Assembly: GCA_002699125.1 (NCBI GenBank) | Contig: PABI01000032.1 | Location: 15,588 to 79,587, forward strand | Source of the DNA: Anaerolineaceae bacterium | Lineage (GTDB): Bacteria; Chloroflexota; Anaerolineae; Promineifilales; Promineifilaceae | Length of the DNA: 64,000 bases | Direction: 5' to 3' | Part shown: one piece after another, positions 1 through 64,000 of the stretch | How positions within the stretch are numbered: position 1 is the first letter of the stretch | Layout of the letters: each line of letters starts with the position of its first letter | Position numbers and translations under genes: made by a program | The notes under the pieces: model-generated | The model's input: the letters and a program-made list of their open reading frames with translations, nothing else | Told to the model about the DNA's origin: nothing | Database searches by the model: none

Positions 1-419
1 ACGGCCTGGGCCAACCGGGCGTGCTGCTGCACGGCGTAGCCACTCGCCCCGGCAAGCCTACTATCGTCGGCGTGGTGAACGGCAAGCCGGTGCTGGGGCT
101 GCCCGGCAACCCTGTCTCGGCGATGGTGCAGTTTGATATGTTTGGCGTGCCCGCCATTTACCATTTGCAGGGCGTAAAAAAGATGCCCCGCCGTGGGCTG
201 GTCTGGGCCCAGCTCAGCCAAAACATCGCCAGCGAAAGCGGCCGGGAAGATTATGTGCCTGCCCGCCTGGAAGACAGTGCCGACGGTCTGCGCGCCATCC
301 CTGTTTTTGGCAAAAGCAACCTCATTTATACCCTCGTCAATGCCGACGGACTGATTAGGGTGCCGCTGAACAAGGGTGGCCTGCTGGCCGGCGAATGGGT
401 GGAAGTTCGTCTGTTTTAA
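1..419 (+). CDS. moeA: Molybdopterin molybdenumtransferase MoeA, C-terminal part (5' end off-window)
   Basis: Frame is open from the window edge. The translation ...LLHGVATRPGKPTIVGVVNGKPVLGLPGNPVSAMVQF... carries the conserved MoeA KPGKP / GLPGNPVS signature. Stop TAA at 417-419. Confidence 0.85.
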   Translation, partial: GLGQPGVLLHGVATRPGKPTIVGVVNGKPVLGLPGNPVSAMVQFDMFGVPAIYHLQGVKKMPRRGLVWAQLSQNIASESGREDYVPARLEDSADGLRAIPVFGKSNLIYTLVNADGLIRVPLNKGGLLAGEWVEVRLF

Positions 420-423
420 GAAG

Positions 424-463
424 AACACCCTTGCCTACATTTGCAGACAAGGGTGTTTTTATT
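424..463 (+). terminator. Rho-independent terminator after moeA (sits between convergent genes)
   Basis: Perfect 10-bp stem AACACCCTTG (424-433) / CAAGGGTGTT (448-457), 14-nt loop, followed by TTTTATT. Confidence 0.6.
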
Positions 464-504
464 GGCTACCTGATCAATTCAGGCAAGTTAAGATTTGTTG
501 AAAC

Positions 505-1737
505 TTAAGGCGCAGTGGCGGTAAACAAAATGGGCAGGTCGGTAACGACCTCGGCACATTTGTCATGGTTGCCGACGTTTGGACCGGCAACAAAGACCAG
601 TGAATCCCACTCACCTTCTGAACCGACACAGCTGATCTCGCTACCAATTGACAGTTCCATGGCATCGACCTCAGCGCTTAAACCGCCATCGGCTGTAACG
701 GAGGCACTGCCGGTGCCGTTGTCTTGCCCATTGTAGAATACTGTTTGGCCAAAGCTGGTGGGTTCCAACAATCCAGCAGAGTTGAATTCCGTACCAACCA
801 GAATGTTCAAGGTAGCGGTATCACCTACGGCAATTGTGCCTGCGTCCCAGGTCAACGATTCTTTAACCATGCCGTCAAACGGATCGGATACAGGCATGAT
901 GATGACATTGCCTGGATCGTCTGTTTCAAATGGCTGGGCTTCGTTGCTGAACGTGTCCTCTACAACGACGTTGGTCAGTTCTGTACCGCCACAATTTTCT
1001 ATTTTGATGGTCACCAGGAAGTAGAAGAGGTTTTCTTCATCGCCATTGTTTTCACCTTGAACGGCTACCGGGATAATGCCATCAGACAAGAACAGATCGT
1101 CTGAAGTGCGGAAGGGGCCATCTAACGTTTTGGTCAGCTTCAGGCAGGGCTCTGCCGGAACGGTTGGTGTGGGCGTTGGTGGAACGGGCGTATTGGTTGG
1201 CGTTGGTGGAATCGGTGTGTTAGTTGGTGTTGGTGGAATTGGTGTGTTGGTTGGCGTTGTTGAGGGTTGTGGTGTGTTTGTCGCCGTTGGTATTGGTGTG
1301 TTGGTGGGTGTATTGGTCGGCGTAGGCTGTGTGCCATCACACGGGCCAAGCGTGGCAATAACCTTCATGTCGTTGGACTGTGCGCCAATATTGATTGTGC
1401 TGGTCAATGGGAACGTGATTCCGAGTTCAGCGTAATCGAGCGGAATCACCACGGTTTCGTTGGCCTCCAGGGGGACGGTAATGATGTAATATTCGCCCAA
1501 GACGATCAGGCGGATGGCTTCTTCTCCAGCCTCGTCTGAAAGGTTAATCACGGTCAGAGAACCGCTTTCACAATTTAAATCTAGAATTAATCGTGTCACG
1601 ATCTGATTGCCTGCTGGCCGCGTGGCGTCGGGGTCGCCGTTGGCACTGGCAAAGTTTACTTGCCAGGAACCCAGGACAAGCAGGGCAATAAGCCCTGTTA
1701 GCAACAGCAGTAATGTTGGCTTAGTTTTATTTTGCAT
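505..1737 (-). CDS. Secreted hypothetical protein with Pro/Thr-rich linker
   Basis: 410-aa ORF with an N-terminal signal-like hydrophobic stretch (KPTLLLLLTGLIALLVLGSW) and a central PT-rich linker. No catalytic motif recognised. Opposite-strand ORFs here are low-complexity artefacts. Confidence 0.7.
   Translation of the reverse strand: MQNKTKPTLLLLLTGLIALLVLGSWQVNFASANGDPDATRPAGNQIVTRLILDLNCESGSLTVINLSDEAGEEAIRLIVLGEYYIITVPLEANETVVIPLDYAELGITFPLTSTINIGAQSNDMKVIATLGPCDGTQPTPTNTPTNTPIPTATNTPQPSTTPTNTPIPPTPTNTPIPPTPTNTPVPPTPTPTVPAEPCLKLTKTLDGPFRTSDDLFLSDGIIPVAVQGENNGDEENLFYFLVTIKIENCGGTELTNVVVEDTFSNEAQPFETDDPGNVIIMPVSDPFDGMVKESLTWDAGTIAVGDTATLNILVGTEFNSAGLLEPTSFGQTVFYNGQDNGTGSASVTADGGLSAEVDAMELSIGSEISCVGSEGEWDSLVFVAGPNVGNHDKCAEVVTDLPILFTATAP
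1147..1332 (-). repeat. Coding tandem repeat (TNTPIPPTP-type PT linker)
   Basis: Near-identical ~27-nt units (ggtgttggtggaat(t/c)ggtgtgtt(a/g)gtt) encode TPTNTPIPPTPTNTPIPPTPTNTPVPPTP. Confidence 0.7.
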
Positions 1738-2078
1738 TTTGGGATCTCCATTCTTTCTTTGTATTGTGAGTTGTTGAGTAGAATTGAGTACAGATCAGCC
1801 TGATGTTTTCAGGCATTTGCGCAAATCACAAGAAATCAGGCAACCTGTTTCAAGGTTTATTATGTGATTTGCACCACTTGCGCAAGGACAGCCCTCCTTT
1901 CCCTGGCTTCGGGCAGAAAGCGCGAAGCAACAAGGCCTGGAACGATAAATATGGCTTGCACTAATCTCTCCCAAGTTAAATGCAAATTTGTTTCTTTTTA
2001 TGGAAATTTTATTTTCAGGACACTGACGCGGGTATTGTAAGCGCGAACGGCCGTTTTCGTCAACTGGAAGCGAAAATT

Positions 2079-3065
2079 TTAAGTTAAGGATTCATCCTGG
2101 CTGCCGGCAGATAATTCCAGCGCCTTTTTTCGGCTGCGCTGTACGGTGCTTAAAATATAGACTGGGGCACCCAGGAAGCCGGAAAGCCGCTCGATGGCAA
2201 AGACAAGCAGCGTGAGGGCTACGGCTTGTTCATCGCTCAGTCCGGCGCTGGCGAACAGCAGGGGCGCCAGCCCTTCGCGAATACCTAACCCGCCGATAGA
2301 GGGCAGCAGAATTGCCAGCGAGAGGAAAGGGGTGACCAGAAAGTAGTGGGTAAACGGGACCTGGTAACCTAACGCCAGGCCAGCGGCGGCAAACCAGCCA
2401 ATTTGCATCAGGTTGAAGAGGATGGAGACGCCCATTGCCTGCCAAACGGCCGTCCAGCCACAGGCCTGCACCGCTACAATAATCCCATCAACTTTTTGCC
2501 ACGCAGGCTGCAAAAATGAGGGCAGCAATCGGCCAAGGCGGCGCACCAACCGTCCTTCCAGCATGATAAAACCGCCAATGAGACCGATGAGACAAACGGC
2601 CGTTGTTTGCCAAAACAAGGTCTGCGGAAAGTTGTCTGGCCGGAAAGGGAGGGCTGCCAATCCAATCATGAACAGGGCCAGCAAGCCGGTGGCCCGATCG
2701 ACCAGAACGGTGCCGGCGGCCGTTTTGGCGGGCACGTCCTGGGCGGCTTCGACGGCGCGCACCACATCGCCGCTAAAACCGGACGGCAGCACGGAGTTGA
2801 AGAAGTTGGCGGCAAAGTAAAGCGATACCAGACGCTGAAAGCGGATGGTTTCGCCAATGCCCCGCAGCAGCAGCAGCCAGCGATAGGCGCGCACCACCAG
2901 GCTGCTGTTGACCAACAAAAACCCAACCAGCACCCAGCCGAGATTGGCTTGCAGCAGCCGCTGGCCGGTGTCAGCGAGATCAACCTGGCGGGAAACGTAA
3001 AGCAGCGCCAGGACGGTAATGCTGATTTTGATGATGGTGCCGAGATGTTTACGCATAAATTTCAC
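2079..3065 (-). CDS. UPF0104 / lysyl-phosphatidylglycerol-synthase-TM-like (flippase-like) membrane protein
   Basis: 328-aa polytopic membrane ORF. The N-terminus (KISITVLALLYVSRQVDL...RAYRWLLLL) and overall pattern resemble the UPF0104 family that often accompanies glycosyltransferases. Family call is from memory. GTG start at 3065; an ATG lies 3 codons in. Confidence 0.7.
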   Translation of the reverse strand: MKFMRKHLGTIIKISITVLALLYVSRQVDLADTGQRLLQANLGWVLVGFLLVNSSLVVRAYRWLLLLRGIGETIRFQRLVSLYFAANFFNSVLPSGFSGDVVRAVEAAQDVPAKTAAGTVLVDRATGLLALFMIGLAALPFRPDNFPQTLFWQTTAVCLIGLIGGFIMLEGRLVRRLGRLLPSFLQPAWQKVDGIIVAVQACGWTAVWQAMGVSILFNLMQIGWFAAAGLALGYQVPFTHYFLVTPFLSLAILLPSIGGLGIREGLAPLLFASAGLSDEQAVALTLLVFAIERLSGFLGAPVYILSTVQRSRKKALELSAGSQDESLT

Positions 3066-3069
3066 GCGA

Positions 3070-3130
3070 AGAAAAACCTCCCGCAGGCTTCATAAATGAC
3101 CGGCAACTGGTCGGGAGCCTGCGGGAGGTT
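3070..3130 (-). terminator. Rho-independent terminator built from the CCTGCGGGAGGTT hairpin element
   Basis: Perfect 14-bp stem (3075-3088 pairs with 3117-3130). On the minus strand it is followed by a T-run (A-run 3070-3074 on +). It lies directly after the stop of the 3139-4134 gene. Confidence 0.65.
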
Positions 3131-3138
3131 GGAGAAGG

Positions 3139-4134
3139 TTAGAGTGGCTGCGGGCGGGGCACCTTTACTTTGGGATGGGCGATAGCCGCCGTGCGTGGTC
3201 CGGCAGCCTCTTCCTGGGCCGCGGCGGGCAGGGGGATTTCTAAACGCTGCCCGACGTACAGCTGGGCGTCCGGCTGGTTGTTGTACACCTGGATGGCGCG
3301 CCAGCGCAGCGAATCATCATAGTAGCGGCGGGCGATGCCGCTGTAGGTGTTGCCGTGTACCACGGTATGAAGCTCTACTTTTTTGCCCCAATTGCCTACA
3401 CGGTTTAGCCAGTGAACGGCCGTTTCCCCATCGCCCAAATTTGGTGCAGCGACACCTTCATAGGCGGCCAGCGACAAAATGCGGCGGCGCAGCTCGCCAT
3501 CGATGGCAATGGCGTTAAGCGCTTCTTCTCTTTCTTTTTTGATTTCGTCAGGGATGAGTTCTTCTTCAGCAACTTCACCGACAAATGGATAGCTGTAGTC
3601 GGGGATGAGACAGCCAAAATTATCGTTTTCTGTGTAATGGAAGCCGCCCCAGCCGTCCAGAAACTGTTTGTTGCTGAAGCGGAAATATTCCCCTTTGGCA
3701 CGCTGGGCCCACAGGCCAAAGAGCGGATCGTGGACAAAAACGTGCGTGTCATCATAGCCGGTGACGACCAAAAAGTGGCCGTATTCAAACTGGTTGCCGG
3801 TGAGTTTGACCCACGGCTTGTATTTCACCAGTGCAATGAAGGCGTGGCCATTGTCGATGTTTTCGCGTAAGCCTTGCAGCGCCTGGTTGGCATTGGCGTA
3901 TTTTTTGTAGGTGAGCGTGAGCTGTCCGGCGCCCCAGGCGGCGTTTTTCAGGTCAGGGATGTAGGTAAATTTGGGGCGCACGCCGATATAAGCGTACAGT
4001 TCATCCGGGGTGATGGCGACGCGCTTGCCGTTGAGCAGCATGGCGACGCTGGTCGGCCCACAATCACTGGAATGATCTTTGGCATCTTTGTCCCATTGGG
4101 AACGATACGGTATTTGCAGCTTTTTTTCGGTCAT
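3139..4134 (-). CDS. C39-like (papain-fold) peptidase domain protein with C-terminal LysM
   Basis: N-terminal IPYRSQWD...SSDCGPTSVAMLL and later HFLVVTGYDD fit a Cys/His peptidase_C39-like arrangement. C-terminal HTVVHGNTYSGIARRYY...YVGQRLEIP is a LysM motif. Confidence 0.7.
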   Translation of the reverse strand: MTEKKLQIPYRSQWDKDAKDHSSDCGPTSVAMLLNGKRVAITPDELYAYIGVRPKFTYIPDLKNAAWGAGQLTLTYKKYANANQALQGLRENIDNGHAFIALVKYKPWVKLTGNQFEYGHFLVVTGYDDTHVFVHDPLFGLWAQRAKGEYFRFSNKQFLDGWGGFHYTENDNFGCLIPDYSYPFVGEVAEEELIPDEIKKEREEALNAIAIDGELRRRILSLAAYEGVAAPNLGDGETAVHWLNRVGNWGKKVELHTVVHGNTYSGIARRYYDDSLRWRAIQVYNNQPDAQLYVGQRLEIPLPAAAQEEAAGPRTAAIAHPKVKVPRPQPL

Positions 4135-4283
4135 CGTTACTACTCCTCGTAAATCAGCGTCCTATTTTGTGCAGAGAAAATCAGGTTTTTGAAGGCGATT
4201 TCATATTGGTCATGTGAACGGCCGTCATTTTATCTGCTTTGTGGTGGGGTTGCCATTGTCAATGAGTGAGTATAGGGGTTTCG

Positions 4284-4313
4284 TTGTCAGATCAGTGAGC
4301 AGGCACTTATAAT
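4284..4313 (+). promoter_or_regulatory. Sigma-70-like promoter positioned for a leaderless or near-leaderless mRNA
   Basis: TTGTCA (4284-4289), 18 nt, TATAAT (4308-4313). The ATG at 4323 is only 9 nt past the -10. No Shine-Dalgarno. Confidence 0.4.
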
Positions 4314-4322
4314 CAGCCGTCT

Positions 4323-6077
4323 ATGGGAATTTTGCAGAAAAAGTTGTGGCGTTTGGTGCTGGTCGTGCTGGCAGTGTGGTTGTTTTTCTTTTTGGCGCTG
4401 GACAGCATGGTAAATGACAGCCCAACAATGGATGAACAAAACCATCTGGCGCGGGGTGCGGCGTTTGTGAAAACGGGCGATCCCCGGCTAAGTCTGGAGC
4501 ATCCGCCGCTGGTGAACAGCCTGAGCGGCCTGCCGCTGCTGCTTCTTCCCGACTTGCACTTTCCGTTTGACCATCCCAGCTGGACCGATTTACAGCCGCC
4601 GGACGTGTATTGGTATGTCTTCGCCGACCAATTTCTCTGGCAGGTCAACCAGGACGTGAAGCGCATGATTTTTCTGGGTCGGCTGCCCATTGTCTTCTTG
4701 ACGCTGGGATTGGCACTGGTGGGGTTCCACTTTGCCCGTGATTTTTGGGGACGGCCGTCTGCCACCCTTGCTTTTATTTTATTGCTGTTTGAACCGAATA
4801 TTTTGGCAAACGGCCGTCTCGTCACCACCGATTTGGGCGGCACGCTGTTCATCACCCTGGCGCTGCTGTTGATGTGGCGTTTGTGGACGGCACCAGGTTG
4901 GGCCTGGCGGCGCTGGCTGGCGGCCGGCGTGGGGCTGGGGCTGGCTTTTGGCAGCAAGCTTTCGATGTTGACGTTTGTGCCCATCTTAAGTGTACTGGCC
5001 ATTTTGCCGATGTTTAACGCGGAGGCGCATGCAATCCCGGATTGCCGGCGCAGAGGGGTTTTTCAGAGGTTGGTGCAGTTGGGTGGGGCGGGGCTGATCT
5101 CTGTTTTGGTGGTGTGGGCGATTTTTGGGTTTGAGTGGGGGATGTTTCGGTTTCCCTCGGAGACGTTTGATTTTTTGAATCGGTTCAGCGGACCGATGCC
5201 TACGTTTTGGGCGGGCGTTGATCAGATTGTGAATGTGAGCCGGGAAGGACGTATGGCCTTTTTGCAGGGCGAATCGTCTAACCAGGGCTTTTTGCTCTTT
5301 TTCCCCGTGGCATTTTTGGTGAAGACGCCGTTGGTGCTGCTGGTGGGTTTGTTGGGGTTGGTATGGTTGGGCTGGAAACGGCCTGTACTGAGCCTGCCGA
5401 AGCGGCCGTCCACTCGCCCCAAATTACTTTTCCTCTTCATCCCCGCTGTTTTGTACTTTACCGTTAGCGTCATCAGCGACATCAACATTGGTTACCGGCA
5501 TTTGCTGCCAATTTTGCCACTCATCATTGTGGGGTTGAGTGGGCTGCCGATGTATTTTGCTGGAGAAATTCAGGATAAGCGTGAGTGGTGGCGCGGCGGG
5601 GACGCCAGCCACAGCAGAGCGGTGGCGCTGGTTTTAGCGCTGGGCATTTTGCTGCCGACGCTGTGGATTCATCCGCATTATTTGAGCTATTTCAACCTGG
5701 CGGCAGGTGGTCCGGCCAACGGAGCCTCAATTTTAGCCGACAGCAGCAACGATTGGGGCCAGGATTTGCTGCGCCTGCGGGATTGGATGGCAGAAAATGA
5801 GCAGGAAACGATCAAGCTAGGTTGGTTTGGCACGGCCGATCCTGCCTATTACGGAATTAACTTTGAACCACTGCCTGGTTTCCCCAGGGCAGAATTCTTG
5901 GCCTTGTGGGCCAATCCGCCGTTTAATCCGGAAAATCCTGAACCGGGTTTGTACGCCATCAGCGCCAGCAGCCTGTGGGAAAGCCATTGGGAAGCACGGC
6001 ACGTTTATGCCTGGTTCCGCGCTCAGGAACCAACAGACCGGATTGGGTATTCGATTTATATTTATGATTTGCGTTAA
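4323..6077 (+). CDS. GT-C fold membrane glycosyltransferase (ArnT/PMT-like), paralog of 9908-12301
   Basis: 584-aa polytopic ORF with an acidic DE motif in the first loop (MDEQNHLARG). Blocks shared with 9908-12301: LANGRL(V/A)TTD, DIN(I/L)GYRHLLP, HPHYL..FN, DWGQDL, GYSI(Y/F).Y. It lacks the shared C-terminal domain. Confidence 0.8.
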   Translation: MGILQKKLWRLVLVVLAVWLFFFLALDSMVNDSPTMDEQNHLARGAAFVKTGDPRLSLEHPPLVNSLSGLPLLLLPDLHFPFDHPSWTDLQPPDVYWYVFADQFLWQVNQDVKRMIFLGRLPIVFLTLGLALVGFHFARDFWGRPSATLAFILLLFEPNILANGRLVTTDLGGTLFITLALLLMWRLWTAPGWAWRRWLAAGVGLGLAFGSKLSMLTFVPILSVLAILPMFNAEAHAIPDCRRRGVFQRLVQLGGAGLISVLVVWAIFGFEWGMFRFPSETFDFLNRFSGPMPTFWAGVDQIVNVSREGRMAFLQGESSNQGFLLFFPVAFLVKTPLVLLVGLLGLVWLGWKRPVLSLPKRPSTRPKLLFLFIPAVLYFTVSVISDINIGYRHLLPILPLIIVGLSGLPMYFAGEIQDKREWWRGGDASHSRAVALVLALGILLPTLWIHPHYLSYFNLAAGGPANGASILADSSNDWGQDLLRLRDWMAENEQETIKLGWFGTADPAYYGINFEPLPGFPRAEFLALWANPPFNPENPEPGLYAISASSLWESHWEARHVYAWFRAQEPTDRIGYSIYIYDLR

Positions 6078-6087
6078 AATCTTTAAC

Positions 6088-6205
6088 TGTCATTCTGAGT
6101 GAAACGAAGAATCCCTCTTAACCTTGTAGACAAAAACATTTCTCCGCAAGCACAGTAAACATTGTTTGAAGGTTCTAGGGATGCTTCACTCCGTTCAGCA
6201 TGACA
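6088..6205. repeat. MITE-like element with 29-nt imperfect terminal inverted repeats (GTCAT...ATCC family)
   Basis: Left arm TGTCATTCTGAGTGAAACGAAGAATCCCT (6088-6116). The reverse complement of the right arm (6177-6205) is TGTCATGCTGAACGGAGTGAAGCATCCCT, matching at 22 of 29 positions. Each arm is itself a small hairpin with compensatory T:A to G:C changes. Confidence 0.6.
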
Positions 6206-6239
6206 ATTCAGGAAGCATTCGGGAAGCATTGGAATTTTT

Positions 6240-8180
6240 GTGGATACCAGAGTAGGTACTAGGAAAAGAAAATTTGTGTGGTGGGGAACGGCCGTACTCC
6301 TACTTGCCGCTGTTTTTCGCCTGGTGCTGCTGCATGATGTGCCGCCGGGATTGTCCCAGGACGAGGTGCTGAACGCCGACATCGTGCAGTTTACTCGCGG
6401 CGGCTACCATGCGCTTTTTTTCCGCGAGGGGTATGGTCACGAGCCACTTTACCATTATTTTTCGGTGCCGTTCCAGGTGCTGCTGGGCGATAATGTGCTT
6501 TCGATACGGTTGCCGGCGGTGACGTTGGGGCTGCTGCTGGTGGCTTTGACGCTGCGCTGGGCGCGGCGCGAGTTTGGTGGGAGAACGGCCGTTCTCGCCG
6601 GAATTGGTCTAGCGGTAAGCTGGTGGCCAATTGTGTTCAGCCGCGTAGGCATCCGCCCGATTTTGGAGCCGGTGCTGCTGCTGCTGTTTGCCTGGTTTTG
6701 GCCGAAACGGCCGTATCTTGCTGGCCTGTTTTTGGGCTTGAGTTTATACAGCTACACTGGGGCCAGAGTGGTCTTTGCGATTCCAGTGCTCTTGGCAATT
6801 TATTTGTTATTCACGCAAAGGCGCAAGGAGGTAGAGAAGAGAAAGCCGGTAAGAGGAGCGCTGATTGTCTTGGCTGTGTCGTTACTGGTGGCGCTGCCGT
6901 TGTTTTTGACGCTGTGGGCGGACCCGACTTTGCAGCAGCGGGTGGATCAGTTGGCCGGGCCGCTGGAAGCGTTGCAGGCCGGCGACCCGCAGCCGATTAT
7001 GCAGAGCGTGGTAGATACCGTTGGTATTTTCAGCTTTACAGGGGATCCGCGCTGGACGTATACGCTGCCCAATAGGCCATTATTTGATTGGGGTACGGCC
7101 GTTTTCTTTTACGTCGGTTTGCTGCTGGCATTTTGGCGCTGGCGCCAGCCGCACTACGCCTTTGTGCTCATCTGGCTGGGCGTCACGCTGATTCCCAGTG
7201 CGGTCACGCCGCAGTCACCCAGTACGGTGCGGCTGGTGGGGGCGCTGCCGGTGGTTTATTTAATGGTGGGATTGGGAATTACGGCCGTTTACCATTCCCT
7301 GTCTACAATGAAAGCATTTGCCAATCAACAAAAAGCTGTTTACCTTCTGTTTACGCTGCTGCTTGTGGCATTGTTGGGTGTGAATTTGTACCGAACCATC
7401 AATGACGGTTTCATTCGTTGGCCCCAGGCCGAGACGACCCGTCTAAAGCATTATCAAACAGTTTTGCTGGATATCGCGCGCGATTGGCGGGCTCATTCCA
7501 CGGAGAATCTGGTCGTGGCCGAAGCTTTTTATGAGCCCATTGATCGTGATTCCTTGATTCGGAATTTGGGCAGCGACCCACAAGCACGGTGGGTGCAGAC
7601 GGGGCCCGAGGTGGCCGGCGCGGTGGTATTGCCTGGCGGGGGAGACGGCCGTTTCTACGTACCGGAATTTGCTTCAGTGCATCCCTCTTTACTGGCAGCC
7701 GCCGGTATCTCAACAGAGCCTCTTTTTCGCACTGAATCGCAGCCATCTTTTGCTGTTTATCACTTGCCGGTTGAACGGCCGCTTCCCGCAGTGCCGTTTG
7801 AGGCCTCGATCTCCTTTGAAAGCCGGATCAAATTAGAAGGGTATGAGCTTTTGTCGCCGGAAACCGGGGCGTTTCGCCATCTATTGACCTTTTGGCAGGT
7901 AGAAGATGCGCTGCCAGCTGACCTGAGAATTTTCATTCATGCTGTGGATGAAACAGGCAGTTTGGTGGCTCAGCATGATGGATTTGATGCGGCACCGGAG
8001 GAATTGCGGTCAGGAGATATCGTGATTCAGCATCACGTACTTGATTTGCCCGAGACGGTGGGTTCTCTGGAGTTGCAGGTTGGTCTATATACGCTTCATA
8101 ATCAGCAGCGGCTGCTGCCAGTTGGTTTTCAGAGGGATATCGTTGTTTTAACGCAGATGGTGCCCGTTGACGGAAAATAA
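6240..8180 (+). CDS. GT-C fold membrane glycosyltransferase (GT39/ArnT-like) with shared C-terminal domain
   Basis: 646-aa polytopic ORF with loop motif PPGLSQDEVLNA typical of ArnT/PMT-type enzymes. Shared C-terminal domain at 7809-8177. GTG start assumed. Confidence 0.8.
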   Translation: MDTRVGTRKRKFVWWGTAVLLLAAVFRLVLLHDVPPGLSQDEVLNADIVQFTRGGYHALFFREGYGHEPLYHYFSVPFQVLLGDNVLSIRLPAVTLGLLLVALTLRWARREFGGRTAVLAGIGLAVSWWPIVFSRVGIRPILEPVLLLLFAWFWPKRPYLAGLFLGLSLYSYTGARVVFAIPVLLAIYLLFTQRRKEVEKRKPVRGALIVLAVSLLVALPLFLTLWADPTLQQRVDQLAGPLEALQAGDPQPIMQSVVDTVGIFSFTGDPRWTYTLPNRPLFDWGTAVFFYVGLLLAFWRWRQPHYAFVLIWLGVTLIPSAVTPQSPSTVRLVGALPVVYLMVGLGITAVYHSLSTMKAFANQQKAVYLLFTLLLVALLGVNLYRTINDGFIRWPQAETTRLKHYQTVLLDIARDWRAHSTENLVVAEAFYEPIDRDSLIRNLGSDPQARWVQTGPEVAGAVVLPGGGDGRFYVPEFASVHPSLLAAAGISTEPLFRTESQPSFAVYHLPVERPLPAVPFEASISFESRIKLEGYELLSPETGAFRHLLTFWQVEDALPADLRIFIHAVDETGSLVAQHDGFDAAPEELRSGDIVIQHHVLDLPETVGSLELQVGLYTLHNQQRLLPVGFQRDIVVLTQMVPVDGK

Positions 8181-8230
8181 AGCTGTAGGTATATTTGCTT
8201 TTCATATTTTAAAAGGATTTGGAGGAAAAA

Positions 8231-9832
8231 ATGGAGTCAACAGAAAGGGAAATTAGTACGTCCAAAGGACGTTTCAAAATATTACTGACATTCATCGTAG
8301 CCATCGCTGGCTTGTTTGTATTGATTCAAACCCTGGCTATTTCAATGACGAGTGGGACAACGCCGACCTATGCGCAAGGCCCCGTTATTACCCCTACTTT
8401 AACCACAGAAGAAAAAATTCAAGAATACATTGAGGCTCATACGATTCAAGGGGACGTAATGCCAGAGGCTACCCCCGAGGCAAGTGAGGCCGTGGAAGAA
8501 CCCCAAGGTGTTGCTGACCTGGATGTTGCCTGGAGCGGCAACACGAGTATGGTCGGTAATCCCGGGACGACGGTTACCTATATGCTCACCTTGTCTAATG
8601 TGGGCAGTGAAGATGACACCTACGATATTACGGAAGCCTCTGGGTGGGCAATCTCGCTATCCGGTACATCCTTTCCAGTTACCGGCGGCTCCTCCACGCC
8701 CGTGAGTGTGACGATTACAGTGCCTCCTGCCGCGATGATTAGTGATTCGGATACGGCCGTTATCACTGCCACCTCCCAAACGGATGGAATGGTAAGTGCC
8801 GTCATAACATTAACGACAACGGCCGGTTCTGAAGTCCTGTATATGCCGATAATGTTCAAAGCCCTTCTGGCTCCAACCCTATCAGCTACCCGTCCGAACA
8901 GCGCCAATGATTGGCAAATGAACTGGACCGATAGCAACATGAATAAAACAGGATTTGAGCTGCAGCAATCCACAGACTCAACATTTGCCAGCAATGTAAC
9001 AACTTACAATTTGGCCAGCAATGTTTCTTCCCAACTGATTAACAACATCGAACCCTCCGCAAGCAACGTTTACTATTATCGTTTGCGCACCCTGGGTGAT
9101 GGCCAATCTAGTCCCTGGTCTCAGGTTGTTGCGGTTGCCGGTGCTTACTACGATGAATTTACCAGCAATCAAACAGGCTGGTCTGGTCCTAACACCTTGA
9201 AAGAAGGTATGCGACGTTTGACCTACATTGAAAAGGTGGACGCCTGGTATGAAAACAGCGACTGGTTGATTATTCGTGTGGAAGATTCTTGGGATTGGGC
9301 CATCGCCAGTCCTATGCTGCCCGCGCCAGAACCGCCCTATGTTATTGAATTTCGCTCAAAACCGGCCAATTTGGGTAACCTGGTTTCTCATGGGTTTGTC
9401 TTTGGTGGCGATTGGACCGGCGCACCTTGTCCAGATTGGAGTACCATCTTAGGCGTTTATGCCCACAAGAACTGCTTTAACCATTTCTACAATTCCAATC
9501 TCATCTGGTCTTCTGACACAGACTTGACCCTGTTGTGGGAACGCGTGGACAATCTGGTTTATTGCCCCAGCTGTGGCGGCAGCCCGTTGAAGCGGCTGGG
9601 TGATGCGTCGATTGTTTTACCTTTCCATCCCAATGCATCTGACTGGAATAGGTATCGTATAGAGGTGCGTGAATCAGATATTAAGTTCTTTATGAACGGC
9701 GATCTTCGCCTGACATATAATGACACGCGCTGGATTGACGATCCTTACTTTGGTGTGTTTGCTTCCACGGATGAATACAGTAACTCTACCTGGCGCTTTG
9801 ACTATATTCGGATAACACCTCTGGATAATTAG
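8231..9832 (+). CDS. Membrane-anchored extracytoplasmic protein (beta-sandwich modules plus ConA/LamG-like C-terminal domain)
   Basis: ATG at 8231 is preceded by GGAGGA (8221-8226). TM anchor ILLTFIVAIAGLFVLIQTLAI. CARDB/NEW3-like (TVTYMLTLSNVGSEDDTYDI) and FN3-like (YYYRLRTLGDGQSSPWS) segments. The C-terminal NRYRIEVRESDIKFFMNGDL resembles DUF1080/LamG-type jelly rolls. Domain calls are from memory. Confidence 0.7.
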   Translation: MESTEREISTSKGRFKILLTFIVAIAGLFVLIQTLAISMTSGTTPTYAQGPVITPTLTTEEKIQEYIEAHTIQGDVMPEATPEASEAVEEPQGVADLDVAWSGNTSMVGNPGTTVTYMLTLSNVGSEDDTYDITEASGWAISLSGTSFPVTGGSSTPVSVTITVPPAAMISDSDTAVITATSQTDGMVSAVITLTTTAGSEVLYMPIMFKALLAPTLSATRPNSANDWQMNWTDSNMNKTGFELQQSTDSTFASNVTTYNLASNVSSQLINNIEPSASNVYYYRLRTLGDGQSSPWSQVVAVAGAYYDEFTSNQTGWSGPNTLKEGMRRLTYIEKVDAWYENSDWLIIRVEDSWDWAIASPMLPAPEPPYVIEFRSKPANLGNLVSHGFVFGGDWTGAPCPDWSTILGVYAHKNCFNHFYNSNLIWSSDTDLTLLWERVDNLVYCPSCGGSPLKRLGDASIVLPFHPNASDWNRYRIEVRESDIKFFMNGDLRLTYNDTRWIDDPYFGVFASTDEYSNSTWRFDYIRITPLDN

Positions 9833-9858
9833 TCAGGTGCGTTTTCGAACGCCTTAAA

Positions 9859-9901
9859 AGCCTCGGAGGAATATCAACTATTCCTCCGAGGCTTTATTAT
9901 T
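9859..9901 (+). terminator. Rho-independent terminator
   Basis: Perfect 15-bp stem AGCCTCGGAGGAATA (9859-9873) / TATTCCTCCGAGGCT (9879-9893), 5-nt loop, then TTATTATT. Confidence 0.8.
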
Positions 9902-9907
9902 AGCAAG

Positions 9908-12301
9908 ATGCGTAAAGAAGGGATTCAAGCCATTGGGTCTGAGTGGAGGCGTTTGGGGTGGCTTTTGCTCATTTTTTTGTCGTTTTTTGGCCTCGCAATA
10001 TCCAATCTTTCCCAACTATCACCAACATTTGATGAACAAGGTTTTATTACCAGAGGCCTGGGCTATCTGCGTGGTGAAAACCAGCATATGCGCGTGGGCC
10101 ATCCCCTGGGCCTAAACGGGTTGAATGCGGCTTTGCTGGTGGGAGATGATACGGTGCAGCTGCCTACATCGGACCCCTCCTGGCAGCTGTCCAGTTTTCA
10201 TCGCCCTTCTGAACTGTTTTTATGGGAAATTGGCAATGACGTTGCGCACGTCATGTTTCTGGCTCGGCTGCCGACCATCTGGCTGGGGCTGCTGCTGGTG
10301 GCGCTGGTGGGCCGGTGGGCCTGGGAATTGACCCAACGAAGCTGGGCGGCTCTGCTGGCAATGGTATTAGCAGCCTTTGATCCCAATTTGCTGGCCAACG
10401 GCCGTCTGGCTACCACCGATTTTGGATTAACTTTTTTTGCTTTTTTGGCTGGCTTTTTGCTGTGGCGTTTTGGTAAACGGCCGTCCTGGCCACGTGCCAT
10501 TTGGGCTGGTGTTGGCTTTGGCCTGCTGCAAAACACAAAATTTACCGCCGGTCTGTTTGTTCCACTTTTCGCGCTGGTTCTTCTTTTGTTTGTCGTTAGC
10601 TGGTATCGACAATCAACGCTGAAACCGCCACTTTTTAGTTGGAACTCGCCGCTGGTTATACTGGTGGTTGCCTTTCCGCTGGCTGCTTTTTTGACCTTGT
10701 GGGCTGCCTATGGTTTCCAGGTTGGTACCTTGCCCGACGGTTTGCCCACCATGCCGCAGCTGGCCGGACTCACCGTGCCGCTGTCGCACCATTTGGAGCA
10801 GCTGCTGGACATTGGCGGGCGGCTGCAAAAAAGCACGCCCGCGTTTCTGATGGGCAGTTATTCTGACAGCGGTTGGTGGTATTATTTCCCGGTTGCCTTT
10901 GTGCTCAAGACGCCGCTGCCCACCCTGATTTTGCTGTTGGGAACCGGAGGGGGGCTGCTGTGGTTAGGCGTTCGTCAATGGCTGGCTGGCCGCAGGCTGA
11001 GTTTAGCCGCATTGTTGATTCCGCCATTGGGTTACTTTGGCTTTGCCCTGACGACCGATATTAATTTAGGCTACCGACATCTGTTGCCGGTGCTGCCTTT
11101 TTTCTTTGTGCTTATCGCGGTAGTCTTGTTTTGGCTGAGTGGGGAAACGGCCGTTTCAACAAGCTCACTATGGGCTCTTTGGCAGCGTTACCAACAAATC
11201 GCGCTTGTGGGTTTGGTAGGTTGGCTGGCCGTGATCGCCTTTTGGCTGCACCCGCACTATCTGGCATTTTTTAACGTCTTCGCCGGCGGGCCGGACGGTG
11301 GCTGGCGCTATCTGGTCGACAGCAACCTGGATTGGGGTCAGGATTTGGGCGGCTTAAAAAACTGGATGGATGAAAATGGTGTCGAGCAGGTGTGGTTGAG
11401 TTATTTTGGTGAAGGACGGCCGTCTTATTATAACATCAACCACATCGGCCTGGACAGTTTTCCACCCCGGCTGATGAATCCACAGGCACGGCCGTTTTAT
11501 CCCCTTGACCCTGCACCCGGCATCTACGCCATCAGCGCCACGACGTTGCAGGGGGTTCATTTTGCTGACCACGACACGTTTGTCTGGTTTCGCCATAAGG
11601 AGCCACTGGACAAGGTAGGCTACAGCATTTTTTTGTACGAGGTGCCACCCTATGGCGAACCTACCGATGTGGTGCTGGCAGGTTTGCAGCTAGATGAGAT
11701 CGCCCCGGAAGATTTTGCCCGGTTCCAAACCAACCAGGTGACGCCGCGCTGGGTGAATGCCGATAGCGCATTTTTTCAGCCTGCCGCAGCTGAGTTCTGG
11801 TTGGCCGAGCGTGAAGGTTTTGAAATGGAGTGGATGGAGACGGCCGTTTCCCGCCAGCCCATCACCGAAAATGAACAATATTCCCTCTACCGCGTGCAAA
11901 GCAACAGCCAAACGGTCGTAGCCAGCCACCAATTTAGCCTGGCCGAACACCGAATTGAACTGCTGGACCAGCCGCCCACCGTTTTGCTTCAAGATGACAT
12001 TTTGCAGTTAACCACTCGCTGGCGCAATGAAACTGGTCCGGTTCCACTGAAAATCTACGTTCATCTGCTGGACGAATCAGGCCAAATCGCTGCCCAGTGG
12101 GATGGCCTGGATGTGGCTTGGGAGGGTTGGCGTGCCGGGGACATTTTGTGGCAACAGCACGCCATCGCGCTGCGGCCCGAGCTGCCCGCCGGGCCCTACG
12201 ACCTGCGCGTTGGATTGTATGATCCAGCAGCAGGCACCCGCTGGCAAACGGCTGACGGTGCCGATTTTGCCTACCTTACAACTGTGGAGGTGGCCCCGTG
12301 A
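9908..12301 (+). CDS. GT-C fold membrane glycosyltransferase (ArnT/PMT-like) with shared C-terminal domain
   Basis: 797-aa polytopic ORF with first-loop FDEQGF motif. Paralogous to 4323-6077. Shared C-terminal domain at 11933-12298. Confidence 0.85.
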   Translation: MRKEGIQAIGSEWRRLGWLLLIFLSFFGLAISNLSQLSPTFDEQGFITRGLGYLRGENQHMRVGHPLGLNGLNAALLVGDDTVQLPTSDPSWQLSSFHRPSELFLWEIGNDVAHVMFLARLPTIWLGLLLVALVGRWAWELTQRSWAALLAMVLAAFDPNLLANGRLATTDFGLTFFAFLAGFLLWRFGKRPSWPRAIWAGVGFGLLQNTKFTAGLFVPLFALVLLLFVVSWYRQSTLKPPLFSWNSPLVILVVAFPLAAFLTLWAAYGFQVGTLPDGLPTMPQLAGLTVPLSHHLEQLLDIGGRLQKSTPAFLMGSYSDSGWWYYFPVAFVLKTPLPTLILLLGTGGGLLWLGVRQWLAGRRLSLAALLIPPLGYFGFALTTDINLGYRHLLPVLPFFFVLIAVVLFWLSGETAVSTSSLWALWQRYQQIALVGLVGWLAVIAFWLHPHYLAFFNVFAGGPDGGWRYLVDSNLDWGQDLGGLKNWMDENGVEQVWLSYFGEGRPSYYNINHIGLDSFPPRLMNPQARPFYPLDPAPGIYAISATTLQGVHFADHDTFVWFRHKEPLDKVGYSIFLYEVPPYGEPTDVVLAGLQLDEIAPEDFARFQTNQVTPRWVNADSAFFQPAAAEFWLAEREGFEMEWMETAVSRQPITENEQYSLYRVQSNSQTVVASHQFSLAEHRIELLDQPPTVLLQDDILQLTTRWRNETGPVPLKIYVHLLDESGQIAAQWDGLDVAWEGWRAGDILWQQHAIALRPELPAGPYDLRVGLYDPAAGTRWQTADGADFAYLTTVEVAP

Positions 12302-14367
12302 GCCGTCGGGTTTTGCTGCTGCTGGTGGTGCTGCTGGCCGCTTTTTTACGGCTTTGGCAGCTGGAATCCCTGCCGCCGGGCCTGTACCATGACGAAGCGT
12401 ACAACGGCCTGGATGCCCTCTCGCTGGTGCAGGGCAAGACATTCCCCCAATTTTACGAAGGCTGGGAGCTGTATGCCCAGGATGCCCATGCCGATAATCC
12501 GCCCACGCCGATGCGCTGGCCCGTTTTTTTTGAAGGCAATTACGGCCGTGAACCCCTCCACGTCTACCTCATGGCCGTCTCCATCTGGCTGTTTGGTCCC
12601 ACGCCGTTTGCCATTCGCCTGGTTCCCGCTCTCTCTGGTGTCCTGGCGGTGCTGCTCACCTATTTCGCCGCCAAAGAACTCCTGGCTGCCAAAAAAAAGC
12701 CACCTAACAATAACCAATCTCCAATAACCAATCTCCAATCTCATATTCCTGTGCTGGCCGCATTTTTTCTGGCAGTTTTGGTGCCCGCCATTCACTTTAG
12801 TCGCTTTGGCCTGCGCATGATGGTGTTTGTGCCGGTTGAAATGCTTACCGTCATCTTTTTCTGGCGCGGCTACAACCTCAGCCAGGTCACCGTGTCACCT
12901 GGTCACCGTGTCACTTGGTCATTTTTACTTGCTGGCTTCTTTCTTGGATTGGGCCTCTACGTCTATGCCGCTGCCCGGCTGTTTCCATTGCTCTTCGTTT
13001 TGTTTATCCTATTTTGGGCGTGGCGCGATTGGTCCGGCTTGCGCCAAAACGTGCTGAATATTGGGGGCATGGCGGCCGTGGCCGTGCTGACGGCGCTGCC
13101 GCTGCTGCTCTATTTTTGGCGCTATCCGTACTTTTTTGTGTTTCGTATTGCCTACGTAGCGAACAAAGGGCTGGGCACGGTCGAGGATCAGCCGCTGTTG
13201 ACCTGGCTGTTGAATGTAGGGCGGGTGGTGCGCGGCCTGTACTGGCAGGGCGAAACACATTTGCGCCATAATTTGCCAGGACGGCCGTATCTCGATCCCC
13301 TTCAAGCCATCTTTTTTACCCTGGGCCTGCTGCAAACCATTCGCCAAAAACTCAATCCCCGCACCGTGTTCCTGCTGCTGTGGCTGCTGGTGATGCTGCT
13401 GCCCACCATCATGAGCGGCGACGCCCCCCACTTTGGTCGCATGACTGGCGCCGCCGGTGTGGTGGCGATTGTGGCGGCGGTTGGCTCTGTCTGGCTTGGG
13501 GAATGGTTAATGGTTAATAGTAAATGGTTAATGGTTAATGGGAAACGCTCGCCGAAGACCTTTCACTTTTTACTTTTCACTTTTTACTTCTTACTCCTCG
13601 CTGGCAGCCTCGCCTTCACCCTCCGCGATTATTTTGGTCGTTACGCTGGCCATCTTCAGCTGGCCGCCGATTTTTACCTGCCGGATTGGGAATTGGGACA
13701 GTTTGCTGCGGAACAGCCGGAGGGAACGGCCGTTTACCTCACGCCCACCCAGGAAGAAATGGCCACCATCTACTTTGCCTTGGCCGACCCCGATGGCATT
13801 AGCAGTTTTTCCGGGGCGAGCACACTCGTTCCGGCAGGGCAGCCAGAGGCGGCGGCACTTTACCTGGTGCGTACCGAGAATGAGGCCAGTTGGCAGCAGC
13901 TGACCAACTTCTTTACCGAATATGAGACGGATCAATCGCGGGATGATTTTTGGGCACTGCACGTGCCAGAGAGCAGTGCCCAGGCGATTGAGGCGGTGGT
14001 TGCGGAGGAAACGGCCGTTTCCTTTGCCAATACCATTCAACTGTTAGGCTGGTCGGTGCAAACGGAGGCTAACCAGGTACAGGTCAATCTGGCCTGGCAG
14101 GCATTGGCAGAAATGCCGCTGGCCTACACGGCATTTGTGCATGTTCTGGATGGCTCGGGGCAAATTGTAGCGCAGCTAGACCGGCAGCCGGAAGGCTATC
14201 CCACCACCGATTGGCAGCCGGGCGAGGTGGTGGTAGACAAGTACACCATCGCGCTGCCAGATGGGCTTCCGCCGGGTCCTTTTATTTTGCAAACCGGATT
14301 TTATGATTTGGCGACATTGAACGGTTTGGGTGAAACGGTCGTACTCACGGAGACCTTCGCCCCATGA
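12298..14367 (+). CDS. GT-C fold membrane glycosyltransferase (GT39/ArnT-like) with shared C-terminal domain and in-frame tandem-repeat insertions
   Basis: 689-aa polytopic ORF. The GTG start overlaps the upstream stop (GTGA). Loop motif PPGLYHDEAYNG. Shared C-terminal domain at 14017-14364. It contains four short tandem-repeat blocks that keep the frame open. Confidence 0.8.
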   Translation: MSRRVLLLLVVLLAAFLRLWQLESLPPGLYHDEAYNGLDALSLVQGKTFPQFYEGWELYAQDAHADNPPTPMRWPVFFEGNYGREPLHVYLMAVSIWLFGPTPFAIRLVPALSGVLAVLLTYFAAKELLAAKKKPPNNNQSPITNLQSHIPVLAAFFLAVLVPAIHFSRFGLRMMVFVPVEMLTVIFFWRGYNLSQVTVSPGHRVTWSFLLAGFFLGLGLYVYAAARLFPLLFVLFILFWAWRDWSGLRQNVLNIGGMAAVAVLTALPLLLYFWRYPYFFVFRIAYVANKGLGTVEDQPLLTWLLNVGRVVRGLYWQGETHLRHNLPGRPYLDPLQAIFFTLGLLQTIRQKLNPRTVFLLLWLLVMLLPTIMSGDAPHFGRMTGAAGVVAIVAAVGSVWLGEWLMVNSKWLMVNGKRSPKTFHFLLFTFYFLLLAGSLAFTLRDYFGRYAGHLQLAADFYLPDWELGQFAAEQPEGTAVYLTPTQEEMATIYFALADPDGISSFSGASTLVPAGQPEAAALYLVRTENEASWQQLTNFFTEYETDQSRDDFWALHVPESSAQAIEAVVAEETAVSFANTIQLLGWSVQTEANQVQVNLAWQALAEMPLAYTAFVHVLDGSGQIVAQLDRQPEGYPTTDWQPGEVVVDKYTIALPDGLPPGPFILQTGFYDLATLNGLGETVVLTETFAP
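12709..12743 (+). repeat. In-frame tandem repeat (AATAACCAATCTCC x2 plus partial; heptamer-like AAT(A/C)(A/T)CC x5)
   Basis: aataaccaatctcc at 12709-12722 and again at 12723-12736, then aatctc(a). Encodes NNNQSPITNLQSH. Confidence 0.8.
12885..12921 (+). repeat. In-frame 16-nt tandem repeat GGTCACCGTGTCAC(C/T)T x2.3
   Basis: ggtcaccgtgtcacct at 12885-12900, ggtcaccgtgtcactt at 12901-12916, ggtca at 12917-12921. Encodes VTVSPGHRVTWS. Confidence 0.8.
13502..13543 (+). repeat. In-frame heptamer array (AATGGTT)n, six units
   Basis: aatggtt aatggtt aatagta aatggtt aatggtt aatggga. The 21-nt super-period encodes WLMVNSK WLMVNGK. Confidence 0.85.
13564..13598 (+). repeat. In-frame heptamer array ((C/T)ACTT(T/C)T)n, five units
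   Basis: cactttt tactttt cactttt tacttct tactcct. Encodes FHFLLFTFYFLLL. Confidence 0.8.
14007..14022. repeat. Example of the iterated palindrome: perfect 16-mer GGAAACGGCCGTTTCC (core ACGGCCGT)
   Basis: Read directly from the sequence. The identical 16-mer recurs at 57449-57464. The 8-nt core occurs ~135 times in the window. Confidence 0.95.
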
Positions 14368-16265
14368 CGATGCGAACCACTTTTGTCCAAAAATGGGGCA
14401 TCTTTGTTGTGCTTGGTCTGGCGGTGCTGCTGCTGGCAGGTTATCTGGCGTATGCCTTAAACCTGACCAGGGGCGTGTTAGGCGTGCCGCTGGATGACGC
14501 CTGGATCCACTTTCAGTATGCGCGCAATCTGAGCCAGGGCGATGGTTTTAGCTATGTGCCCGGCGTGCCCACGCCCGGCTCCACGGCCCCGTTGTGGACG
14601 CTGCTTCTGGCAGGCATTGGCCTGTTCACCGATTCGTTTGTGTTGCCGGCCATGCTGCTCAGCGCCGCCCTCTTTTTGCTCACCATTTGGCTCACCTACC
14701 GGCTTACGCTGGACCTAACGGATCATGTGGGGATTTCGCTGCTGGCGGCAGCCGGGCTGGCGGTGACCGGGCGCATGGTGTGGGCCGGCTGGTCGGCGAT
14801 GGAGGTGACCCTGTTCACGGTGCTGAGCGTGGCGGCAGTGTGGGCTTACCAGCGGCGCGGCTTGAGCGGCTTGACGGCCGTCTTGTTTGCCCTGGCCAGC
14901 CAGACGCGGCCGGAAGGGCACGTATTGTTTGCTTTGGTCGTGCTGGATGGGCTGCTGGCCTGGCGCTGGCCTTATGGGGAGAAACGGCCGTCGCCCCCCT
15001 GGCGGCAGTTGTTTATTGCAGTGCTCATTTACGGGGCGATCCAGTTACCTTACGCCTTGTTCAGTTTATCGGTGACGGGACGGCCGTTGCCCAACACCTT
15101 TTACGCCAAGGCGCGGCAGAGTACCCTGTACAGCTGGCGCACGCTGTGGGAGACGCTGCAATATCATTGGGATGACAATTGGTTGACTTTGCTGCTGCTG
15201 CCTTTTAGCCTGTCCACGCTTTGGCGGCGCAACCGGCTGGTGGGAAGCTGGCTCGTGGGCCTATGGCTGCTGCTGCCATTTATTGTGCCCTTTTTATGGC
15301 ATCACGGCCGTTACACCATGCCGCTGCTGCCTTTTCAGATGATTGTCGCGGCGGTTGGGCTGCATTGGCTAGGCAGCAGACTTTGGCCGCGGCGGCAGGC
15401 GGTTTGGCTGGCCTTTGCCGGGCTGTGGCTTGGCATCGGGCTGTGGGGCGCACCGTATTGGGCCGGGATGTTGGGCTACAATGCCCGCGAAATTTTGGAG
15501 ATCGACGTGGCGCTGGGGGAATGGCTGGCGGGCAACGTGCCCGCAGAAGAAATTGTGGCCATCGACGACATCGGCGCGATTGTGTTTAAGGGACCGCGGC
15601 CAATTGTGGATTTGAACGGGCTGGTTTCGCCAGAGATGTGGCCGGTGCTGGATGATCCCGATCCGCCAACGGCGGCAATGCGCTTCCTGGCGACAAGTGG
15701 CGTGCGCTACCTGGCCATCTTTCCCGATTGGCACCCGCTGCTGGTGAGCGATCCGGCGATTGCCCAACCCATTCAGCGGTTTACCACGGACACCCATTCG
15801 ATCATCTTTGCCCAGGAGGCGGTGGTGTACGAGATGGATTGGCCTTACCGCCAGCAAATCGAGCCGCAGCATGAGGCAACGGCCGTTTTCGCCGATCGTA
15901 TTCAACTGAGAGGGTATGATTGGCAGCCGGATGATCAGGCGGTGGCCCTAACGCTGTATTGGCAGAGCGTGACGGCCGTTCCGGAAAGCTACAAGGTGTT
16001 TATCCACATCGTGGATGAAAATGACACTATCGTGGCCCAGGCAGACCGCTTACCGGTGAACGGATTGGCCCCCACCTGGCGCTGGCAGCCCGACGACCTG
16101 GTGCGCGACGTGTACCAGATTCCGCTGCCGCCAGAGCTGCCGCCGGGTCAGTACCAGGTGCGGCTGGGGTTGTACACGGAAGCAAACGGCCGTCTTCCCT
16201 TGAGCAACGTCGCATCCCCTACCGATTTTATAACCCTGCTAGAGTGGCAACTCAAAGATAGTTGA
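14364..16265 (+). CDS. GT-C-like polytopic membrane protein with shared C-terminal domain
   Basis: 633-aa ORF. The ATG overlaps the upstream stop (ATGA). N-terminal loop motif PLDDAWIHFQYARNLSQGDGF resembles arabinosyl/mannosyl GT-C families. Shared C-terminal domain at 15882-16262. Confidence 0.8.
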   Translation: MTMRTTFVQKWGIFVVLGLAVLLLAGYLAYALNLTRGVLGVPLDDAWIHFQYARNLSQGDGFSYVPGVPTPGSTAPLWTLLLAGIGLFTDSFVLPAMLLSAALFLLTIWLTYRLTLDLTDHVGISLLAAAGLAVTGRMVWAGWSAMEVTLFTVLSVAAVWAYQRRGLSGLTAVLFALASQTRPEGHVLFALVVLDGLLAWRWPYGEKRPSPPWRQLFIAVLIYGAIQLPYALFSLSVTGRPLPNTFYAKARQSTLYSWRTLWETLQYHWDDNWLTLLLLPFSLSTLWRRNRLVGSWLVGLWLLLPFIVPFLWHHGRYTMPLLPFQMIVAAVGLHWLGSRLWPRRQAVWLAFAGLWLGIGLWGAPYWAGMLGYNAREILEIDVALGEWLAGNVPAEEIVAIDDIGAIVFKGPRPIVDLNGLVSPEMWPVLDDPDPPTAAMRFLATSGVRYLAIFPDWHPLLVSDPAIAQPIQRFTTDTHSIIFAQEAVVYEMDWPYRQQIEPQHEATAVFADRIQLRGYDWQPDDQAVALTLYWQSVTAVPESYKVFIHIVDENDTIVAQADRLPVNGLAPTWRWQPDDLVRDVYQIPLPPELPPGQYQVRLGLYTEANGRLPLSNVASPTDFITLLEWQLKDS

Positions 16266-16268
16266 AAA

Positions 16269-16299
16269 AATCTGCGTTAATCTGCGAAATCTGCGGATT
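16269..16299. repeat. AATCTGCG word repeat, three direct copies (period 9-10)
   Basis: aatctgcg at 16269-16276, 16279-16286 and 16288-16295. It fills the gap between convergent genes and encodes the last codons (SADFAD) and the stop of the minus-strand gene. Confidence 0.85.
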
Positions 16300-18205
16300 C
16301 TTCAGCAGAACCAACGGTGATTTCTTGCAAAACAACGTGGTCGCTGCCGTTAGTGAGCAGGCGGGTGCCGTCGCGGGCATCATACAGACCGGCGATGAGA
16401 GTGTAACGGCCGTCCGCCAAATCTGGTGGTAGGGAAAGCTGGTAGCTGTCCACCACGACCTCGTCCGGCTGCCAGCAGGTTGGCGGCCATTGGCCATTGA
16501 CCGGCCAGTTATCTTGCTGGGTCACTAACTGTCCGCTGGCATCCAAAAGCTGGGTGAAGACGGTATACGGCCGCAGCGTGGCCCCATCTGCCTGCCAGTA
16601 GAGTGTAAAGGGCAGCTGGCTGCCGGGAGCTACGTCGGTTGGTGGTAAATCAGCCCCCAGCAGCGTGATTGTTTCGCTGAAGGTGACGTTGACGGCCGTT
16701 TCTGGCGTTTTGTCTGCTGGTTGGGACGGCCGTTCCGCCACCACAATGACCGGGCGCACCGGCTGCCAGGCCAGCCCCAGGCTGATCGTTAAGGCAATTT
16801 GTGCAGCCACGATGAGCAGCTGCCACCGTTGCGGCAGCCAATCGTCCAGCGCTCCCGCGCCAACAATCGCCAGCAGCGGCATAAAAAAGAGCCAGAGCCG
16901 TCCCACTTCGCCCCGCGCTGAACCGGAAAAATTGAGTACCAGAATCAGGGCTAAAAGTGAAAGTGCAAGCATGTGCGAGGACGTGAGTCGGCGCTGGCGA
17001 AAAGCTGTCACTGTGCCCACGAGCGCCAGGCCAAAGCCCAGGAGCAGCGGCCAGCCGGCAAACACGAGCAAATCAACCAGATTCCACACGATCCACCAGT
17101 CGTAGCGGCGCAGCAGCGTCACGAGAGTGTAATGCTGTTCCAGACCGGTCTGGATGATGGCCCAGGGCGGCACGCCCCAGCCCAGCCAGAGCAACAGCCA
17201 AAGCGATAATCCCGACGCACTCAAAACCGTGCCAACCTTGATGAGGCGATTGGCGGTGAGCTGCTGCCTGCGCCACCAATCGAGCAGCAGGTAAAGGGCG
17301 ATAGGCAGCGCCAGCGCCAAGTTGCCCAGGCTGAGGAAGGTGAGCAGTGAATACAGCAGTCCGGCCAGCGCATACCAGGTGAGACGGCCGTTTTCCTGCC
17401 CTTTCACCAGGCACAAAAACAGCAGCAAAACCAGCGGCGGATAAAGCTGCACCACCTTGGGCGCAAACAGTATCAGGGCGGGGGGCGTGGCGATGAGCAG
17501 CGTGGCCAGGCGAGCTTTGCTGGGTTCCAGCCAGTGGCGCGCCAGTGCGTAACCGGGCCAAATGGTGAGGGCTGCGGCCAGCAGCGGCAGCAGGGACCAG
17601 GTGAACAAGGCAGCGGCTACGGCAAACGGCCGTTCCAGCAGCCACAAATCCATACAGCGACCGGGATAAACCCAGCTGGCTATCTTCAGGGAAAGCTCGG
17701 GGAAGCGGTTGAACAGGCTGGCGGTGAGATTGTTGGCGATGAGCAGTCCCGGCGGGTGAGTGCGGGCGTGTTCGGCGGCAAAGGTGGGCATCAGTTCCGG
17801 GTAGTTTTGCAAGGCGTTGTGCAAATCGGGCAGCGTGATGGCCGGCTCGAAGTAGCCGCCGGACAGGTTAGACAGGGTGCGATCGACCAACTCGGCCAGC
17901 ACCGGCTGGCGGTCAGCCTGGATGATAGCCAGTTGCAAAGCGATCATGATGCCGCTTAAAGCCAGCAAGGCAAGCAGATTGCGGCCACGTTGGTCCGGCT
18001 GTCGCAGCCACCAACCGGCCACCAACAGTAACAGGAGCCCGATAAAAATAGGAAGCCACCAGTGGGAAAACGGCCGTAACCAATAAGGCCAGTACCATTC
18101 GCTCGTTTCCGGGGCCGGCCCGCGCAGCCAGGGCACAGCATCGGTAAAAATTAGCACAATCAAGGCCAGGGTGGGCAGCAAAAGAAGTGATAATCGACGG
18201 TTCAT
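16277..18205 (-). CDS. Polytopic membrane protein (GT-C-like) with shared C-terminal domain
   Basis: Long ORF with more than 10 hydrophobic segments. Shared C-terminal domain at 16280-16687. ATG at 18205 is preferred over the TTG at 18235 used by the ORF track, which lies inside a hairpin at 18218-18242. Confidence 0.75.
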   Translation of the reverse strand: MNRRLSLLLLPTLALIVLIFTDAVPWLRGPAPETSEWYWPYWLRPFSHWWLPIFIGLLLLLVAGWWLRQPDQRGRNLLALLALSGIMIALQLAIIQADRQPVLAELVDRTLSNLSGGYFEPAITLPDLHNALQNYPELMPTFAAEHARTHPPGLLIANNLTASLFNRFPELSLKIASWVYPGRCMDLWLLERPFAVAAALFTWSLLPLLAAALTIWPGYALARHWLEPSKARLATLLIATPPALILFAPKVVQLYPPLVLLLFLCLVKGQENGRLTWYALAGLLYSLLTFLSLGNLALALPIALYLLLDWWRRQQLTANRLIKVGTVLSASGLSLWLLLWLGWGVPPWAIIQTGLEQHYTLVTLLRRYDWWIVWNLVDLLVFAGWPLLLGFGLALVGTVTAFRQRRLTSSHMLALSLLALILVLNFSGSARGEVGRLWLFFMPLLAIVGAGALDDWLPQRWQLLIVAAQIALTISLGLAWQPVRPVIVVAERPSQPADKTPETAVNVTFSETITLLGADLPPTDVAPGSQLPFTLYWQADGATLRPYTVFTQLLDASGQLVTQQDNWPVNGQWPPTCWQPDEVVVDSYQLSLPPDLADGRYTLIAGLYDARDGTRLLTNGSDHVVLQEITVGSAEESADFAD

Positions 18206-18317
18206 AGCAGTTAAAAGCCGAGCTTGTCCCGACAAAGCTCGGCCTGGGGAATGTTACCATATTTTGTCGTCAATTTGGCATAGGCATGATACAGTCGCCA
18301 CCCGAATCGGGAATTGT

Positions 18318-21053
18318 ATGAGAAAGCGTATCAAAACATCGTGGCCCTGGCTGGGCTTTTTGCTGCTAATTGGTCTTTTCTTAGCCCCGGCGCTGCTGCC
18401 GGGCAAGGTGCTGCTGCCGCTGGATGTGGTGGTGCAGGTGTGGCCGCCGTGGCAGCAGCCCAACCAGCTGGTTGACGTTCACAATCCCCTGATCACCGAC
18501 GTGGTCGATTACATTTTTCCGGTCAAAGCGTTTGTGGCGGAGCAGGTGAAGCAGGGCACGCTGCCGCTGTGGAACCCTTACGTGCTGGGCGGCTATCCGC
18601 TGACGTACAACACCCAGGCCGGACTGTTTTATCCGCTATCCATTTTTTATTACCTGCTACCGGCGGCGACGGCCGTTGACGGCGTCATCTTTGCCCAACT
18701 GTTTTTGGGGGCGGCGTTTATGTTTGCCTTCTTGCGCCAGCTGCGGCTGCGCGCCGTGGCGGCCTGGGTGGGCACGGCCGTTTTCCTGTTCAACGGCATG
18801 ATGATTGTTTGGCTGGAGTGGCAGGTAGTTCATGCGGCCGTTATCTGGCTGCCGCTCCAGTTGTTATTTATCGAGCGAATCGCCCAGAAGTGGGAAAAAT
18901 CGCCTGAGCAACTGCAAGCGTTCTGGCCAACGGCACTGGAGGCTGTGGGCGCGGGCGTTGCCTTTGCCATTCCCTGGCTGGGCGGGCATTGGAACTGGGC
19001 GCTGTATGGTAGCATGACGGCCGTTTTGTATTTGCTGTGGCGTTGGCGGCCGCTGTGGTGGACGGCCGTTCGCCACAGAAAACTGGGGCAGGGTAGGGTG
19101 CTGGGGGGAACGGCCGTCTTTGTCTTAGGTCTGGGCGTGGCGCTGAGCCTCATTCAGGTGCTGCCCGCCTTTAACTATTTGCTGCGCGGCCACCGGGATG
19201 CGTTCACGTTTAGCGAGTCGCTCAGCCTGGGACTTAAATCTTCGGCCGTGGTGGCGCTGGTGCCGGACTTTTTTGGCAATCCCATCGACAATAACTGGTG
19301 GGGACAGACTAATTACAACGAGATGACGTTTTACGTGGGGCTGCTGCCGCTGTTTTTGGCGGTGACGGCCGTTTGGCTGCGGCGGGATCGGAACACCGGT
19401 TTTTTTGTAGTTTGGGGTGGAGTTGGCCTGCTGTGGGCGTTAGGGACGCCTGCCTATGGCTTGCTGTACGTGCTGCCGGTGTTTAATGGACTCTGGCCCA
19501 GCCGGGCGATGACCGTGCTGCTGTTTTGCCTGTCCGTTTTGAGCGCGATCGGTTTAGATGCGATGCTGGCGGCTGGGGTGAATTGGCGGACGGTGTGGCG
19601 AACGGCCGTTGCCGCGGCCGTGGTGTTCCTGGGTGTTGTGGCTGGATTTATCTGGTGGTATCGGCCAGAATGGACCGTTTTGCAACCTGAACTGATTTGG
19701 TTTGGACTATCTTTGCTCGTTTGTGTGCTGCTGCTGTGGCTGGGGCCAAATCGGCTGCGTCCGACGGGTTTTGCGGCACTGGTGGCTGGCTGGATTGTGC
19801 TGGAACTGTTTTGGCTGGGACACGATTACAACACGGTGGGTGATGTGGCCGATTTGTACCCGATGACGGAAACGGCCGAGTTCCTGCACAACGATCCTGA
19901 AAAATTTCGTATAACCACTTTGCCCGAAGGTGTGGCCTATCCGCCAAACACGGCTTTACAGGCCCGCCTGCAAAACATGAGCGGCTACGAACCGGCCATC
20001 TTGCAAAATGTGGTGAATTACGTGCAGGCGGCCGAGGGGGGCGACGCGATCTATTTTGAGCGCGAGCTGATGCCGCTGCGCGGGCTGGAGTCGCCGCTGA
20101 TTGACGCGCTTAACGTTAAATACGTGGTCACAATTAGCGATTGGTACCAGGACCAATCGGTGTTGGGTCAGGCAGGGGAAGATGTGGTGCAATGGCTGCC
20201 GCTGGCGGAAGATGCACCGTTGTCGCAGCCGTTCAGCGTGCCTGATGCCGGGCTGCATCGCCTGGATGTGCCGCTGCAATTTTCGGCCGATGCAGCCGGT
20301 GTGGTGACCGTGCGTGTCTTGTCGGCCGACGGTCGGCAGGAATTTGCCCATGCGGATTGGCCGGTTGGCCAGCCGCTGGCCGATGGCTGGGCCAGCTTTT
20401 TCTTTGGCGCATTTCCCTCGGAGTGGGGGCGGGATTTTTTGCTGACGGTGTCGTTTGCGGGAACGGGTCAGGCTGAAATTGGCGGCAGCGCCGCTGGCCT
20501 GGCTTTTCGCAGCTACTATTTGCCACGCCCGCAATTGGTGCATGAGAGCGGCAAAACGCGCATCTACCTGAATGATGGCTTTTTCCCGCGGGCGTACGTG
20601 GTGCCCAAAGCCATCCCGGCAGCAAATGAAGCGGAGGCGTTGGCTCTGGTGCAGCAGCAGGCGGATGCCTTAGCAGAGTTGGTGGTGTTGGAGTCTGTTG
20701 GCCAGGAAGAGCCACCGCAATGGGAAACGACCGTTTCATCCATCAGCAATGTCACCATCACCCAGTATGAGTTGAACCAGGTGGTGCTCGATGTGGCACT
20801 GGATGATGCCAGCTTTGTGGTCCTGGCCGATACGTATTATCCGGGCTGGCGGGCCACCATTGACGGTGAAGAAACGCCGGTATACCGGGCCAACAGCGTG
20901 GTGCGGGCAGTGTATGTTCCGGCAGGCAAGCATTCGGTTACGTTTTCTTTTCTGCCCAATGATTTTGTGTGGGGTACGGCCGTTTCCGGTCTGGCACTGC
21001 TGCTGGCGATGATCGTTGCTGGCTGGGGGTGGGTGAGAAACCGCCGACGATGA
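18318..21053 (+). CDS. YfhO-family GT-C membrane protein
   Basis: Start moved to ATG 18318 (MRKRIKTSWPWLGFLLL). The YfhO-like N-terminal region (LLPLDVV...WNPYVLGGYPL) and the C-terminus LADTYYPGWRATIDGEETPVYRANSVVRAVYVPAGKHSVTFSF are characteristic of the family. Confidence 0.85.
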   Translation: MRKRIKTSWPWLGFLLLIGLFLAPALLPGKVLLPLDVVVQVWPPWQQPNQLVDVHNPLITDVVDYIFPVKAFVAEQVKQGTLPLWNPYVLGGYPLTYNTQAGLFYPLSIFYYLLPAATAVDGVIFAQLFLGAAFMFAFLRQLRLRAVAAWVGTAVFLFNGMMIVWLEWQVVHAAVIWLPLQLLFIERIAQKWEKSPEQLQAFWPTALEAVGAGVAFAIPWLGGHWNWALYGSMTAVLYLLWRWRPLWWTAVRHRKLGQGRVLGGTAVFVLGLGVALSLIQVLPAFNYLLRGHRDAFTFSESLSLGLKSSAVVALVPDFFGNPIDNNWWGQTNYNEMTFYVGLLPLFLAVTAVWLRRDRNTGFFVVWGGVGLLWALGTPAYGLLYVLPVFNGLWPSRAMTVLLFCLSVLSAIGLDAMLAAGVNWRTVWRTAVAAAVVFLGVVAGFIWWYRPEWTVLQPELIWFGLSLLVCVLLLWLGPNRLRPTGFAALVAGWIVLELFWLGHDYNTVGDVADLYPMTETAEFLHNDPEKFRITTLPEGVAYPPNTALQARLQNMSGYEPAILQNVVNYVQAAEGGDAIYFERELMPLRGLESPLIDALNVKYVVTISDWYQDQSVLGQAGEDVVQWLPLAEDAPLSQPFSVPDAGLHRLDVPLQFSADAAGVVTVRVLSADGRQEFAHADWPVGQPLADGWASFFFGAFPSEWGRDFLLTVSFAGTGQAEIGGSAAGLAFRSYYLPRPQLVHESGKTRIYLNDGFFPRAYVVPKAIPAANEAEALALVQQQADALAELVVLESVGQEEPPQWETTVSSISNVTITQYELNQVVLDVALDDASFVVLADTYYPGWRATIDGEETPVYRANSVVRAVYVPAGKHSVTFSFLPNDFVWGTAVSGLALLLAMIVAGWGWVRNRRR

Positions 21054-23197
21054 ACGAAAAGCGCTGGCTGTGGCTGATTTTGGCGGTTTACGCTGCGTTG
21101 GGGATGGCGTATTCCTGGGTGGTGCCGTTGGGTGAATCGCCCGATGAAGTGGACCATTTTTTGTATGTGCGTTACCTGATCGAGCAGCGCGAATTTCCCG
21201 TTATGCAGCCCGTCGCGGCGGACAACGAGACGATGGAGGCCAACCAGCTGCCGCTTTTCTATTTGCTCAACGCCGTGATCACCGCGCCGTTCCCCATGAC
21301 AGCTTCGGCCGATTTACCCCGCAATGCCTGCTTTACGTTTGATCCAAACGACGGCGGTCGCGCCCATTTTTACCTGCACAAAGCAGCCGAGCACAATCCA
21401 TTTGCGCCTGACTATATGGCGTTTCGCGTAGCCAGACTGCTGTCTGTGGCTTTGGGTGCCGTGACGGTGTGGCTGGCGTACCGCCTGGGACGGCGGCTGG
21501 CTCCGGCTGACAAACGGGTGGGGCTGCTGGCGGCAGGCATCTTGGCGTTTAATCCCCAGTTTATTTTTATGATGGCCAGCGTGAACAATGATGTGTTAAC
21601 GGCCGTTTTCGGTGCGGCCCTGGTTTATTTTTCGGTTACGGCGGCGCAAACTCCTTCATTGAGGCGTTTTATTGGCCTCGGTGTGTTGGTGGGGTTGGGG
21701 CTGTTGACCAAGTTTGCTCTGCTGGCTTTTTGGCCGCTGCCGCTGCTGGCCGTTTTGTTGAACGTGGGCAACGGCCGTATCAAGCAAACGTTGCAAAACG
21801 GAACGGCCGTCATCGGCTTGCCCGTGCTGATTGCTGGCTGGTGGTATGTTCGTGCTTTCCGGCTGTATGGCGATCCATTGGCCTGGGAGGTGCATTTGCA
21901 GGCCAAGGGGTCGGAAGTGCTGCGCACCGCGGGGCTGACGCTGGCCGATTTGGGCGAGTTTGTGGTGATTCACTTTCAATCGTACTGGGCCTGGTTTGGC
22001 TGGCTGAAAATTCAGCCGGCGGATTGGGTATATGCTCTGCTGGCAATGTTTGTACTTTTGGCCGTCGGAGGATTTCTCCTGGTGCTGCGCGAAGGTTATA
22101 CTCAGCGTGGGGCAGCCAAAGTGGCCAATCTTCTCGGATTTATTCGTGAGCGTGCGGTGATAACGGCCGTACTGTTCAACATCCTGGCCACTGCCGCTAT
22201 CTACGCTTCCCTGCTGCGCTACATCCAAACGATCAATTGGTCCGGCTACCAGGGGCGGTTGGCCTACGCGGCGGCCGCACCGATGGCTGCGCTGTTGGCG
22301 CTGGGCTGGTGGCGTTTGACCCGATTTTGGCGGCAAAAAGCATTCGGCAGCTTGCCGGTGGTGGGCTTGTTGCTGTTGGCTGTGGCCAGTTTGGTGCAGC
22401 TTGGTGGTGCGTTTGCCCGACCGGCACTTTACATGCCACCGGTCCATTGGGATCGCGTTTGCCAGATGACATCCGCCAGATTTTTTGTGGAAGCGGTTGA
22501 TTTTCCACCAACGGTAGCGCCAGGCGATTCTGTGCGGGTGTCGTTGGGTGGTTACGGGCGGGATGGAGGAACAGCCACAGGCGAAATAGCATTGCTGGAT
22601 TGGGAGGGTGGTTTGCTGGATACGGCCGTACTCAACCTGTCCTGGCCCGCCGCAGCACCAATTTCAGACACGGTGCAGCTTACCGTACCGCCCGATGTTT
22701 TGCCCATGCGGGCGCGACTGGCTTACTTCTTTAACGATGACACGGTGGCGCTCGGTTATCTTAAAGTTGCTGCGGGGGAAACGGCCGTGCCCCAACCCAC
22801 AAGTACAGTCAGCGCCAACTTCGGCGATCAGATAATGTTAATCGGCTACGATTTACAAACGGAAGCTGACAGCATTCGCCTCACAACGTACTGGCAGGCG
22901 TTGCGGCCCATCGTCGAAGATTTCACCATTTTTGTTCATTTGCTGGATGAGGCAGGGAATCTGATTGCCCAACAAGATGCCCAGCCACAGGGTGGCCGCT
23001 ATCCCACCTCAATTTGGCACGTGGGGGAAGTGGTAGTAGATGAGCGGCTTATAAAGAGTGATGCGGCGGAAACGGCCGTATCACTCTCTGTAGGGCTTTA
23101 TATGCCGGAGAATGGACAAAGAGTCCCCCTTACTGCGGAAGGGCAGCCGCCTGGTGATGCGCTGCGGCTGCCCCTGCTTTACGAAAGTGAACCCTGA
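21050..23197 (+). CDS. DUF2142-like GT-C membrane protein with shared C-terminal domain
   Basis: ATG at 21050 overlaps the upstream stop (ATGA). PLGESPDEVDHFLYVRYL loop motif. Polytopic. Shared C-terminal domain at 22811-23194. Confidence 0.8.
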   Translation: MNEKRWLWLILAVYAALGMAYSWVVPLGESPDEVDHFLYVRYLIEQREFPVMQPVAADNETMEANQLPLFYLLNAVITAPFPMTASADLPRNACFTFDPNDGGRAHFYLHKAAEHNPFAPDYMAFRVARLLSVALGAVTVWLAYRLGRRLAPADKRVGLLAAGILAFNPQFIFMMASVNNDVLTAVFGAALVYFSVTAAQTPSLRRFIGLGVLVGLGLLTKFALLAFWPLPLLAVLLNVGNGRIKQTLQNGTAVIGLPVLIAGWWYVRAFRLYGDPLAWEVHLQAKGSEVLRTAGLTLADLGEFVVIHFQSYWAWFGWLKIQPADWVYALLAMFVLLAVGGFLLVLREGYTQRGAAKVANLLGFIRERAVITAVLFNILATAAIYASLLRYIQTINWSGYQGRLAYAAAAPMAALLALGWWRLTRFWRQKAFGSLPVVGLLLLAVASLVQLGGAFARPALYMPPVHWDRVCQMTSARFFVEAVDFPPTVAPGDSVRVSLGGYGRDGGTATGEIALLDWEGGLLDTAVLNLSWPAAAPISDTVQLTVPPDVLPMRARLAYFFNDDTVALGYLKVAAGETAVPQPTSTVSANFGDQIMLIGYDLQTEADSIRLTTYWQALRPIVEDFTIFVHLLDEAGNLIAQQDAQPQGGRYPTSIWHVGEVVVDERLIKSDAAETAVSLSVGLYMPENGQRVPLTAEGQPPGDALRLPLLYESEP

Positions 23198-23202
23198 CCG
23201 GG

Positions 23203-24447
23203 TTAACGCAAAACTGTTACCGTCGCGACAAACTCGTCACAGATCGCATTACATCGATCTAAATCGTCGCATTCAATGTGCCAGGTACGGTTGGCCACAA
23301 ATACGTCATGTGTCTGGGAATTTACGGCAATGGCGTATGGTTGGCGGCCGGCGGGTTGGGTGCTTATAACAGATCCATTTTGCAAAATTGTCACCGTGTT
23401 GCTGTCGTGGTTGCCTACGTAAGCATATCCGGTGGTAGGGTCTACGGTAACTGGTGTAGGCGCTTCACCAACTGGCAGCGTCGCTACCACGTTCCGCCCG
23501 GATAGAACGGTTACTGAGTTGTCCTTTCGGTTTGTGGCGTAAGCCAGGTGGTGAATGGGGTCAGTGGCTACGTCTAAAGAGCGAACGGCCGTAAAATGAG
23601 GCGTGACGGTATAGTCATCTCGATGAAATACTGAAATGTTTTGCGGGTATGTTGTGCTGGGATTGGAATGGGCCAGGTAGAAATAGCCGCTTGTAGGTTC
23701 CAGGCTGATCTCCATCGTGCCCCACCCTGCCTGAAACTGCGTTACCAGCGTCGTGCCATCAATAACATACACGATGCCATTTTCCCAACTGGGAGCATAT
23801 ACCAGCCCGGTAAGTGGGTCAACCTCGATTGAGCGCACCCAGCCGGCACCGGCCAGATGCACGTCAACGATTTCCGGGTTGGGGCCGGTCCCTTTGATCA
23901 CCCGCACCGTGCTGTCAAGATCGGTGACGTAGATGTACTCATTGACCGGGTTGTAAATGATGTCATGAGGTTCAAAATGATCCGGCAGCCGGTCTACCAG
24001 CGCTGCTTGGTCAAATATGGTAATTTGCTCTACCCCCTGCGTATCTGTCAAATGGGTGATGTATGTGCGATTGCTGTTAGGAATGGAAACGATGTCGGTA
24101 GGCAACTTGCCAATTTGCACATTACCCACAAAGTTATCCTGGAAGATCATGCTAACGTTATTACTGTAGCTGTTAGCTACGTAAACATAGCCGCTTTGCT
24201 CATTGACGCCGATGTCGTTAGGGCAGTAAGCGCCGGGTAGTTCGATGTTATTGGCGAAGACGGGAGGTAGCGGGGTCGGTGTAGGCACAATGTGCATAAT
24301 GGCCGGTAGGTAAGTAAATTCATCTGCTTCGGAGCTTTTTACCATTGTTGTGTTAGACACCAGCATGAGGCCGAAGGCAACGGCCGTCAGGAGGGCAAAC
24401 CCCGCAATGGTCAGACGGTTTTGCCTTGTTTTCTTATTTTTTAACAT
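23203..24447 (-). CDS. YVTN-family beta-propeller repeat protein, membrane-anchored or secreted
   Basis: N-terminal anchor LTIAGFALLTAVAFGLML. Repeated Y(V/A)(T/A/G)N...N(S/T)V(S/T)(V/I/M)(I/L) units: YVANSYSNNVSMI, YVTDLDSTVRVI, YATNRKDNSVTVL, YVGNHDSNTVTIL. Confidence 0.8.
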   Translation of the reverse strand: MLKNKKTRQNRLTIAGFALLTAVAFGLMLVSNTTMVKSSEADEFTYLPAIMHIVPTPTPLPPVFANNIELPGAYCPNDIGVNEQSGYVYVANSYSNNVSMIFQDNFVGNVQIGKLPTDIVSIPNSNRTYITHLTDTQGVEQITIFDQAALVDRLPDHFEPHDIIYNPVNEYIYVTDLDSTVRVIKGTGPNPEIVDVHLAGAGWVRSIEVDPLTGLVYAPSWENGIVYVIDGTTLVTQFQAGWGTMEISLEPTSGYFYLAHSNPSTTYPQNISVFHRDDYTVTPHFTAVRSLDVATDPIHHLAYATNRKDNSVTVLSGRNVVATLPVGEAPTPVTVDPTTGYAYVGNHDSNTVTILQNGSVISTQPAGRQPYAIAVNSQTHDVFVANRTWHIECDDLDRCNAICDEFVATVTVLR

Positions 24448-24681
24448 TAAGTAATTACCTCGTTATTGGCTTGGGTTAGTAATTTTGAAACAGAAAAGTC
24501 CCCGGTTGCGCAGGTAGGGATACATCTCTGCAAACGACCTTGGGACAGAATGGCTCGAAGTATAGCAAAAGCTTTTTACTTTCAAAATTTGGCAATGTTG
24601 TTGTGCAATGCCAAGCTGCCTTATCATTATGACTGCAAACAAACAGCACAAATTAACATAACATTTAGTCGGCAACGGCCG

Positions 24682-24711
24682 TTGGACGCACCATCTAAAG
24701 CAAGATAAGAT
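24682..24711 (+). promoter_or_regulatory. Candidate promoter positioned for a near-leaderless mRNA
   Basis: TTGGAC (24682-24687), 18 nt, TAAGAT (24706-24711). The ATG at 24722 is 10 nt past the -10. No SD. Confidence 0.3.
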
Positions 24712-24721
24712 ACCTTCCGAT

Positions 24722-27004
24722 ATGTTGAGGAATGATGAAATGGCGCATTCAGATTCGGAAATTCAGCGGGAAACAGCTTGCTCTGAACCTGCCGAAGGAG
24801 CCGTTGCCCCAGAGCCAAATCTGGTCTCTCTGATCATTCCTACCCGCAACGAATCGCAAAACGTGGTTCCGCTACTGAAACGGCTGGCAGCCGCCCTGGC
24901 GGCAGACGGCGACGAGCACGCCATCGAGGTCTTGTTTGTCGATGACAGCACGGATGATACACTTGAGGTGATCACCCAGGCGGCGGCTGATTTTCCTTTT
25001 GATGTGCGCGTCATTGCCCGCCCGCCGGAACGTCGTAACGGCTTGAGCGGAGCTGTGGTGGAAGGGTTCAGCGCAGCGCAGGGCACCTGGCTGTGCGTGA
25101 TGGATGCCGATTTGCAGCACCCGCCGGAGCTGGTGCCGGTGCTGCTGGCCCGCGCCGTGGCGGCTCGGGCCGACATTGTGGTGGGCAGCCGCAAATGTGA
25201 CGTGTTTGGTCCGCTGGGGTTGAGCCGCAAGCGGGCCATGACGTCCCAACTGCTCACGCTGCTGGCCCGCGCCTGGTTTCCCCGGCTGCTGCGTAATGTT
25301 TCGGACCCGTTGACGGGGCTGTTTTTGGTGCGGCGGGCGGCGGTGGATACGGCCGTTCTGCGGCCCAACGGTTTCAAAATATTGCTGGAAATCTTGATCC
25401 GCTGCCCCGGCCTGCGCGTTTCGGAAATTCATTTCGATTTTGCCAGCCGACACGAAGGGGAGAGCAAAGCTGACTTCCAGGAGGGGATGAACTTTTTCCG
25501 TCATTTGCTGCGGCTGCGGCTGACGGCCAACCAATCGTTCCCCCGGTTGGTGTTGGTGGCGTTGGTGAGTTTGGTGCTGGATCCGGCCGTGTTCACCGCC
25601 GGCCAGCAGTTCCTGAGCTGGCCTTATCTACTCACCGCGTTTGCGGCTGCCCAACTAATCATCTTGCTGCGTTTTTACCTGACGGAAAAATGGGTGCTCG
25701 GCGGCGGGCATCCGGTGCCGGGCTGGCCCAGCCTGCGCCGCTTTTGGATCACCAACCAGCTTTCATTGCTTTTGCTGCGCCTGCCCTTGCTGTTGCTGTT
25801 TATTTCTGCCTGGCGCTGGTCGTCAATGGGGGCCATTGTGCTGGCGATTCTGGTGGAAAGTGTGGGTCGCTATGTGGTGTCTGAGCAGTGGGTTTTTTCG
25901 CGCCGGGGCATCACCATGTGGCAGCCCGGCATCTACCGCTACGATATTCACGGCATTCTGCGCCTGGAATCGCAAACGCCGCTGCCGGAACTGGCCCATT
26001 TTGCCACGGCCGAACCGCTGCCCCAGGTTGATATTCAAATTCGCATCGACCGTTTTGGTACACCCACGCCGCAGCCGGGCGCCATTACCTACAGCGAACG
26101 GCTGAGCCGCTTTGGCTTTGGGTCGGCCGTTATGCCCGGCACCGATTTTATCGAAATTGTGATCTCGCCCCTCCTGGCCACGGCGCCGTTTGCTTTGTAC
26201 AAAAGCGTTTTGGAGCCGGTGCTGCGTTGGGCCTTTGTGCAGCGTGGCTATGCCCTGGTTTATGGCGCAGCAATGGCCCGGCAGGGCGAGGCCGCGCTTA
26301 TTGTGCCCGAAAGGGATGAGGGCAAAACTGAGGCTGTTTTGCAGGCAATACGCCAGGCTGACTATGCGTTTATGGCCGATGACTTTGTGATTTTGGCGAG
26401 CGACGGCCGTCTCTACAACTTCCCTAAACCAGTGACGGTAACCAGCTCGGTGCTGCGCGCCGTGGGCAGCGGGCAGTCGCGGCAAGTATGGGAGCGATTT
26501 AAACTTTGGCTGCAAAATTTGCTTTATTTGCGGTTGGGGCGAAAAGTAGGTTTGCAGCTCAGCCGGCGTGGCTGGCCTGTGGCGACACTGAACATCATCT
26601 GGCAGCGGCTGTGGCTGCCGCCCAAACGTCCCATTGAGGACGTGCAGCCGGGCGTGGCTTTGGTGGATACGGCCGTACTCAAAGAAGTTGTCCTGCTGGT
26701 TGAGGCTGCCCAATCAAGCGCCCCGCTGCCAGCCGCGCAAGTGGTTCAATTTGTGCAGCGCCGCCAGCAGGCCGTACAGGGCTTTCCGCCATATGATTTG
26801 CTGCTGGAGCAGCTGGAACACGCCGCCAAAGCTGGTTGGCAAGAAAAAGAACAATCCATCATTGCCCAGGCACTGCAAGCCTGCCCGGGCTGGACTCTGG
26901 GAAAGCAGGACAAGTGGCCGCAGAAAGGACAATCAAATGTCATACCCGCAAAGGCGGGTATCCATCTATTTGACCAGAGTGGATTCCTGCCTTCGCAGGA
27001 ATGA
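24722..27004 (+). CDS. Three-module protein: GT2 (Dpm1/GtrB-like polyprenyl-phosphate sugar synthase), GtrA-like TM module, and a C-terminal HprK-like/unknown domain
   Basis: GT2 motifs: LIIPTRNESQNV, VLFVDDSTDDT, VMDADLQHPPE. GtrA-like motifs: LLRFYLTEKWVLG and RYVVSEQWVFSRR. The C-terminal region GYALVYGAAMARQGEAALIVPERDEGKTEAVL...FMADDFVIL resembles HprK C-terminal-like kinases with a degenerate P-loop. The last ~22 codons and the stop lie inside repeat element 26939-27005. Confidence 0.8.
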   Translation: MLRNDEMAHSDSEIQRETACSEPAEGAVAPEPNLVSLIIPTRNESQNVVPLLKRLAAALAADGDEHAIEVLFVDDSTDDTLEVITQAAADFPFDVRVIARPPERRNGLSGAVVEGFSAAQGTWLCVMDADLQHPPELVPVLLARAVAARADIVVGSRKCDVFGPLGLSRKRAMTSQLLTLLARAWFPRLLRNVSDPLTGLFLVRRAAVDTAVLRPNGFKILLEILIRCPGLRVSEIHFDFASRHEGESKADFQEGMNFFRHLLRLRLTANQSFPRLVLVALVSLVLDPAVFTAGQQFLSWPYLLTAFAAAQLIILLRFYLTEKWVLGGGHPVPGWPSLRRFWITNQLSLLLLRLPLLLLFISAWRWSSMGAIVLAILVESVGRYVVSEQWVFSRRGITMWQPGIYRYDIHGILRLESQTPLPELAHFATAEPLPQVDIQIRIDRFGTPTPQPGAITYSERLSRFGFGSAVMPGTDFIEIVISPLLATAPFALYKSVLEPVLRWAFVQRGYALVYGAAMARQGEAALIVPERDEGKTEAVLQAIRQADYAFMADDFVILASDGRLYNFPKPVTVTSSVLRAVGSGQSRQVWERFKLWLQNLLYLRLGRKVGLQLSRRGWPVATLNIIWQRLWLPPKRPIEDVQPGVALVDTAVLKEVVLLVEAAQSSAPLPAAQVVQFVQRRQQAVQGFPPYDLLLEQLEHAAKAGWQEKEQSIIAQALQACPGWTLGKQDKWPQKGQSNVIPAKAGIHLFDQSGFLPSQE

Positions 27005-27005
27005 C
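26939..27005. repeat. GTCAT...ATCC palindromic element, two inverted arms
   Basis: Arm 1 is GTCATACCCGCAAAGGCGGGTATCCA (26939-26964). The reverse complement of arm 2 (26980-27005) is GTCATTCCTGCGAAGGCAGGAATCCA. The arm differences are pairwise compensatory within each arm's hairpin. Confidence 0.75.
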
Positions 27006-27079
27006 AATTAGGTTTTATAACCTATTCCCAGAACGACCTGAATAATTGTCCAGGATAGATTGAATGAGAATTTTTAAAC

Positions 27080-27865
27080 ATGAGTGAGAAGAAAAAGAAC
27101 GTTATTGTTGTGATGCCGGCCTACAATGCGGCGCAAACATTGGTAGACACCTACCGCAGCATCCCTGCCGACTGCGTGGACCAGGTCATTTTGGTGGATG
27201 ACGGCAGCATTGATGATACGGCCGCAGTTGCTCAGGAGCTGGACCTGGATTTGATTATCCATCCGCACAATGCCGGGTATGGCATGAACCAGAAAACGTG
27301 CTACATGGAAGCCCTGCGGTTGGATGCCGAAATTGTCATCATGCTCCATCCAGATGGCCAATATGATCCCAAAATTATCCCGGAAATGATTGCCGCTATT
27401 CGTGAGGGAAAGGGAGATTTTGTTATGGGTTCCCGCTTTATCCCGCCGGAAGGTGCTCTGGCCGGCGGGATGCCGCGCTACAAATATCTGGCCAATCGCT
27501 TTCTGACCGGCGTAGAAAATTTTGTGATGGGTACCAACCTGTCTGAGTGCCACACGGGGTACCGGGCCTACAGCCGCCAACTGCTGGAAACAGTCCCTTT
27601 TTTGCGCAATTCCAACGACTTTGCCTTTGATACGGAGATGATTTTTCAGGCCAATTATTTTGGCTTTCGTTTTGCCGAGGTGCCGGTGAGTACCAAATAT
27701 TTCAATGAAGCATCATCCATTAGCTTTACCGCCAGCAGCGTTTACGGGTTAAAAACGCTGTGGGTGGCCGGTCGTTATTTGCTGCACCGCCTAAAAATCT
27801 GGCGGTTTGACCTGTTCAAGCCCACGCACCGGGGCAAGCCGGAAGCGCACAAGCTTGCCGGATAG
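27080..27865 (+). CDS. Family 2 glycosyltransferase (polyprenyl-phosphate sugar synthase-like)
   Basis: VIVVMPAYNAAQTL and VILVDDGSIDDT motifs, with a 261-aa length typical of Dpm1/GtrB-like soluble GT2 enzymes. Confidence 0.85.
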   Translation: MSEKKKNVIVVMPAYNAAQTLVDTYRSIPADCVDQVILVDDGSIDDTAAVAQELDLDLIIHPHNAGYGMNQKTCYMEALRLDAEIVIMLHPDGQYDPKIIPEMIAAIREGKGDFVMGSRFIPPEGALAGGMPRYKYLANRFLTGVENFVMGTNLSECHTGYRAYSRQLLETVPFLRNSNDFAFDTEMIFQANYFGFRFAEVPVSTKYFNEASSISFTASSVYGLKTLWVAGRYLLHRLKIWRFDLFKPTHRGKPEAHKLAG

Positions 27866-27878
27866 TTACAGCGTGGAG

Positions 27879-27924
27879 CGTGATGCCTGAAATGTGATTT
27901 TCTCACGCATCACGTTTTACGTTT
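27879..27924 (+). terminator. Rho-independent terminator
   Basis: Stem CGTGATGC (27879-27886) / GCATCACG (27907-27914), followed by TTTTACGTTT. It overlaps the upstream GTG start proposed by the ORF track for the next gene. Confidence 0.5.
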
Positions 27925-27935
27925 CAAGAACCCCC

Positions 27936-28625
27936 ATGGATTACCGCAAACCCGTTACATTTGGCGACAATTGGTCGCCAAGCCGCTATAAAGTTTTGCC
28001 GTATTTTGCTGTGGAGAAGCAGGTTTTTTTAAGCGCGCCTTCTCCTAAAATTTTGGATCTGGGTTGTGCCGCTGGTTGGAACATGAGTCGATTTAAGCAG
28101 TACGGCCGTTCCCCCATCGGTATCGACGTCGTGCCGGATCGCGTAGAATTGGCGGCGCATCACGGGCCGGTAGCAATCGCTTCTGGCCTCGATTTGCCTT
28201 TTGCTAACGAGACGTTTGACATCATCTACATCCAGCACGTGCTGCACCACATTGGCGTCGTGGACCGGGCGCTTGGTGAAGTGCGCCGCTGTTTGAAGCC
28301 GGGCGGCGTGCTGTTTTTGGTAGAAACCACGGAGGACAATCCGATCATCCGCTGGGGACGGCGTTTGTACCCCAAATGGCTGGGGGATGAGATCAACGCC
28401 CCGTTTTATTTTGCCGAACTGAAAGAGACGCTGGCGCAGGACGGTTTTAAAGTGGAAACGGCCGCACAATACAGCGTTCTCTTCTGGCTGTGGGAGATTT
28501 TGCCCGATCATGTTTCCTTCATGGAAAAGTTGACGCCGCTGTTTGTGGCCATTGAGCAGGTTTTGGTCAAAGCATTTCGTAAACAGTCGGCCCACTGCTT
28601 TTACGTGGCGGTGAAAAATGACTGA
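27936..28625 (+). CDS. Class I SAM-dependent methyltransferase
   Basis: Motif I ILDLGCAAGWN, post-motif LKPGGVLFLVE. Start moved to ATG 27936 (MDYRKP), downstream of the terminator hairpin. Confidence 0.8.
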   Translation: MDYRKPVTFGDNWSPSRYKVLPYFAVEKQVFLSAPSPKILDLGCAAGWNMSRFKQYGRSPIGIDVVPDRVELAAHHGPVAIASGLDLPFANETFDIIYIQHVLHHIGVVDRALGEVRRCLKPGGVLFLVETTEDNPIIRWGRRLYPKWLGDEINAPFYFAELKETLAQDGFKVETAAQYSVLFWLWEILPDHVSFMEKLTPLFVAIEQVLVKAFRKQSAHCFYVAVKND

Positions 28626-30096
28626 GGTGATGAGCGGCAATCGAGAGCGCTGGTTTGTGGGGCTGCTGCTGGCCATCATGCTGCTGAAGGGAGCGCTGTG
28701 GAGCCTGGCGTTTCCCCTGTGGCAGGGGCCAGATGAAGACGATCATTATGCCGTAATTCAGTTCATTGGCGAAAACGGCCGTCTCCCCGACGAAGCCGAC
28801 ACCTGGCTGCCCGATGAAGTTGCCCTTTCACGCGAACTGGCCGACGTGGGCCGCCTGGATTACAACCCGGAGCAGCGCCAGGGCTGGAGCAATCAGCCCG
28901 TGGGCCTGCGCGAAGCGGAGTTTGATGCCCTGCCGCCGTCCAGCCGCACCAGCACTGAAATTGGCATTACCGGCAAGTTGATGCACGCCACGCCGCTGTA
29001 TTACATGCTGGCGGCCGTTCCATACCGGCTGGTTGGCTACAGCCAAAATTTACTGGTGCGGATGCAGGTGCAGCGCCTGTTTGCCGTCCTGGTGAGCAGC
29101 CCCATCGTCATTGTCGCTTATCTCATTGCCCGGCTGCTGTTTCCCGCTAACCAGATGATGCGCCTGACCATTCCCACGCTGGTCGCTTTTCACCCACAGC
29201 TGACGCAGATGACGGCCGTTATTTCCGTTGATGGCCTCTTTTTTGTGCTGTATTCGCTGCTGATTTACTTTTGTTTGCGGGTACTGCGGGATGGATTGGA
29301 TTATAAAACGGCCGTTTTCATCGGCCTCACCTTTGCCGCTGCCTTTCTCATCAAGCCCACCATTAACGGCTTTGTGCCGCTGGTGGCCCTGGTGGTTTTG
29401 TATGATTGGTGGCGGCGCAAAGGCAAGCGGATGCAGGTTGTGTGGGCGGCCGTGGCGATGAACGTCGTCATCCTGCCGCCCGCGGTTTGGTGGATGGCCC
29501 GCAGCTGGCGCATCAACGGCGATCTGTTTTACTTCAATCCGGTGGTGGAAGGGCACCGCATCATCCAAAATCCGTTTTATGATTATCAATTTTTCCCGCA
29601 CATGCTCGATTATTACCGATCGGTTTGGGGCGGGCTGTTTGTGACCTGGTGGGCCCATTTTGGCTGGGTGGATACGCCGCTGCTGCCCTGGGTGTATACG
29701 CTTTTGCGCCTGCTAACCGTGCTGGCAATTGGCGGATTGCTCTGGAAAGTGGGGCGTGACTGGGGGAAACGGCCGTCTTTCCCACAATGGCAGCAGGGTC
29801 AACAAATGGCCCCTGTAGTTGTCTGGTTCTTTCTGGCGCTGACGCTGCTGGTGCCCATTGTCCTGCTGCAAGTGTACGACCTGACGTTTTGGTGGGAATA
29901 TGGCAACGGCCGTGGCTTGCAGGGACGCTACTGGCTGGGCACAGTGGTGCCTATGCTCACCTTTTTTGCTTTAGGGTTGCTCTTTTGGCTGCCCCAACGA
30001 TGGCATCCCGCCGCCCACTGGCTTTTGCGGCTGGGGATGGTTTTATTTAATTTTATCTCGCTGCTGGGCTACATTTTGCCCCGGTACTATTTGTAG
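28618..30096 (+). CDS. DUF2142-like GT-C membrane protein (no shared C-terminal domain)
   Basis: 492-aa polytopic ORF that overlaps the upstream gene by 8 nt. Loop motif FPLWQGPDEDDHYAVIQF parallels 21050-23197. Confidence 0.75.
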   Translation: MTEVMSGNRERWFVGLLLAIMLLKGALWSLAFPLWQGPDEDDHYAVIQFIGENGRLPDEADTWLPDEVALSRELADVGRLDYNPEQRQGWSNQPVGLREAEFDALPPSSRTSTEIGITGKLMHATPLYYMLAAVPYRLVGYSQNLLVRMQVQRLFAVLVSSPIVIVAYLIARLLFPANQMMRLTIPTLVAFHPQLTQMTAVISVDGLFFVLYSLLIYFCLRVLRDGLDYKTAVFIGLTFAAAFLIKPTINGFVPLVALVVLYDWWRRKGKRMQVVWAAVAMNVVILPPAVWWMARSWRINGDLFYFNPVVEGHRIIQNPFYDYQFFPHMLDYYRSVWGGLFVTWWAHFGWVDTPLLPWVYTLLRLLTVLAIGGLLWKVGRDWGKRPSFPQWQQGQQMAPVVVWFFLALTLLVPIVLLQVYDLTFWWEYGNGRGLQGRYWLGTVVPMLTFFALGLLFWLPQRWHPAAHWLLRLGMVLFNFISLLGYILPRYYL

Positions 30097-30108
30097 GTGT
30101 GCGTGAAG

Positions 30109-31842
30109 ATGAAATCATTCCTCACTTCTTCTCGCTTGCCCTGGGTGATTACGGCCGTTCTTGGCCTGGTCTTCGTTTTCCTGCTGTTTGTGGGTCAATG
30201 GCGCAGCACTGCCACGGGCGCGCAGGTGCAGGTGCCCATGTTTTACGACGCCCACTACCTTTTCCCTCGGCCCTGGACCCAGGCCCAGGAAGTCCCCGGC
30301 GTGCCCGCTCCATTCCCTGTTGCTTTTTACGGATCCAACACCATCTCGCAGACCTTTATCAGCGGAGCCGATAAACTGGCAGCGGTGGAAATTTGGCTGC
30401 AAGCACCACCTGTTGGTGATGTGACGGTGACGCTGTCCGATGAAACCGGCCCGCTTTTCGCGGGGCAAATTGATGATTCGCCGCGGGCAGGTGGTTTTGT
30501 ACATTTTGCTTTTCCAACGGTTAGCGATGCCGAAGGACGCACCTTTGAGCTTACGCTGACTGCCCTGGACGCCACGGCTGATGCTCCAGCTGTCACCCAC
30601 GTCATCGGTGGGGATCGGCTGGGCGGGCGGCTGCGCCTGAACGAGTATCCCCGCCCCGGCAATCTGGAATTGCGCACCTATGTGACAGGAACGGCCGTTT
30701 TCGATGCCCTCGCTGAACAATTATTGCCCGATATTTTTCGGCTGCGTTTGCAACAGTACAAACCGTCTTTTGTGAAAGGGAGCACGTTTGCTGGGCTGCT
30801 GGTGTTGACGGCCGTCTTAACCGTGGGGCTGCTGGTTGTGGCTCGACCGCCGTCGCAAAAGGCGGGGCAAGTAGGGGGCTGGCTACTGGCCGGTTTGCTG
30901 CTGGTTGGGCTGGCGTGGCAGCTTGGGGATGGGCGCGTTTACTTACCAATTTTTCAGGAAACGATTTTTTTAGAGGAGGCAACGGCCGTTGACCGCCCAA
31001 TCGACACGCGAAACTGGCTCATTGTCAATGATCTAACTGCTGTTTTGTGGACGGCCGAACGCCTGCCGGAAGAGCGCTTCATCACCACCGAGCTTTTTAA
31101 TGAGCGTCCAGCCATCCGCGTGCCTGCCGATTCTGCCCTGGAATATGCGCTGGATTTGCCGCTGAACGGCCGTCTGCAAACCGGTTTGCAGGCGACGGGC
31201 GTGGGGTCATTGTGGATGGCCATTGAATTTAATGGTTCACAGGTAATTGAGGTGCCGGTTACTGCTGGCGACCCGCCAAAGTGGCTGGACCTGGATTTAA
31301 CGCCGTGGCAGGGTCAAGGCGGCGTTTTGCGTTTGTTCACCGAGCCAATGGAGGGAACCCCCGATGGTTTATGGTTGATGCCTCGACTGCTCGCTGGACG
31401 GAGCTGGTTGCTGGATGAATTGCCAGAAACGGCCGTTCCTGCCGGGCACCAACTAGGCCAGGACATTGTTTTGCTGGGCTATTCCGTGGAACCAGCCCAG
31501 CCTCAGCCGCAGGAGGTGGTGGCGGTGACTTTGTATTGGCGCGGGGAACGGCCGTTGAGCCAAAACGGTACCGTATTTGTCCATGCTCTGAATGCTGCCG
31601 GGGAGATGGTCGTGCAAAGCGACAGCCAGCCGGTGCAAAACAGCTATCCGCTGGATACCTGGCCTGCCGGGATGATCATTGTTGACCGCCATCAATTGGT
31701 CTGGCCTGGCGATGATCCGCTCAGCCAGCTTGCCGTCGGCTTGTATGATCCCACCACGCTGGTACGCTTCCCTGTGCAAAATCCCGACGGTACGATAGAT
31801 GGCAACGGCCAGGCGCTGCTGCCCGTTCCGGGAGCCCCATGA
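30109..31842 (+). CDS. Membrane-anchored accessory protein with YfhO-like extracytoplasmic module and shared C-terminal domain
   Basis: ATG at 30109 (MKSFLTSSRLPWVITAVLGLVFVFLLF). Only ~3 TM segments. The segment ISQTFISGADKLAAVEIWL...FELTLTA resembles LSQPFSVPDAGLHRLDVPL...FLLTVSF of the YfhO protein. Shared C-terminal domain at 31447-31839. Confidence 0.75.
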   Translation: MKSFLTSSRLPWVITAVLGLVFVFLLFVGQWRSTATGAQVQVPMFYDAHYLFPRPWTQAQEVPGVPAPFPVAFYGSNTISQTFISGADKLAAVEIWLQAPPVGDVTVTLSDETGPLFAGQIDDSPRAGGFVHFAFPTVSDAEGRTFELTLTALDATADAPAVTHVIGGDRLGGRLRLNEYPRPGNLELRTYVTGTAVFDALAEQLLPDIFRLRLQQYKPSFVKGSTFAGLLVLTAVLTVGLLVVARPPSQKAGQVGGWLLAGLLLVGLAWQLGDGRVYLPIFQETIFLEEATAVDRPIDTRNWLIVNDLTAVLWTAERLPEERFITTELFNERPAIRVPADSALEYALDLPLNGRLQTGLQATGVGSLWMAIEFNGSQVIEVPVTAGDPPKWLDLDLTPWQGQGGVLRLFTEPMEGTPDGLWLMPRLLAGRSWLLDELPETAVPAGHQLGQDIVLLGYSVEPAQPQPQEVVAVTLYWRGERPLSQNGTVFVHALNAAGEMVVQSDSQPVQNSYPLDTWPAGMIIVDRHQLVWPGDDPLSQLAVGLYDPTTLVRFPVQNPDGTIDGNGQALLPVPGAP

Positions 31843-33086
31843 TTTTACGCATCAGATCGCTTCTCACCTCTGCCGATGCCCGCGATGGCGTGGTAATGAC
31901 GGCCGCAACCGTCTTGGCCGGTGGCTTTGATTACCTGGTGCTGGTTGTGGCCGGACTGTTATTGTCTGATCCGGCAGCGATTGCCTTTTTGGCGGTGATG
32001 AACCTGCTCAAAATTGCCGAGCAGGTGACCTGGGTGATTCGCAACGTGGTGGCTTATTACACGGCCGAATTGGCGGTTCAGGCCGATGCCCCAAGGCAAA
32101 TTGGCCAATTTGTGCGCCGCCGCTGGCGCTGGGCTTGGCGCTGGGGGTTGCTGGTGGCGCTGCTGTTTGGTCTGGCGGCCCCGTTGACCAATCGCCTCAT
32201 CAATGCCAATTCCACCGGCGCGGTGATGGCTGCCGGGCTGGCCTTACTCTTCTTTTTTGTGCGCCCGGTCACAGATGGCGCGCTGCAAGGGGTGCAAAAC
32301 TTTTTGGGGCTGGGCAGCGTGGTGGTGCTTCAGGCGGTGCTGCGTTTTGGACTGACGGCCGTTCTCATCTGGGCCGGTTTAGAATTGGTTGGCGCGGTTC
32401 TGGCGCTGCCGCTGGCCAGTGGCCTGGCGCTGCTGCTGGCCCTGTGGCTGCTGCGCGACTATTTTCGTGTCCCGGCACAATCGGCGAAATCCAAAATTAG
32501 TTTTAGCTATTCGGCGCTGACGTTTGTGGGTCTGTTGGCCTTTGCCGTCCTGGTTTACAGTGATGCCATTTTGGTGAATCGACTTTTCCCCGAAGCGGTA
32601 GCCGCGCAGTACACGCCGGTTAATGTGTTGGCCCGGATCAACCTGTTTGTGCCGGTGGCACTGGGCATGGTACTGTTTCCCAAAGCGACGCAGCGCCAGA
32701 CGCTGGGGCAGGATGCCCGGCCGATGCTGCTGCTGGCGCTGGCGGCGACGCTGTTGCCGGGGTTGGGGTTAACGGCCGTTTACTTCCTGGCTCCAGAATG
32801 GATTGTGACGCTCGTTTTTCGCGGCCAATACGGGAATCCGGGACTGCTGCTGGGCTGGGTTGGCCTGGCCACAACCTTGTTTGCCGGGGTGAATATCTGG
32901 CTCAACTATGCACTGTCGCTGGGAAGACGGCCGTTTGTCTACTTGCTGGCGGTCATCGCCGTCGCCCAAATTTGCGCGGTACTGCTGCTGGACCACACGC
33001 TGATGACCATTGCTTTTGTGCTGATCGGGTCTGGTCTGGCAGCCAATCTGGCGGGGGCAGCCCTGTTATTAAGCAATAAGAATTGA
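31839..33086 (+). CDS. Wzx/MOP-superfamily-like polysaccharide or lipid-linked-oligosaccharide flippase
   Basis: 415-aa ORF with ~12 hydrophobic segments and an ATGA overlap with the upstream gene. The pattern is that of polysaccharide biosynthesis (flippase) proteins. Family call is from topology and context. Confidence 0.65.
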   Translation: MILRIRSLLTSADARDGVVMTAATVLAGGFDYLVLVVAGLLLSDPAAIAFLAVMNLLKIAEQVTWVIRNVVAYYTAELAVQADAPRQIGQFVRRRWRWAWRWGLLVALLFGLAAPLTNRLINANSTGAVMAAGLALLFFFVRPVTDGALQGVQNFLGLGSVVVLQAVLRFGLTAVLIWAGLELVGAVLALPLASGLALLLALWLLRDYFRVPAQSAKSKISFSYSALTFVGLLAFAVLVYSDAILVNRLFPEAVAAQYTPVNVLARINLFVPVALGMVLFPKATQRQTLGQDARPMLLLALAATLLPGLGLTAVYFLAPEWIVTLVFRGQYGNPGLLLGWVGLATTLFAGVNIWLNYALSLGRRPFVYLLAVIAVAQICAVLLLDHTLMTIAFVLIGSGLAANLAGAALLLSNKN

Positions 33087-33165
33087 TCCGCAGATAACGC
33101 AGATAACGCAGATTTCTGCCTTTAATCTGCGTCAATCTGCGGATTATTTCCACATCGCAGATTAA
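33087..33165. repeat. CGCAGAT / ATCTGCG word-repeat cluster forming a composite hairpin
   Basis: cgcagata at 33089-33096, acgcagata at 33097-33105 and acgcagatt at 33106-33114. Inverted aatctgcg follows at 33124-33131 and 33134-33141, plus cgcagatt at 33157-33164. It lies immediately after the flippase stop (33084-33086). Confidence 0.85.
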
Positions 33166-33240
33166 TCGTGGCTGAGGCGGTGCGATGTAGTTGGTTCACT
33201 GACGGTACAGTCGGTATACTTGCCCTCTTGTTTAAACGAA

Positions 33241-33307
33241 AAGGTGCGACGCACTTTTATGGGCACTGTTTGTTGAACTTAGCTCAATAACAAGTGCGTC
33301 GCACCTC
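33241..33307 (+). promoter_or_regulatory. 5' leader hairpin upstream of the GT2 gene
   Basis: AAGGTGCGACGCACTT (33241-33256) pairs with AAGTGCGTCGCACCT (33292-33306). This gives a 15-bp stem and 35-nt loop, ending 16 nt before the GTG start at 33323. No T-run follows. Confidence 0.4.
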
Positions 33308-33322
33308 TTGGAATGAATATTT

Positions 33323-34204
33323 GTGATCGATTGTTCAATTGGCATCACCGCTTATAACGAAGCGGCCAACATCGGTAACTTGTTACAGCGAATTCTGGAT
33401 CAGCGCCTGGAAACGGTAGCGATTCAGGAGATCATTGTGGTGGCCAGCGGCTGCACCGACAGCACCGAAGCGATTGTGCGGGAATTTGCGGCGCGAGACG
33501 GCCGTATCCGCCTCCTCGTCCAACCTAAACGCGAAGGCAAAGCGTCGGCCATGAACCTGTTTATCCGCGAGGCGGCTAACGAGGTGATGATTTTATGCAG
33601 CGCCGACTTGCAGCCGGATGCCAAGGCCGTTGAGCAGCTCATTGCGCCTTTTGCCGACCCGGAAGTGGGCATGTCCGGCTGCCATCCCGTGCCGGTTAAC
33701 GACCCGGAAACATTCATGGGGTTTGCCGTGCATTTACAGTGGAACCTGCATCATGCCCTGAATATGTCTGGCGGTTTTAAGGGGGGCGAGATGGTGGGTT
33801 TTCGTCGCCTGTTTGCGCGCATTCCGTACCATACGGCCGTTGATGAAGCCAGCGTTGAACCAATCGTGCGTGGGCAGGGGTACAAAGTGCAGTACTGTCC
33901 TGAGGCTATTGTGTATAACAAGGGACCGGAAACCGTGGCCGACTTTTTACGCCAGCGGCGGCGCATTTACGCCGGGCACCTGGACCTGGCCAATTTGCTG
34001 GGCTACAAAGTGAGTACGATGTCTGGTGGTAATATTGCCGGGCTTTTGCTCAAAAATCTGGATTGGCGGCCCAAGCAGTTGATCTGGACGGTGGCGGTGA
34101 TTGGGTTGGAGATTTACGGCCGTTTCCTGGGCAAGCGCGACTTCAAAAACCGCAAAAATCACACCATCTGGGAAATCGCCACAACGACCAAAGAGCTTTC
34201 ATGA
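33323..34204 (+). CDS. Family 2 glycosyltransferase
   Basis: SIGITAYNEAANIGNLL and IIVVASGCTDST motifs. A C-terminal hydrophobic segment is present. GTG start. Confidence 0.8.
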   Translation: MIDCSIGITAYNEAANIGNLLQRILDQRLETVAIQEIIVVASGCTDSTEAIVREFAARDGRIRLLVQPKREGKASAMNLFIREAANEVMILCSADLQPDAKAVEQLIAPFADPEVGMSGCHPVPVNDPETFMGFAVHLQWNLHHALNMSGGFKGGEMVGFRRLFARIPYHTAVDEASVEPIVRGQGYKVQYCPEAIVYNKGPETVADFLRQRRRIYAGHLDLANLLGYKVSTMSGGNIAGLLLKNLDWRPKQLIWTVAVIGLEIYGRFLGKRDFKNRKNHTIWEIATTTKELS

Positions 34205-35307
34205 AATCAATGCTCGGCGTGCTCACACGCATCCCTTTATTTAAACTGTATCGGCGGTTTGGCTGGCCTCAAATGCTGCCGCTCAATATTACGCTCTCCC
34301 CATCGCCCAAGTGCAACTCCCGCTGCCTTACCTGTAACATCTGGATGAAGCGGGAAAACGAACTCGACCTGGATGAATGGGACAAAGTGCTGGCCTCGCT
34401 GGGCAAAGCGCCGTACTGGTTTACCATCAGCGGCGGTGAACCGCTCATGTTTCCCCACATTGTGGAGCTGACCAAGCTGGCTTACAAACATTGCCGGCCG
34501 GGCATCATCAACATCCCCACCAACGGCATTCTCAAAAGTGGCCCGGAGCGCGTGCGCGAGATTCTGGAATATTGCACTGACTCCCAGCTCATCATCAACC
34601 TGTCGCTGGATGGTGTGGGCGAAAAGCACGACTTCATTCGCGGCGTGGCGGGTAATTTTGAGAAGTTTGAGGAGCGGCTGGAGCAATACCTGGCGCTGCG
34701 TGACGAGTTTCCTAACCTGGCGGTGGGGATTCACTCGGTGGTTTCCGTGTTCAGCGTGGGACATCTGGATGAACTGATCACTTACGCCGAAAATTCCCGG
34801 GCCGACCAGTTCATCACCGAGATTGCTGAGCCGCGCGTAGAGCTGGACACAGTGGGCCTGCCCATTACTCCCAGCCCGGAACAATATGCCGAGGCCATCG
34901 ACAAGCTGATTGCCTACGTCAACAGCAAGCAGTACAAAGGCGTGGCCAAAATTACCGAAGCGTTCCGCGTGGAATATTACAAGCTGGTGAAGCGCATTTT
35001 AGACGAGCAGGACCAGGTGATTGGTTGTTATGCCGGCTGGGCCAGCGCCCAAATTTACGCCGACGGCACCGTTTGGCCCTGCTGCGTCCGTGCCGACGAT
35101 TTAGGCAACCTGCGCGAGCATAACTACGATTTTAAGGAAATCTGGTTTGGCGAAAAAATCAAAGAAGTGCGCCGCTCCATTTACGAGAAGGAATGCCACT
35201 GCCCGTTGGCCAACGCCAGCTACACCAACATGTTGATGGACGTGCCCACGGCCAGCCGAGTGGCAGCCAAAGTGATTTCGCCAAGCTCTATTGAGGTACG
35301 GCCGTAA
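34201..35307 (+). CDS. Radical SAM / SPASM-domain enzyme
   Basis: ATG at 34201 overlaps the upstream stop (ATGA). CX3CX2C motif in SPSPKCNSRCLTCNIW. GGEPLMF SAM-binding motif. The C-terminal Cys cluster (CYAGW...WPCCVRADDLGNL...CHCPLAN) fits a SPASM/twitch domain. Confidence 0.85.
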   Translation: MKSMLGVLTRIPLFKLYRRFGWPQMLPLNITLSPSPKCNSRCLTCNIWMKRENELDLDEWDKVLASLGKAPYWFTISGGEPLMFPHIVELTKLAYKHCRPGIINIPTNGILKSGPERVREILEYCTDSQLIINLSLDGVGEKHDFIRGVAGNFEKFEERLEQYLALRDEFPNLAVGIHSVVSVFSVGHLDELITYAENSRADQFITEIAEPRVELDTVGLPITPSPEQYAEAIDKLIAYVNSKQYKGVAKITEAFRVEYYKLVKRILDEQDQVIGCYAGWASAQIYADGTVWPCCVRADDLGNLREHNYDFKEIWFGEKIKEVRRSIYEKECHCPLANASYTNMLMDVPTASRVAAKVISPSSIEVRP

Positions 35308-35327
35308 AAAGCAATGGGACACACATG

Positions 35328-35359
35328 AACGCAGACTTTTTTCTCTGCGTCTCTGCGTT
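35328..35359 (+). repeat. TCTGCG-word hairpin after the radical SAM gene
   Basis: AACGCAGA (35328-35335) pairs with TCTGCGT (35344-35350) or TCTGCGTT (35352-35359). Same word family as 16269-16299 and 33087-33165. Confidence 0.6.
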
Positions 35360-35373
35360 AAAAGGGTTTCACG

Positions 35374-35658
35374 ATGTCATTTGAGTGGCTCAATAAATTT
35401 CACAAAGATATGGAAAAACCGGCTGACTATGCTGAAAAGACGCTGGCACAGTATCGGCTGGGGATGAAGGCCAAGGGCTCCATTGCTGGCGTGGCTATTT
35501 TGATCGATGAGGATGGCTGCGAGGCGTGCCGTGCCCTGCCCGCTGATGCGGTCTACCATCCCGACGAAGCGCCGCATTTGCCACTACCAGAATGCAGTAA
35601 AGGTCGCCACTGCCGCTGTGTTTATCGGCCCGTGATGACTTACCAGGTTGAAGAATGA
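35374..35658 (+). CDS. Small Cys-rich hypothetical protein (94 aa)
   Basis: ATG start. C-terminal half carries CEAC...C...HCRC (GCEACRALPADAVYHPDEAPHLPLPECSKGRHCRCVY), a plausible zinc-binding arrangement. No family assigned. Confidence 0.5.
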   Translation: MSFEWLNKFHKDMEKPADYAEKTLAQYRLGMKAKGSIAGVAILIDEDGCEACRALPADAVYHPDEAPHLPLPECSKGRHCRCVYRPVMTYQVEE

Positions 35659-35752
35659 AAACCGTGGTTAGGTGGAGCCTAAGCTTGCCCAAGGCAGAAC
35701 CGGGCTTCGACAAGCGCAGCCCTCGTTTAGGTTGTAAAAATTCTGTCGATTT

Positions 35753-36727
35753 ATGAATGTAACAGTTACAGGTGCAACGGGATTTGTGGGTGGGGCGCTG
35801 GTGCGTGCTTTACTGGCTGAGGGGCATAAGGTGGTGGGCGTGAAACGGCCGTCTTCCACTCAACCAACCTCACAGCACCCATCCTTCACCTGGGTCAACG
35901 GCGATGTGACCGATCCAACTAGTTTGCACGGCCTCTTTGACGGCGCGGATTGGCTTATTCACGCCGCCGGCATGTTGGGGCAGGCAGGCGTGCCGGAGCA
36001 AGCTTACTTTGCATTGCACGAACAGGGCACGAACAATGTCCTGGCCGAGGCCGAAAAGACAAATGTGGGCCGTATTTTGTACATTAGCAGTCCCGGCGTG
36101 CTGGGGCCAATCAGTGGGCCGCCGGCCGATGAAACCGCGCCGCTGGCTCCCAGCAATCCGTACGAGCGCAGCAAAGCAGCGGCCGAGCAGGTGGCGCAAG
36201 TGTACGCCAGTGCCGGCCTACCGGTGGTCATCGCCCGGCCGGAATTTATTTATGGTCCGACTGATTTGCACGTGTTGGGGCTGTTTAAGGCGGTGCGCGA
36301 CGGCCGTTTCTTCACCATCAACGGCGGGCAGAACCATTGCCACCCAACCTACATTGATGATGCGGTGTCTGGGATGCTGCTGGCTTTGGTGAACGGTCGT
36401 CCTGGCGAAATTTACCACATCACCGGGCCGGAGCCGGTAACGTTTCGCGAGCTGGGGCAGACGATTGCGGCTGCGCTGGATGTGCCGCCGCCGGGCTTGA
36501 ACCTGCCGCGTTGGTTGGCCTGGCTGGGGGCAACGGGATTGGAGCTGGGAATGGGTTTGTTAAATAAGGAGCCCCCGCTCAGCCGCACCGGCGTCGCCTT
36601 TTTTAGCGAAGACCGCCGCTTTTCCTGGCAGAAAGCACATGAAGAACTGGGCTACACGCCCCAATGTGACCTGCCACGCGGCGTAGCCGAAACGGTGGCC
36701 TGGTATCGGGCAAACGGGTTGGTGTGA
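35753..36727 (+). CDS. NAD-dependent epimerase/dehydratase (SDR family)
   Basis: VTGATGFVGGALV (GxxGxxG) and YERSKAAAE (YxxxK) motifs. Confidence 0.9.
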   Translation: MNVTVTGATGFVGGALVRALLAEGHKVVGVKRPSSTQPTSQHPSFTWVNGDVTDPTSLHGLFDGADWLIHAAGMLGQAGVPEQAYFALHEQGTNNVLAEAEKTNVGRILYISSPGVLGPISGPPADETAPLAPSNPYERSKAAAEQVAQVYASAGLPVVIARPEFIYGPTDLHVLGLFKAVRDGRFFTINGGQNHCHPTYIDDAVSGMLLALVNGRPGEIYHITGPEPVTFRELGQTIAAALDVPPPGLNLPRWLAWLGATGLELGMGLLNKEPPLSRTGVAFFSEDRRFSWQKAHEELGYTPQCDLPRGVAETVAWYRANGLV

Positions 36728-36730
36728 ACA

Positions 36731-37525
36731 ATGCTGAAATCACTTTCCATCAAATCTTTATATGTGCTGGCACTGGCCGAAGGCGAGGGCGTGGGCACGG
36801 CGTATGAATATTTTGCCAAGCGACTGGTGTTGGCGCGCTGGCTGAAAAATCGGCAAGCGCAAGAGCGCAAGCCGCAGCGGCTGCTCATTGCCGGGCTGCC
36901 GGAGAAGTACGGCAGTAGCCTGGACTTTTTGCAGCTGGCGCAGGAGTTGGACGTCGAAGTTACCGTAGCGGATGAACGGCCGTCTGCCTTACAAAAGCTG
37001 CAAAATTCGTTGGCGACGGCGCAGGCGGAAGGGTGGTTAACGGCCGTATCCCCACAACTCATTTCTTTAACCCACCTGGCCGATTTAAGCCCAATCGACG
37101 AGCCGTTTGACTTGTGCCTGGGATCCGAAGGATTGCAGCGGTTAGACGCCGACCACCGGCCGGATTACGTGCGGCATGTGCAGCGATTGGCGTCCAGTGC
37201 GGCCCTGTTTGTCCCCAACGGTGACAACATGGCTCACACCAACATCAGCGGGCTGGCTGGCGTGACGCTGGCCGAGATGCAGCAGTTGCTGGGTAATGCC
37301 AAAACGGGTTACATCGACATGCCGCCCTTCCCGCCGGGCATCACCCGCAGCGACGAGCAGCGCGAGCAGGCGACCAGCGGCACGATGGAAGCAATGGCCA
37401 TGTGGGGATTGGGTTACTATGCGCGATTGGAACATTTTTTGCCAACGGCCGTGCGGCGCAAGCAGTCCCACATTGTTTACGCCCTGATGAATTTAGATAA
37501 AGAATTGGACACTGATAAACATTGA
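36731..37525 (+). CDS. Hypothetical protein, possibly Rossmann/methyltransferase-like
   Basis: 264-aa ORF starting 4 nt after the epimerase stop. LLIAGLPEKYGSSLD and DLCLGSEGLQRL weakly recall class I methyltransferase motifs. Low-confidence functional call. Confidence 0.55.
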   Translation: MLKSLSIKSLYVLALAEGEGVGTAYEYFAKRLVLARWLKNRQAQERKPQRLLIAGLPEKYGSSLDFLQLAQELDVEVTVADERPSALQKLQNSLATAQAEGWLTAVSPQLISLTHLADLSPIDEPFDLCLGSEGLQRLDADHRPDYVRHVQRLASSAALFVPNGDNMAHTNISGLAGVTLAEMQQLLGNAKTGYIDMPPFPPGITRSDEQREQATSGTMEAMAMWGLGYYARLEHFLPTAVRRKQSHIVYALMNLDKELDTDKH

Positions 37526-37574
37526 TTTTCACAGATTTGGACGAAAAATCAGTGGTTATCTGTGTTTATCAGTG
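37510..37574. repeat. Nested inverted word repeats (CACTGATA / CACAGAT ... ATCTGTG / TATCAGTG)
   Basis: cactgata at 37510-37517 and cacagat at 37530-37536 are mirrored by atctgtg at 37558-37564 and tatcagtg at 37567-37574. The cluster spans the stop of 36731-37525. Confidence 0.6.
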
Positions 37575-37606
37575 TCCTATTTAGAGACAAACAACGAAAC
37601 GCATTC

Positions 37607-39907
37607 ATGATGACTCAGATAAAAAACAGATTGCAGCGCATTGACCCCGGCTATTGGGTCGTTTTGGCGATCTGCCTGCTGGCGGTGTGGCCGTTTATTG
37701 GCCGGGCCAGCCTGCCGCAGCAGACGGATGCGGAGCTGCATATTTTTCGCCTGGCAGAGCTGAGCTTTTTGGTGCGCGGCGGCGAATTTTATCCACGATG
37801 GGCCCCCAACTTTTATCACGGTTACGGCTACCCTATCTTCAACTACTACGCGCCCTTGAGTTATTATGTTGGCCTGGTTTTTGAGCTGCTGCCTGGCCTG
37901 GATGCGGTGGCCGGGGTGAAGGCAGTGTTTGTACTGGGGCTGTTGGGAGCCGGATTCGGGATGTATGGGTTTGTGCGCGACAACTGGGGACGGCCGTCTG
38001 GCTATCTGGCGGCAGCAGTGTATGTGTATGCCCCGTATGTGCAGTATGTGGACCCCGTCGCCCGCGGTGCGCTGGCCGAAGCGTTTAGCCTGGGCGTGTT
38101 TCCGCTGGCGCTGTGGGCGTTGGACCGCTTGCGGCGGCAGCCAACCTGGGGGCGCTGGGTGACGGCCGTTCTCCTCATCGTTGCCGTTATTTTAAGCCAC
38201 AACCTGATGGCCCTGCTCTTTTTTGGCCTGTTGGCAGCCTGGGTGCTTTGGCAAACCATCGTCCGTCAGGCGGATACTGCTGGACTGCGCTGGCTGTGGG
38301 CGGCGTTGGGGCTGGGGTTGGGAATGGCCGCCTTCTTCTGGCTGCCCGTTTTACTGGAGCGCAACGCCGTTAATCTGGATACGCTAATTGGTGCCGGGGA
38401 CAATTACGACTTCCGTACCCACTTTTTAAGCTGGGGCGAGATGCTGGCCGCCACGCTGCGCCTCGATTGGGGCGCAACGGAGCCGGTGTTCCGTTTTAAT
38501 TTGGGGCTGGCCCAGTGGATTTTAGGCGGCGCGGGACTCATTTTATTGCTGCTGCGGCGTGTAAAGCAGGCCAGGCAGGTGCTGTTTTTTGCGTTGGCAA
38601 CGGCCGTTCTCGTTTTTATGCTGCTGCCCGCCTCTACCTTTTTGTGGGAGGCGACGCCTTTTTTGCCTTTTTTCCAATTCCCCTGGCGGCTGCTGGGCGG
38701 CACGGTAGCCATGCTGGCCGTTCTGGCTGGTGCCGGGGTAAAGGCTGTGCAGACAAATTGGCCTAAGCTGCGGGGATGGGGCACGGTTACGGCCGTTACC
38801 TTTTGTCTCCTTACCGCGCTGCCTCTCACCCAACCGGCACCCTGGCCTGACTTCGGCGATGTGTTCCCCTTGCGCATGTCGCTCATCGAAAATTCCGGGC
38901 GCTGGCTGGGAACCACCTCCACCGCCGACTACGTCCCGGCAACGGTGGACATCATTCCCGAGCGCAAAGGCAGCGTAGTGGTGGGCTTTATCAATGAGGA
39001 ACCGCTGGATCGCGTGAACCGGGCGACGCTGCCCGGCGGTGCGGAGGTAATCCATGAAGAGGTAAGCCCGCTCCATTTGCGCTTTAACGTGAACTCGCCA
39101 GAAAAATTCCTGCTGCGCCTTTTCCTTTTCCAGTTTCCGGGTTGGACGGTGACTGTAGACGGCGCGCTGGTGAAGCCAGAATTGGCCCGCCCGGAAGGCT
39201 TCATGGCCATCCCGGTGCCCGCCGGTGAGCACATGGTGGATGTACAGTTCCGCGATACGCCGCCGCGCCAGATTGCCTGGGCGATAACGGCCGTTTCTCT
39301 TTTGCTTATGGCGGTAGGCGGCTGGCGCTTGCGCCAAAATGAGGGCAAATTTAGCCTGCCGGACCAACTGACGATGACCGACTGGCGCGTTTTAGGGGCG
39401 GCGCTGCTGGTTTCGGCCATCACGCTGCTGATTCTTGGCCCATTGCAGCTGCTTCATTACAATTCCACCGGCTACGTGGCGGAACCGGCACAGGTCGATC
39501 GCCTGGATGATTTTGGTGGCCAGATTGCTTTGATTGGTTTTGATGCGTCGGCAGAAACGGCCGTGCCCGGTGAGCAGGTGACCGTGACCCTGTACTGGCA
39601 GGCTCAAACCAGCATGGCCATTAATTTCCAAAGCTTTGTGCACCTGCTGCGGCCCGATGGCTCATTGGCGGCACAGTCAGACCACCTGAATCCGGGCGAA
39701 TTTCCCACCCGCCGCTGGCCGCTTGACAAATATGTGCGTGATGTCCACATCCTACAACTGCCGCCTGATTTGCCCCCCGGCGAATACCAGCTCACGGCTG
39801 GACTATGGGTGCAAACCGAGGGCTGGCGCTTGCCGCTGCTGGATGCCAACGGCAATCAGGTAGATGATAAGGCAGCACTTTTTACTTTGACAGTCGTCGA
39901 TGACTGA
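37607..39907 (+). CDS. PTPS-related-family GT-C-like membrane protein with shared C-terminal domain
   Basis: Start moved to ATG 37607. ELHIFRLAELSFLVRGGEFYPRWAPNFYHGYGYPIFNYYAPLSYY matches my memory of the '6-pyruvoyl-tetrahydropterin synthase-related' membrane protein family. Shared C-terminal domain at 39506-39904. Confidence 0.8.
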   Translation: MMTQIKNRLQRIDPGYWVVLAICLLAVWPFIGRASLPQQTDAELHIFRLAELSFLVRGGEFYPRWAPNFYHGYGYPIFNYYAPLSYYVGLVFELLPGLDAVAGVKAVFVLGLLGAGFGMYGFVRDNWGRPSGYLAAAVYVYAPYVQYVDPVARGALAEAFSLGVFPLALWALDRLRRQPTWGRWVTAVLLIVAVILSHNLMALLFFGLLAAWVLWQTIVRQADTAGLRWLWAALGLGLGMAAFFWLPVLLERNAVNLDTLIGAGDNYDFRTHFLSWGEMLAATLRLDWGATEPVFRFNLGLAQWILGGAGLILLLLRRVKQARQVLFFALATAVLVFMLLPASTFLWEATPFLPFFQFPWRLLGGTVAMLAVLAGAGVKAVQTNWPKLRGWGTVTAVTFCLLTALPLTQPAPWPDFGDVFPLRMSLIENSGRWLGTTSTADYVPATVDIIPERKGSVVVGFINEEPLDRVNRATLPGGAEVIHEEVSPLHLRFNVNSPEKFLLRLFLFQFPGWTVTVDGALVKPELARPEGFMAIPVPAGEHMVDVQFRDTPPRQIAWAITAVSLLLMAVGGWRLRQNEGKFSLPDQLTMTDWRVLGAALLVSAITLLILGPLQLLHYNSTGYVAEPAQVDRLDDFGGQIALIGFDASAETAVPGEQVTVTLYWQAQTSMAINFQSFVHLLRPDGSLAAQSDHLNPGEFPTRRWPLDKYVRDVHILQLPPDLPPGEYQLTAGLWVQTEGWRLPLLDANGNQVDDKAALFTLTVVDD

Positions 39908-39985
39908 TGGCGTCACTACTTGCCATCGGCAACTCATTTCGCACAGTATGACACTTTTACGCAATGGTGAACTATCTTTGAAAAG

Positions 39986-42262
39986 ATGTCCTCACTTCTG
40001 ATGAACTTCTATCGCAAACGGCCGTTCTTGAGTCTGACCCTCATTTTTACGCTGCTGGCGGTGCTTTTCCTGCACCGGGTGCTGTTTCCGGCCGAGGGGA
40101 TGGCACTGGCGGGGCTGGATGCGCGCAGCTTGTTTTATCCGTGGTGGGAATTTGCGCGGACGGCCGTACGCTCCGGCCATCTTCCCCTGTGGGATGCCAA
40201 CAGCTTTAGCGGCTACCCTTTTTTGAGCAATCCGCAGGTAGCTCTGTTTTATCCGTTGAACTGGCCGCTGCTCCTGCTGCCGGTGCGCTTTGCCCTCAGC
40301 TGGCACGTGCTCATTCATCTGGTGGTGGCCGGGCTGGGAATGTTTTTACTGGTGCAGCACCTCAGTGGCAGTCGTGCCGGAGCGTGGTTGGCGGCGCTGA
40401 CGTTTGCCTTTAGCGGTTTTATTGCGGCGCGAATTTGGGCAGGACACATTGGCCTCCTTGCTACGGACGTGTGGCTGCCCTGGCTGCTGCTGGGCACAGC
40501 GTGGAGCGTCCAGCGGCGGAGTGTCTGGTCGGCGATCATCGCCGGCGTGCCGCTGGCCCTGGCGATTTTGGCCGGGCACACGACCTCACTGCTGTACATC
40601 GGGTTGATCTGGGGGCTGTTTGCCATTTATCAGTTATGGGTTAACCACAACCGCTGGCTCGTTGTGCGGCAGATGGCGATTATGACAGTGCTGGGTCTTT
40701 TGCTGGCCGGGGTACAGCTGGTGCCGCTGGCCGAATTTTCTTCCGTTTCCTCCCGCGCCGCCGAACCAACCTTTGAATTTGCCACGGCGTATTCATTGCC
40801 ACCATCGCACATCATCACCTGGCTGCTGCCGGAATTTTTTGGCGAGCCAACGCGGGCCGGCTACTGGAGCGTGCCCGCGTTTGACGAGCTGACTTACTAT
40901 GTTGGACTATTGCCACTGCTGGGAGTGGCAATAGCGCTGCGTAAACCATCGAAATTGGGCTGGTTTTATCTGGCGCTGGTTGTGCTGGGCTTTTTGCTGG
41001 CGCTGGGCAGCTACGGTTTTCTCTACGGCATCTTTTACGATTTGCTGCCGCCGTTCCGCCTGGCGCGGGCACCGGGGCGGGCGGCGTTTTTGCTGGTGTT
41101 TGCCCTGCCGGCGCTGCTGGGTGAAGCAGTGGCTCGATGGGAGCAGGTTGATTGGGGCGAGAAGCAGGTTGGTTTTATGCGCTGGCTGGTGGGGGGAACG
41201 GCCGTTGCCATCCTAACTTCTTTAGCCGCCACCGGGGCAGTGTTTGCGGCGCAACATCCCACAGGGACAAGCGGCCGTTTATGGCATCAACTTGGTGGGT
41301 GGGGAATTGCGCTAATTGGTGTGGTGGCTGGCGGTTGGCTGCTTGGGCGGTTTTTTGCCGAGAGGGATGCAGCGAAGAAAAAATGGTGGTTGGGCGGATT
41401 AACGCTGCTGCTGTTGGCCGATTTGTGGATCTTTGGCTTTAAATTGGTGCAGGTGGGGGGAACGGCCGTTGATCCGCTGTGGACTGATGCTAAACAAATC
41501 ATTGGTGAGACGGAGCTGCGGGTGCTGCCCTGGGGCATCTCCATTTTTGAGCAGAACGGCGCAGCACAGGTGGGTTTGGACTCTGTGTTTGGCTACAACG
41601 CGCTGGAGGTAGGGGCCAACATCGCTTTTGCCTCGTCGGTGCCCGATCCGCGCTCCACGGCATACGATATTTTGGGCGCGGGCACTGTTGTGTCCACGGC
41701 GCCGCTGCAAGGTGTTGAGGATGGGGAACGGCCGTTGCAGCTTTTAGGCAATACGGCGCGCGTCTGGGTTTACCAGCGGGGACGCACTTTGCCCCTGGCC
41801 CGGTTGGTGACCCAGGTAGAAATCATTCCCGATGCGGCCCAGGCTACAGCTCGCGTGCACCAGCCTGATTTTGACCCCGTAACCACAGCAATTTTAGAAG
41901 CAGAGCCGGATTGTGTTTTACCGGGCGGTGTTAGCGAGGGAACGCCTGCACTGAGCGGGGCCGAAGTGGCCGTTATCAGCGAAAAGGCCAACGGCTTCTG
42001 GCAAATTCAAACGAACAGCCCCACGCCGGCACTGTTGGTTCTAAGCGAGACGGCCTATCCGGGTTGGCGGGTGTATGTTGACGGGGTAGAACAAGAATGG
42101 CAGATAGCGTATACGGCCGTGCGCGCCACCTGTGTCCCAGCCGGGGAACACACAATCGAATGGCGCTACCAGCCGCGCAGCTATATGTTTGGCGGATTGT
42201 TGTCGCTGTTGGGATTGGTTTTGGTGGGAACGGCCGTTTTTATGGGGAGGCGTAAATCATGA
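39986..42262 (+). CDS. YfhO-family GT-C membrane protein
   Basis: SFSGYPFLSNPQVALFYPLNW near the N-terminus. The C-terminal ETAYPGWRVYVDGVEQEW...VPAGEHTIEWRYQP is typical of YfhO. Confidence 0.85.
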   Translation: MSSLLMNFYRKRPFLSLTLIFTLLAVLFLHRVLFPAEGMALAGLDARSLFYPWWEFARTAVRSGHLPLWDANSFSGYPFLSNPQVALFYPLNWPLLLLPVRFALSWHVLIHLVVAGLGMFLLVQHLSGSRAGAWLAALTFAFSGFIAARIWAGHIGLLATDVWLPWLLLGTAWSVQRRSVWSAIIAGVPLALAILAGHTTSLLYIGLIWGLFAIYQLWVNHNRWLVVRQMAIMTVLGLLLAGVQLVPLAEFSSVSSRAAEPTFEFATAYSLPPSHIITWLLPEFFGEPTRAGYWSVPAFDELTYYVGLLPLLGVAIALRKPSKLGWFYLALVVLGFLLALGSYGFLYGIFYDLLPPFRLARAPGRAAFLLVFALPALLGEAVARWEQVDWGEKQVGFMRWLVGGTAVAILTSLAATGAVFAAQHPTGTSGRLWHQLGGWGIALIGVVAGGWLLGRFFAERDAAKKKWWLGGLTLLLLADLWIFGFKLVQVGGTAVDPLWTDAKQIIGETELRVLPWGISIFEQNGAAQVGLDSVFGYNALEVGANIAFASSVPDPRSTAYDILGAGTVVSTAPLQGVEDGERPLQLLGNTARVWVYQRGRTLPLARLVTQVEIIPDAAQATARVHQPDFDPVTTAILEAEPDCVLPGGVSEGTPALSGAEVAVISEKANGFWQIQTNSPTPALLVLSETAYPGWRVYVDGVEQEWQIAYTAVRATCVPAGEHTIEWRYQPRSYMFGGLLSLLGLVLVGTAVFMGRRKS

Positions 42263-42453
42263 ATGGAAACAAACGAGCAGACATCAAAATCGGTCAGCAC
42301 GTGGCTATTGTGTTGAAGCAAGATCAGCGCAGCGGCAAACGTACTGAAGGCGTAGTGCAAGCGATCCTTACTAAATCGGCCACGCATCCCCACGGCATCA
42401 AGGTGCGCCTGAAAAGCGGTGCCGTTGGGCGCGTAAAAGAGATTTTGGAATAG
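42259..42453 (+). CDS. YwbE-family small conserved protein
   Basis: ATGA overlap with the YfhO gene. DIKIGQHVAIVLKQDQRSGKRTEGVVQAILTKSATHPHGIKVRL closely resembles Bacillus YwbE as I remember it. Confidence 0.8.
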   Translation: MNGNKRADIKIGQHVAIVLKQDQRSGKRTEGVVQAILTKSATHPHGIKVRLKSGAVGRVKEILE

Positions 42454-42559
42454 TTCCGGGCAAAATCTAAGCAAATCTACTCTTTTTGACCAAATTTAAC
42501 TTCAATAAGGTATAATCGGTGCATTAGTTTAGCGACATCGGCCCCAATTGTTTACCTTT

Positions 42560-43867
42560 ATGGAATCGAATTTACAGTCTGTAGAACGAGCCCAGCTTCG
42601 CGACTTTTTAGTCAACCACTTTGGCCAGGATGAACTGGAACTGCTCGCTTTCGACCTTGGTGTGGATTATGAGCTGCTGAGCTACCACAACAAGCAGAAG
42701 CTTTCGCTGGAGTTGGTGGCTTACTTTGAGCGCCGCAATCGTCTTGGCTGTCTCTTAAACGAGGTAATTTGCCGTCGCCCGCTCAACAATCTAACGCACC
42801 TGCTGGAAAAAGTGCCTGCGTGCGCGCCCCTCACCAAAATCCAGATCATCAGCCACGCCAGCCCGGAAATCAGTGAAGAGATTGAAACTTTTTTGGAATA
42901 TCTGGCGCAAAAGCATGGTCTTAGCCGTGAAGAAATGAGCCTGATTGCCGTTGCCCAGGGCAGCTTGTATTTACTGCTTGGCCTGCCAGAGGCCAAGGCG
43001 CGTGCCCTGCAAAATTCTGGCAATGAATCGGTTGGTGACACTTTTGAAGCTACCGTTTTTGCTTCATTGTCTGGGCGCAGCCGGAATATTTGGCGCATGG
43101 TTGCTCTGGAATGGCCACCGGTCCTATCGCAAAATAAGCTGCTGCCCCGTATCACCTGGCAAAAAGCGGCCGAAATTCAACGGCTCAAAGAAAAAGACGA
43201 GCTGCTGCGTCGGCTGGTGGCCGGGAATCGATTTGGGGCACATGGTACGCGGACTACCCTGGCGGCATTGAGCGGCTACGCGCAGCTGTTGTCTTTAACG
43301 GCCGTTCCCGGTGACAAGCAGGCAAGCTACATAGACAAACTGGTTCAGGCGTCTGACGATTTGTCGGAAAGCCTGACCATTTTGCACAGCCTCATTGGTG
43401 CCAGAGAAGAGGTAGTTGCGATTCAGTCCGTGCTGCAATATTTGCTGCCAGATGTGACCCCCATTGCCGAGCAGTCCGGCATTCAACTGGACTTAGACGT
43501 GGCAGCCGGGCTGAGCACCAGCCAGCAGCACATCCGCTGTAATCTGGTTTTGTTGGCCCAATCAGTTCGGGCGCTGGTGCGCCAGGCGGTTTTTCGTGCG
43601 GGGGAAAACGGCCGTATCCAGCTCTCAGCCAGCCTGGAGGGCAATCAATTTGTGATTCAGGTACAAGATGAGGGTGAACCTATTCCTGCGGAGATAGCGG
43701 ACGCCGTTTTTGAACCGCAAGGGCAAGTCCATGATCCTGCCCAGGCTGGCAACAGTTTGAGCCTGGCTCTGGTGAAAATGTTGATTGAGCAAATGGACGG
43801 CAATATTTGGTTTGATCCAGGTGCCGGGCCGGGCAATACGTTTGGTGTTTCGTTTCCAGTAAGCTAG
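42560..43867 (+). CDS. Orphan histidine-kinase-like protein with EAD-like (death-like) N-terminal domain
   Basis: The N-terminal ~80 aa (ERAQLRDFLVNHFGQDELELLAFDLGVDYELLSYHNKQKLSLELVAYFERRNRLGCLLNEVICRRP) fits the effector-associated-domain pattern. DHp H-box AHGTRTTLAALSGYAQLL. The HATPase region has weak N and G2 boxes (no N-box Asn; GNSLSLAL). No TM segment and no adjacent response regulator. Confidence 0.75.
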   Translation: MESNLQSVERAQLRDFLVNHFGQDELELLAFDLGVDYELLSYHNKQKLSLELVAYFERRNRLGCLLNEVICRRPLNNLTHLLEKVPACAPLTKIQIISHASPEISEEIETFLEYLAQKHGLSREEMSLIAVAQGSLYLLLGLPEAKARALQNSGNESVGDTFEATVFASLSGRSRNIWRMVALEWPPVLSQNKLLPRITWQKAAEIQRLKEKDELLRRLVAGNRFGAHGTRTTLAALSGYAQLLSLTAVPGDKQASYIDKLVQASDDLSESLTILHSLIGAREEVVAIQSVLQYLLPDVTPIAEQSGIQLDLDVAAGLSTSQQHIRCNLVLLAQSVRALVRQAVFRAGENGRIQLSASLEGNQFVIQVQDEGEPIPAEIADAVFEPQGQVHDPAQAGNSLSLALVKMLIEQMDGNIWFDPGAGPGNTFGVSFPVS

Positions 43868-43881
43868 CTTCAGCGTGCTGT

Positions 43882-45144
43882 TTAAGGTGAATGACCTTCT
43901 TGCCAGTCGCGCAGGGTGGCGTCGGGCGGCAGGGTAATGCCGATCTGGTAGGTGAAATTTGGTGGATAGGTCATTTGCGTGCCCTGAGCGTTTTGGTAGG
44001 TGAGCCAATCCCCATCTGGACTCCAGATTGCATTTTGACCACCGATGTAATGCTCACTGCTGCCATCGGCTGCCACTGCCCACAAACCTTGTGTTGCCGG
44101 GTCCATTGAGAGCACTTCGTATGCCAGCCAGCGGCCATCGGGGCTCCATACCGGCGGCGAAAACCAGCCATCCCGGCCCAAAATGTCACTGTAAGGATGC
44201 AACAGCTGTGCCTGTCGCTGTGCCAGATTGAACACGCCCAGCACGACTGCCGGCGGTTCGTCTGGCGCGGTTGTGTCGGCCAGGACCATCACCCAGGCCA
44301 GCTTTTGGCTGTCTGGGGACCAGGCGGGTGCGCCGATGGCGCGCAGTTCCAGCGTTTCGGACAAGCCGTATGCATACGGATCAAATTGTGTTGTTTCGGT
44401 TGTCATTTGTACCCAAGCCTCCTGTGTTTGCAATTCAAAAGCAAAACTAATGCCGTTGGGGGCTGTGGCCAATGGTGACCTGCTCTTGCGGTTTTGGGAT
44501 GGCCCCAACAAGTTAATTTCGTTGGTCGTTAAATCGAGCTGCGCCAGAAAACGGCCGTCTGCTCCCGGTTCTATGCCTATAAATATTGCATCTGGTTGGC
44601 CGGGCCACCATTGCGGGCAGCATTCTGTCTGGCCGGTTGTGTTGGTGAGATTGGTCGTTTGGCCACTGCTCAGTTCCGTCAGCCACACATCCCCTTCGCG
44701 CACGGTGAGCAGGCGACGGCCGTTTGGCTCCAATACGGCCGTGGGGTCATCAAATAAAAACTGTGGCTGCCAATCGGCCCCTATTTGCCACAAGCCGTCT
44801 GCGCTGCCGTACACCATGCCAGGAAAGGATGGTGCCGGCGTGGGGGTGTAGGGCGTGGCCGGTGGCCAGGGTGTGGTGGTGAGTTCGTTGCGGGGAACGG
44901 CCGTTTGTGCTGCGAACGGTGTTGTGGTTAGCGTAGGTGTAGGTGTTCCTGTTGCCGTTGCCCTTGCTGTGGGCGAGGCCGTGGGTCGAGCCACCGTTAC
45001 GACCTCTTGCGGCGCTTCGCCCGCCACTTGCTCAGAGAGTGCCGGTTCCGGGTCTGTGGGCAGGCAGGCGCTTAAAATGAGCAGAATGCTCACTGCCAGT
45101 GGGATGAGCCATTGCAAATGTTTAAGAAGAACATTTTGAGTCAT
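43882..45144 (-). CDS. PD40/TolB-like beta-propeller lipoprotein
   Basis: Start preferred at M14 (MTQNVLLKHLQWLIPLAVSILLILSAC, lipobox-like LSAC). Repeats WSPDGRWLAY, WSPDGDWLTY, WSPDSQKLAW. Confidence 0.8.
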   Translation of the reverse strand: MTQNVLLKHLQWLIPLAVSILLILSACLPTDPEPALSEQVAGEAPQEVVTVARPTASPTARATATGTPTPTLTTTPFAAQTAVPRNELTTTPWPPATPYTPTPAPSFPGMVYGSADGLWQIGADWQPQFLFDDPTAVLEPNGRRLLTVREGDVWLTELSSGQTTNLTNTTGQTECCPQWWPGQPDAIFIGIEPGADGRFLAQLDLTTNEINLLGPSQNRKSRSPLATAPNGISFAFELQTQEAWVQMTTETTQFDPYAYGLSETLELRAIGAPAWSPDSQKLAWVMVLADTTAPDEPPAVVLGVFNLAQRQAQLLHPYSDILGRDGWFSPPVWSPDGRWLAYEVLSMDPATQGLWAVAADGSSEHYIGGQNAIWSPDGDWLTYQNAQGTQMTYPPNFTYQIGITLPPDATLRDWQEGHSP

Positions 45145-45273
45145 GGGATTGCTTCCAGGACAAATTGATTGATAATCAATCAAGAATCAGATCAGGTATT
45201 TCAATCATATCCAGCATATCCAGAAAGTAGCAATCGGGCTGAACGCAATTGCCATGACTGCTTTTTGTTTACC

Positions 45274-47133
45274 CTACGCTGGCTTCTTTTGGGTGATGTT
45301 GTCCAGGGCAAATTGAATGGCCCTGGCCTGGTCGTCGGTTACCGAAGATTTTTCCAGCTTGCCGTGCCCGGCATCAAACCAGTGGATTTCAATTGGCTTC
45401 TCCAGCGCTTTCATTTTGGCGACAAACTGCTCCATCTGGCGTGCCGTGGTGCGTGAATCGTTGAATCCCTGGAAGATGAGCAGAGGGGCCTGAATATCCT
45501 CAATGTAGGTGCTGGGGGAGCTTTTGACATAGTTTTGCCGCACGTCGGCCAGGTGCCCGGCGTGCCAAACGGCAAAAGCGCCCTTCATGGCATCGGCGGC
45601 ATCTTCATAGTTAGCCACCCAATCGGCAATTGCCACCATGGCAATACCGCCGGCCCATAAATCCGGCCTTCGCGCTAATCCCCACAGCGTTAAGTAGCCG
45701 CCATAAGAAGCGCCGTTAAGGAAGATGGCGTTTGGCTGGGCGATTTGCTGGTCTACCAACCAGTCGCGTGCGGCCACCATGTCCATTAGCTCATAATGGC
45801 CCAGGTTGCCCCAAATCTGGCTCTTGAAGGCATCGCCAAAGCCGGTGGAGCCACGATAGTTGATGGTGCAAAAGGCAAAGCCATGATCGACCCAGGCTTG
45901 CGCTGGTGGCGAAAATGTTTCGGTAATGGCGACATGCGGCCCGCCGTGCATGTTGAGGATGGTGGGAAAGGGGCCACTGCCTTCCGGTGTAACGAGCCAG
46001 CCCTGGAACGGTGTGCCGTCGGCCGAGGTGATGGTGACCGACTGCCAGGGACGGCCGTTTGGCACATTGTCCGGACCATAGAGGATGCGTTTTCTACTGC
46101 CCGTACGGCCGTCCAGCTCCACCACCTGCATCGGATTGGCCCCATTTTGCCACAAGGAAACGATGGTGCCGTCGGGCAAAAAGTGGGGGAAAGAGCCAAA
46201 AGGACCTACGGATAGATCGTAGGTGCCGCTGGGATGGTCCAATTTGGTCAGCGTGCTGCTGGCAAGTTCGTAGGTGTAAAGCTGCTGCTGCGCCCAGTGG
46301 GAATGGCACAGCAGCAAGGTTTGGCCATCTGGTGACCAATCCCAGGCGAGCATATCGCCCTCCATGTCGGGGAAATCGAGGTCGGTTCGTTCCTGGGTGC
46401 GGGGATGCCAGAAATACGGCCGTTTCTGCCCCGATTTTGAACTCACACCCAAAATGCGTTCATCTCCTGCCAGCGGCGAAAAACAGGTGGGTGTGATGCT
46501 GGCGTCTGCTCCGTCCCACAGCTCAGCCACTTCTTCACCGGTAACGGCATCAAACACTACCACACAGTAAAGTCGGGAGCCGGTGCGCCGCGTGGAGCGA
46601 ACGGCGGCTAATGTCTCGTCGGCTGAGAGCTCTGCTTGCCAAAATTCCATCTTGTCTTGATAAAGTAAGCGCTGCTTTTGCACCTGATCCTGTTCGTCCA
46701 GGTCCAGGCTGTGTAGTTGGTACCCTGCTTCGGTTACGATGGTGAGCGCCATACGCCGGTTGTTGGCGGCAAAGCCAATGCCGCGCAAATTGTAGGGTGG
46801 CAAATCGGGCGTGATGTCCTCCGGTGGCCCACCCGCGCAGCTCTGGCGGACGACATGTCCTTTTTCGTCGCCTTTGGTGTCCTGAAGGTAATGGAAGAAA
46901 CGGCCGTTGGGCGACAGCGCTACGTTAAAATAAGGGACCCCACCTTCATCATCCGTTACCTGGCGGATGGCTCCTGTCATACGATCAACGGCGTAAAGCT
47001 GAAAAACGCCTGATTTGTCACTGACCAACATCGTTTGCTCTGGCTTATGCCGTGCCGTGTGTGTCCAGGCCACGGTGGGCAAATGATACCGCTGTTTCCA
47101 GGCTGCGTTTTCGCTTGTCTGTAATTGCTTCAC
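45274..47133 (-). CDS. S9-family serine peptidase (prolyl oligopeptidase / acylaminoacyl-peptidase-like)
   Basis: N-terminal propeller region plus a C-terminal alpha/beta hydrolase with GASYGGYL (GxSxGG nucleophile elbow), FQGFNDSR (Asp) and DAGHG (His). Confidence 0.9.
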   Translation of the reverse strand: MKQLQTSENAAWKQRYHLPTVAWTHTARHKPEQTMLVSDKSGVFQLYAVDRMTGAIRQVTDDEGGVPYFNVALSPNGRFFHYLQDTKGDEKGHVVRQSCAGGPPEDITPDLPPYNLRGIGFAANNRRMALTIVTEAGYQLHSLDLDEQDQVQKQRLLYQDKMEFWQAELSADETLAAVRSTRRTGSRLYCVVVFDAVTGEEVAELWDGADASITPTCFSPLAGDERILGVSSKSGQKRPYFWHPRTQERTDLDFPDMEGDMLAWDWSPDGQTLLLCHSHWAQQQLYTYELASSTLTKLDHPSGTYDLSVGPFGSFPHFLPDGTIVSLWQNGANPMQVVELDGRTGSRKRILYGPDNVPNGRPWQSVTITSADGTPFQGWLVTPEGSGPFPTILNMHGGPHVAITETFSPPAQAWVDHGFAFCTINYRGSTGFGDAFKSQIWGNLGHYELMDMVAARDWLVDQQIAQPNAIFLNGASYGGYLTLWGLARRPDLWAGGIAMVAIADWVANYEDAADAMKGAFAVWHAGHLADVRQNYVKSSPSTYIEDIQAPLLIFQGFNDSRTTARQMEQFVAKMKALEKPIEIHWFDAGHGKLEKSSVTDDQARAIQFALDNITQKKPA

Positions 47134-47275
47134 ACTTCACCTCTCCTTGTCGTTCGGTCTAGTTGAGGAATGTTTTGGCTTCTGCTTACCTCCGTTCATT
47201 GTAAACGAAACTGCCAAATTTATTAGCATTTTGTCGCCTATTCGCCTTGTCACTGCTTCACCCCGGCAAAATTTC

Positions 47276-47304
47276 TTGACGCAACCCCTTGCCTGGGCTA
47301 GAAT
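47276..47304 (+). promoter_or_regulatory. Near-consensus sigma-70 promoter upstream of ffh
   Basis: TTGACG (47276-47281), 17 nt, TAGAAT (47299-47304). It would give a ~190-nt leader before the ffh start at 47502. Confidence 0.5.
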
Positions 47305-47373
47305 TGCCCGTCTGCAAAGCAACATAAAAATTTGTAGCAAACAAGCAGCATCTTTAACCAATAGAACGTGGCG

Positions 47374-47411
47374 AATAACGGGTTAATACCATTATTGACC
47401 CGTTTATTTTT
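47374..47411 (+). terminator. Terminator-like hairpin with T-run inside the ffh leader (attenuator or end of a small RNA)
   Basis: AATAACGGGT (47374-47383) pairs with ACCCGTT(T)ATT (47398-47408) with one bulge, followed by TTTTT. Confidence 0.4.
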
Positions 47412-47430
47412 GTCCCTGAATCGAACGAAC

Positions 47431-47486
47431 AACTTGCGGGAGGTTTTAGACGATACGGGATTGATGGAAGAAACCTCCCGCAGGTT
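47431..47486 (+). repeat. Second copy of the CCTGCGGGAGGTT hairpin element
   Basis: AACTTGCGGGAGGTTT (47431-47446) pairs with AAACCTCCCGCAGGTT (47471-47486), 16 bp with one G:U. It uses the same arm word as the hairpin at 3075-3130. Confidence 0.7.
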
Positions 47487-47501
47487 TCTGACGAGGTTTT
47501 T

Positions 47502-48845
47502 GTGTTTGAGTCATTAGGAAATCGCCTGCAATCTGTATTTGATGGCTTGCAGCGGCGCGGCAAACTTACCGAAGCGGATGTAGACAAAGCGATGCGCGAG
47601 GTGCGCCTGGCTTTGTTGGAAGCGGATGTAAACTTCAAGGTTGTCAAGCGCTTTGTGGAACGGGTGCGGGAACGCGCCGTAGGCCAGGAAGTGATGCGCA
47701 GTCTGACGCCGGGCCAGCAGGTGGTAAAGATTGTTCAAGAAGAGCTGGTGCAAACGCTGGGCGAACCGGGCCGCCTTAATTTAGGCATGCAGTCTCCGGC
47801 AGTGATCATGCTGGTTGGGCTGCAAGGTGCGGGTAAAACCACGATGGCTGGTAAGCTGGCGCTTCATTTGCGTAAACAGGGGAGACGGCCGTTGCTCGTT
47901 GGCGCTGATGTCTATCGTCCCGCCGCCATTGAACAGCTGCAGACCCTGGGCCGCCAACTGGACATTCCCGTCTATGACGAAGGACCAGAAGCCAATCCGG
48001 TGACCGTCTGCGCCAACGGCGTGAAGAAAGCTGTGGCTACCGGCGCTACCACCGTCATTTTAGATACCGCCGGCCGGTTGAACATTGACGAAATGATGAT
48101 GGGCGAAATCAAGGCCATCAAAGAAAAAGTCAATCCGATAGAGACATTGCTGGTAGCCGACGCCATGACGGGCCAGGAAGCGGTGCGCGTGGCCACTGAC
48201 TTTAACGAAGCGGTCAACATCACCGGCCTCATCATGACCAAAATTGATGGTGATGCCCGTGGTGGGGCAGCCATCTCCATGCGTGAAGTCACCGGCGTGC
48301 CGATTAAATTCCTGGGCACGGGCGAAAAGCTCAGCGCCATCGAAGAGTTTCATCCTGACCGGCTCTCCAGCCGTATTTTGGGGATGGGTGATGTGCTAAC
48401 GCTCATTGAGCGAGCGCAAGAGGAGATGGACCAGGAAGAAGCCGAAAAAGCGGGCAAGAAGATGCTCCAGGGTGATTTCAACCTGGAAGATTTTCTGAAC
48501 CAGATGCAGCAAATTAAGCGCCTGGGGCCAATTGGCCAACTGCTGGAAATGATTCCCGGCATGAACAAAATGACCAAAGATGTGGATTTGAGCAGTGCTG
48601 AAGGTGATTTAAAGCGCATTGAGGCAATTATTCGCTCGATGACGCCGCAAGAGCGGCGCAACCCCAAGATTCTCAAGGCCAGCCGCAAACGCCGTGTCGC
48701 TGCCGGGTCCGGCACAACCGTGCAGGATGTCAACGCGCTGCTAAAGCAGTTTCAAGAGATGAAAAAGATGATGAAACAGCTGACAAAGGGGCGCGGGCGC
48801 GGACTGCGTAATCTGATGGGCGGCATGGGTGGCTTTGGCCAGTGA
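47502..48845 (+). CDS. ffh: Signal recognition particle protein Ffh (SRP54)
   Basis: GLQGAGKTT, DTAGR and TKIDGDARGG GTPase motifs plus a Met-rich M domain. GTG start preceded by GAGG. Confidence 0.95.
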   Translation: MFESLGNRLQSVFDGLQRRGKLTEADVDKAMREVRLALLEADVNFKVVKRFVERVRERAVGQEVMRSLTPGQQVVKIVQEELVQTLGEPGRLNLGMQSPAVIMLVGLQGAGKTTMAGKLALHLRKQGRRPLLVGADVYRPAAIEQLQTLGRQLDIPVYDEGPEANPVTVCANGVKKAVATGATTVILDTAGRLNIDEMMMGEIKAIKEKVNPIETLLVADAMTGQEAVRVATDFNEAVNITGLIMTKIDGDARGGAAISMREVTGVPIKFLGTGEKLSAIEEFHPDRLSSRILGMGDVLTLIERAQEEMDQEEAEKAGKKMLQGDFNLEDFLNQMQQIKRLGPIGQLLEMIPGMNKMTKDVDLSSAEGDLKRIEAIIRSMTPQERRNPKILKASRKRRVAAGSGTTVQDVNALLKQFQEMKKMMKQLTKGRGRGLRNLMGGMGGFGQ

Positions 48846-48883
48846 TCGGTATACAGTAATTAGTAAAACTGCGCGCCTGGCTT

Positions 48884-48909
48884 GTCATTCCCGCGCAGGT
48901 GGGAATCCA
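48884..48909. repeat. GTCAT...ATCC palindromic element, single clear arm
   Basis: GTCATTCCCGCGCAGGTGGGAATCCA (internal stem ATTCCC/GGGAAT). A degenerate second arm may extend to ~48940 (TGGAT...GAATGAT). Confidence 0.6.
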
Positions 48910-49038
48910 TAGGCTGGATGCGTCAAAAACTGCTGAATGATGTAGAATTGATGAGTTAATAAAATAATCAGGGCGGACGCAAACAGTCGCCTGCCGTAAA
49001 TTGTGAAATAATCTTGAAGTGAGTGGAGATAAAGACAG

Positions 49039-49719
49039 ATGCTAAAGATTCGATTGAGCCGCACAGGCAAGAAAAGACAACCAAGCTACCGCGTGGTTGT
49101 GGCTGATATTAATTCAAAGCGAGACGGCCGTATTGTGGAACGCATTGGCCATTACAATCCGCTGGTAGAACCGTCTGAGTTTGCCATCAAAGAAGACCGC
49201 GCCCTGCATTGGCTGAGCGTAGGTGCCCAACCGACTGACGCCGTTCGTCGTCTGCTGGACAAACAAGGTACCTTTGACCGTTTAGGTCGCCTGCATGCCG
49301 GGGAATCCCTGGACGTGTTGGCCGCTGAGGTCACCGGTGCTGTCGTTGCTGCCCCCGAGGCTGTTGAGGAAGTTGCCGAGGAAGAAGAGACGGTTGAAGA
49401 AGAGGAAGAATCGGTTGTGGAAGAAGCTGTTGAAGCTGTTCAGGAAGTAGCCGCCGACGTTGTTGAAACCGTTGAAGATGCTGTCGAAACAGTTGTTGAT
49501 GCCGTAGAAGACGCGGTTGATGCCGATGACGAAGAAGACGAGGCTGAAACTGAAGAAGAACTGGCCGAAGATGATGTAGATTCTTCTGAGGAAGATGAAG
49601 GCGAAGAAGAGGACGACGACGACGAAGAAGAGGACGACGACGACGAAGAAGAAGAGGACGAAGAAGAGGACGACGACGACGACGATGAAGACGACGACGA
49701 CGAAGACGACAAGGATTAA
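49039..49719 (+). CDS. rpsP: 30S ribosomal protein S16 with ~140-aa acidic C-terminal extension
   Basis: MLKIRLSRTGKKRQPSYRVVVADINSKRDGRIVERIGHYNPL is canonical S16. From ~49294 the protein is almost only E/D/A/V and ends in runs of D and E. Confidence 0.9.
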   Translation: MLKIRLSRTGKKRQPSYRVVVADINSKRDGRIVERIGHYNPLVEPSEFAIKEDRALHWLSVGAQPTDAVRRLLDKQGTFDRLGRLHAGESLDVLAAEVTGAVVAAPEAVEEVAEEEETVEEEEESVVEEAVEAVQEVAADVVETVEDAVETVVDAVEDAVDADDEEDEAETEEELAEDDVDSSEEDEGEEEDDDDEEEDDDDEEEEDEEEDDDDDDEDDDDEDDKD

Positions 49720-49730
49720 TCGGGGGCGTT

Positions 49731-49973
49731 ATGAAAGACCTTGTTGAATATGTCGTGAAGTCGCTGGTTGAGTCGCCGGATGAAGTTTCGATTGCTGAGT
49801 ACGATAACCAGGATGAAACCGTGTTGGAATTGACGGTTGCTGGTTCAGATATGGGCCGAGTCATTGGCAAAAGCGGGCGGGTGATTAATGCCATTCGCAC
49901 CCTGGCGCAGGTGGCGGCGGCCAAACAGGACACGCGCGTGTCTGTGGAGCTGGTTGAAACAGGCAATCGCTAA
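49731..49973 (+). CDS. KH-domain RNA-binding protein (UPF0109 / YlqC-like)
   Basis: 80 aa with GRVIGKSGRVINAIRTL (GxxG KH motif). It sits in the conserved position between rpsP and rimM. Confidence 0.85.
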   Translation: MKDLVEYVVKSLVESPDEVSIAEYDNQDETVLELTVAGSDMGRVIGKSGRVINAIRTLAQVAAAKQDTRVSVELVETGNR

Positions 49974-50037
49974 TTCCCAACCTGATCTTGGGCATATGTT
50001 TCACCTGCGCTTCACCAATTGAGCAGAAACCTGTGAT

Positions 50038-50068
50038 AACCTCGCGACAGCGAGGTTTTTGTCGTTTT
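50038..50068 (+). terminator. Rho-independent terminator after the KH gene
   Basis: AACCTCGC (50038-50045), loop GACA, GCGAGGTT (50050-50057), then TTTGTCGTTTT. Confidence 0.6.
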
Positions 50069-50154
50069 CGCCTGAATGTAAAGAACGATGCGAAGGCGCT
50101 GGCGCAAAGAGTCCGGAAGAAAATCTATCATTTTCTAGTGGGACCACCATAAAT

Positions 50155-50697
50155 ATGAGCAAAAAGAAGACACTCGCTGCGGCCGCAGATGACGAAACAG
50201 AATTTATTGTGATTGGCGAAATCACCAAACCGCATGGGGTGCGTGGCGAGATGCGGGTGAAGCCGCATACCGACGAACCGGAGCGGTTTACCTGGCTAGA
50301 GCAGGTGTACATCGGTGAAGAGAATCCCCGTTTAATGGCGGTAGAGAAGGCGCGGCTGCACCAGGGAATGATCTTGCTCAAGTTAGCGGCCGTAAACGAC
50401 CGAACTGCTGCTGATACCCTGCGTGGTGAATGGCTCATGGTGCCAGAAACCGAGGCGCTTCCCCTGGAAGAAGGTGAATATTTCCTGTTCCAGCTCGAAG
50501 GGCTGGCCGTCTCCACCGTGGAGGGTGAGGCGCTGGGCACCTTAACCCGTATCATCGAGACAGGGGCCAACAATGTGTTTGTGGTGCAGGGTGAGCAGGG
50601 CGAGCTGCTTTTGCCAGACATTGCAGACGTGGTGCAGGAAATTGATTTTGAAAACGGCCGTATGGTTGTGGCCTTGCTGCCCGGCCTACGGCCGTAG
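50155..50697 (+). CDS. rimM: 16S rRNA processing protein RimM
   Basis: Start moved to ATG 50155 because the track start at 50059 lies in the terminator. GEITKPHGVRGEMRVKPHTD and the PRC-barrel-like C-terminus are typical RimM. Confidence 0.85.
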   Translation: MSKKKTLAAAADDETEFIVIGEITKPHGVRGEMRVKPHTDEPERFTWLEQVYIGEENPRLMAVEKARLHQGMILLKLAAVNDRTAADTLRGEWLMVPETEALPLEEGEYFLFQLEGLAVSTVEGEALGTLTRIIETGANNVFVVQGEQGELLLPDIADVVQEIDFENGRMVVALLPGLRP

Positions 50698-50753
50698 CCG
50701 GTTAACGGCTATCAGGTTTTACCGTTTAACAAGTACCAAAAAGTTTCTCTCAA

Positions 50754-50781
50754 TTGACAACCCGCTCGTAAAAGGTATGCT
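50754..50781 (+). promoter_or_regulatory. Candidate promoter for a leaderless dprA mRNA
   Basis: TTGACA (50754-50759), 16 nt, TATGCT (50776-50781). The ATG at 50788 is 6 nt past the -10. No SD. Confidence 0.3.
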
Positions 50782-50787
50782 TTTCAT

Positions 50788-51915
50788 ATGTCCGACCTGA
50801 AGTATTGGCTTGGTTTTAATTTGGTAAAAGGCATCGGTCCGGCCAAGGTGCAGGCCTTGCTGGATTACTACGGTTCGCTGGCCAATGCGTGGCAGGCCAA
50901 TGAGTACGAGCTGCAAAAAATCGGGCTGGATCGACGGGCCATAAAAACGTTTTTGGAGACGCGCCAGGCGGTAGATTTGGATCTGGCACTGGCGCGCGTG
51001 GAGCAGGCGGGTGTCTCTTTGCTCACCTGGGAGATGCCGACCTATCCCAAATATTTGCGCGAGATTCCCAATCCGCCACCGCTGCTTTATTACCAGGGTG
51101 AGCTGCGCGAGCAAGACCAGTGGGCGGTGGCCGTGGTGGGCACGCGGCGGCTGACCGGCTACGGCCGTCAGGTGACACAAGATTTGGTTGCCGGGCTGGT
51201 GCAAAATAACGTCACCATCATTAGTGGGTTGGCGCGCGGGATTGATGCTATTGCCCATAAAACGGCCGTGGAATTTGGCGGCCGAACCCTGGCTGTGCTG
51301 GGTTCTGGCCTGGATTGCATCTACCCGGCCGAGCACCGTACGTTGGCGCAAGAAATTGCGCAAGGGCAAGGGGCTATCATCAGCGAATATGGCCTGGGCG
51401 TGCAGCCGGAAGCCAAAAATTTTCCGCCCCGTAACCGCATCATCAGTGGGCTTTCATTGGGCGTAATCATTGTTGAAGCAGGTGAACGGAGCGGCGCGCT
51501 TATCACGACTAACTTTGCCCTGGAGCAAAACCGCGAAGTGTTTGCCGTACCGGGTAATATCAACAGTCCGGTTAGCAGCGGACCCAACAAGCTGATTCAA
51601 GAAGGGGCCAAGCTGGTGCGGCGGGTGGAAGATGTCCTGGAAGAGCTGAATTTGCACATGGTGGTTGAGCATACGGCCGTACAAATGGTACTCCCCGAAA
51701 CGGCCGAAGAAGTGGCCCTATACACTCAGCTTTCGGCCCAGCCGGTACACATCGACGAATTGAGCCGGGCCACGGGCCTGCCCAGCGCCCTGGTAAGCAG
51801 CACCCTGACATTGATGGAACTCAAGGGGATGGTGCAGCAGGTTGGCGGCATGAACTATATTTTGCTTCGTGAAGATGGACCCGTTTACGATACAACAACC
51901 GACAATAAACAATGA
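50788..51915 (+). CDS. dprA: DNA-processing protein DprA
   Basis: N-terminal SAM-like LKYWLGFNLVKGIGPAKV, Rossmann core GLARGIDAIAHKTA...IISEY, and a C-terminal winged-helix-like tail. Confidence 0.9.
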   Translation: MSDLKYWLGFNLVKGIGPAKVQALLDYYGSLANAWQANEYELQKIGLDRRAIKTFLETRQAVDLDLALARVEQAGVSLLTWEMPTYPKYLREIPNPPPLLYYQGELREQDQWAVAVVGTRRLTGYGRQVTQDLVAGLVQNNVTIISGLARGIDAIAHKTAVEFGGRTLAVLGSGLDCIYPAEHRTLAQEIAQGQGAIISEYGLGVQPEAKNFPPRNRIISGLSLGVIIVEAGERSGALITTNFALEQNREVFAVPGNINSPVSSGPNKLIQEGAKLVRRVEDVLEELNLHMVVEHTAVQMVLPETAEEVALYTQLSAQPVHIDELSRATGLPSALVSSTLTLMELKGMVQQVGGMNYILLREDGPVYDTTTDNKQ

Positions 51916-51924
51916 GGATAGAAT

Positions 51925-53025
51925 ATGAAAATTATCATTTTTGCCGGTGGCTCTGGCCGCCGCTTGTGGCCGCTTAGCCGTAAAAAATCCCCCAAGCAGT
52001 TTGAACCGATCATTGGTGAAAAATCGACACTGCGCCTGGCAGTCGATCGGGTGGAACCGGTTTATGGTGCAGAAAATATCTTCATTTCGACCAACGAGCG
52101 TTACGTAGACATCATTCGTAAGCAGCTGCCGGAACTGCCCCCGGACAACGTCATTGGCGAGCCGACCCGACGAGATCTGGCGGCGGCCGTGGGGCTGGCG
52201 CTGTCTCACCTGGCCCACGCGACTCCGGAAGAGGCGCAGGAAAACGAGCCAGTGGCCATTTTGTGGGGCGACAATTACATGGACCAGGTTGATGTATTTC
52301 GGCGCGTCCTGGAGAGCGCGGAAAAGCTGATTGCCAGCCAGAAAGCCAAAATTATTTTCATGGGCGAAACGCCTCGTTTTGCCAACGATCAGCTGGGCTG
52401 GATTGGTTTGGGTGAGGAAAAGGGAACGGTGAACGGCCGTGCCTACTTCGGCTTCAAATCGTTGCGCTACCGGCCACCGTTAGCCGAGTGTCAACAGATG
52501 TTTGCCGAAAATACACATGTGTGGAATACTGGCTACTTCGTAACCACTATCGGTTTTGTGCGCAAACAGTACCAACAGCTGCAACCCACCATGTGGGCTG
52601 GCCTCAAGGAAATTGAAGAAGCAATTGGGCAGCCAAATTACCAGGAGACCTTGCAGCGCGTCTACCCGAATTTTGAGGTCATCAGCTTTGATGACGCGAT
52701 TCTGCACCACATAAAACCGGATGATGCGCTGGTGCTGCATGGCGAGATGGGTTGGAGCGATCCGGGTACCTTATATGCGCTTAAAGAGGCGATTAATCCT
52801 GACCTGAAGGCCAATGTAACCAAAGGCCAAGTCATTGCCGAGCAGACAAACGATAGCCTGGTTTTTAATTATGAAGAAAACAAGCTGGTAACGGTTATTG
52901 GCCTTGAAGGGATGATTGTGGTAAACACGGAAGATGCTATCCTGGTTGTACACAAGGATAATATTCCTTTGGTTAAGAAAGTGGTTAACGACCTGGAAGG
53001 GACTGATTTAGAAGCGTATAGTTGA
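51925..53025 (+). CDS. Mannose-1-phosphate guanylyltransferase-like sugar nucleotidyltransferase
   Basis: MKIIIFAGGSGRRLWPLSRKKSPKQF (GGxGxRLWPLS signature) and a length typical of ManC-type enzymes. Confidence 0.8.
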   Translation: MKIIIFAGGSGRRLWPLSRKKSPKQFEPIIGEKSTLRLAVDRVEPVYGAENIFISTNERYVDIIRKQLPELPPDNVIGEPTRRDLAAAVGLALSHLAHATPEEAQENEPVAILWGDNYMDQVDVFRRVLESAEKLIASQKAKIIFMGETPRFANDQLGWIGLGEEKGTVNGRAYFGFKSLRYRPPLAECQQMFAENTHVWNTGYFVTTIGFVRKQYQQLQPTMWAGLKEIEEAIGQPNYQETLQRVYPNFEVISFDDAILHHIKPDDALVLHGEMGWSDPGTLYALKEAINPDLKANVTKGQVIAEQTNDSLVFNYEENKLVTVIGLEGMIVVNTEDAILVVHKDNIPLVKKVVNDLEGTDLEAYS

Positions 53026-53046
53026 TTTTGTTGAACTCGTTTTGCT

Positions 53047-53101
53047 AAACAGAAAACGTAAAACGGGCAGGTTTGGCACCGTTTTACGTTTTCTGTTTTA
53101 T
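53047..53101 (+). terminator. Strong rho-independent terminator
   Basis: Perfect 20-bp stem AAACAGAAAACGTAAAACGG (53047-53066) / CCGTTTTACGTTTTCTGTTT (53079-53098), 12-nt loop, then a T/A-rich tail. Confidence 0.8.
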
Positions 53102-53113
53102 ATAGATATTTTT

Positions 53114-55519
53114 ATGAGTGATGAAGAAAAATTGATTGGATATTGTTTTAAATGCCGCGAAAAGCATGAAATTTTGGAGCCCAAGGCAGAGTGGGCGGCC
53201 AATGGATCGCCCGGGACGCGTGGAACCTGTGCCAACTGTGGGGGAACCATCTACAAGGCAGGGTATACGCCGGCCCACGATGATTTGCCTAAGCCCGAAA
53301 TAAAAGTGACGCGGAAAAGCAAAAAGAAAAAGAAGTCCGCCAAGAAAAAATCGTCGCGGAGTAAGGGCAACACGCGCCGCTCGGGTAAACTGGTGGTGGT
53401 GGAATCCCCGGCCAAGGCCAGAACCATTGGTCGCTATTTGGGCAAAGGCTACAATGTCAAGTCCAGCGTGGGGCACGTGCGTGATTTGCTTAAATCACGC
53501 CTGAGCGTGGATGTAGAGAACGATTTTGATCCCGAATACCGCGTGCCCAACGAGAAGCGGGATGTGGTGAAAGAGCTAAAAGCAGCCGCCGCCAAAGCCA
53601 AAGAAATTTACCTGGCGACTGACCCGGATCGTGAGGGTGAGGCAATCGCCTGGCACGTGTTGGAATCGGCGGAGATGGACCCGGACATTACACAGCGGGT
53701 GGTGTTTCACGAGATTACCAAGCCGGCCATTGAGAAGGCGTTTTTGGAGCCACGTGGCATCGACATGGATCGGGTGAATGCCCAGCAGGCGCGCCGCATT
53801 TTGGATCGATTGGTGGGATATAAGCTGAGCCCACTGCTGTGGCGCAAGGTGCGCGGCCGTTTGTCGGCCGGGCGCGTGCAGTCTGTGGCGGTGCGGTTAG
53901 TGGTCGAGCGCGAGCGCGAGATTAAAGAGTTTGTCTCTGAAGAGTATTGGACGCTGGGTGCCGAGTTGAGCCGGGAACAGGACCGTGATGAAAAGGAACG
54001 GCCGTTCTTCCAGGCACGTCTACACAAATTGAACGGGGAAGACCCCGTGCTGCAAAGCGAAGAAGACGTGCAGCCCCATCTGGTGGCGCTGGAAAAAGGC
54101 GTCTGGGAAATTGGTGAGGTGCGCATTGGCAAACGGACTCGTCGTCCCGCTGCGCCGTTTACCACCAGTACCATGCAGCAAGAAGCATCGCGGCGGCTGG
54201 GCTTTAATACCAGCAAGACGATGCGCATTGCTCAGCAGCTGTACGAAGGCATCGACCTGGGTGGTGAAGAAGGTGCTATCGGTTTAATCACTTACATGCG
54301 TACTGACAGCGTTTCTGTGAGCAAAGAAGCGGAAACCGAAGCGCGCTCTTACGTCGGCAAGCGGTTTGGGGCCACGTACGTGCCGGTGAAGCCGCCGCAG
54401 TACAAAACCAAGTCCAAAACGGCGCAGGAAGCGCATGAGGCTGTGCGGCCCACGTCTGTGCAGCGCGTGCCCAAGCCGATTAAAGAGCATCTGTCGCGGG
54501 ACCAGTACCGTTTGTACAAGCTGATCTGGGATCGCTTTGTGGCCAGCCAGATGGCGCCGGCCCGGTACGATACGGTGTCGGTGGATATTTATGCGGGGGA
54601 TGAGAAGGTGGCGACAGTGAAACGGCCGTATCTCTTCCGCGCTACCGGGTCGGTAATGACCTTTGCCGGTTTCCTGGCATTGTATGAAGAAAGCCGTCCG
54701 GAAGACCGCCCCGACGATGACCAAAACCAGGTGCCGTCTGATTTGACAGAAGGCGAAATGCTCGATTTGCTGCGCCTGCTGCCGGAACAACATTTTACCC
54801 AGCCGCCGCCACGATTCAGTGAAGCGACGCTAGTGAAATCATTGGAAGAGTACGGCATTGGCCGTCCCAGCACCTATGCCTCCATCATTTCCACCATTCA
54901 AAATCGGGGATATGTTGATCGCGTCGATAAGCGGCTCCAGCCCACCGAGACCGGGCAGATTGTGAATGATCTACTGGTGGAATATTTCCCCAACATTCTG
55001 TCGGTTGATTTTACGGCGCGGCTGGAGGATGAGCTGGACAAGATTGCCGAGGGCGAGCCGTGGGTGCCGGTCATCGGCAGCTTCTACGGCCAGTTTTCCG
55101 AGAATTTGGAAGTGGCCAATGAATCAATCCCCAAGATTGATTTGAAGCCTGAGGTTGAGTTGGTGGGGCGCGAGTGCCCGTTGTGTGGTAATGATTTAGT
55201 GTACCGGGAAGGACGATACGGCCGTTTCATCGGCTGCTCTAACTTCCCCAAATGCCGCCACACGGAGCAACTGCTCATCAAAGTGGGCGTCACCTGCCCC
55301 AACGGTGGTGAGATGGTTGAACGGCGCACCCGGCGTGGCCGCGTTTTTTACGGCTGCTCTCGCTATCCGGACTGTGAATTTAGCAGCTGGAAAAAGCCGG
55401 TGCCCGACCCTAACAATAGCTGCCACGGCCTGCTGGTGCAGCTCAATGAAAACGAAACGGACTGTGTGGCCTGCGGCCTTAAAGAGCCTGTCGAAGACAA
55501 AGAAGCCGTCGCCGATTAA
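53114..55519 (+). CDS. topA: DNA topoisomerase I with extra N-terminal zinc ribbon and Lys-rich linker
   Basis: Start moved to ATG 53114, after the terminator. TOPRIM motif KLVVVESPAKARTIGRYLG, catalytic Tyr motif GLITYMRTDS, and C-terminal Cys4 ribbons (CPLCGNDL...CSNFPKC). The N-terminal CFKCREKHE...CANCGG ribbon is followed by KSKKKKKSAKKKSSRSK. Confidence 0.95.
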   Translation: MSDEEKLIGYCFKCREKHEILEPKAEWAANGSPGTRGTCANCGGTIYKAGYTPAHDDLPKPEIKVTRKSKKKKKSAKKKSSRSKGNTRRSGKLVVVESPAKARTIGRYLGKGYNVKSSVGHVRDLLKSRLSVDVENDFDPEYRVPNEKRDVVKELKAAAAKAKEIYLATDPDREGEAIAWHVLESAEMDPDITQRVVFHEITKPAIEKAFLEPRGIDMDRVNAQQARRILDRLVGYKLSPLLWRKVRGRLSAGRVQSVAVRLVVEREREIKEFVSEEYWTLGAELSREQDRDEKERPFFQARLHKLNGEDPVLQSEEDVQPHLVALEKGVWEIGEVRIGKRTRRPAAPFTTSTMQQEASRRLGFNTSKTMRIAQQLYEGIDLGGEEGAIGLITYMRTDSVSVSKEAETEARSYVGKRFGATYVPVKPPQYKTKSKTAQEAHEAVRPTSVQRVPKPIKEHLSRDQYRLYKLIWDRFVASQMAPARYDTVSVDIYAGDEKVATVKRPYLFRATGSVMTFAGFLALYEESRPEDRPDDDQNQVPSDLTEGEMLDLLRLLPEQHFTQPPPRFSEATLVKSLEEYGIGRPSTYASIISTIQNRGYVDRVDKRLQPTETGQIVNDLLVEYFPNILSVDFTARLEDELDKIAEGEPWVPVIGSFYGQFSENLEVANESIPKIDLKPEVELVGRECPLCGNDLVYREGRYGRFIGCSNFPKCRHTEQLLIKVGVTCPNGGEMVERRTRRGRVFYGCSRYPDCEFSSWKKPVPDPNNSCHGLLVQLNENETDCVACGLKEPVEDKEAVAD

Positions 55520-55586
55520 TGGGCAGCCAACCCTTTACTTGTACCTCCTGCAAAAGCGGGAATGGCAAATAAACATTGTTATAAAC

Positions 55587-55639
55587 TTCCCCGGAAATTG
55601 CCTGATGTGCCAAACATCTGGAAAGCAGTTTCCGGGGAA
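55587..55639 (+). other. Perfect 11-bp inverted repeat hairpin downstream of topA
   Basis: TTCCCCGGAAA (55587-55597) / TTTCCGGGGAA (55629-55639), 31-nt spacer. No T-run, so function is unclear. Confidence 0.5.
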
Positions 55640-55819
55640 ATCTGTAATTAGCTACGTTGCTTTTGCGTTGTCATTTCGTAGCGGAATTAGTACCTCTTGG
55701 TAGAGACTTTCCCCCCACAAATTGCTAAAATATTTGCGTCATGTATTTATCGAGCCTGGAGCCTGTTGAAGACAAACCCTCAACGGATACCCCATATTGT
55801 TTAATGTAAAGGAAAAAAT

Positions 55820-57790
55820 ATGAACCTTCGCCTTGCTTCAATCTTGTCTTTCTTCACCCTGGCATTGACCTTGATCGTAGGTTTGGGCATGGATACGCGT
55901 CAATCTGTAGCGGCTCCTGCCGGGACAACCGATCAACTCACCTATTTGCCATTTGTGGCCAAAGCGCCCGATTTGTTTATCACCAACCTGGAAATCAGCC
56001 AATCCGTTCAGGATGCCAATAACACGGTGCCCCTGGTGGCTAACCGACCCACGGTGGTGCGAGTCTACACAGCTACCAGCAGCGGCAACAGTGTGCCCAA
56101 TACCAGCATTACCCTAACAGCCACGCGCAACGGCGTTGCCCTGACGCCGGTAACTTCTGGTGTCAAAACTGCCTCCGGCGCTTCCAGCCGCAGCAGCCTA
56201 AGCAGCACGTACAATGTTACCTTGCCCGCCGACTGGCTTTCTGGCACTGTTTTAATAACGGCTAAGGTGACCGGTGAACCTATCGGCAGCTTTACAAAGC
56301 TGGTTACGTTCAATACAGTCCCTACTTTGAACGTTGTTTTAGTGCCAATCAATTACACGCATACTCCAACAGGAGTTACTTTTCCAGGTCCAAATAGTGA
56401 TGGAATCAGCGACTGGATCATGCGAGCCTATCCGCTGAGCAATATGAATGTGACGCTCCATCCAAATGGAATGAATTTTTCAGGGAATTTACGAGAGGCT
56501 GCTTCCTGGGAGCAATTATTAAACGATGTAAGCCAGCTTAAAGATAATGATATTGATTTCTATTCTCCCACAGTGTATTACGCCTATATCGATTTTGACT
56601 GTGGCTGGTTCAATTGCAGTACAGGGGGCATTGCCGGTATCGGCTGGATTGGTTTCCGGGCTGCTGTTGGTTTTGATCATCCATCAACCGAGGTGACGGG
56701 TGAACTGGCCGGACATGAAATTGGTCACAACTTTGGTCGTTACCATGCGCCTTGTGGGGTAAGCGGTGATGCAAATTATCCTTACACGGGTGCCTCAATT
56801 GGTCAGTATGGTCTGGATGGCATCGGTGGTTCACTAGAACTGCTCAGCCCCAATGACTATGTGGACATGATGAGCTACTGTGACCCGGTTTGGGTGTCTG
56901 ATTACACCTACGAGGCGCTTTACACCGATCAGGTGAACAACGGTGCACTGGTTTGGGCACCGGCAGAGGAAAGTTTAGTCGTTCGTGGTTCTGTGGCTGA
57001 AGACGGAGCTGTCTCGCTTAATCCGGTTTACATTTTGCCGCAAACGGCCGTCAACCCCCAAAACGGTCTCTACGAAGTGGAACTGCTGGATACAGCAGGC
57101 AACATCATCGCCACTCATTCGTTGGATTTGCTGATTGCTGAGGAAGAAGGTGTCTCTGCCCAGGCCATTCACGGCGTGGTGCCGGCACCGGAAGTGCCGG
57201 TGGCCGAACTGCGGATCGTGGAAGTGGCTTCGGGAACGGCCGTTGCCAACCGTACCCTCTCCACTGCCAGCATGGCGGCTAACGCCACGCTGAACCAACG
57301 CAGTGAAACGGCGACCGTCAGCTGGGGCATTGCTGACGTGCCGGCCAACGTGCGCTACACGGTGGGCAATGGCCAGACGTGGACGACGGTTGGCTTAAAC
57401 GTGCTGGGCGGCAGTTTAGACGTTGATCTGAGCAATTTGCCGGGTGGGGGAAACGGCCGTTTCCAAATCATCCTGGCCGATCAGGGTACGCCTACCCGCT
57501 TTGAGGTTGCGCTGCCCACGCCGCTGGCCGACAAGCAGCCCACCGCCTGGATCACCGGCCCCAATGTTGTGTCTACCGGTGCTCCGGCTGAGCTCTACGC
57601 CTTTGGCTCCGACGCCGAAGATGGGGCTTTACGCGATTTTGCCTGGTCGGTGGATGGTGAAGCAGTTGATGCAGACTCGGCGCTGTTCTTGCACGAGCTG
57701 GCCCCCGGTGAGCATGTGATTACTTTGCGCGCAACAACGAGCAGCGGGCAAACGGCCGTTACCAGCAAGGTGATTACCGTTGCGCCGTAG
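55820..57790 (+). CDS. Secreted zinc metalloprotease (metzincin-type HExxHxxGxxH)
   Basis: Signal-like N-terminus (LASILSFFTLALTLIVGLG). HEIGHNFGRYH motif. C-terminal beta-sandwich-like repeats. Confidence 0.8.
   Translation: MNLRLASILSFFTLALTLIVGLGMDTRQSVAAPAGTTDQLTYLPFVAKAPDLFITNLEISQSVQDANNTVPLVANRPTVVRVYTATSSGNSVPNTSITLTATRNGVALTPVTSGVKTASGASSRSSLSSTYNVTLPADWLSGTVLITAKVTGEPIGSFTKLVTFNTVPTLNVVLVPINYTHTPTGVTFPGPNSDGISDWIMRAYPLSNMNVTLHPNGMNFSGNLREAASWEQLLNDVSQLKDNDIDFYSPTVYYAYIDFDCGWFNCSTGGIAGIGWIGFRAAVGFDHPSTEVTGELAGHEIGHNFGRYHAPCGVSGDANYPYTGASIGQYGLDGIGGSLELLSPNDYVDMMSYCDPVWVSDYTYEALYTDQVNNGALVWAPAEESLVVRGSVAEDGAVSLNPVYILPQTAVNPQNGLYEVELLDTAGNIIATHSLDLLIAEEEGVSAQAIHGVVPAPEVPVAELRIVEVASGTAVANRTLSTASMAANATLNQRSETATVSWGIADVPANVRYTVGNGQTWTTVGLNVLGGSLDVDLSNLPGGGNGRFQIILADQGTPTRFEVALPTPLADKQPTAWITGPNVVSTGAPAELYAFGSDAEDGALRDFAWSVDGEAVDADSALFLHELAPGEHVITLRATTSSGQTAVTSKVITVAP
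57449..57464. repeat. Example of the iterated palindrome: perfect 16-mer GGAAACGGCCGTTTCC
   Basis: Read directly from the sequence. Identical to 14007-14022. Confidence 0.95.
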
Positions 57791-57815
57791 CTTCTTAAAG
57801 CTGTAAGAAAATTGG

Positions 57816-57881
57816 ACGCTGATTTACCTGATTACCCTGATTTTTTTTGGTCGTGGGAATCAGGTGGATCAGCGTTTTTTC
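57816..57881. terminator. Composite word-repeat hairpin terminator between convergent genes
   Basis: Outer stem ACGCTGAT (57816-57823) / ATCAGCGT (57868-57875), inner CCTGATT / AATCAGG. T-runs occur in the loop and after the stem (57876-57881). Confidence 0.65.
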
Positions 57882-57985
57882 TATGTAAATGTTCGCCCAG
57901 CCGTAAACGGACTGGGCTAGTTATGAAAGCCTCTTTGAGACTAATTTTTAGCCCTGAAAGGGCTTCCAAATGATAGCCGGGGGCT

Positions 57986-59644
57986 TTAGCCCTCGGCGGG
58001 TCCCCAACCGCCGCCCCCCGGCGTTTCAATTTTCAGAATATCGTCCGCATCGAGCCGGCAGGTGAATTTGCCCGGCAGCTCGGTGTTGCTTTCCCCTTGA
58101 ATGAGGCTGTTGCGGCCCGGACGGCCGTTTTCGCCGCCTTGTAACCCATAAGCTCCCTGCTTACGTCGTTCGCTGGTTACGGTCACCGTTACGGGCGTAA
58201 GAAAGCGGATGCTGCGGATGAGGCCATCGCCGCCGCGCTGCTGCCCCGCGCCGCCAGAGTGGGGACGCAGGCTGTATTGTTCTAGTCGCAACGGAAAGCT
58301 GTACTCCAGCGCCTCCACCGGCGTATTGAGCGTGTTGCTCATGTGGACGTGCATGCCGCTGCCGCCATCGGCTTCTGGTCCGGCACCCGCGCCGCCGCCG
58401 ATGGTTTCATAGTAGGCAAACGGCCGTCCGCTGCCCAGATGTTTGCCGCCAAAAGTAAGATTGTTCATCGTGCCCTGGCTGGCGGCGGGAATGAGCTGGG
58501 GCAGTGCCTGAGCCAGCGCGCCAAACACGGCGTCGGTGATGCGCTGGGACGTTTCCACGTTCCCGGCGGCCACAGCGTGCGGCTGGGGTGGGTCCAGCAA
58601 GGAACCTGGGGGAATGGTGACGCTAATCGGCGCAAACGCCCCCTCGTTCATGGGCAAATCGGTTTGCACCAGAGCCAGGGCGGCACAGCGCAGGCAGTAG
58701 GCCACGGCCGATTGGGCAATGGCCGGCACGGCGTTGAGATTGCCGCGCACGGCAGCGGCTGTACCGGTGAAATCAACATGCAGCTGGCTGCCGTTCACGG
58801 TGAGAGTTACCTTGATGGGAATGGGGGGGCTGTCCGGTTGGCCATCGTCGTCGAGAAAGTCGGTGAAGGTGTAACGGCCGTTTGGTATTTGGGAGACGGC
58901 CGTTTTAGTCAAAGTCTTCGCGTACTCTATAAGAGCTTCGGCATGAGTTAGCGCTTCATCCAGGCTGTAGCGATCCACAATTTCTGCCAGCCGTTTTTCA
59001 CCGATGGCGTGGGCTGCCAGCTGGGCGGCCAAATCGCCGTTGCGCTCGTCGGGGGTGCGCACGTTGCGCAGGATGAGCTGCCAAACTGCCTCGTTGCGCT
59101 CACCGGCGGCCACCAGCTTAATGGGTGGAATAATAATTCCTTCCTGGTAAATCTCGGTGGAAAGGGGCATCGAGCCGGGCGACATGCCACCGACGTCGGC
59201 GTGGTGGGCGCGGCTGGCTACAAAAAATGAGGGGGTGACAAGGTGAGGGGGTGACAAGGTGACAAGGTTGTCAGACTGATCACCGTTTACCGATGACGGT
59301 TCACCAAAAAAGACGGGTGAGACGAGCGTAATGTCCGGCAAGTGGTTGCCGCCCTGGTATGGATCGTTGACGATGATGACGTCGCCGGGGGCGAAGGGAG
59401 CGCATTGCTCAATGGCGGCCTGGACGGAGGCGGGCATGGCACCGAGATGTACGGGAATGTGGGCTGCCTGGGCCAGCATACGGCCGTCACCCAAAAAGAG
59501 GGCGCAGCTAAAGTCCAGACGTTCTTTAATGTTGGGGCTGTAGGCGGCGCGGCCCAGCGTCACGCCCATCTCTTCAGCCACGGAAGCGAACAGATAGCGA
59601 AAAATTGAAAGGGAAGCGGCCGTTGGTTTGGTCAGATTGTTCAT
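57986..59644 (-). CDS. Hydantoinase B / oxoprolinase family protein with in-frame repeat insertion
   Basis: IFRYLFASVAEEMGVTLGRAAYSPNIKERLDFSCALF, NDPYQGGNHLPDITLVSPVF and ASRAHHADVGG are family hallmarks. No hyuA-like partner is adjacent. Confidence 0.85.
   Translation of the reverse strand: MNNLTKPTAASLSIFRYLFASVAEEMGVTLGRAAYSPNIKERLDFSCALFLGDGRMLAQAAHIPVHLGAMPASVQAAIEQCAPFAPGDVIIVNDPYQGGNHLPDITLVSPVFFGEPSSVNGDQSDNLVTLSPPHLVTPSFFVASRAHHADVGGMSPGSMPLSTEIYQEGIIIPPIKLVAAGERNEAVWQLILRNVRTPDERNGDLAAQLAAHAIGEKRLAEIVDRYSLDEALTHAEALIEYAKTLTKTAVSQIPNGRYTFTDFLDDDGQPDSPPIPIKVTLTVNGSQLHVDFTGTAAAVRGNLNAVPAIAQSAVAYCLRCAALALVQTDLPMNEGAFAPISVTIPPGSLLDPPQPHAVAAGNVETSQRITDAVFGALAQALPQLIPAASQGTMNNLTFGGKHLGSGRPFAYYETIGGGAGAGPEADGGSGMHVHMSNTLNTPVEALEYSFPLRLEQYSLRPHSGGAGQQRGGDGLIRSIRFLTPVTVTVTSERRKQGAYGLQGGENGRPGRNSLIQGESNTELPGKFTCRLDADDILKIETPGGGGWGPAEG
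59228..59274. repeat. In-frame 16-nt tandem repeat TGAGGGGGTGACAAGG x2 plus partial and inverted copy
   Basis: Units at 59228-59243 and 59244-59259, partial tgacaagg at 59260-59267, then inverted ttgtca. On the minus strand it encodes part of SSVNGDQSDNLVTLSPPHLVTPS. Confidence 0.8.
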
Positions 59645-59650
59645 AGAAAC

Positions 59651-60871
59651 TCATTTTTCCATCAGACGGAGCATCTCATAAGCCGGGCGGGGTGTCATGT
59701 TGGGATCGACCAGACTGTACCCGCTCATTTCATCGTTGGGGGGACGGCCGTAAACCAAATTCCACACCGTCAACATTTCTACCCAGGGCCAATCGCGCCG
59801 AACCCGCTCAAAGGAGCCTAGCAAATAGAGTGCCTGTTGCTGGGCTGATACTGAAGGATGATCGCTGGACTGTATTGTATATCCCAGCTCAGTGATCCAA
59901 AAGGGCTGTGTGGCATTGTGCGCCAGCATAATATCGCGCAAATCCAGGATGCGCGCCAGATTCAGGCTATCCAATGCCTCCCGGTCAGCCTCCGGTGACA
60001 GGCCGTAGCCGTAATCGTGCACCGCGAGCACGTCGAAGCAGTCGGCCGCGCCTGCCGCCAGCATCTGGTCAAGAAAGTCACGATCGTCCAGAGCGCGTGG
60101 CGAACGTTCGTTGGTGGGGGCCAAGCCGCCACCAATCACCAAGGCACCAGGGTCGGCGGCGCGGATGCGTTGGTAAGCTACGCCAAGAACGGCCGTATAG
60201 TCAGCCGGATCAGCCACCCAGCCCTCATAGGATAGCCAATGGTCGGGGGACGTGCCACCGGAGCGGCTCCATTCGGCGGCCAGATTGGGCTCGTTCCAGA
60301 TGATGTAACCGAGGATGTGGCCCTGGTAGCGGCTGGCAACGGCCGTTACAAAATCTGCATAGGCGGCCACATCAAACGGCACGCCTGATTCAGCGGGCAA
60401 GCGTGCCCACTCAGGTGGCATGTCCAGCCGGATGACGAGGTCAAGATCATAAGTGCGCGCCATTTGCACCATGTAATCGCCTACTTCCCAACGATAGCGA
60501 CCTGGTTCTGGGTTAAAGTCACGCCAGGGGAAGACCTGCACAACTGTGTCAAAGCCGGCATCGGCGGCCAAAGCGGCCACCTTGTCATCAAGTAAGATGG
60601 TGTGGACGGCGTGGCGAAACGGTCGTTCCTCCCGTGCGGGCGGCGGCGGCAGATCCGGCTCTGGCAGGTCGTGTTGGGCGATGGTGTGGGTGGTTGGCAG
60701 AGGAAGAAACTGGTCGCAGGCGGAGGGAACGGCCGTTGGTCTCGAAGTTAATGAAGCTAACGCGGAAGATGTGCTGGGAGTTGCTGCTTGAGGGGTAGCA
60801 CAACCTACTATCCATGCAAGTAATGTTAGTATACCTATCCACGCTAACGGCCGTTTGCTTACCGCTGCCAT
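59651..60871 (-). CDS. Clan GH-A glycoside hydrolase-like lipoprotein (GH5-like)
   Basis: Lipobox-like LLAWIVGCATP. IIWNEPNL (acid/base NEP motif) and WITELGY (nucleophile Glu). Confidence 0.7.
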   Translation of the reverse strand: MAAVSKRPLAWIGILTLLAWIVGCATPQAATPSTSSALASLTSRPTAVPSACDQFLPLPTTHTIAQHDLPEPDLPPPPAREERPFRHAVHTILLDDKVAALAADAGFDTVVQVFPWRDFNPEPGRYRWEVGDYMVQMARTYDLDLVIRLDMPPEWARLPAESGVPFDVAAYADFVTAVASRYQGHILGYIIWNEPNLAAEWSRSGGTSPDHWLSYEGWVADPADYTAVLGVAYQRIRAADPGALVIGGGLAPTNERSPRALDDRDFLDQMLAAGAADCFDVLAVHDYGYGLSPEADREALDSLNLARILDLRDIMLAHNATQPFWITELGYTIQSSDHPSVSAQQQALYLLGSFERVRRDWPWVEMLTVWNLVYGRPPNDEMSGYSLVDPNMTPRPAYEMLRLMEK

Positions 60872-62190
60872 TTGCCCACCTCCACTGGATTTAGTGGATC
60901 AGACACATCAAGAATTACCAGGCCGTCATCCCAATCCAGAAGATACACCAGCCCATTAGCCTTCACAATGTCGCTAAAATAGGCGTTTGGATAGAGCGAA
61001 TTGGCCAGACTTGGTCTAAAACGCTCAAGCACGTCCAGGATATAAAGCCCATCCGATGAGGCAAAATAGACGTAGTGGTCAACCGTAACCAATCCGCCAC
61101 TTTGACTACTTTGAATAGAAGTGTTTGGGAGTTCCTGAAGCAATTCACCAACGACGCCTGGGCTAGAAAGATCTAATATACGGAATAAAAAGCCTTCTCC
61201 ATTGGGGATAACGATAACCGTATAGGCATCCTCATCAGGGTCCGAATAATCCAATAGCGTCCTGCTTCCATTACGATATGAAAGTTCTCTAGTGATGCGA
61301 GGGTTTAGAGGCTCGGAAACATCATAGATAAGGATTTCGGGGTGTGAATAGCGATTATTACTAGGAAATAAGTGAAGGTATCCGTCTATCTCTCTAACCT
61401 CACTAAGGATATAGCATCCCGAACAGCTGCCGGACCACCCTTCCTGGATGGTTCCAATTTTAGTAGGAAGACGGGGGTTTGAAACGTCCACAACCTCCCA
61501 GTCATCTTTAAAGCCAATCACGTGCGCAATATCACCGATAACAATTGCATCAATTGCTAAAAATTCCGGGCTGTAAAGGCCCAATTTAGAGGGGTTTGTG
61601 GGATCGGTTACGTCGACAATGGCCAATTCTATGGGCCATTGATAAATGTTCTCCCCCTCCCTTTGGATAGCATAAAGTGTATCATCTACAACCTGAATTT
61701 CTTCTATTTGATTAGGAAAGACCGTTTCGCCGACCAAAATGGGCTGGCTGGGCATGGAAACGTCCACTATAAACAAACGTTTACCAAATGCTACATAAGC
61801 CAGATTCTCTTGGACGAGGAAGGTCGTGTACGAATCCTGAGATTTGGCGATTATGGTTGCTTGCAGTTCGGCAGGTGTGAAGGATACGGGTGTGTGAGTA
61901 GGCCGCCGGGGCTGAGGCGTCTTCGGATTCGCGTTGCGGGAGTACAGTGTGTCAGGTGTAGGCGTTGATGAGGCGGTGGGCGTTACGGAGGGCACGGCCG
62001 TTACCACAACAGTTGTGGGCGAAGCAGTGAAGGTAGGTGTGCTGGTCGCCACGGCCGTTTCCGTTGGGCTGGCTGGGGTAATGAAGGCTACGGTGGCAAC
62101 GGCCGTTGGCGCAGATGTGTCATCGTTACAGGCGGCCAGCAGCAAGATGATTCCTAAACTCACCAACCATCCAAATTGCTTTAATGCCAT
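60859..62190 (-). CDS. LVIVD-repeat beta-propeller lipoprotein
   Basis: Lipobox LLLAACNDD, PT-rich linker, and repeats LFIVDVSMPSQPILVG, LAIVDVTDPTNPSKLG, LYILDVLERFRP, LVILDVSDPLNPVEVG. Confidence 0.85.
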   Translation of the reverse strand: MALKQFGWLVSLGIILLLAACNDDTSAPTAVATVAFITPASPTETAVATSTPTFTASPTTVVVTAVPSVTPTASSTPTPDTLYSRNANPKTPQPRRPTHTPVSFTPAELQATIIAKSQDSYTTFLVQENLAYVAFGKRLFIVDVSMPSQPILVGETVFPNQIEEIQVVDDTLYAIQREGENIYQWPIELAIVDVTDPTNPSKLGLYSPEFLAIDAIVIGDIAHVIGFKDDWEVVDVSNPRLPTKIGTIQEGWSGSCSGCYILSEVREIDGYLHLFPSNNRYSHPEILIYDVSEPLNPRITRELSYRNGSRTLLDYSDPDEDAYTVIVIPNGEGFLFRILDLSSPGVVGELLQELPNTSIQSSQSGGLVTVDHYVYFASSDGLYILDVLERFRPSLANSLYPNAYFSDIVKANGLVYLLDWDDGLVILDVSDPLNPVEVGKWQR

Positions 62191-62228
62191 AATCTGCCTC
62201 GTTTAAGTGAAAACGGACCAATATAACA

Positions 62229-63512
62229 TTACCAACCACCTTGACGATGGAAATGGTTTACTTCCACAGGATTGGCCGGATCAGTTACGTCAAAAATGTA
62301 TAAGCCTGTATCCCAATCGACGATGAACATATGCCCGTTTTCGACAGCAATATCGGTGAGGTGAGTGTCGGGAAACAAGGAGAGAACCAACTGCGGGTTG
62401 ACTGGATCGGCAATATCAACGATTTGAAGTCCATTTGAGATTATATAAGCAAAGTGACCAATAAGTGCCAACTGCCGACCGCCAAGCGATTGTGTGGTAC
62501 TTAACGCAACAGGTTGGCTGCGATCCGAAATATCTAATATTTGTAAAGAACGAGGGCTGACAAGATAAGCATAATCGTCACGAACAGCAAAATCCAGGTA
62601 CTCTTCGCTCGATTCATAACGTCCAAGCTCTAAAAATTCAAGGGGATTGCCTGTGTCGTATATCGAAAAAGTGCCGTAACAGGCTGTTCTATAACATGCA
62701 TGGTCAAACCAGTAACGATATTCATCTACAACCGCGAAACGGCCGTAATGGAACACCTCATGTACATGCTGTAGGTCAAGCGGGATTTGCGTTGGGTTAG
62801 CTACGTCTGACACATCGACGATTTCCCAGGTAAAGTTGCTAACAAGATAGGCGACATTGTCAATAACAGTCAGGTTAAATACATTAAAATGGGTGTTGTA
62901 AAAGCCGGATGTGGCGAATTCTGTTGAAGGTAATAAATCAGAAAAAGCAGCCACGTTGATAATTTGTAGCCCGGTGTCTAGCTTTTCACTGATTGTAGGG
63001 CCAGTATGAAGCATGTTGCCCGGTGTTCCCAGAGCAGCGTAAATGTAGTCGCCAATAATTTGAACATCATTGATCTGATTCAGGAAAGAATGTGTTCGCC
63101 CTGAATACATCCGGTTGGGCTCAAAGACATTGTGCAAAACGACCAGCCGTTTGCCGTAGCTAACATAGGCGCGATCCCCTTGTACCGCTACGGCTGTATA
63201 ATGCGCCGGAAATCTGGCCTCCTGTGTCGCCAGCAATGCAGTGGGTGAAAGAGTGGTGGGCGTCTCAGGGGTGGGCGAAACCGCCTCTCGGTGATCGTTT
63301 CCAATGCCAAGCACCGGTTGGGTCGCCGTGGGCACGATGGGGGTTGGCGTAGCCTGAGTTTGCAGCGTCGGTTGGGGTGGCTGGGCAGTTATGGTTGTTT
63401 CTAGAACTGGCATGGGGCTGGGAACGGCCGCATCCTCCTCCGAACAGCCCAATAATCCATACCAGCCTACAAAAAACAATCCCAGGCAAATCCATCTGAC
63501 AGGCCGCACCAT
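62229..63512 (-). CDS. LVIVD-repeat beta-propeller lipoprotein (paralog)
   Basis: Start preferred at 63512 (MVRPVRWICLGLFFVGWYGLLGC), which avoids overlap with the PRTase gene. Repeats WEIVDVSDVANPTQI, LQILDISDRSQPVAL, LQIVDIADPVNPQLV, LYIFDVTDPANPVEV. Confidence 0.8.
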   Translation of the reverse strand: MVRPVRWICLGLFFVGWYGLLGCSEEDAAVPSPMPVLETTITAQPPQPTLQTQATPTPIVPTATQPVLGIGNDHREAVSPTPETPTTLSPTALLATQEARFPAHYTAVAVQGDRAYVSYGKRLVVLHNVFEPNRMYSGRTHSFLNQINDVQIIGDYIYAALGTPGNMLHTGPTISEKLDTGLQIINVAAFSDLLPSTEFATSGFYNTHFNVFNLTVIDNVAYLVSNFTWEIVDVSDVANPTQIPLDLQHVHEVFHYGRFAVVDEYRYWFDHACYRTACYGTFSIYDTGNPLEFLELGRYESSEEYLDFAVRDDYAYLVSPRSLQILDISDRSQPVALSTTQSLGGRQLALIGHFAYIISNGLQIVDIADPVNPQLVLSLFPDTHLTDIAVENGHMFIVDWDTGLYIFDVTDPANPVEVNHFHRQGGW

Positions 63513-63531
63513 TTTTGACAAATCGCCTGTA

Positions 63532-63990
63532 TTAAGAATCCTCGCTTGTGAAAACGGGCAAATTGGCCAGGGCAACGATATTGCTCCAGTCGGCATCACC
63601 TTCGGTGAAAACGGCCGCAGTCTTCACAATCTCACCGCCGGCATGTGCTACCACATTTTCCATGCCTTTTAATGTACTGCCAGTGCTGATCACATCATCA
63701 ACCAGAACGACCTTTTTATTTTTGATAAACTCTTTATCTTTTTCATCCAGGTAAAGCGTTTGCGGCTTGCCGGTGGTGATGGAGACGGTTTCGGCGCTGA
63801 TGGCATCGCCCATGTAGCTTTTGTACGATTTTCGCAGGACGATGTAAGGTAGGCCCATCAAGGCGCTCATCTCGTAGATGAGGGGAATGCCCTTGGCTTC
63901 GGCCGTTACCAGCACTTCGGCCGGCGTATTTTTTAGCCGCTCGGCCAGGGCTGCGGCCGTGGCCTTCACAACAATGGTATCGCCCAGCAT
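63532..63990 (-). CDS. Phosphoribosyltransferase-family protein (purine/adenine PRTase-like); may extend past the window edge
   Basis: PRPP-binding motif KKVVLVDDVISTGSTL. The frame stays open to position 64000, so the true start is uncertain. Confidence 0.7.
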   Translation of the reverse strand: MLGDTIVVKATAAALAERLKNTPAEVLVTAEAKGIPLIYEMSALMGLPYIVLRKSYKSYMGDAISAETVSITTGKPQTLYLDEKDKEFIKNKKVVLVDDVISTGSTLKGMENVVAHAGGEIVKTAAVFTEGDADWSNIVALANLPVFTSEDS

Positions 63991-64000
63991 ATTAAAAATG

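Follow-up and report, generated by a model that had tools for sequence, protein, structure and literature searches.

The window analysed here is a stretch of 64,000 nt (GCA_002699125.1, contig PABI01000032.1, forward-strand positions 15,588 to 79,587) from a genome of the Promineifilaceae (Chloroflexota), near Ca. Leptofilum. It contains three overlapping GT-C paralogues, the centre one of which carries four short tandem arrays within its coding sequence (Table 1). The PMT_2 Pfam match to the encoded protein is weak (20.1 bits against a curated cut-off of 26.1, covering residues 86–131 only), and a PDB sequence search with the orthologue profile returned no match for it. The AF2 model (pLDDT 79) and its Foldseek matches reveal a multi-pass N-terminal transmembrane domain with a GT-C fold, followed by a C-terminal soluble domain; the structures matched are AglB, ArnT, STT3 and Pmt4 (E 2e-9 to 6e-5), including AglB 3waj at 1.8e-9 and ArnT 5f15 at 7.5e-8 with a TM-score of 0.46/0.56. 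The protein has more than 750 homologues, some with the source names ArnT-like or GT39, and an acidic motif in its first extracytoplasmic loop (Y30-H31-D32-E33), which by analogy with the family would be catalytic, is invariant in 24 orthologues. The host gene is probably an ordinary, functional GT-C enzyme, and not a switchable one.

Table 1 Features of the host gene, in window coordinates
Feature	Coordinates	Strand	Description
Host CDS	12298..14367	+	689 aa; GT-C fold membrane glycosyltransferase (ArnT/PMT/STT3-like)
Array 1	12708..12743	+	TRF: 14-mer CAATAACCAATCTC x2.3, 100% matches; alternative reading CCAATCT x4.1
Array 2	12885..12921	+	TRF: GGTCACCGTGTCACCT x2.3, 95% matches; octamer-type unit, period 8/16
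Array 3	13502..13543	+	(AATGGTT)6; TRF 13502-13541, x5.7, 87% matches
Spacer between arms 3 and 4	13544..13560	+	encodes basic turn (K)RSPKT
Array 4	13561..13598	+	TRF: YACTTTT x5; alternative reading 14-mer x2.1

Both the sequence and TRF place the four arrays where the original prediction had put them, in an open reading frame, and the translations quoted for them are correct. Codon shuffling of the host gene does not reproduce such an arrangement: at a TRF score of at least 40 and periods of 7, 8, 14 or 16, the real gene contains 4 arrays, compared with a mean of 0.007 and a maximum of 1 over 1000 shuffles, just 7 of which held any array at all. Nor are the arrays artefacts of assembly, a concern raised at the outset, since an independent Logan assembly (ERR1726863) is identical at 2670 of 2670 bases and related arrays are found at matching positions in orthologues from other MAGs. 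The arrays had also been described as AT-richer than the surrounding gene. This is true of arrays 1, 3 and 4 (GC 0.34, 0.29 and 0.29 versus 0.56 for the gene) but not of array 2, which has a GC of 0.59 and is therefore not AT-rich. Similarly, arrays 1, 3 and 4 have a period of 7 with 4.1–5.7 copies (TRF), the period of array 2 being 8/16.

When mapped onto the AF2 model, a check proposed together with the prediction, the arrays were found to lie at inter-helix turns or helix tips of low or moderate pLDDT. Array 1 (NNQSPITNLQS, residues 138–149) is in a disordered loop (pLDDT <50, residues 132–144) between helices 103–129 and 146–161, while array 2 (QVTVSPGHRVTWS, residues 196–208) spans the turn between helices 177–195 and 202–219 together with the first turns of the latter. 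Array 3 (EWLMVNSKWLMVNG(K)) constitutes the C-terminal end of helix 379–414, the spacer turn is modelled at residues 415–418, and array 4 (FHFLLFTFYFLLL) constitutes the N-terminal half of the last transmembrane helix, 419–449.

Arrays 3 and 4 appear to be two diverged arms of one former hairpin, with array 3 as the G-rich (5′) arm and array 4 as the C-rich (3′) arm, the unit of which matches the CACTTTT family, more common in the genome than any other. Array 1 likewise appears to be an unpartnered C-rich (3′) arm from the GGAGATT/AATCTCC hairpin family, and array 2 a lone C-rich arm of an octamer family. Folded together, arrays 3 and 4 give a periodic stem that is insignificant (z −0.85), and arrays 1 and 2 fold no better than shuffles; for these reasons we dropped the idea that the host-gene copy still works as an RNA or DNA hairpin.

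A genome-wide class of heptamer hairpins

A search of the genome for the same heptamers revealed hundreds of further sites, with the families AATCTCC, AACCATT and AAAAGTG covering arrays 1, 3 and 4 and the octamer-type unit of array 2 falling outside the heptamer family census. A period of 7 is the commonest TRF period in the genome (345 arrays, plus 187 of period 14), and the six top unit families account for 262 of the 345 period-7 arrays. The unit families of the genome include AAAAGTG, AATCGGT, AATCTCC, AATTCAC and AACCATT; the array 1 family (AATCTCC) comprises 47 heptamer arrays genome-wide, with 17 strict inverted pairs, and the array 4 family (CACTTTT) comprises 82.

This repeat class is demonstrably polar. 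Neighbouring 7/8-nt arrays form at least 131 inverted pairs versus 1 direct pair, with a median loop of 8 nt, and the G-rich arm comes first in 127 of the 131. In spacers between same-strand genes, the pairs lie a median of 9 nt past the upstream stop and 23 nt ahead of the next start, distances that depend on approximate gene calls made from ORFs. ORFs of at least 600 nt hold 44% of the period-7/14 arrays versus 82% of random positions. Arrays are found within 161 long ORFs, among which are further GT-C-like membrane proteins whose in-frame pairs are complete, and many unrelated genes, NRPS-like ORFs included, also contain the same arrays in frame. As for their taxonomic range, (ACCGATT)3 was present in 14 of 14 same-genus genomes and in 0 of 16 more distant ones, with the reversed control pattern giving 0.

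The genome had further been said to contain a HIP-like palindrome. A hyper-abundant palindrome is indeed present (ACGGCCGT, 11,907 copies), but HIP1 itself occurs only 79 times. No mobilising enzyme or generating mechanism for the arrays was identified in the genome. Seven matches to PF01797 (Y1-transposase, RAYT-like) were found, one of them with an array about 1 kb away; as none of these seven genes is flanked by arrays, a REPIN/RAYT link was rejected.

Maintenance of the open reading frame

The proposal that the arrays were filtered for an open frame after insertion is borne out by a bias towards the stop-free strand within ORFs, by an in-frame length difference and by edited stop codons. 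Pure (AATGGTT)n contains TAA in every frame on both strands, and in array 3 both A13522 and A13543 stand where T would give an in-frame TAA, so that TAA has become AAA twice; orthologue L002 has TTA/GAG where a pure array would read TAA. An in-frame TAA would also arise with a third copy of the 14-mer of array 1. The orientation of arrays inside ORFs favours the stop-free strand by 26:4 in the CACTTTT family and by 20:5 and 14:1 in further families, whereas a family without stops on either strand is oriented 23:15. When independent assemblies were compared for unit number, the single length variant seen was in a 91%-identical relative, which is exactly 21 nt shorter at array 3. Both the avoidance of stops and the in-frame length change are thus directly observed.

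Shared sites in orthologues and the origin of the arrays

Alignment of the orthologues revealed that the arrays fall in lineage-variable, indel-rich segments. Arrays of 7- or 8-nt units are present at query residues 128–150, 194–207, 398–417 and 418–434 in about half of 66 orthologues, with unit sequences, unit families and encoded peptides that differ between lineages, and 33 of the 66 have no array. This does not agree with the picture of four separate insertions peculiar to this gene, since the same sites are occupied in many orthologues and the arrays occur at hundreds of other genomic places. The original prediction had named homologous peptide segments lacking repeat structure in distant relatives as evidence against insertion; homologous segments are present in relatives, but they keep the repeat structure.

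Of 12 orthologue segments folded, 11 are hairpins (z −2.7 to −7.8, ten of them at −4.3 or lower), the twelfth, from L003, being weak (z −2.05). At site 1, the pair is complete in two basal orthologues, L009 and L013 (LEIGEWRL...QSPISNLQ; z −5.5 and −5.6). At site 2, an inverted pair is present in L020, L049, L044 and L051, and folding of the pairs from L020, L049 and L051 gave z values of −6.6, −5.7 and −2.7. Finally, arm 3 pairs with the site-4 arm in L001, L002, L004, L070, L030 and L060 (z −4.3 to −7.8). Hairpins that are read through at shared sites (z −4.3 to −7.8), in a set of orthologues half of which are empty, are what would be seen with a palindromic in-frame passenger. Moreover, array density in the flanks is 0.57 per kb in orthologues with in-gene arrays versus 0.07 in the others: the arrays are a property of the lineage.

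Closer comparisons within the family point to both continuity and change. Array 4 aligns without gaps to the ACCGATT/ACTGCTT arm of L004 at 70% identity, with 11 of the 19 differences being T in the host gene and C or G in L004, and the spacer motif AAACGCTC.CCGA is common to both. The sisters L034 and L057 (100/100 support) carry AATGGTT/CACTTTT and CGGTTAT/ACCGATT, respectively, at one site. Across the tree, at least three deep clades have arrays at the same sites, with array-free clades lying between them; at least nine changes are forced, and the pattern fits repeated targeting and descent with loss equally well. Within the clade, third-codon-position identity at site 1 is 0.71 versus 0.52 for the rest of the gene, near the 95th percentile of random windows, which could reflect constraint on the DNA or peptide, or ongoing homogenisation; sites 2–4 change at least as fast as the gene does elsewhere (site 3 identity 0.39). 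With site 1 alone borderline high, strong nucleotide-level constraint on the arrays within the clade was rejected.

Taken together, these data make it likely that the four arrays derive from lineage-wide short palindromic repeat elements, of which they are translated and partly decayed remnants, kept in tolerant loops. Each element is a hairpin; both of its arms are built from 3–8 tandem repeats of a word of 7 nt, or sometimes 8 nt, and the G-rich arm lies 5′ of its C-rich partner. Most elements occupy the short intergenic spacers of the genome, and the sizeable minority inside genes would persist only where the added peptide is tolerated, where the reading strand and frame are stop-free or the stops have been mutated away, and where the net length is divisible by three. 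In the GT-C enzyme, the tolerant places would be three turns that link transmembrane helices, at a distance from the conserved periplasmic motifs. By the positive-inside rule these turns are probably cytoplasmic; we relied on this rule because counting model helices from the two termini gave contradictory parity for sites 1 and 2, and sidedness by counting was dropped. The ancestor of the Leptofilum clade would already have had the elements at these sites, and they would later have changed in place by point mutation, unit gain or loss and possibly replacement. Arrays 3 and 4, as arms of one element, now code for the tips of the last two transmembrane helices, their pairing lost, and arrays 1 and 2 would be C-rich arms that have lost their G-rich partners. 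We infer that the enzyme carries the inserts as neutral passengers, and the arrays may have been generated by slippage plus fold-back copying or by some mobilising activity.

A more far-reaching proposal, which we consider rather unlikely, is that heptamer-word hairpins are made and renewed by a dedicated and so far undescribed process that returns repeatedly to the same sites. If so, this process could be a repair activity of the fold-back/template-switch type specific to the Promineifilales and related Anaerolineae, or else an ultra-small mobile element; it would write a G-rich array and then its complement, and loops such as the three GT-C turns would be hot spots that are continually rewritten, not relics.

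Repeated fresh insertion, in which a tiny active mobile element or site-preferring repair hit permissive sites independently so that the arrays of the host gene are recent, would account for the different unit families of the sister species L034 and L057 and for the interleaving of array-free and array-bearing clades. It would also fit the spread of a few dominant families over hundreds of loci and the pairs that distant GT-C paralogues of the same genome carry at similar relative positions. Within the Leptofilum clade, however, the spacer and right arm align gap-free, with differences that are mostly substitutions to T; L002 and L057 have the spacer motif GTAAAAAGCAAACTGATTAC in common; and neither target-site duplication, conserved element ends nor a linked transposase was seen at the arrays. 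We regard fresh insertion as improbable.

Equally doubtful is the view that the arrays are selected functional modules, useful to the enzyme as peptides (helix extensions, cytoplasmic loops) or as mRNA hairpins, in roles such as a translation pause before transmembrane helix insertion, mRNA stabilisation or partner binding. The filling of the same sites in several deep clades, the strong in-frame hairpins kept in many orthologues (z −4 to −8), the modelling of arms 3 and 4 as helical extensions (pLDDT 58–80) and the raised third-position identity of site 1 are consistent with such a role. Against it stand the half or so of orthologues that do without arrays, the variation of units and peptides by lineage, the rate of change at sites 2–4, which is at or above that of the gene, the loss of the hairpin in the host gene and the predicted disorder of site 1.

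The original prediction had also raised the idea of contingency tracts, in which one-unit slippage shifts the frame and turns a surface-glycan enzyme off and on within a population. Units of 7, 14 or 16 nt are not multiples of three, so a one-unit slip would inactivate the gene; furthermore, close relatives differ in unit number and the host gene is plausible as an envelope-glycan enzyme, yet on/off switching is very unlikely and found no support here: the tracts are short and imperfect (14-/16-mers of 2.1–2.3 copies, heptamers with 81–87% matches), the frame is kept across the arrays in all full-length orthologues, the sole length variant is in frame, the independent assembly has identical DNA, and many unrelated genes have the same arrays in frame. 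The one broken orthologue, L034, which comes from a long-read MAG, was rejected as a phase variant, as its frame breaks at about residue 580, well away from the arrays. The simple-sequence contingency loci of host-adapted pathogens are long, perfect tracts that are out of frame in some strains and cells; the arrays resemble them in being tandem repeats in a surface-glycan gene with a unit length that is not a multiple of three, but are short and imperfect and keep the frame in every orthologue examined.

Relation to known repeat systems

Tandem heptamer repeats have been known since 1990 and are, according to surveys, the commonest long simple repeats in bacteria, where they are treated as intergenic; to our knowledge, their origin and function are still unexplained. 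Among them are the STRR (short tandemly repeated repetitive) heptanucleotides of heterocystous cyanobacteria, reportedly described by Mazel et al. in 1990. The parallel drawn with these repeats at the outset is apt for the arrays, which do resemble STRR, but fails for the organism, a member of the Promineifilaceae and no cyanobacterium, and none of the dominant units of the genome is known to equal one of the STRR1–3 units. Heptamer arrays have also been described in Xanthomonas (GGGAATC) and Nostoc (GGGGA(C/T)T), and in Xanthomonas inverted arrangements able to form stem-loops were noted (Rehm et al. 2015, PMC4692102). The present arrays share with the STRR, Xanthomonas and Nostoc repeats tandem 7-nt units in 3–8 copies, few families with hundreds of copies and intergenic over-representation. 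They differ in their host (Chloroflexota, Promineifilales), in their units (AAAAGTG, AATCGGT, AATCTCC, AATTCAC, AACCATT), which have no G4-type G-tracts, in the rule, obeyed by most paired arrays, that the G-rich arm comes first, and in the large share with in-frame translation; under-representation in coding regions is reported for the published arrays.

The heptamer TAACTGA, which is one base from the ACTGATT family of this study, forms direct repeats in Beggiatoaceae, some cyanobacteria and Bacteroidetes, in arrays of 2–6 units adjoining start codons with 7-nt-step indels between strains (MacGregor 2015, PMC4679880). One strand of this unit has stops in all frames, and copies within ORFs therefore occur only in the ‘reverse’ orientation, giving a peptide repeat of 7 residues, LSVISYQ; almost all are direct repeats, with one inverted case, and the few ORF-internal copies are mostly in hypothetical proteins (MacGregor 2015, PMC4679880). 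In the genome studied here, by contrast, inverted pairs dominate, and copies lie inside conserved enzymes at sites shared between orthologues.

REP/REPIN elements, which are mobilised by RAYT transposases (Bertels and Rainey 2011, PMC3116915), are likewise short, hairpin-forming repeats with hundreds of copies in intergenic spacers. REPs are, however, extragenic by definition and have a fixed sequence of ~20 bp, with each family tied to a RAYT gene of its own, whereas the hairpins described here have arms of tandem words and the Y1-transposase genes of this genome lack flanking arrays.

In their mode of residence, the arrays are similar to palindromic repeats that are said to lie in frame inside protein-coding genes of Rickettsia, the Rickettsia palindromic elements (RPE) reportedly described by Ogata et al. 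in 2000. RPEs are translated, are regarded as selfish passengers and are tolerated because they are located in surface or loop regions; they are 100–150 bp long, with a conserved unique sequence and no unit-number dynamics. On these features, the arrays are like RPEs in being palindromic, inserted in frame, translated and tolerated, but they consist of arrays of a 7-nt word and belong to a different phylum.

Our search of the literature found no description of heptanucleotide repeats in Chloroflexi, of Promineofilum repeats or of the present repeat class in this phylum. The gene offers a clean, alignable case, in which the same three turns of a protein carry such repeats across dozens of species. 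The removal of stop codons can be seen directly, repeat units come and go in threes, and the arms diverge to the point where the hairpin disappears, which makes the rates and direction of these changes measurable. The repeats add peptides such as PISNLQS, ITDYRLP, HFSLFTF, IGDWRLE and EWLMVNGK to real proteins of activated-sludge Chloroflexota, and peptides derived in this way can mislead annotation, domain searches and structure prediction.

Tandem heptamer arrays in the GT-C gene and across the genome

The 689-aa open reading frame encoding the GT-C glycosyltransferase (12298-14367, + strand) contains all four of the short tandem arrays that the original prediction had placed within it, and the peptides quoted for them were correct. 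When the codons of the gene were shuffled, a mean of 0.007 arrays was recovered per shuffle, with a maximum of 1, compared with four in the real gene, and the DNA was identical in an independent assembly over the 2670 bases compared. The arrays had also been described as AT-richer than the gene (GC 0.56); this is true of three of them (GC 0.29-0.34) but not of array 2 (GC 0.59).

Positions of the tandem arrays, their sites in the model of the GT-C protein, and related repeats elsewhere in the window and genome
Feature	Position	Strand	Unit or setting
Array 1	window 12708-12743	+	CAATAACCAATCTC x2.3, alternatively CCAATCT x4
Array 2	window 12885-12921	+	GGTCACCGTGTCACCT x2.3
Array 3	window 13502-13541	+	AATGGTT x5.7
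Array 4	window 13561-13598	+	YACTTTT x5
Site 1	residues 132-144		disordered loop between helices 103-129 and 146-161, pLDDT below 50 (AlphaFold model)
Site 2			turn past helix 177-195 and initial turns of helix 202-219 (AlphaFold model)
Site 3			end of helix 379-414 (AlphaFold model)
Site 4			start of final transmembrane helix 419-449 (AlphaFold model)
Basic turn GKRS			separates sites 3 and 4 (AlphaFold model)
16-nt tandem repeat within another ORF	window 59228-59268		TGAGGGGGTGACAAGG x2.2, octamer family GGTGACAA
In-frame inverted pair	C141:4733-4794		long ORF, same genome
In-frame inverted pair	C155:14771-14833		long ORF, same genome
In-frame inverted pair	C95:32342-32394		long ORF, same genome
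In-frame inverted pair	C23:19684-19749		long ORF, same genome
In-frame inverted pair	C117:41463-41548		long ORF, same genome

The commonest tandem-repeat period in the 8.05-Mb assembly is 7, with 345 arrays, while period 14 accounts for 187. The dominant heptamer families are AAAAGTG (82 arrays), AATCGGT (57), AATCTCC (47), AATTCAC (42), AACCATT (18) and AATCAGT (16), and the units of the GT-C gene fall within them: CCAATCT in AATCTCC, AATGGTT in AACCATT and CACTTTT in AAAAGTG. The proposed likeness to STRR repeats is borne out by the period-7 units, the small number of families and the genome-wide count. The arrays cannot be regarded as insertions private to this gene, since the same unit families recur throughout the genome and orthologues are occupied at the same sites.

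For a census of neighbouring arrays, the threshold of the tandem-repeat finder (TRF) was lowered, 7/8-nt arrays at most 80 nt apart were considered, and inverted pairs were called at no more than 1 mismatch per unit. Among 212 neighbouring arrays this yielded 131 inverted pairs (median spacer 8 nt) and 1 direct pair. The G-rich arm came first in 127 of the 131 and, because a palindrome is identical on either strand, this order is a true asymmetry of the hairpin element. Using a crude ORF-based gene model, we found 57 inverted pairs in contact with a gene edge and 19 that were entirely intragenic, while the 34 lying between same-strand genes sat a median of 9 nt past the upstream stop and 23 nt ahead of the next start. 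The octamer family of the 16-nt repeat likewise forms inverted pairs, at C127:222392 and C100:28640.

Arrays translated within open reading frames

ORFs of 600 nt or longer contain only 44% of period-7/14 arrays, compared with 82% of random positions, so that arrays in genes are depleted yet far from excluded. Arrays were present in 161 long ORFs, including NRPS-like giants and several other GT-C-like membrane proteins, and array-bearing ORFs include complete in-frame pairs, such as KEIGDWRL with LISNLQSLISNL and SVSGKRLSVIGERST with PLITDYRLLITI. Several of the five pair-bearing ORFs in the table encode GT-C-like membrane proteins, and typical peptide pairs are IGDWRLE with PISNLQS and SVIGNRLSV with ITDYRLP.

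Several lines of evidence show that these arrays are filtered for an open frame. Where the unit of a family has a stop on one strand, the stop-free strand is the one translated in most cases (AAAAGTG 26:4, AATCGGT 20:5, AATTCAC 14:1), and the orientations of AATCTCC, which has no stop on either strand, are split 23:15. (AATGGTT)n has TAA in all frames on both strands; in array 3 the two would-be in-frame TAA codons are removed by T to A changes at A13522 and A13543, giving AGT-AAA and GGG-AAA, and the orthologous locus L002 similarly reads CGG-TTA and GGT-GAG in place of the expected CGG-TAA. A third copy of the array 1 14-mer would introduce an in-frame TAA, and the third unit is in fact a plain heptamer. 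Finally, array 3 differs in length by exactly 21 nt, or three units, in a relative whose protein is 91% identical (Logan assembly, SRR26074165), while the remaining arrays are equal in length and show single-base differences only.

Array sites in orthologues and their history

When TRF arrays from 66 orthologous genes were projected onto the residues of the GT-C protein, they were nearly confined to residues 128-150, 194-207, 398-417 and 418-434, apart from some N-terminal arrays. As had been predicted, the arrays are lineage-variable: about half of the orthologues carry them and the other half have none, and the units differ between lineages (CAATCTC, ACCGATT, ATCACGC, AATGGTC, TTCACCA, CAGTAAG and octamers). 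The flanks of array-bearing orthologues contain 0.57 arrays per kb, eight times the 0.07 of array-free ones. (ACCGATT)3, with up to 1 mismatch, was found in 14/14 same-genus genomes and 0/16 of the more distant genomes searched; the control, a reversed pattern, had 0 matches.

Many orthologue sites hold a complete in-frame inverted pair. On folding, 11 of 12 orthologue segments gave -21 to -60 kcal/mol, with z-scores against shuffles of -2.7 to -7.8 (ten at -4.3 or below); these include site 1 in L009 and L013, site 2 in L020 and L049, and sites 3+4 in L001, L002, L004, L070, L030 and L060. The twelfth, from L003, the closest GTDB relative, reached only -2.05. Since these in-frame pairs are strong, while the array 3 and array 4 region of our gene has a z of -0.85, we interpret array 3 as the G-rich arm and array 4 as the C-rich arm of a single element whose pairing has been lost, and arrays 1 and 2 as C-rich arms that have lost their partners. 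LEIGEWRL is still present upstream of QSPISNLQ in basal clade members.

In an orthologue tree built with the array sites masked, the gene falls in a clade of 10 members, all with arrays; two more clades made up wholly of array-bearing genes are interspersed among array-free ones. We favour ancestral occupancy followed by fast change in place. The gene can be aligned to L004 without gaps over its spacer and right arm (70% over 63 nt), and 11 of the 19 differences have T where L004 has C or G, changes that would turn ACCGATT/ACTGCTT units into YACTTTT. Together with the spacer GTAAAAAGCAAAC common to L002 and L057, this gap-free alignment supports descent in place within the clade. Repeated targeting of the same sites by insertion is a less favoured but possible reading. 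The history is not simple, however, since L034 and L057 are sister genes yet differ in the unit families of sites 3 and 4, and distant paralogues in the same genome have pairs at comparable relative positions, both of which would fit repeated insertion. Sites 2-4 evolve at a rate equal to or above that of the rest of the gene, and third-position identity at site 1 is somewhat raised (0.71 versus 0.52, about the 95th percentile of random windows).

It is very unlikely that the arrays act as the phase-variable tracts originally proposed: slippage by one unit in any array would break the frame, but the tracts are short and imperfect, the frame is kept across arrays in all full-length orthologues, the sole variant seen is in frame, and the repeats are shared with unrelated genes, NRPS-like ORFs among them.

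Only one orthologue is broken: L034 (Ca. Leptofilum gracile, 3383-5700), from a long-read MAG, carries a +1 shift near residue 580, well away from the arrays. The shift probably reflects an error of long-read assembly, but L034 could be a real pseudogene. At site 3 of L057 (3389-5519), the in-frame hairpin has its G-rich arm split by a further GC-rich, partly palindromic insert of ~40 nt (GTCGCTGCGCGACCGCTTCGCG...), in what looks like an element nested in an element; ATGTCGCTAAGCGACCGCTTCGCGT also adjoins an array at C113:31785. The orthologue L050 (DATLAB010000021.1), which is near-identical to the Chloroflexia MAG gene L053, is filed as 'Patescibacteria group bacterium', most likely through an error of binning or labelling in the public record.

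Host protein, related repeats and the source genome

The GT-C protein has only a sub-threshold Pfam match, to PMT_2, and a PDB sequence search returned no match. Its AlphaFold model (pLDDT 79, pTM 0.77) has the GT-C enzymes AglB, ArnT, STT3 and Pmt4 as structural matches, and the YHDE motif in the first loop is kept and invariant. The gene is the middle one of three consecutive GT-C paralogues (9908-16265; 797, 689 and 633 aa) with start/stop overlaps of 4 nt, and the only one of them with heptamer arrays. All three end in a similar beta-rich C-terminal domain with the common motif ..[FV]HL[LV]D..G.[IV][AV]AQ.D......W..G[DE]......I.LP..LPPG.Y.....[GL][LF]Y. The invariant motifs HDE, PA[IV]HFSRFG, WQGETHLRHNLPGRPYLD and SGDAPHFGR lie outside the array sites. 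As the beta-rich C-terminal domain of GT-C enzymes is expected to be extracytoplasmic, the 415-418 turn should be cytoplasmic; flanking basic residues suggest the same for sites 1 and 2, while helix counting gives a conflicting parity.

Among palindromic repeats that are translated in frame, the Rickettsia palindromic elements are the best known. PMC4679880 and PMC4692102 state in their introductions that heptamers emerged from earlier surveys as the most abundant long simple repeats of many bacterial genomes, and in both papers they are described as mainly intergenic. The account of TAACTGA arrays by MacGregor 2015 (PMC4679880) describes one strand with stops and a few reversed ORF-internal copies encoding LSVISYQ, the same stop-strand logic as here, and TAACTGA is one base from the ACTGATT of our genome; for Xanthomonas arrays, Rehm 2015 (PMC4692102) notes inverted arrangements, which we also find. 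REPINs are described as hairpin repeats linked to RAYT genes (PMC3116915), whereas no such link was seen when we looked for one in this genome. Our literature search returned no description of such repeats from Chloroflexota. The GT-C gene offers a well-resolved example of this class, a variant form of the already known heptamer repeats.

As to the host, homologues and orthologous loci come without exception from Chloroflexota MAGs, and the closest named sources are Candidatus Leptofilum proximum and Candidatus Leptofilum gracile (Promineifilaceae, Promineifilales), so the genome is not cyanobacterial, and HIP1 (GCGATCGC) has only 79 copies. The dominant palindrome is instead the octamer ACGGCCGT, present in 11,907 copies in 8.05 Mb (~1 per 680 bp; on a rough estimate ~70x the composition expectation), with 712 copies for the palindrome second in abundance. 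Examples of ACGGCCGT in the window are at 12543-12550, 13726-13733 and 14010-14017; in this octamer, a Chloroflexota genome has a hyper-abundant palindrome that resembles HIP1.

Follow-up and report, generated by a model that had tools for sequence, protein, structure and literature searches.

An EAD7-containing N-terminal module joined to an eroded histidine-kinase core in a Promineifilaceae bacterium

The recruitment of effectors by bacterial NLR-like systems through effector-associated domains (EADs) is purely a computational prediction, and the outputs predicted for these domains so far are almost all destructive or structural. We know of no EAD that has been characterized experimentally, and our literature search found no experimental work on EAD7. 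The window, a 64,000-nucleotide stretch of an Anaerolineaceae bacterium genome (contig PABI01000032.1 of assembly GCA_002699125.1), raises the question of whether such a domain can also be wired to signaling: its gene at 42560-43867 encodes an EAD7/ferredoxin-like module followed by a DHp-CA histidine-kinase-like core, and a histidine-kinase core attached to EAD7 would amount to a regulatory output. A sequence-only reading had described the protein as an EAD of about 80 residues fused to a cytoplasmic, possibly degenerate histidine kinase. The combination of an EAD7 docking domain with an eroded histidine-kinase core has not previously been described, and it may link NLR-like networks to phospho-signaling. 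What we describe is a new architecture within a known type of predicted system, together with an undescribed companion domain.

Domain architecture and the N-terminal module

The features of the gene are collected in Table 1; a TTG at 42548, upstream of the ATG, is a possible alternative start. Thirteen full-length orthologues at 51-77% identity all have the same architecture, and no stop codon or frameshift is found across the 14 orthologues. Beyond Pfam, NCBIfam gives merely generic sensor-kinase similarity to many families over aa ~205-434, and PADLOC models have no match to the protein.

Table 1. Features of the gene, in positions of the window
Feature	Residues	Position	Strand	Basis and remarks
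Whole gene	435 aa	42560..43867	+	ATG start, TAG stop; ORF list, translation
EAD7, all-helical bundle	13-74	42596..42781	+	Pfam PF19960; genome scan gives identical interval
Ferredoxin-like beta-alpha-beta-beta-alpha-beta domain	91-166	42830..43057	+	AF2; no Pfam model
Module C-terminal part: helix, beta-hairpin, start of connecting helix	167-205	43058..43174	+	Alignments, AF2
DHp (dimerization/His-phosphotransfer)	206-285	43175..43414	+	Sub-threshold HisKA; VicK/ZraS alignment
CA (HATPase_c), ATP-binding motifs eroded	286-435	43415..43864	+	Pfam, motif alignment
His228 codon	228	43241-43243	+	Codon coordinates checked
Gln342 (N-box position) codon	342	43583-43585	+	Codon coordinates checked
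G2, G397-N-S-L-S-L402	397-402	43748-43765	+	Codon coordinates checked

The small all-alpha domain at the N-terminus, upstream of the kinase-like core, is EAD7: a profile search of this region matches PF19960 (E 6.8e-16; 58.2 bits against a gathering cut-off of 32) over model positions 1-62 of 62, and AF2 places five helices there (7-20, 23-32, 37-40, 45-58 and 62-72) with pLDDT >90. The EAD identity given in the sequence-only reading is therefore borne out above a curated threshold. Its length of about 80 residues is not, since the conserved N-terminal unit has about 205 residues, of which EAD7 takes up the first third and the remainder includes a ferredoxin-like domain outside Pfam. Calling EADs 'death-like' is an analogy, drawn in PMC7159879 and PMC8195603 from 'structural parallels' with death folds.

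An AF2 model of aa 1-210, built from a 20-sequence alignment, is a single compact unit (mean pLDDT 89.5, pTM 0.87). The ferredoxin-like domain has strands at 91-98, 127-133, 136-143 and 162-166 and helices at 104-118 and 144-153, and the C-terminal part of the module consists of a helix (172-184), a beta-hairpin (188-190 and 193-195) and a second helix (200-209). Columns invariant in three alignments fall in this last part: F167, L170, W178, W185-P186-P187, P196 and W200. In the model the hairpin carries the conserved W-P-P, and the helix starting at W200 heads to the DHp. Foldseek with the 210-residue module finds nothing in the PDB at E ≤ 0.001, only weak RRM/ACT-type ferredoxin-fold matches, and its top 50 contain no Death-fold entry when the query is this whole module rather than EAD7 alone. 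An apparent similarity of the module profile to TAL-effector repeats among PDB sequences, with high summed scores and no single significant stretch, is rejected as a repeat-summation artefact because the model shows strands where TAL repeats have helices. The EAD7 plus ferredoxin-like module is, as far as we know, undescribed, and its ferredoxin-like part is a candidate new domain family.

The module is found in front of many different proteins. Exhaustive HMMER searches with aa 1-205 recover 885 cluster representatives at E ≤ 0.001, and in 114 of the best 150 of these, hence in at least 114 clusters, the match covers EAD7 and the following ~130 residues; nearly all of these clusters carry the module at the N-terminus, with varied C-termini. 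Pfam sees EAD7 in 96 of the 98 module clusters scanned and finds no match in the second part of the module. The regions beyond it mostly lack a Pfam match, many have a predicted TM helix, and the domains identified among the 98 clusters include TPR (12), Band_7 (3), Pkinase (2), Peptidase_S24 (2), ResIII (2) and HATPase_c (2). A histidine kinase follows the module in just two of the 98. One protein (L081/P0027) joins the module to canonical HisKA and HATPase_c domains, with motifs SHDLRAPL, NLLGNA, DNGAGF and GTGIGL; its core has weak similarity to that of the target (29% over 62 aa), and it is therefore probably an independent fusion. Elsewhere the module is fused to AAA_16-TPR (P0031), a Ser/Thr kinase (P0033), ECF sigma region 4 (L077), membrane-anchored beta-rich proteins (L073-L075), type I HsdR (L092) and, in one further example, pentapeptide repeats. 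A congeneric genome encodes a module-Roc-COR-A-COR-B-EAD7 protein (L095), in which the module shares 53-55% identity with that of the target; we considered whether this protein occupies the locus of the window gene and rejected this, as the locus differs.

Within the Promineifilaceae, matches reaching past EAD7 occur in about 20 of 121 genomes, at one or two copies each, and any module match at E ≤ 1e-10 in 26 of the 121. Three hundred further genomes across the phylum give none at E ≤ 1e-12, a metagenome locus scan yields only eight loci, and word-indexed searches for homologues, whether started from the N-terminal region or from an alignment, return nothing beyond the family already known. 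The window's genome has the ferredoxin-like domain in this one gene and no paralogue of it.

EAD7 repertoire and genomic setting

EAD7 is present in all 61 sampled Promineifilaceae genomes, with 1-41 matches each, the highest number being that of the window's genome. When the whole of that genome is scanned, 43 domains are recovered in 37 ORFs, 41 of the domains lying above the Pfam cut-off. Pfam scans of these ORFs identify at least 11 STAND or Roc NTPases, with architectures that comprise NACHT with TM segments, AAA_16-TPR, STAND-TPR, NACHT-like with an internal EAD7, nSTAND2, nSTAND1-WD40, NACHT-FGE-sulfatase, LRR-Roc-COR, NB-ARC-TPR, NB-ARC-WD40, and NACHT/NPHP3_N-CHAT with four tandem EAD7 domains. 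Effector-type EAD7 proteins carry TIR (two proteins, one of which adds an FGE-sulfatase domain), FGE-sulfatase, CHAT, Ham1 or AbiJ_NTD4. The others are a protein made up purely of four EAD7 copies, several membrane proteins and several solo EAD7 proteins; tandems of four EAD7 domains occur in two proteins of the genome. The expectation that other proteins of the genome would share the EAD, STAND/AAA NTPases among them, thus holds, and with the N-terminal profile match the sequence-only reading survives.

A search by pairwise identity for a specific cognate partner singled out no protein. The EAD7 of the target lines up cleanly with the other copies, at identities of 19-41%; their own best identities are 31-54%, and because a best identity of 41% falls within the usual range of the genome, no cognate EAD7 partner can be named. 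Nor is one suggested by position: no EAD7 NTPase was found near the window gene, the genome scan places no second EAD7 on the window's part of the contig, and no adjoining gene or operon carries an EAD7 copy, an arrangement that is frequent elsewhere and not obligatory. Histidine kinase and response regulator genes lie near several EAD7 genes in the genome; we disregard this proximity because about 150 listed matches of each in 8 Mb bring it close to chance.

The gene sits in housekeeping surroundings. Upstream of it lie a DUF2196 ORF and two membrane proteins of the YfhO type; downstream it faces, in convergent orientation, a PD40-repeat protein, an S9 peptidase and, beyond them, ffh. Six neighbors were scanned for MoxR AAA+, vWA and third ternary components, and none was found. 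Gene order from the window gene to past ffh is conserved in three other MAGs (four genomes in total); Ffh is 94-98% identical there, the peptidase 75-87%, the PD40 protein 72-79% and the window gene 65-73%. In three near-complete congeners the entire block upstream of ffh is missing; an empty site cannot be defined in these gene-less genomes, since synteny stops directly upstream of ffh. The full-length gene occurs in two of the 61 sampled genomes, the window's own and that of a congener (G035), and contigs carrying orthologues are labelled as Anaerolineae or Candidatus Promineifilaceae MAGs, a host lineage of the Chloroflexota that is filamentous. The distribution and synteny together indicate a lineage-specific accessory gene, inherited vertically within a subclade, and no mobile defense island.

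Motifs and selection in the kinase-like core

The core of the protein is recognizably that of a histidine kinase, with altered motifs. Pfam assigns HATPase_c to aa 331-434 (E 7.5e-13; 49.3 bits against a cut-off of 26.4), a score near the bottom among the 150 matches listed for the genome, and HisKA at aa 227-270 stays sub-threshold (18.4 bits against 26.9). Motif positions were set by alignment to the solved kinases VicK (4i5s) and ZraS (9jfj). His228 aligns with their phospho-acceptor His; the surrounding H-box, FGAHGTRTTL, has Gly instead of an acidic residue after the His and is missing the usual Pro. Gln342 aligns with the N-box Asn. The G1 motif DxGxG reads D370-E-G-E-P374, in which Pro replaces the second glycine, 'VFEPQG' aligns with the F-box and is missing its second F, and the G2 motif GxGLGL is GNSLSL. 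Compared with the other family members, the ATP lid lacks five residues. Within the genome, the closest paralogue of the core scores 59.6 bits and is not close, and the DHp has no paralogue at E < 0.01.

These results support what had been read from the sequence on this half of the protein, namely a DHp H-box followed by a HATPase-like domain, with the N-box Asn lost and GNSLSL at G2. Also correct was the claim that the protein has neither a TM segment nor a sensor domain: the Kyte-Doolittle 19-residue maximum of 1.3 is under the level of a membrane helix, so that no TM segment is predicted, and Pfam finds no PAS, GAF or HAMP domain. The same holds for the lack of an adjacent response regulator, as none lies within 45 kb among the matches listed and the nearest receiver domains on the contig are farther off than that. 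At least 150 receiver domains occur in the genome, and many are unpaired.

The same motifs were tabulated for the target and its 13 full-length orthologues (n=14). His228 is invariant (14 of 14), as is Asp370, which aligns with the Asp of G1 DxGxG, and the second G1 glycine is absent from all 14. Twelve of the 14 have Gly directly after the His, and P0013 alone has Glu there. At the N-box position the target has Gln, ten members have His and the three most divergent (P0012-P0014) have Asn. Most members thus combine Asp370 and a near-canonical G2 (GSGLGL) with a His in place of the N-box Asn; G2 is degenerate in the target and in P0012, the latter having kept the Asn and lost G2. The basal member P0013 retains the H-E pair, the N-box Asn, the F-box and GLGL, with HisKA above threshold, and its near-canonical motifs make it probable that the ancestor was an active kinase. 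Compared across the family, these motifs point to ATP-binding features eroding differently on each branch from an active ancestral kinase, and some residual nucleotide binding may persist in the family. Two further relatives (P0015 and P0016) have the module alone; they lie on short contigs and may be fragments.

Purifying selection acts on all four regions of the protein. Pairwise dN/dS between the target and four orthologues is lowest in EAD7 (0.03-0.06), followed by the DHp (~0.11), and higher in the CA domain (0.15-0.29) and the middle part (~0.25); the values are approximate because dS is near saturation (~1-2). Column conservation is 0.89, 0.87 and 0.75 for EAD7, DHp and CA, respectively. 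The residues that bind Mg-ATP and those of catalysis next to the His have been lost, and purifying selection has preserved the His, the DHp surface and the fold. Given the residues lost, the core most likely does not autophosphorylate. The EAD7 of the module is unusually conserved, unlike that of fast-diversifying conflict adaptors; its strong conservation could mean that it has a different, conserved partner.

A possible docked output, its alternatives and known systems

We propose that the window protein is a soluble, probably dimeric histidine-kinase-like protein in which the 205-residue docking module replaces a sensor domain. The module would most likely dock through EAD7-EAD7 contacts onto the many STAND or Roc NTPases of the genome that carry EAD7, or onto multi-EAD7 adaptors. 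The models suggest that one continuous helix joins the module to the DHp helix bearing His228, through which docking or clustering would reach the kinase-like core; the full-length AF2 model is poor (pLDDT 61.6 overall, 72-89 in CA and <50 across the DHp), so the continuity of this helix is weakly supported. The core itself would act as a pseudokinase on an unlinked two-component partner, by binding or sequestering it, by dephosphorylating it or by handing phosphate on to it, or alternatively as a decoy in the form of an inactive enzyme, making the protein a non-lethal regulatory arm of the EAD7 network. We rate this combined reading, a soluble pseudokinase-type output docked via EAD7 with impaired catalysis, at about even chances.

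Three other explanations have to be set against it. The protein could be a working orphan histidine kinase, with the module as its input and a Gln or His at the N-box still supporting metal-ATP binding, that phosphorylates an unlinked response regulator once the module is engaged. The invariant His228, the retained D370 in G1 and the purifying selection on the CA domain fit this explanation, as do the canonical motifs of the sister architecture L081/P0027 and of basal P0013 and the supply of unpaired receiver domains in the genome. We nonetheless consider it unlikely: in characterized class I kinases the N-box Asn is required for activity, and in the target four elements are altered together, namely Gln at the N-box, Pro in G1, GNSLSL with the lid deletion, and the absence of an acid after the His, and the low rank of its HATPase_c score among the matches listed and its sub-threshold HisKA speak against an active enzyme as well. 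At the opposite extreme, the kinase half might be a functionless, decaying relic, with only the N-terminal module mattering. That catalytic erosion differs by lineage (P0012 without G2 and with its Asn, most members the reverse) is what such decay might look like, and the module-only relatives P0015 and P0016 would fit it, with the caveat of their short contigs. This explanation is very improbable to us, as the DHp and CA domains have dN/dS of 0.11 and 0.15-0.29, all 14 orthologues are free of stops and frameshifts, and the column conservation of the DHp is on par with that of EAD7.

The remaining explanation concerns the module rather than the core. Its ferredoxin/ACT-like domain could bind a small ligand, in which case the protein would be a conventional sensor and an ordinary cytoplasmic regulator, unrelated to STAND systems. 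The beta-alpha-beta-beta-alpha-beta fold of the middle domain with its weak ACT/RRM matches in Foldseek, the housekeeping neighborhood with synteny kept across four genomes and the very strong conservation of the EAD7 part are all consistent with this. However, the Foldseek matches do not reach E ≤ 0.001, and the ferredoxin-like domain was found only with EAD7, which scores in nearly every module protein scanned; the genome has no EAD7-free paralogue of it. The module is moreover also fused to Roc-COR, STAND-TPR and HsdR, typical cores of conflict systems, and together these points lead us to see a conventional sensor as quite improbable.

Returning to the docked pseudokinase, a broader and more tentative proposal is that the module is a distinct adaptor through which NLR-like STAND and Roc-COR proteins, and even those of type I restriction, are connected to histidine kinase, Ser/Thr kinase and ECF sigma outputs, the window protein being a phospho-signaling or transcription-control arm with a pseudokinase; we hold this possible and rather doubtful. 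If true, it would be a bacterial counterpart to the adaptor-mediated kinase recruitment of animal innate immunity. Taken together, the three kinds of output suggest that these networks may reprogram gene expression, beyond killing the cell. One more EAD-coupled domain is unsurprising in principle, and a phospho-signaling output makes the EAD hypothesis experimentally approachable. The natural series from L081 (canonical) through P0013 (near-canonical) to the target (eroded) provides a test set for whether EAD7 docking controls a kinase.

Among known systems, the nearest are the EAD-coupled effectors. Kaur et al. 2020 (PMC7159879; eLife 9:e52696) define EADs, propose that they couple effectors homotypically to NTPase cores, place EAD7 in the effector-recruiting class and describe inactive enzyme domains as common effectors of these systems, and Kaur et al. 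2021 (PMC8195603; eLife 10:e70394) report STAND-FGS and TRADD-N proteins with an N-terminal EAD7. The window protein resembles these (PF19960) in having a terminal EAD7 fused to an enzyme-like domain, in a genome with many EAD7 copies on STAND/Roc NTPases, TIR, CHAT, FGS and other proteins, and its Anaerolineae/Promineifilaceae host fits the bias toward multicellular prokaryotes described for these systems. It differs in that the fused domain is a histidine-kinase core. According to Kaur et al. 2020 (PMC7159879), histidine kinases were not found among vWA-associated effectors, and because of this statement the sequence-only reading was fair in calling the output unusual; the supplement text, as far as available, holds no EAD7 or HisKA entries. 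It also differs in that EAD7 lies within a larger fixed module, outside Pfam and unmentioned in the accessible parts of PMC7159879 and PMC8195603, and in that the gene stands outside a core-system operon, in housekeeping surroundings, with EAD7 under strong purifying selection. The vWA-MoxR-VMAP/iSTAND ternary system differs further, its components being absent among the six neighbors scanned. With the Death, CARD and Pyrin adaptors of apoptosome and inflammasome signaling in animals, EAD7 shares a small helical bundle proposed for homotypic recruitment of effectors to STAND NTPases (PMC7159879 and PMC8195603), a likeness that is one of analogy; Foldseek with the whole module finds no Death-fold match.

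The core is comparable to two groups of kinases. It shares with the class I kinases VicK/WalK (4i5s) and ZraS (9jfj) the DHp-CA order, the aligned His, an above-threshold HATPase_c and, in the models, an N-terminal input region that appears joined to the DHp by a helix. It departs from them in lacking the N-box Asn, the second G1 glycine, the second F of the F-box, the G2 motif and the acid after the His, in having no response regulator nearby among the matches listed, and in an input that would be a docking module instead of PAS, GAF or HAMP. DivL and RetS are histidine-kinase-like proteins that act through binding, with a conserved DHp and altered catalytic features; in DivL, Tyr replaces the phospho-acceptor His. 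The target retains its His, in contrast to DivL, and, unlike both, it has no evident heteromeric partner kinase, its DHp being without a paralogue in the genome at the threshold given above. Both DivL (4q20) and RetS (6dk7) are nevertheless among the sequence matches to the target's kinase core, and the conserved DHp and altered catalysis that it shares with them suggest, by analogy, that it signals through protein contacts.

The module on other outputs

The conserved N-terminal module of the target protein (EAD7 plus a ferredoxin-like domain) also occurs on proteins with other C-termini. In L077 the module is fused to region 4 of an ECF-type sigma factor, which gives it a direct transcriptional output. 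In a second genome, the module occupies the N-terminus of a type I restriction R subunit (L092), which suggests that a restriction enzyme is connected to the proposed network of EAD7-bearing proteins. A 487-aa ORF directly precedes this R-subunit gene and, judged by eye from its sequence, resembles a type I specificity (HsdS) subunit. Beyond the target's own orthologue family, the module's nearest relative (53-55% identity) is that of a Roc-COR protein (L095), whose gene lies at a different locus from the target gene.

Searched against the PDB, the module profile also matched TAL-effector repeat proteins, whose scores summed to at most 95 bits. Almost no individual stretch was significant alone, and we judge this similarity an artefact of summation over repeats.

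EAD7 proteins in the genome of the window

The EAD7 network appears to have a hub on contig C6: L047 combines NTPase, CHAT and EAD7 domains in one protein, a CHAT-EAD7 protein (L056) is encoded 4.5 kb away, and the same contig carries a histidine kinase and a single-domain receiver. Elsewhere in the genome, L061 consists solely of EAD7 repeats and is a candidate multivalent adaptor. Two further proteins join EAD7 to uncommon partners: Ham1/ITPase, a nucleotide house-cleaning enzyme (L049), and the Abi-related domain AbiJ_NTD4 (L035).

Coordinates of the module-bearing, EAD7 and neighbouring features
Feature	Position	Genome	Content
L077	1489-3018	G006	module-sigma region 4
L092	1483-3546	G386	module-HSDR_N-ResIII/SWI2_SNF2
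L095	8180-10648	G408 (same genus as G000)	module-Roc-COR-A-COR-B-EAD7
L047	C6:38110-41682	G000 (genome of the window)	1191 aa; NACHT/NPHP3_N, CHAT, four tandem EAD7
L056	C6:46255-47724	G000	CHAT-EAD7
Kinase and receiver	C6:35024-35929	G000	histidine kinase, single-domain receiver
L061	C63:50917-52056	G000	380 aa; four EAD7 repeats
L049	C133:442-1257	G000	Ham1/ITPase-EAD7
L035	C32:105469-106494	G000	EAD7-AbiJ_NTD4
DUF2196 ORF	window 42259-42453	G000	64 aa

Upstream of the target gene

About 100 nt separate the start of the target gene from the DUF2196 ORF upstream of it. This ORF and the YfhO-type gene before it share four bases (42259-42262), the start of the former and the end of the latter, which suggests that these two genes are translationally coupled.
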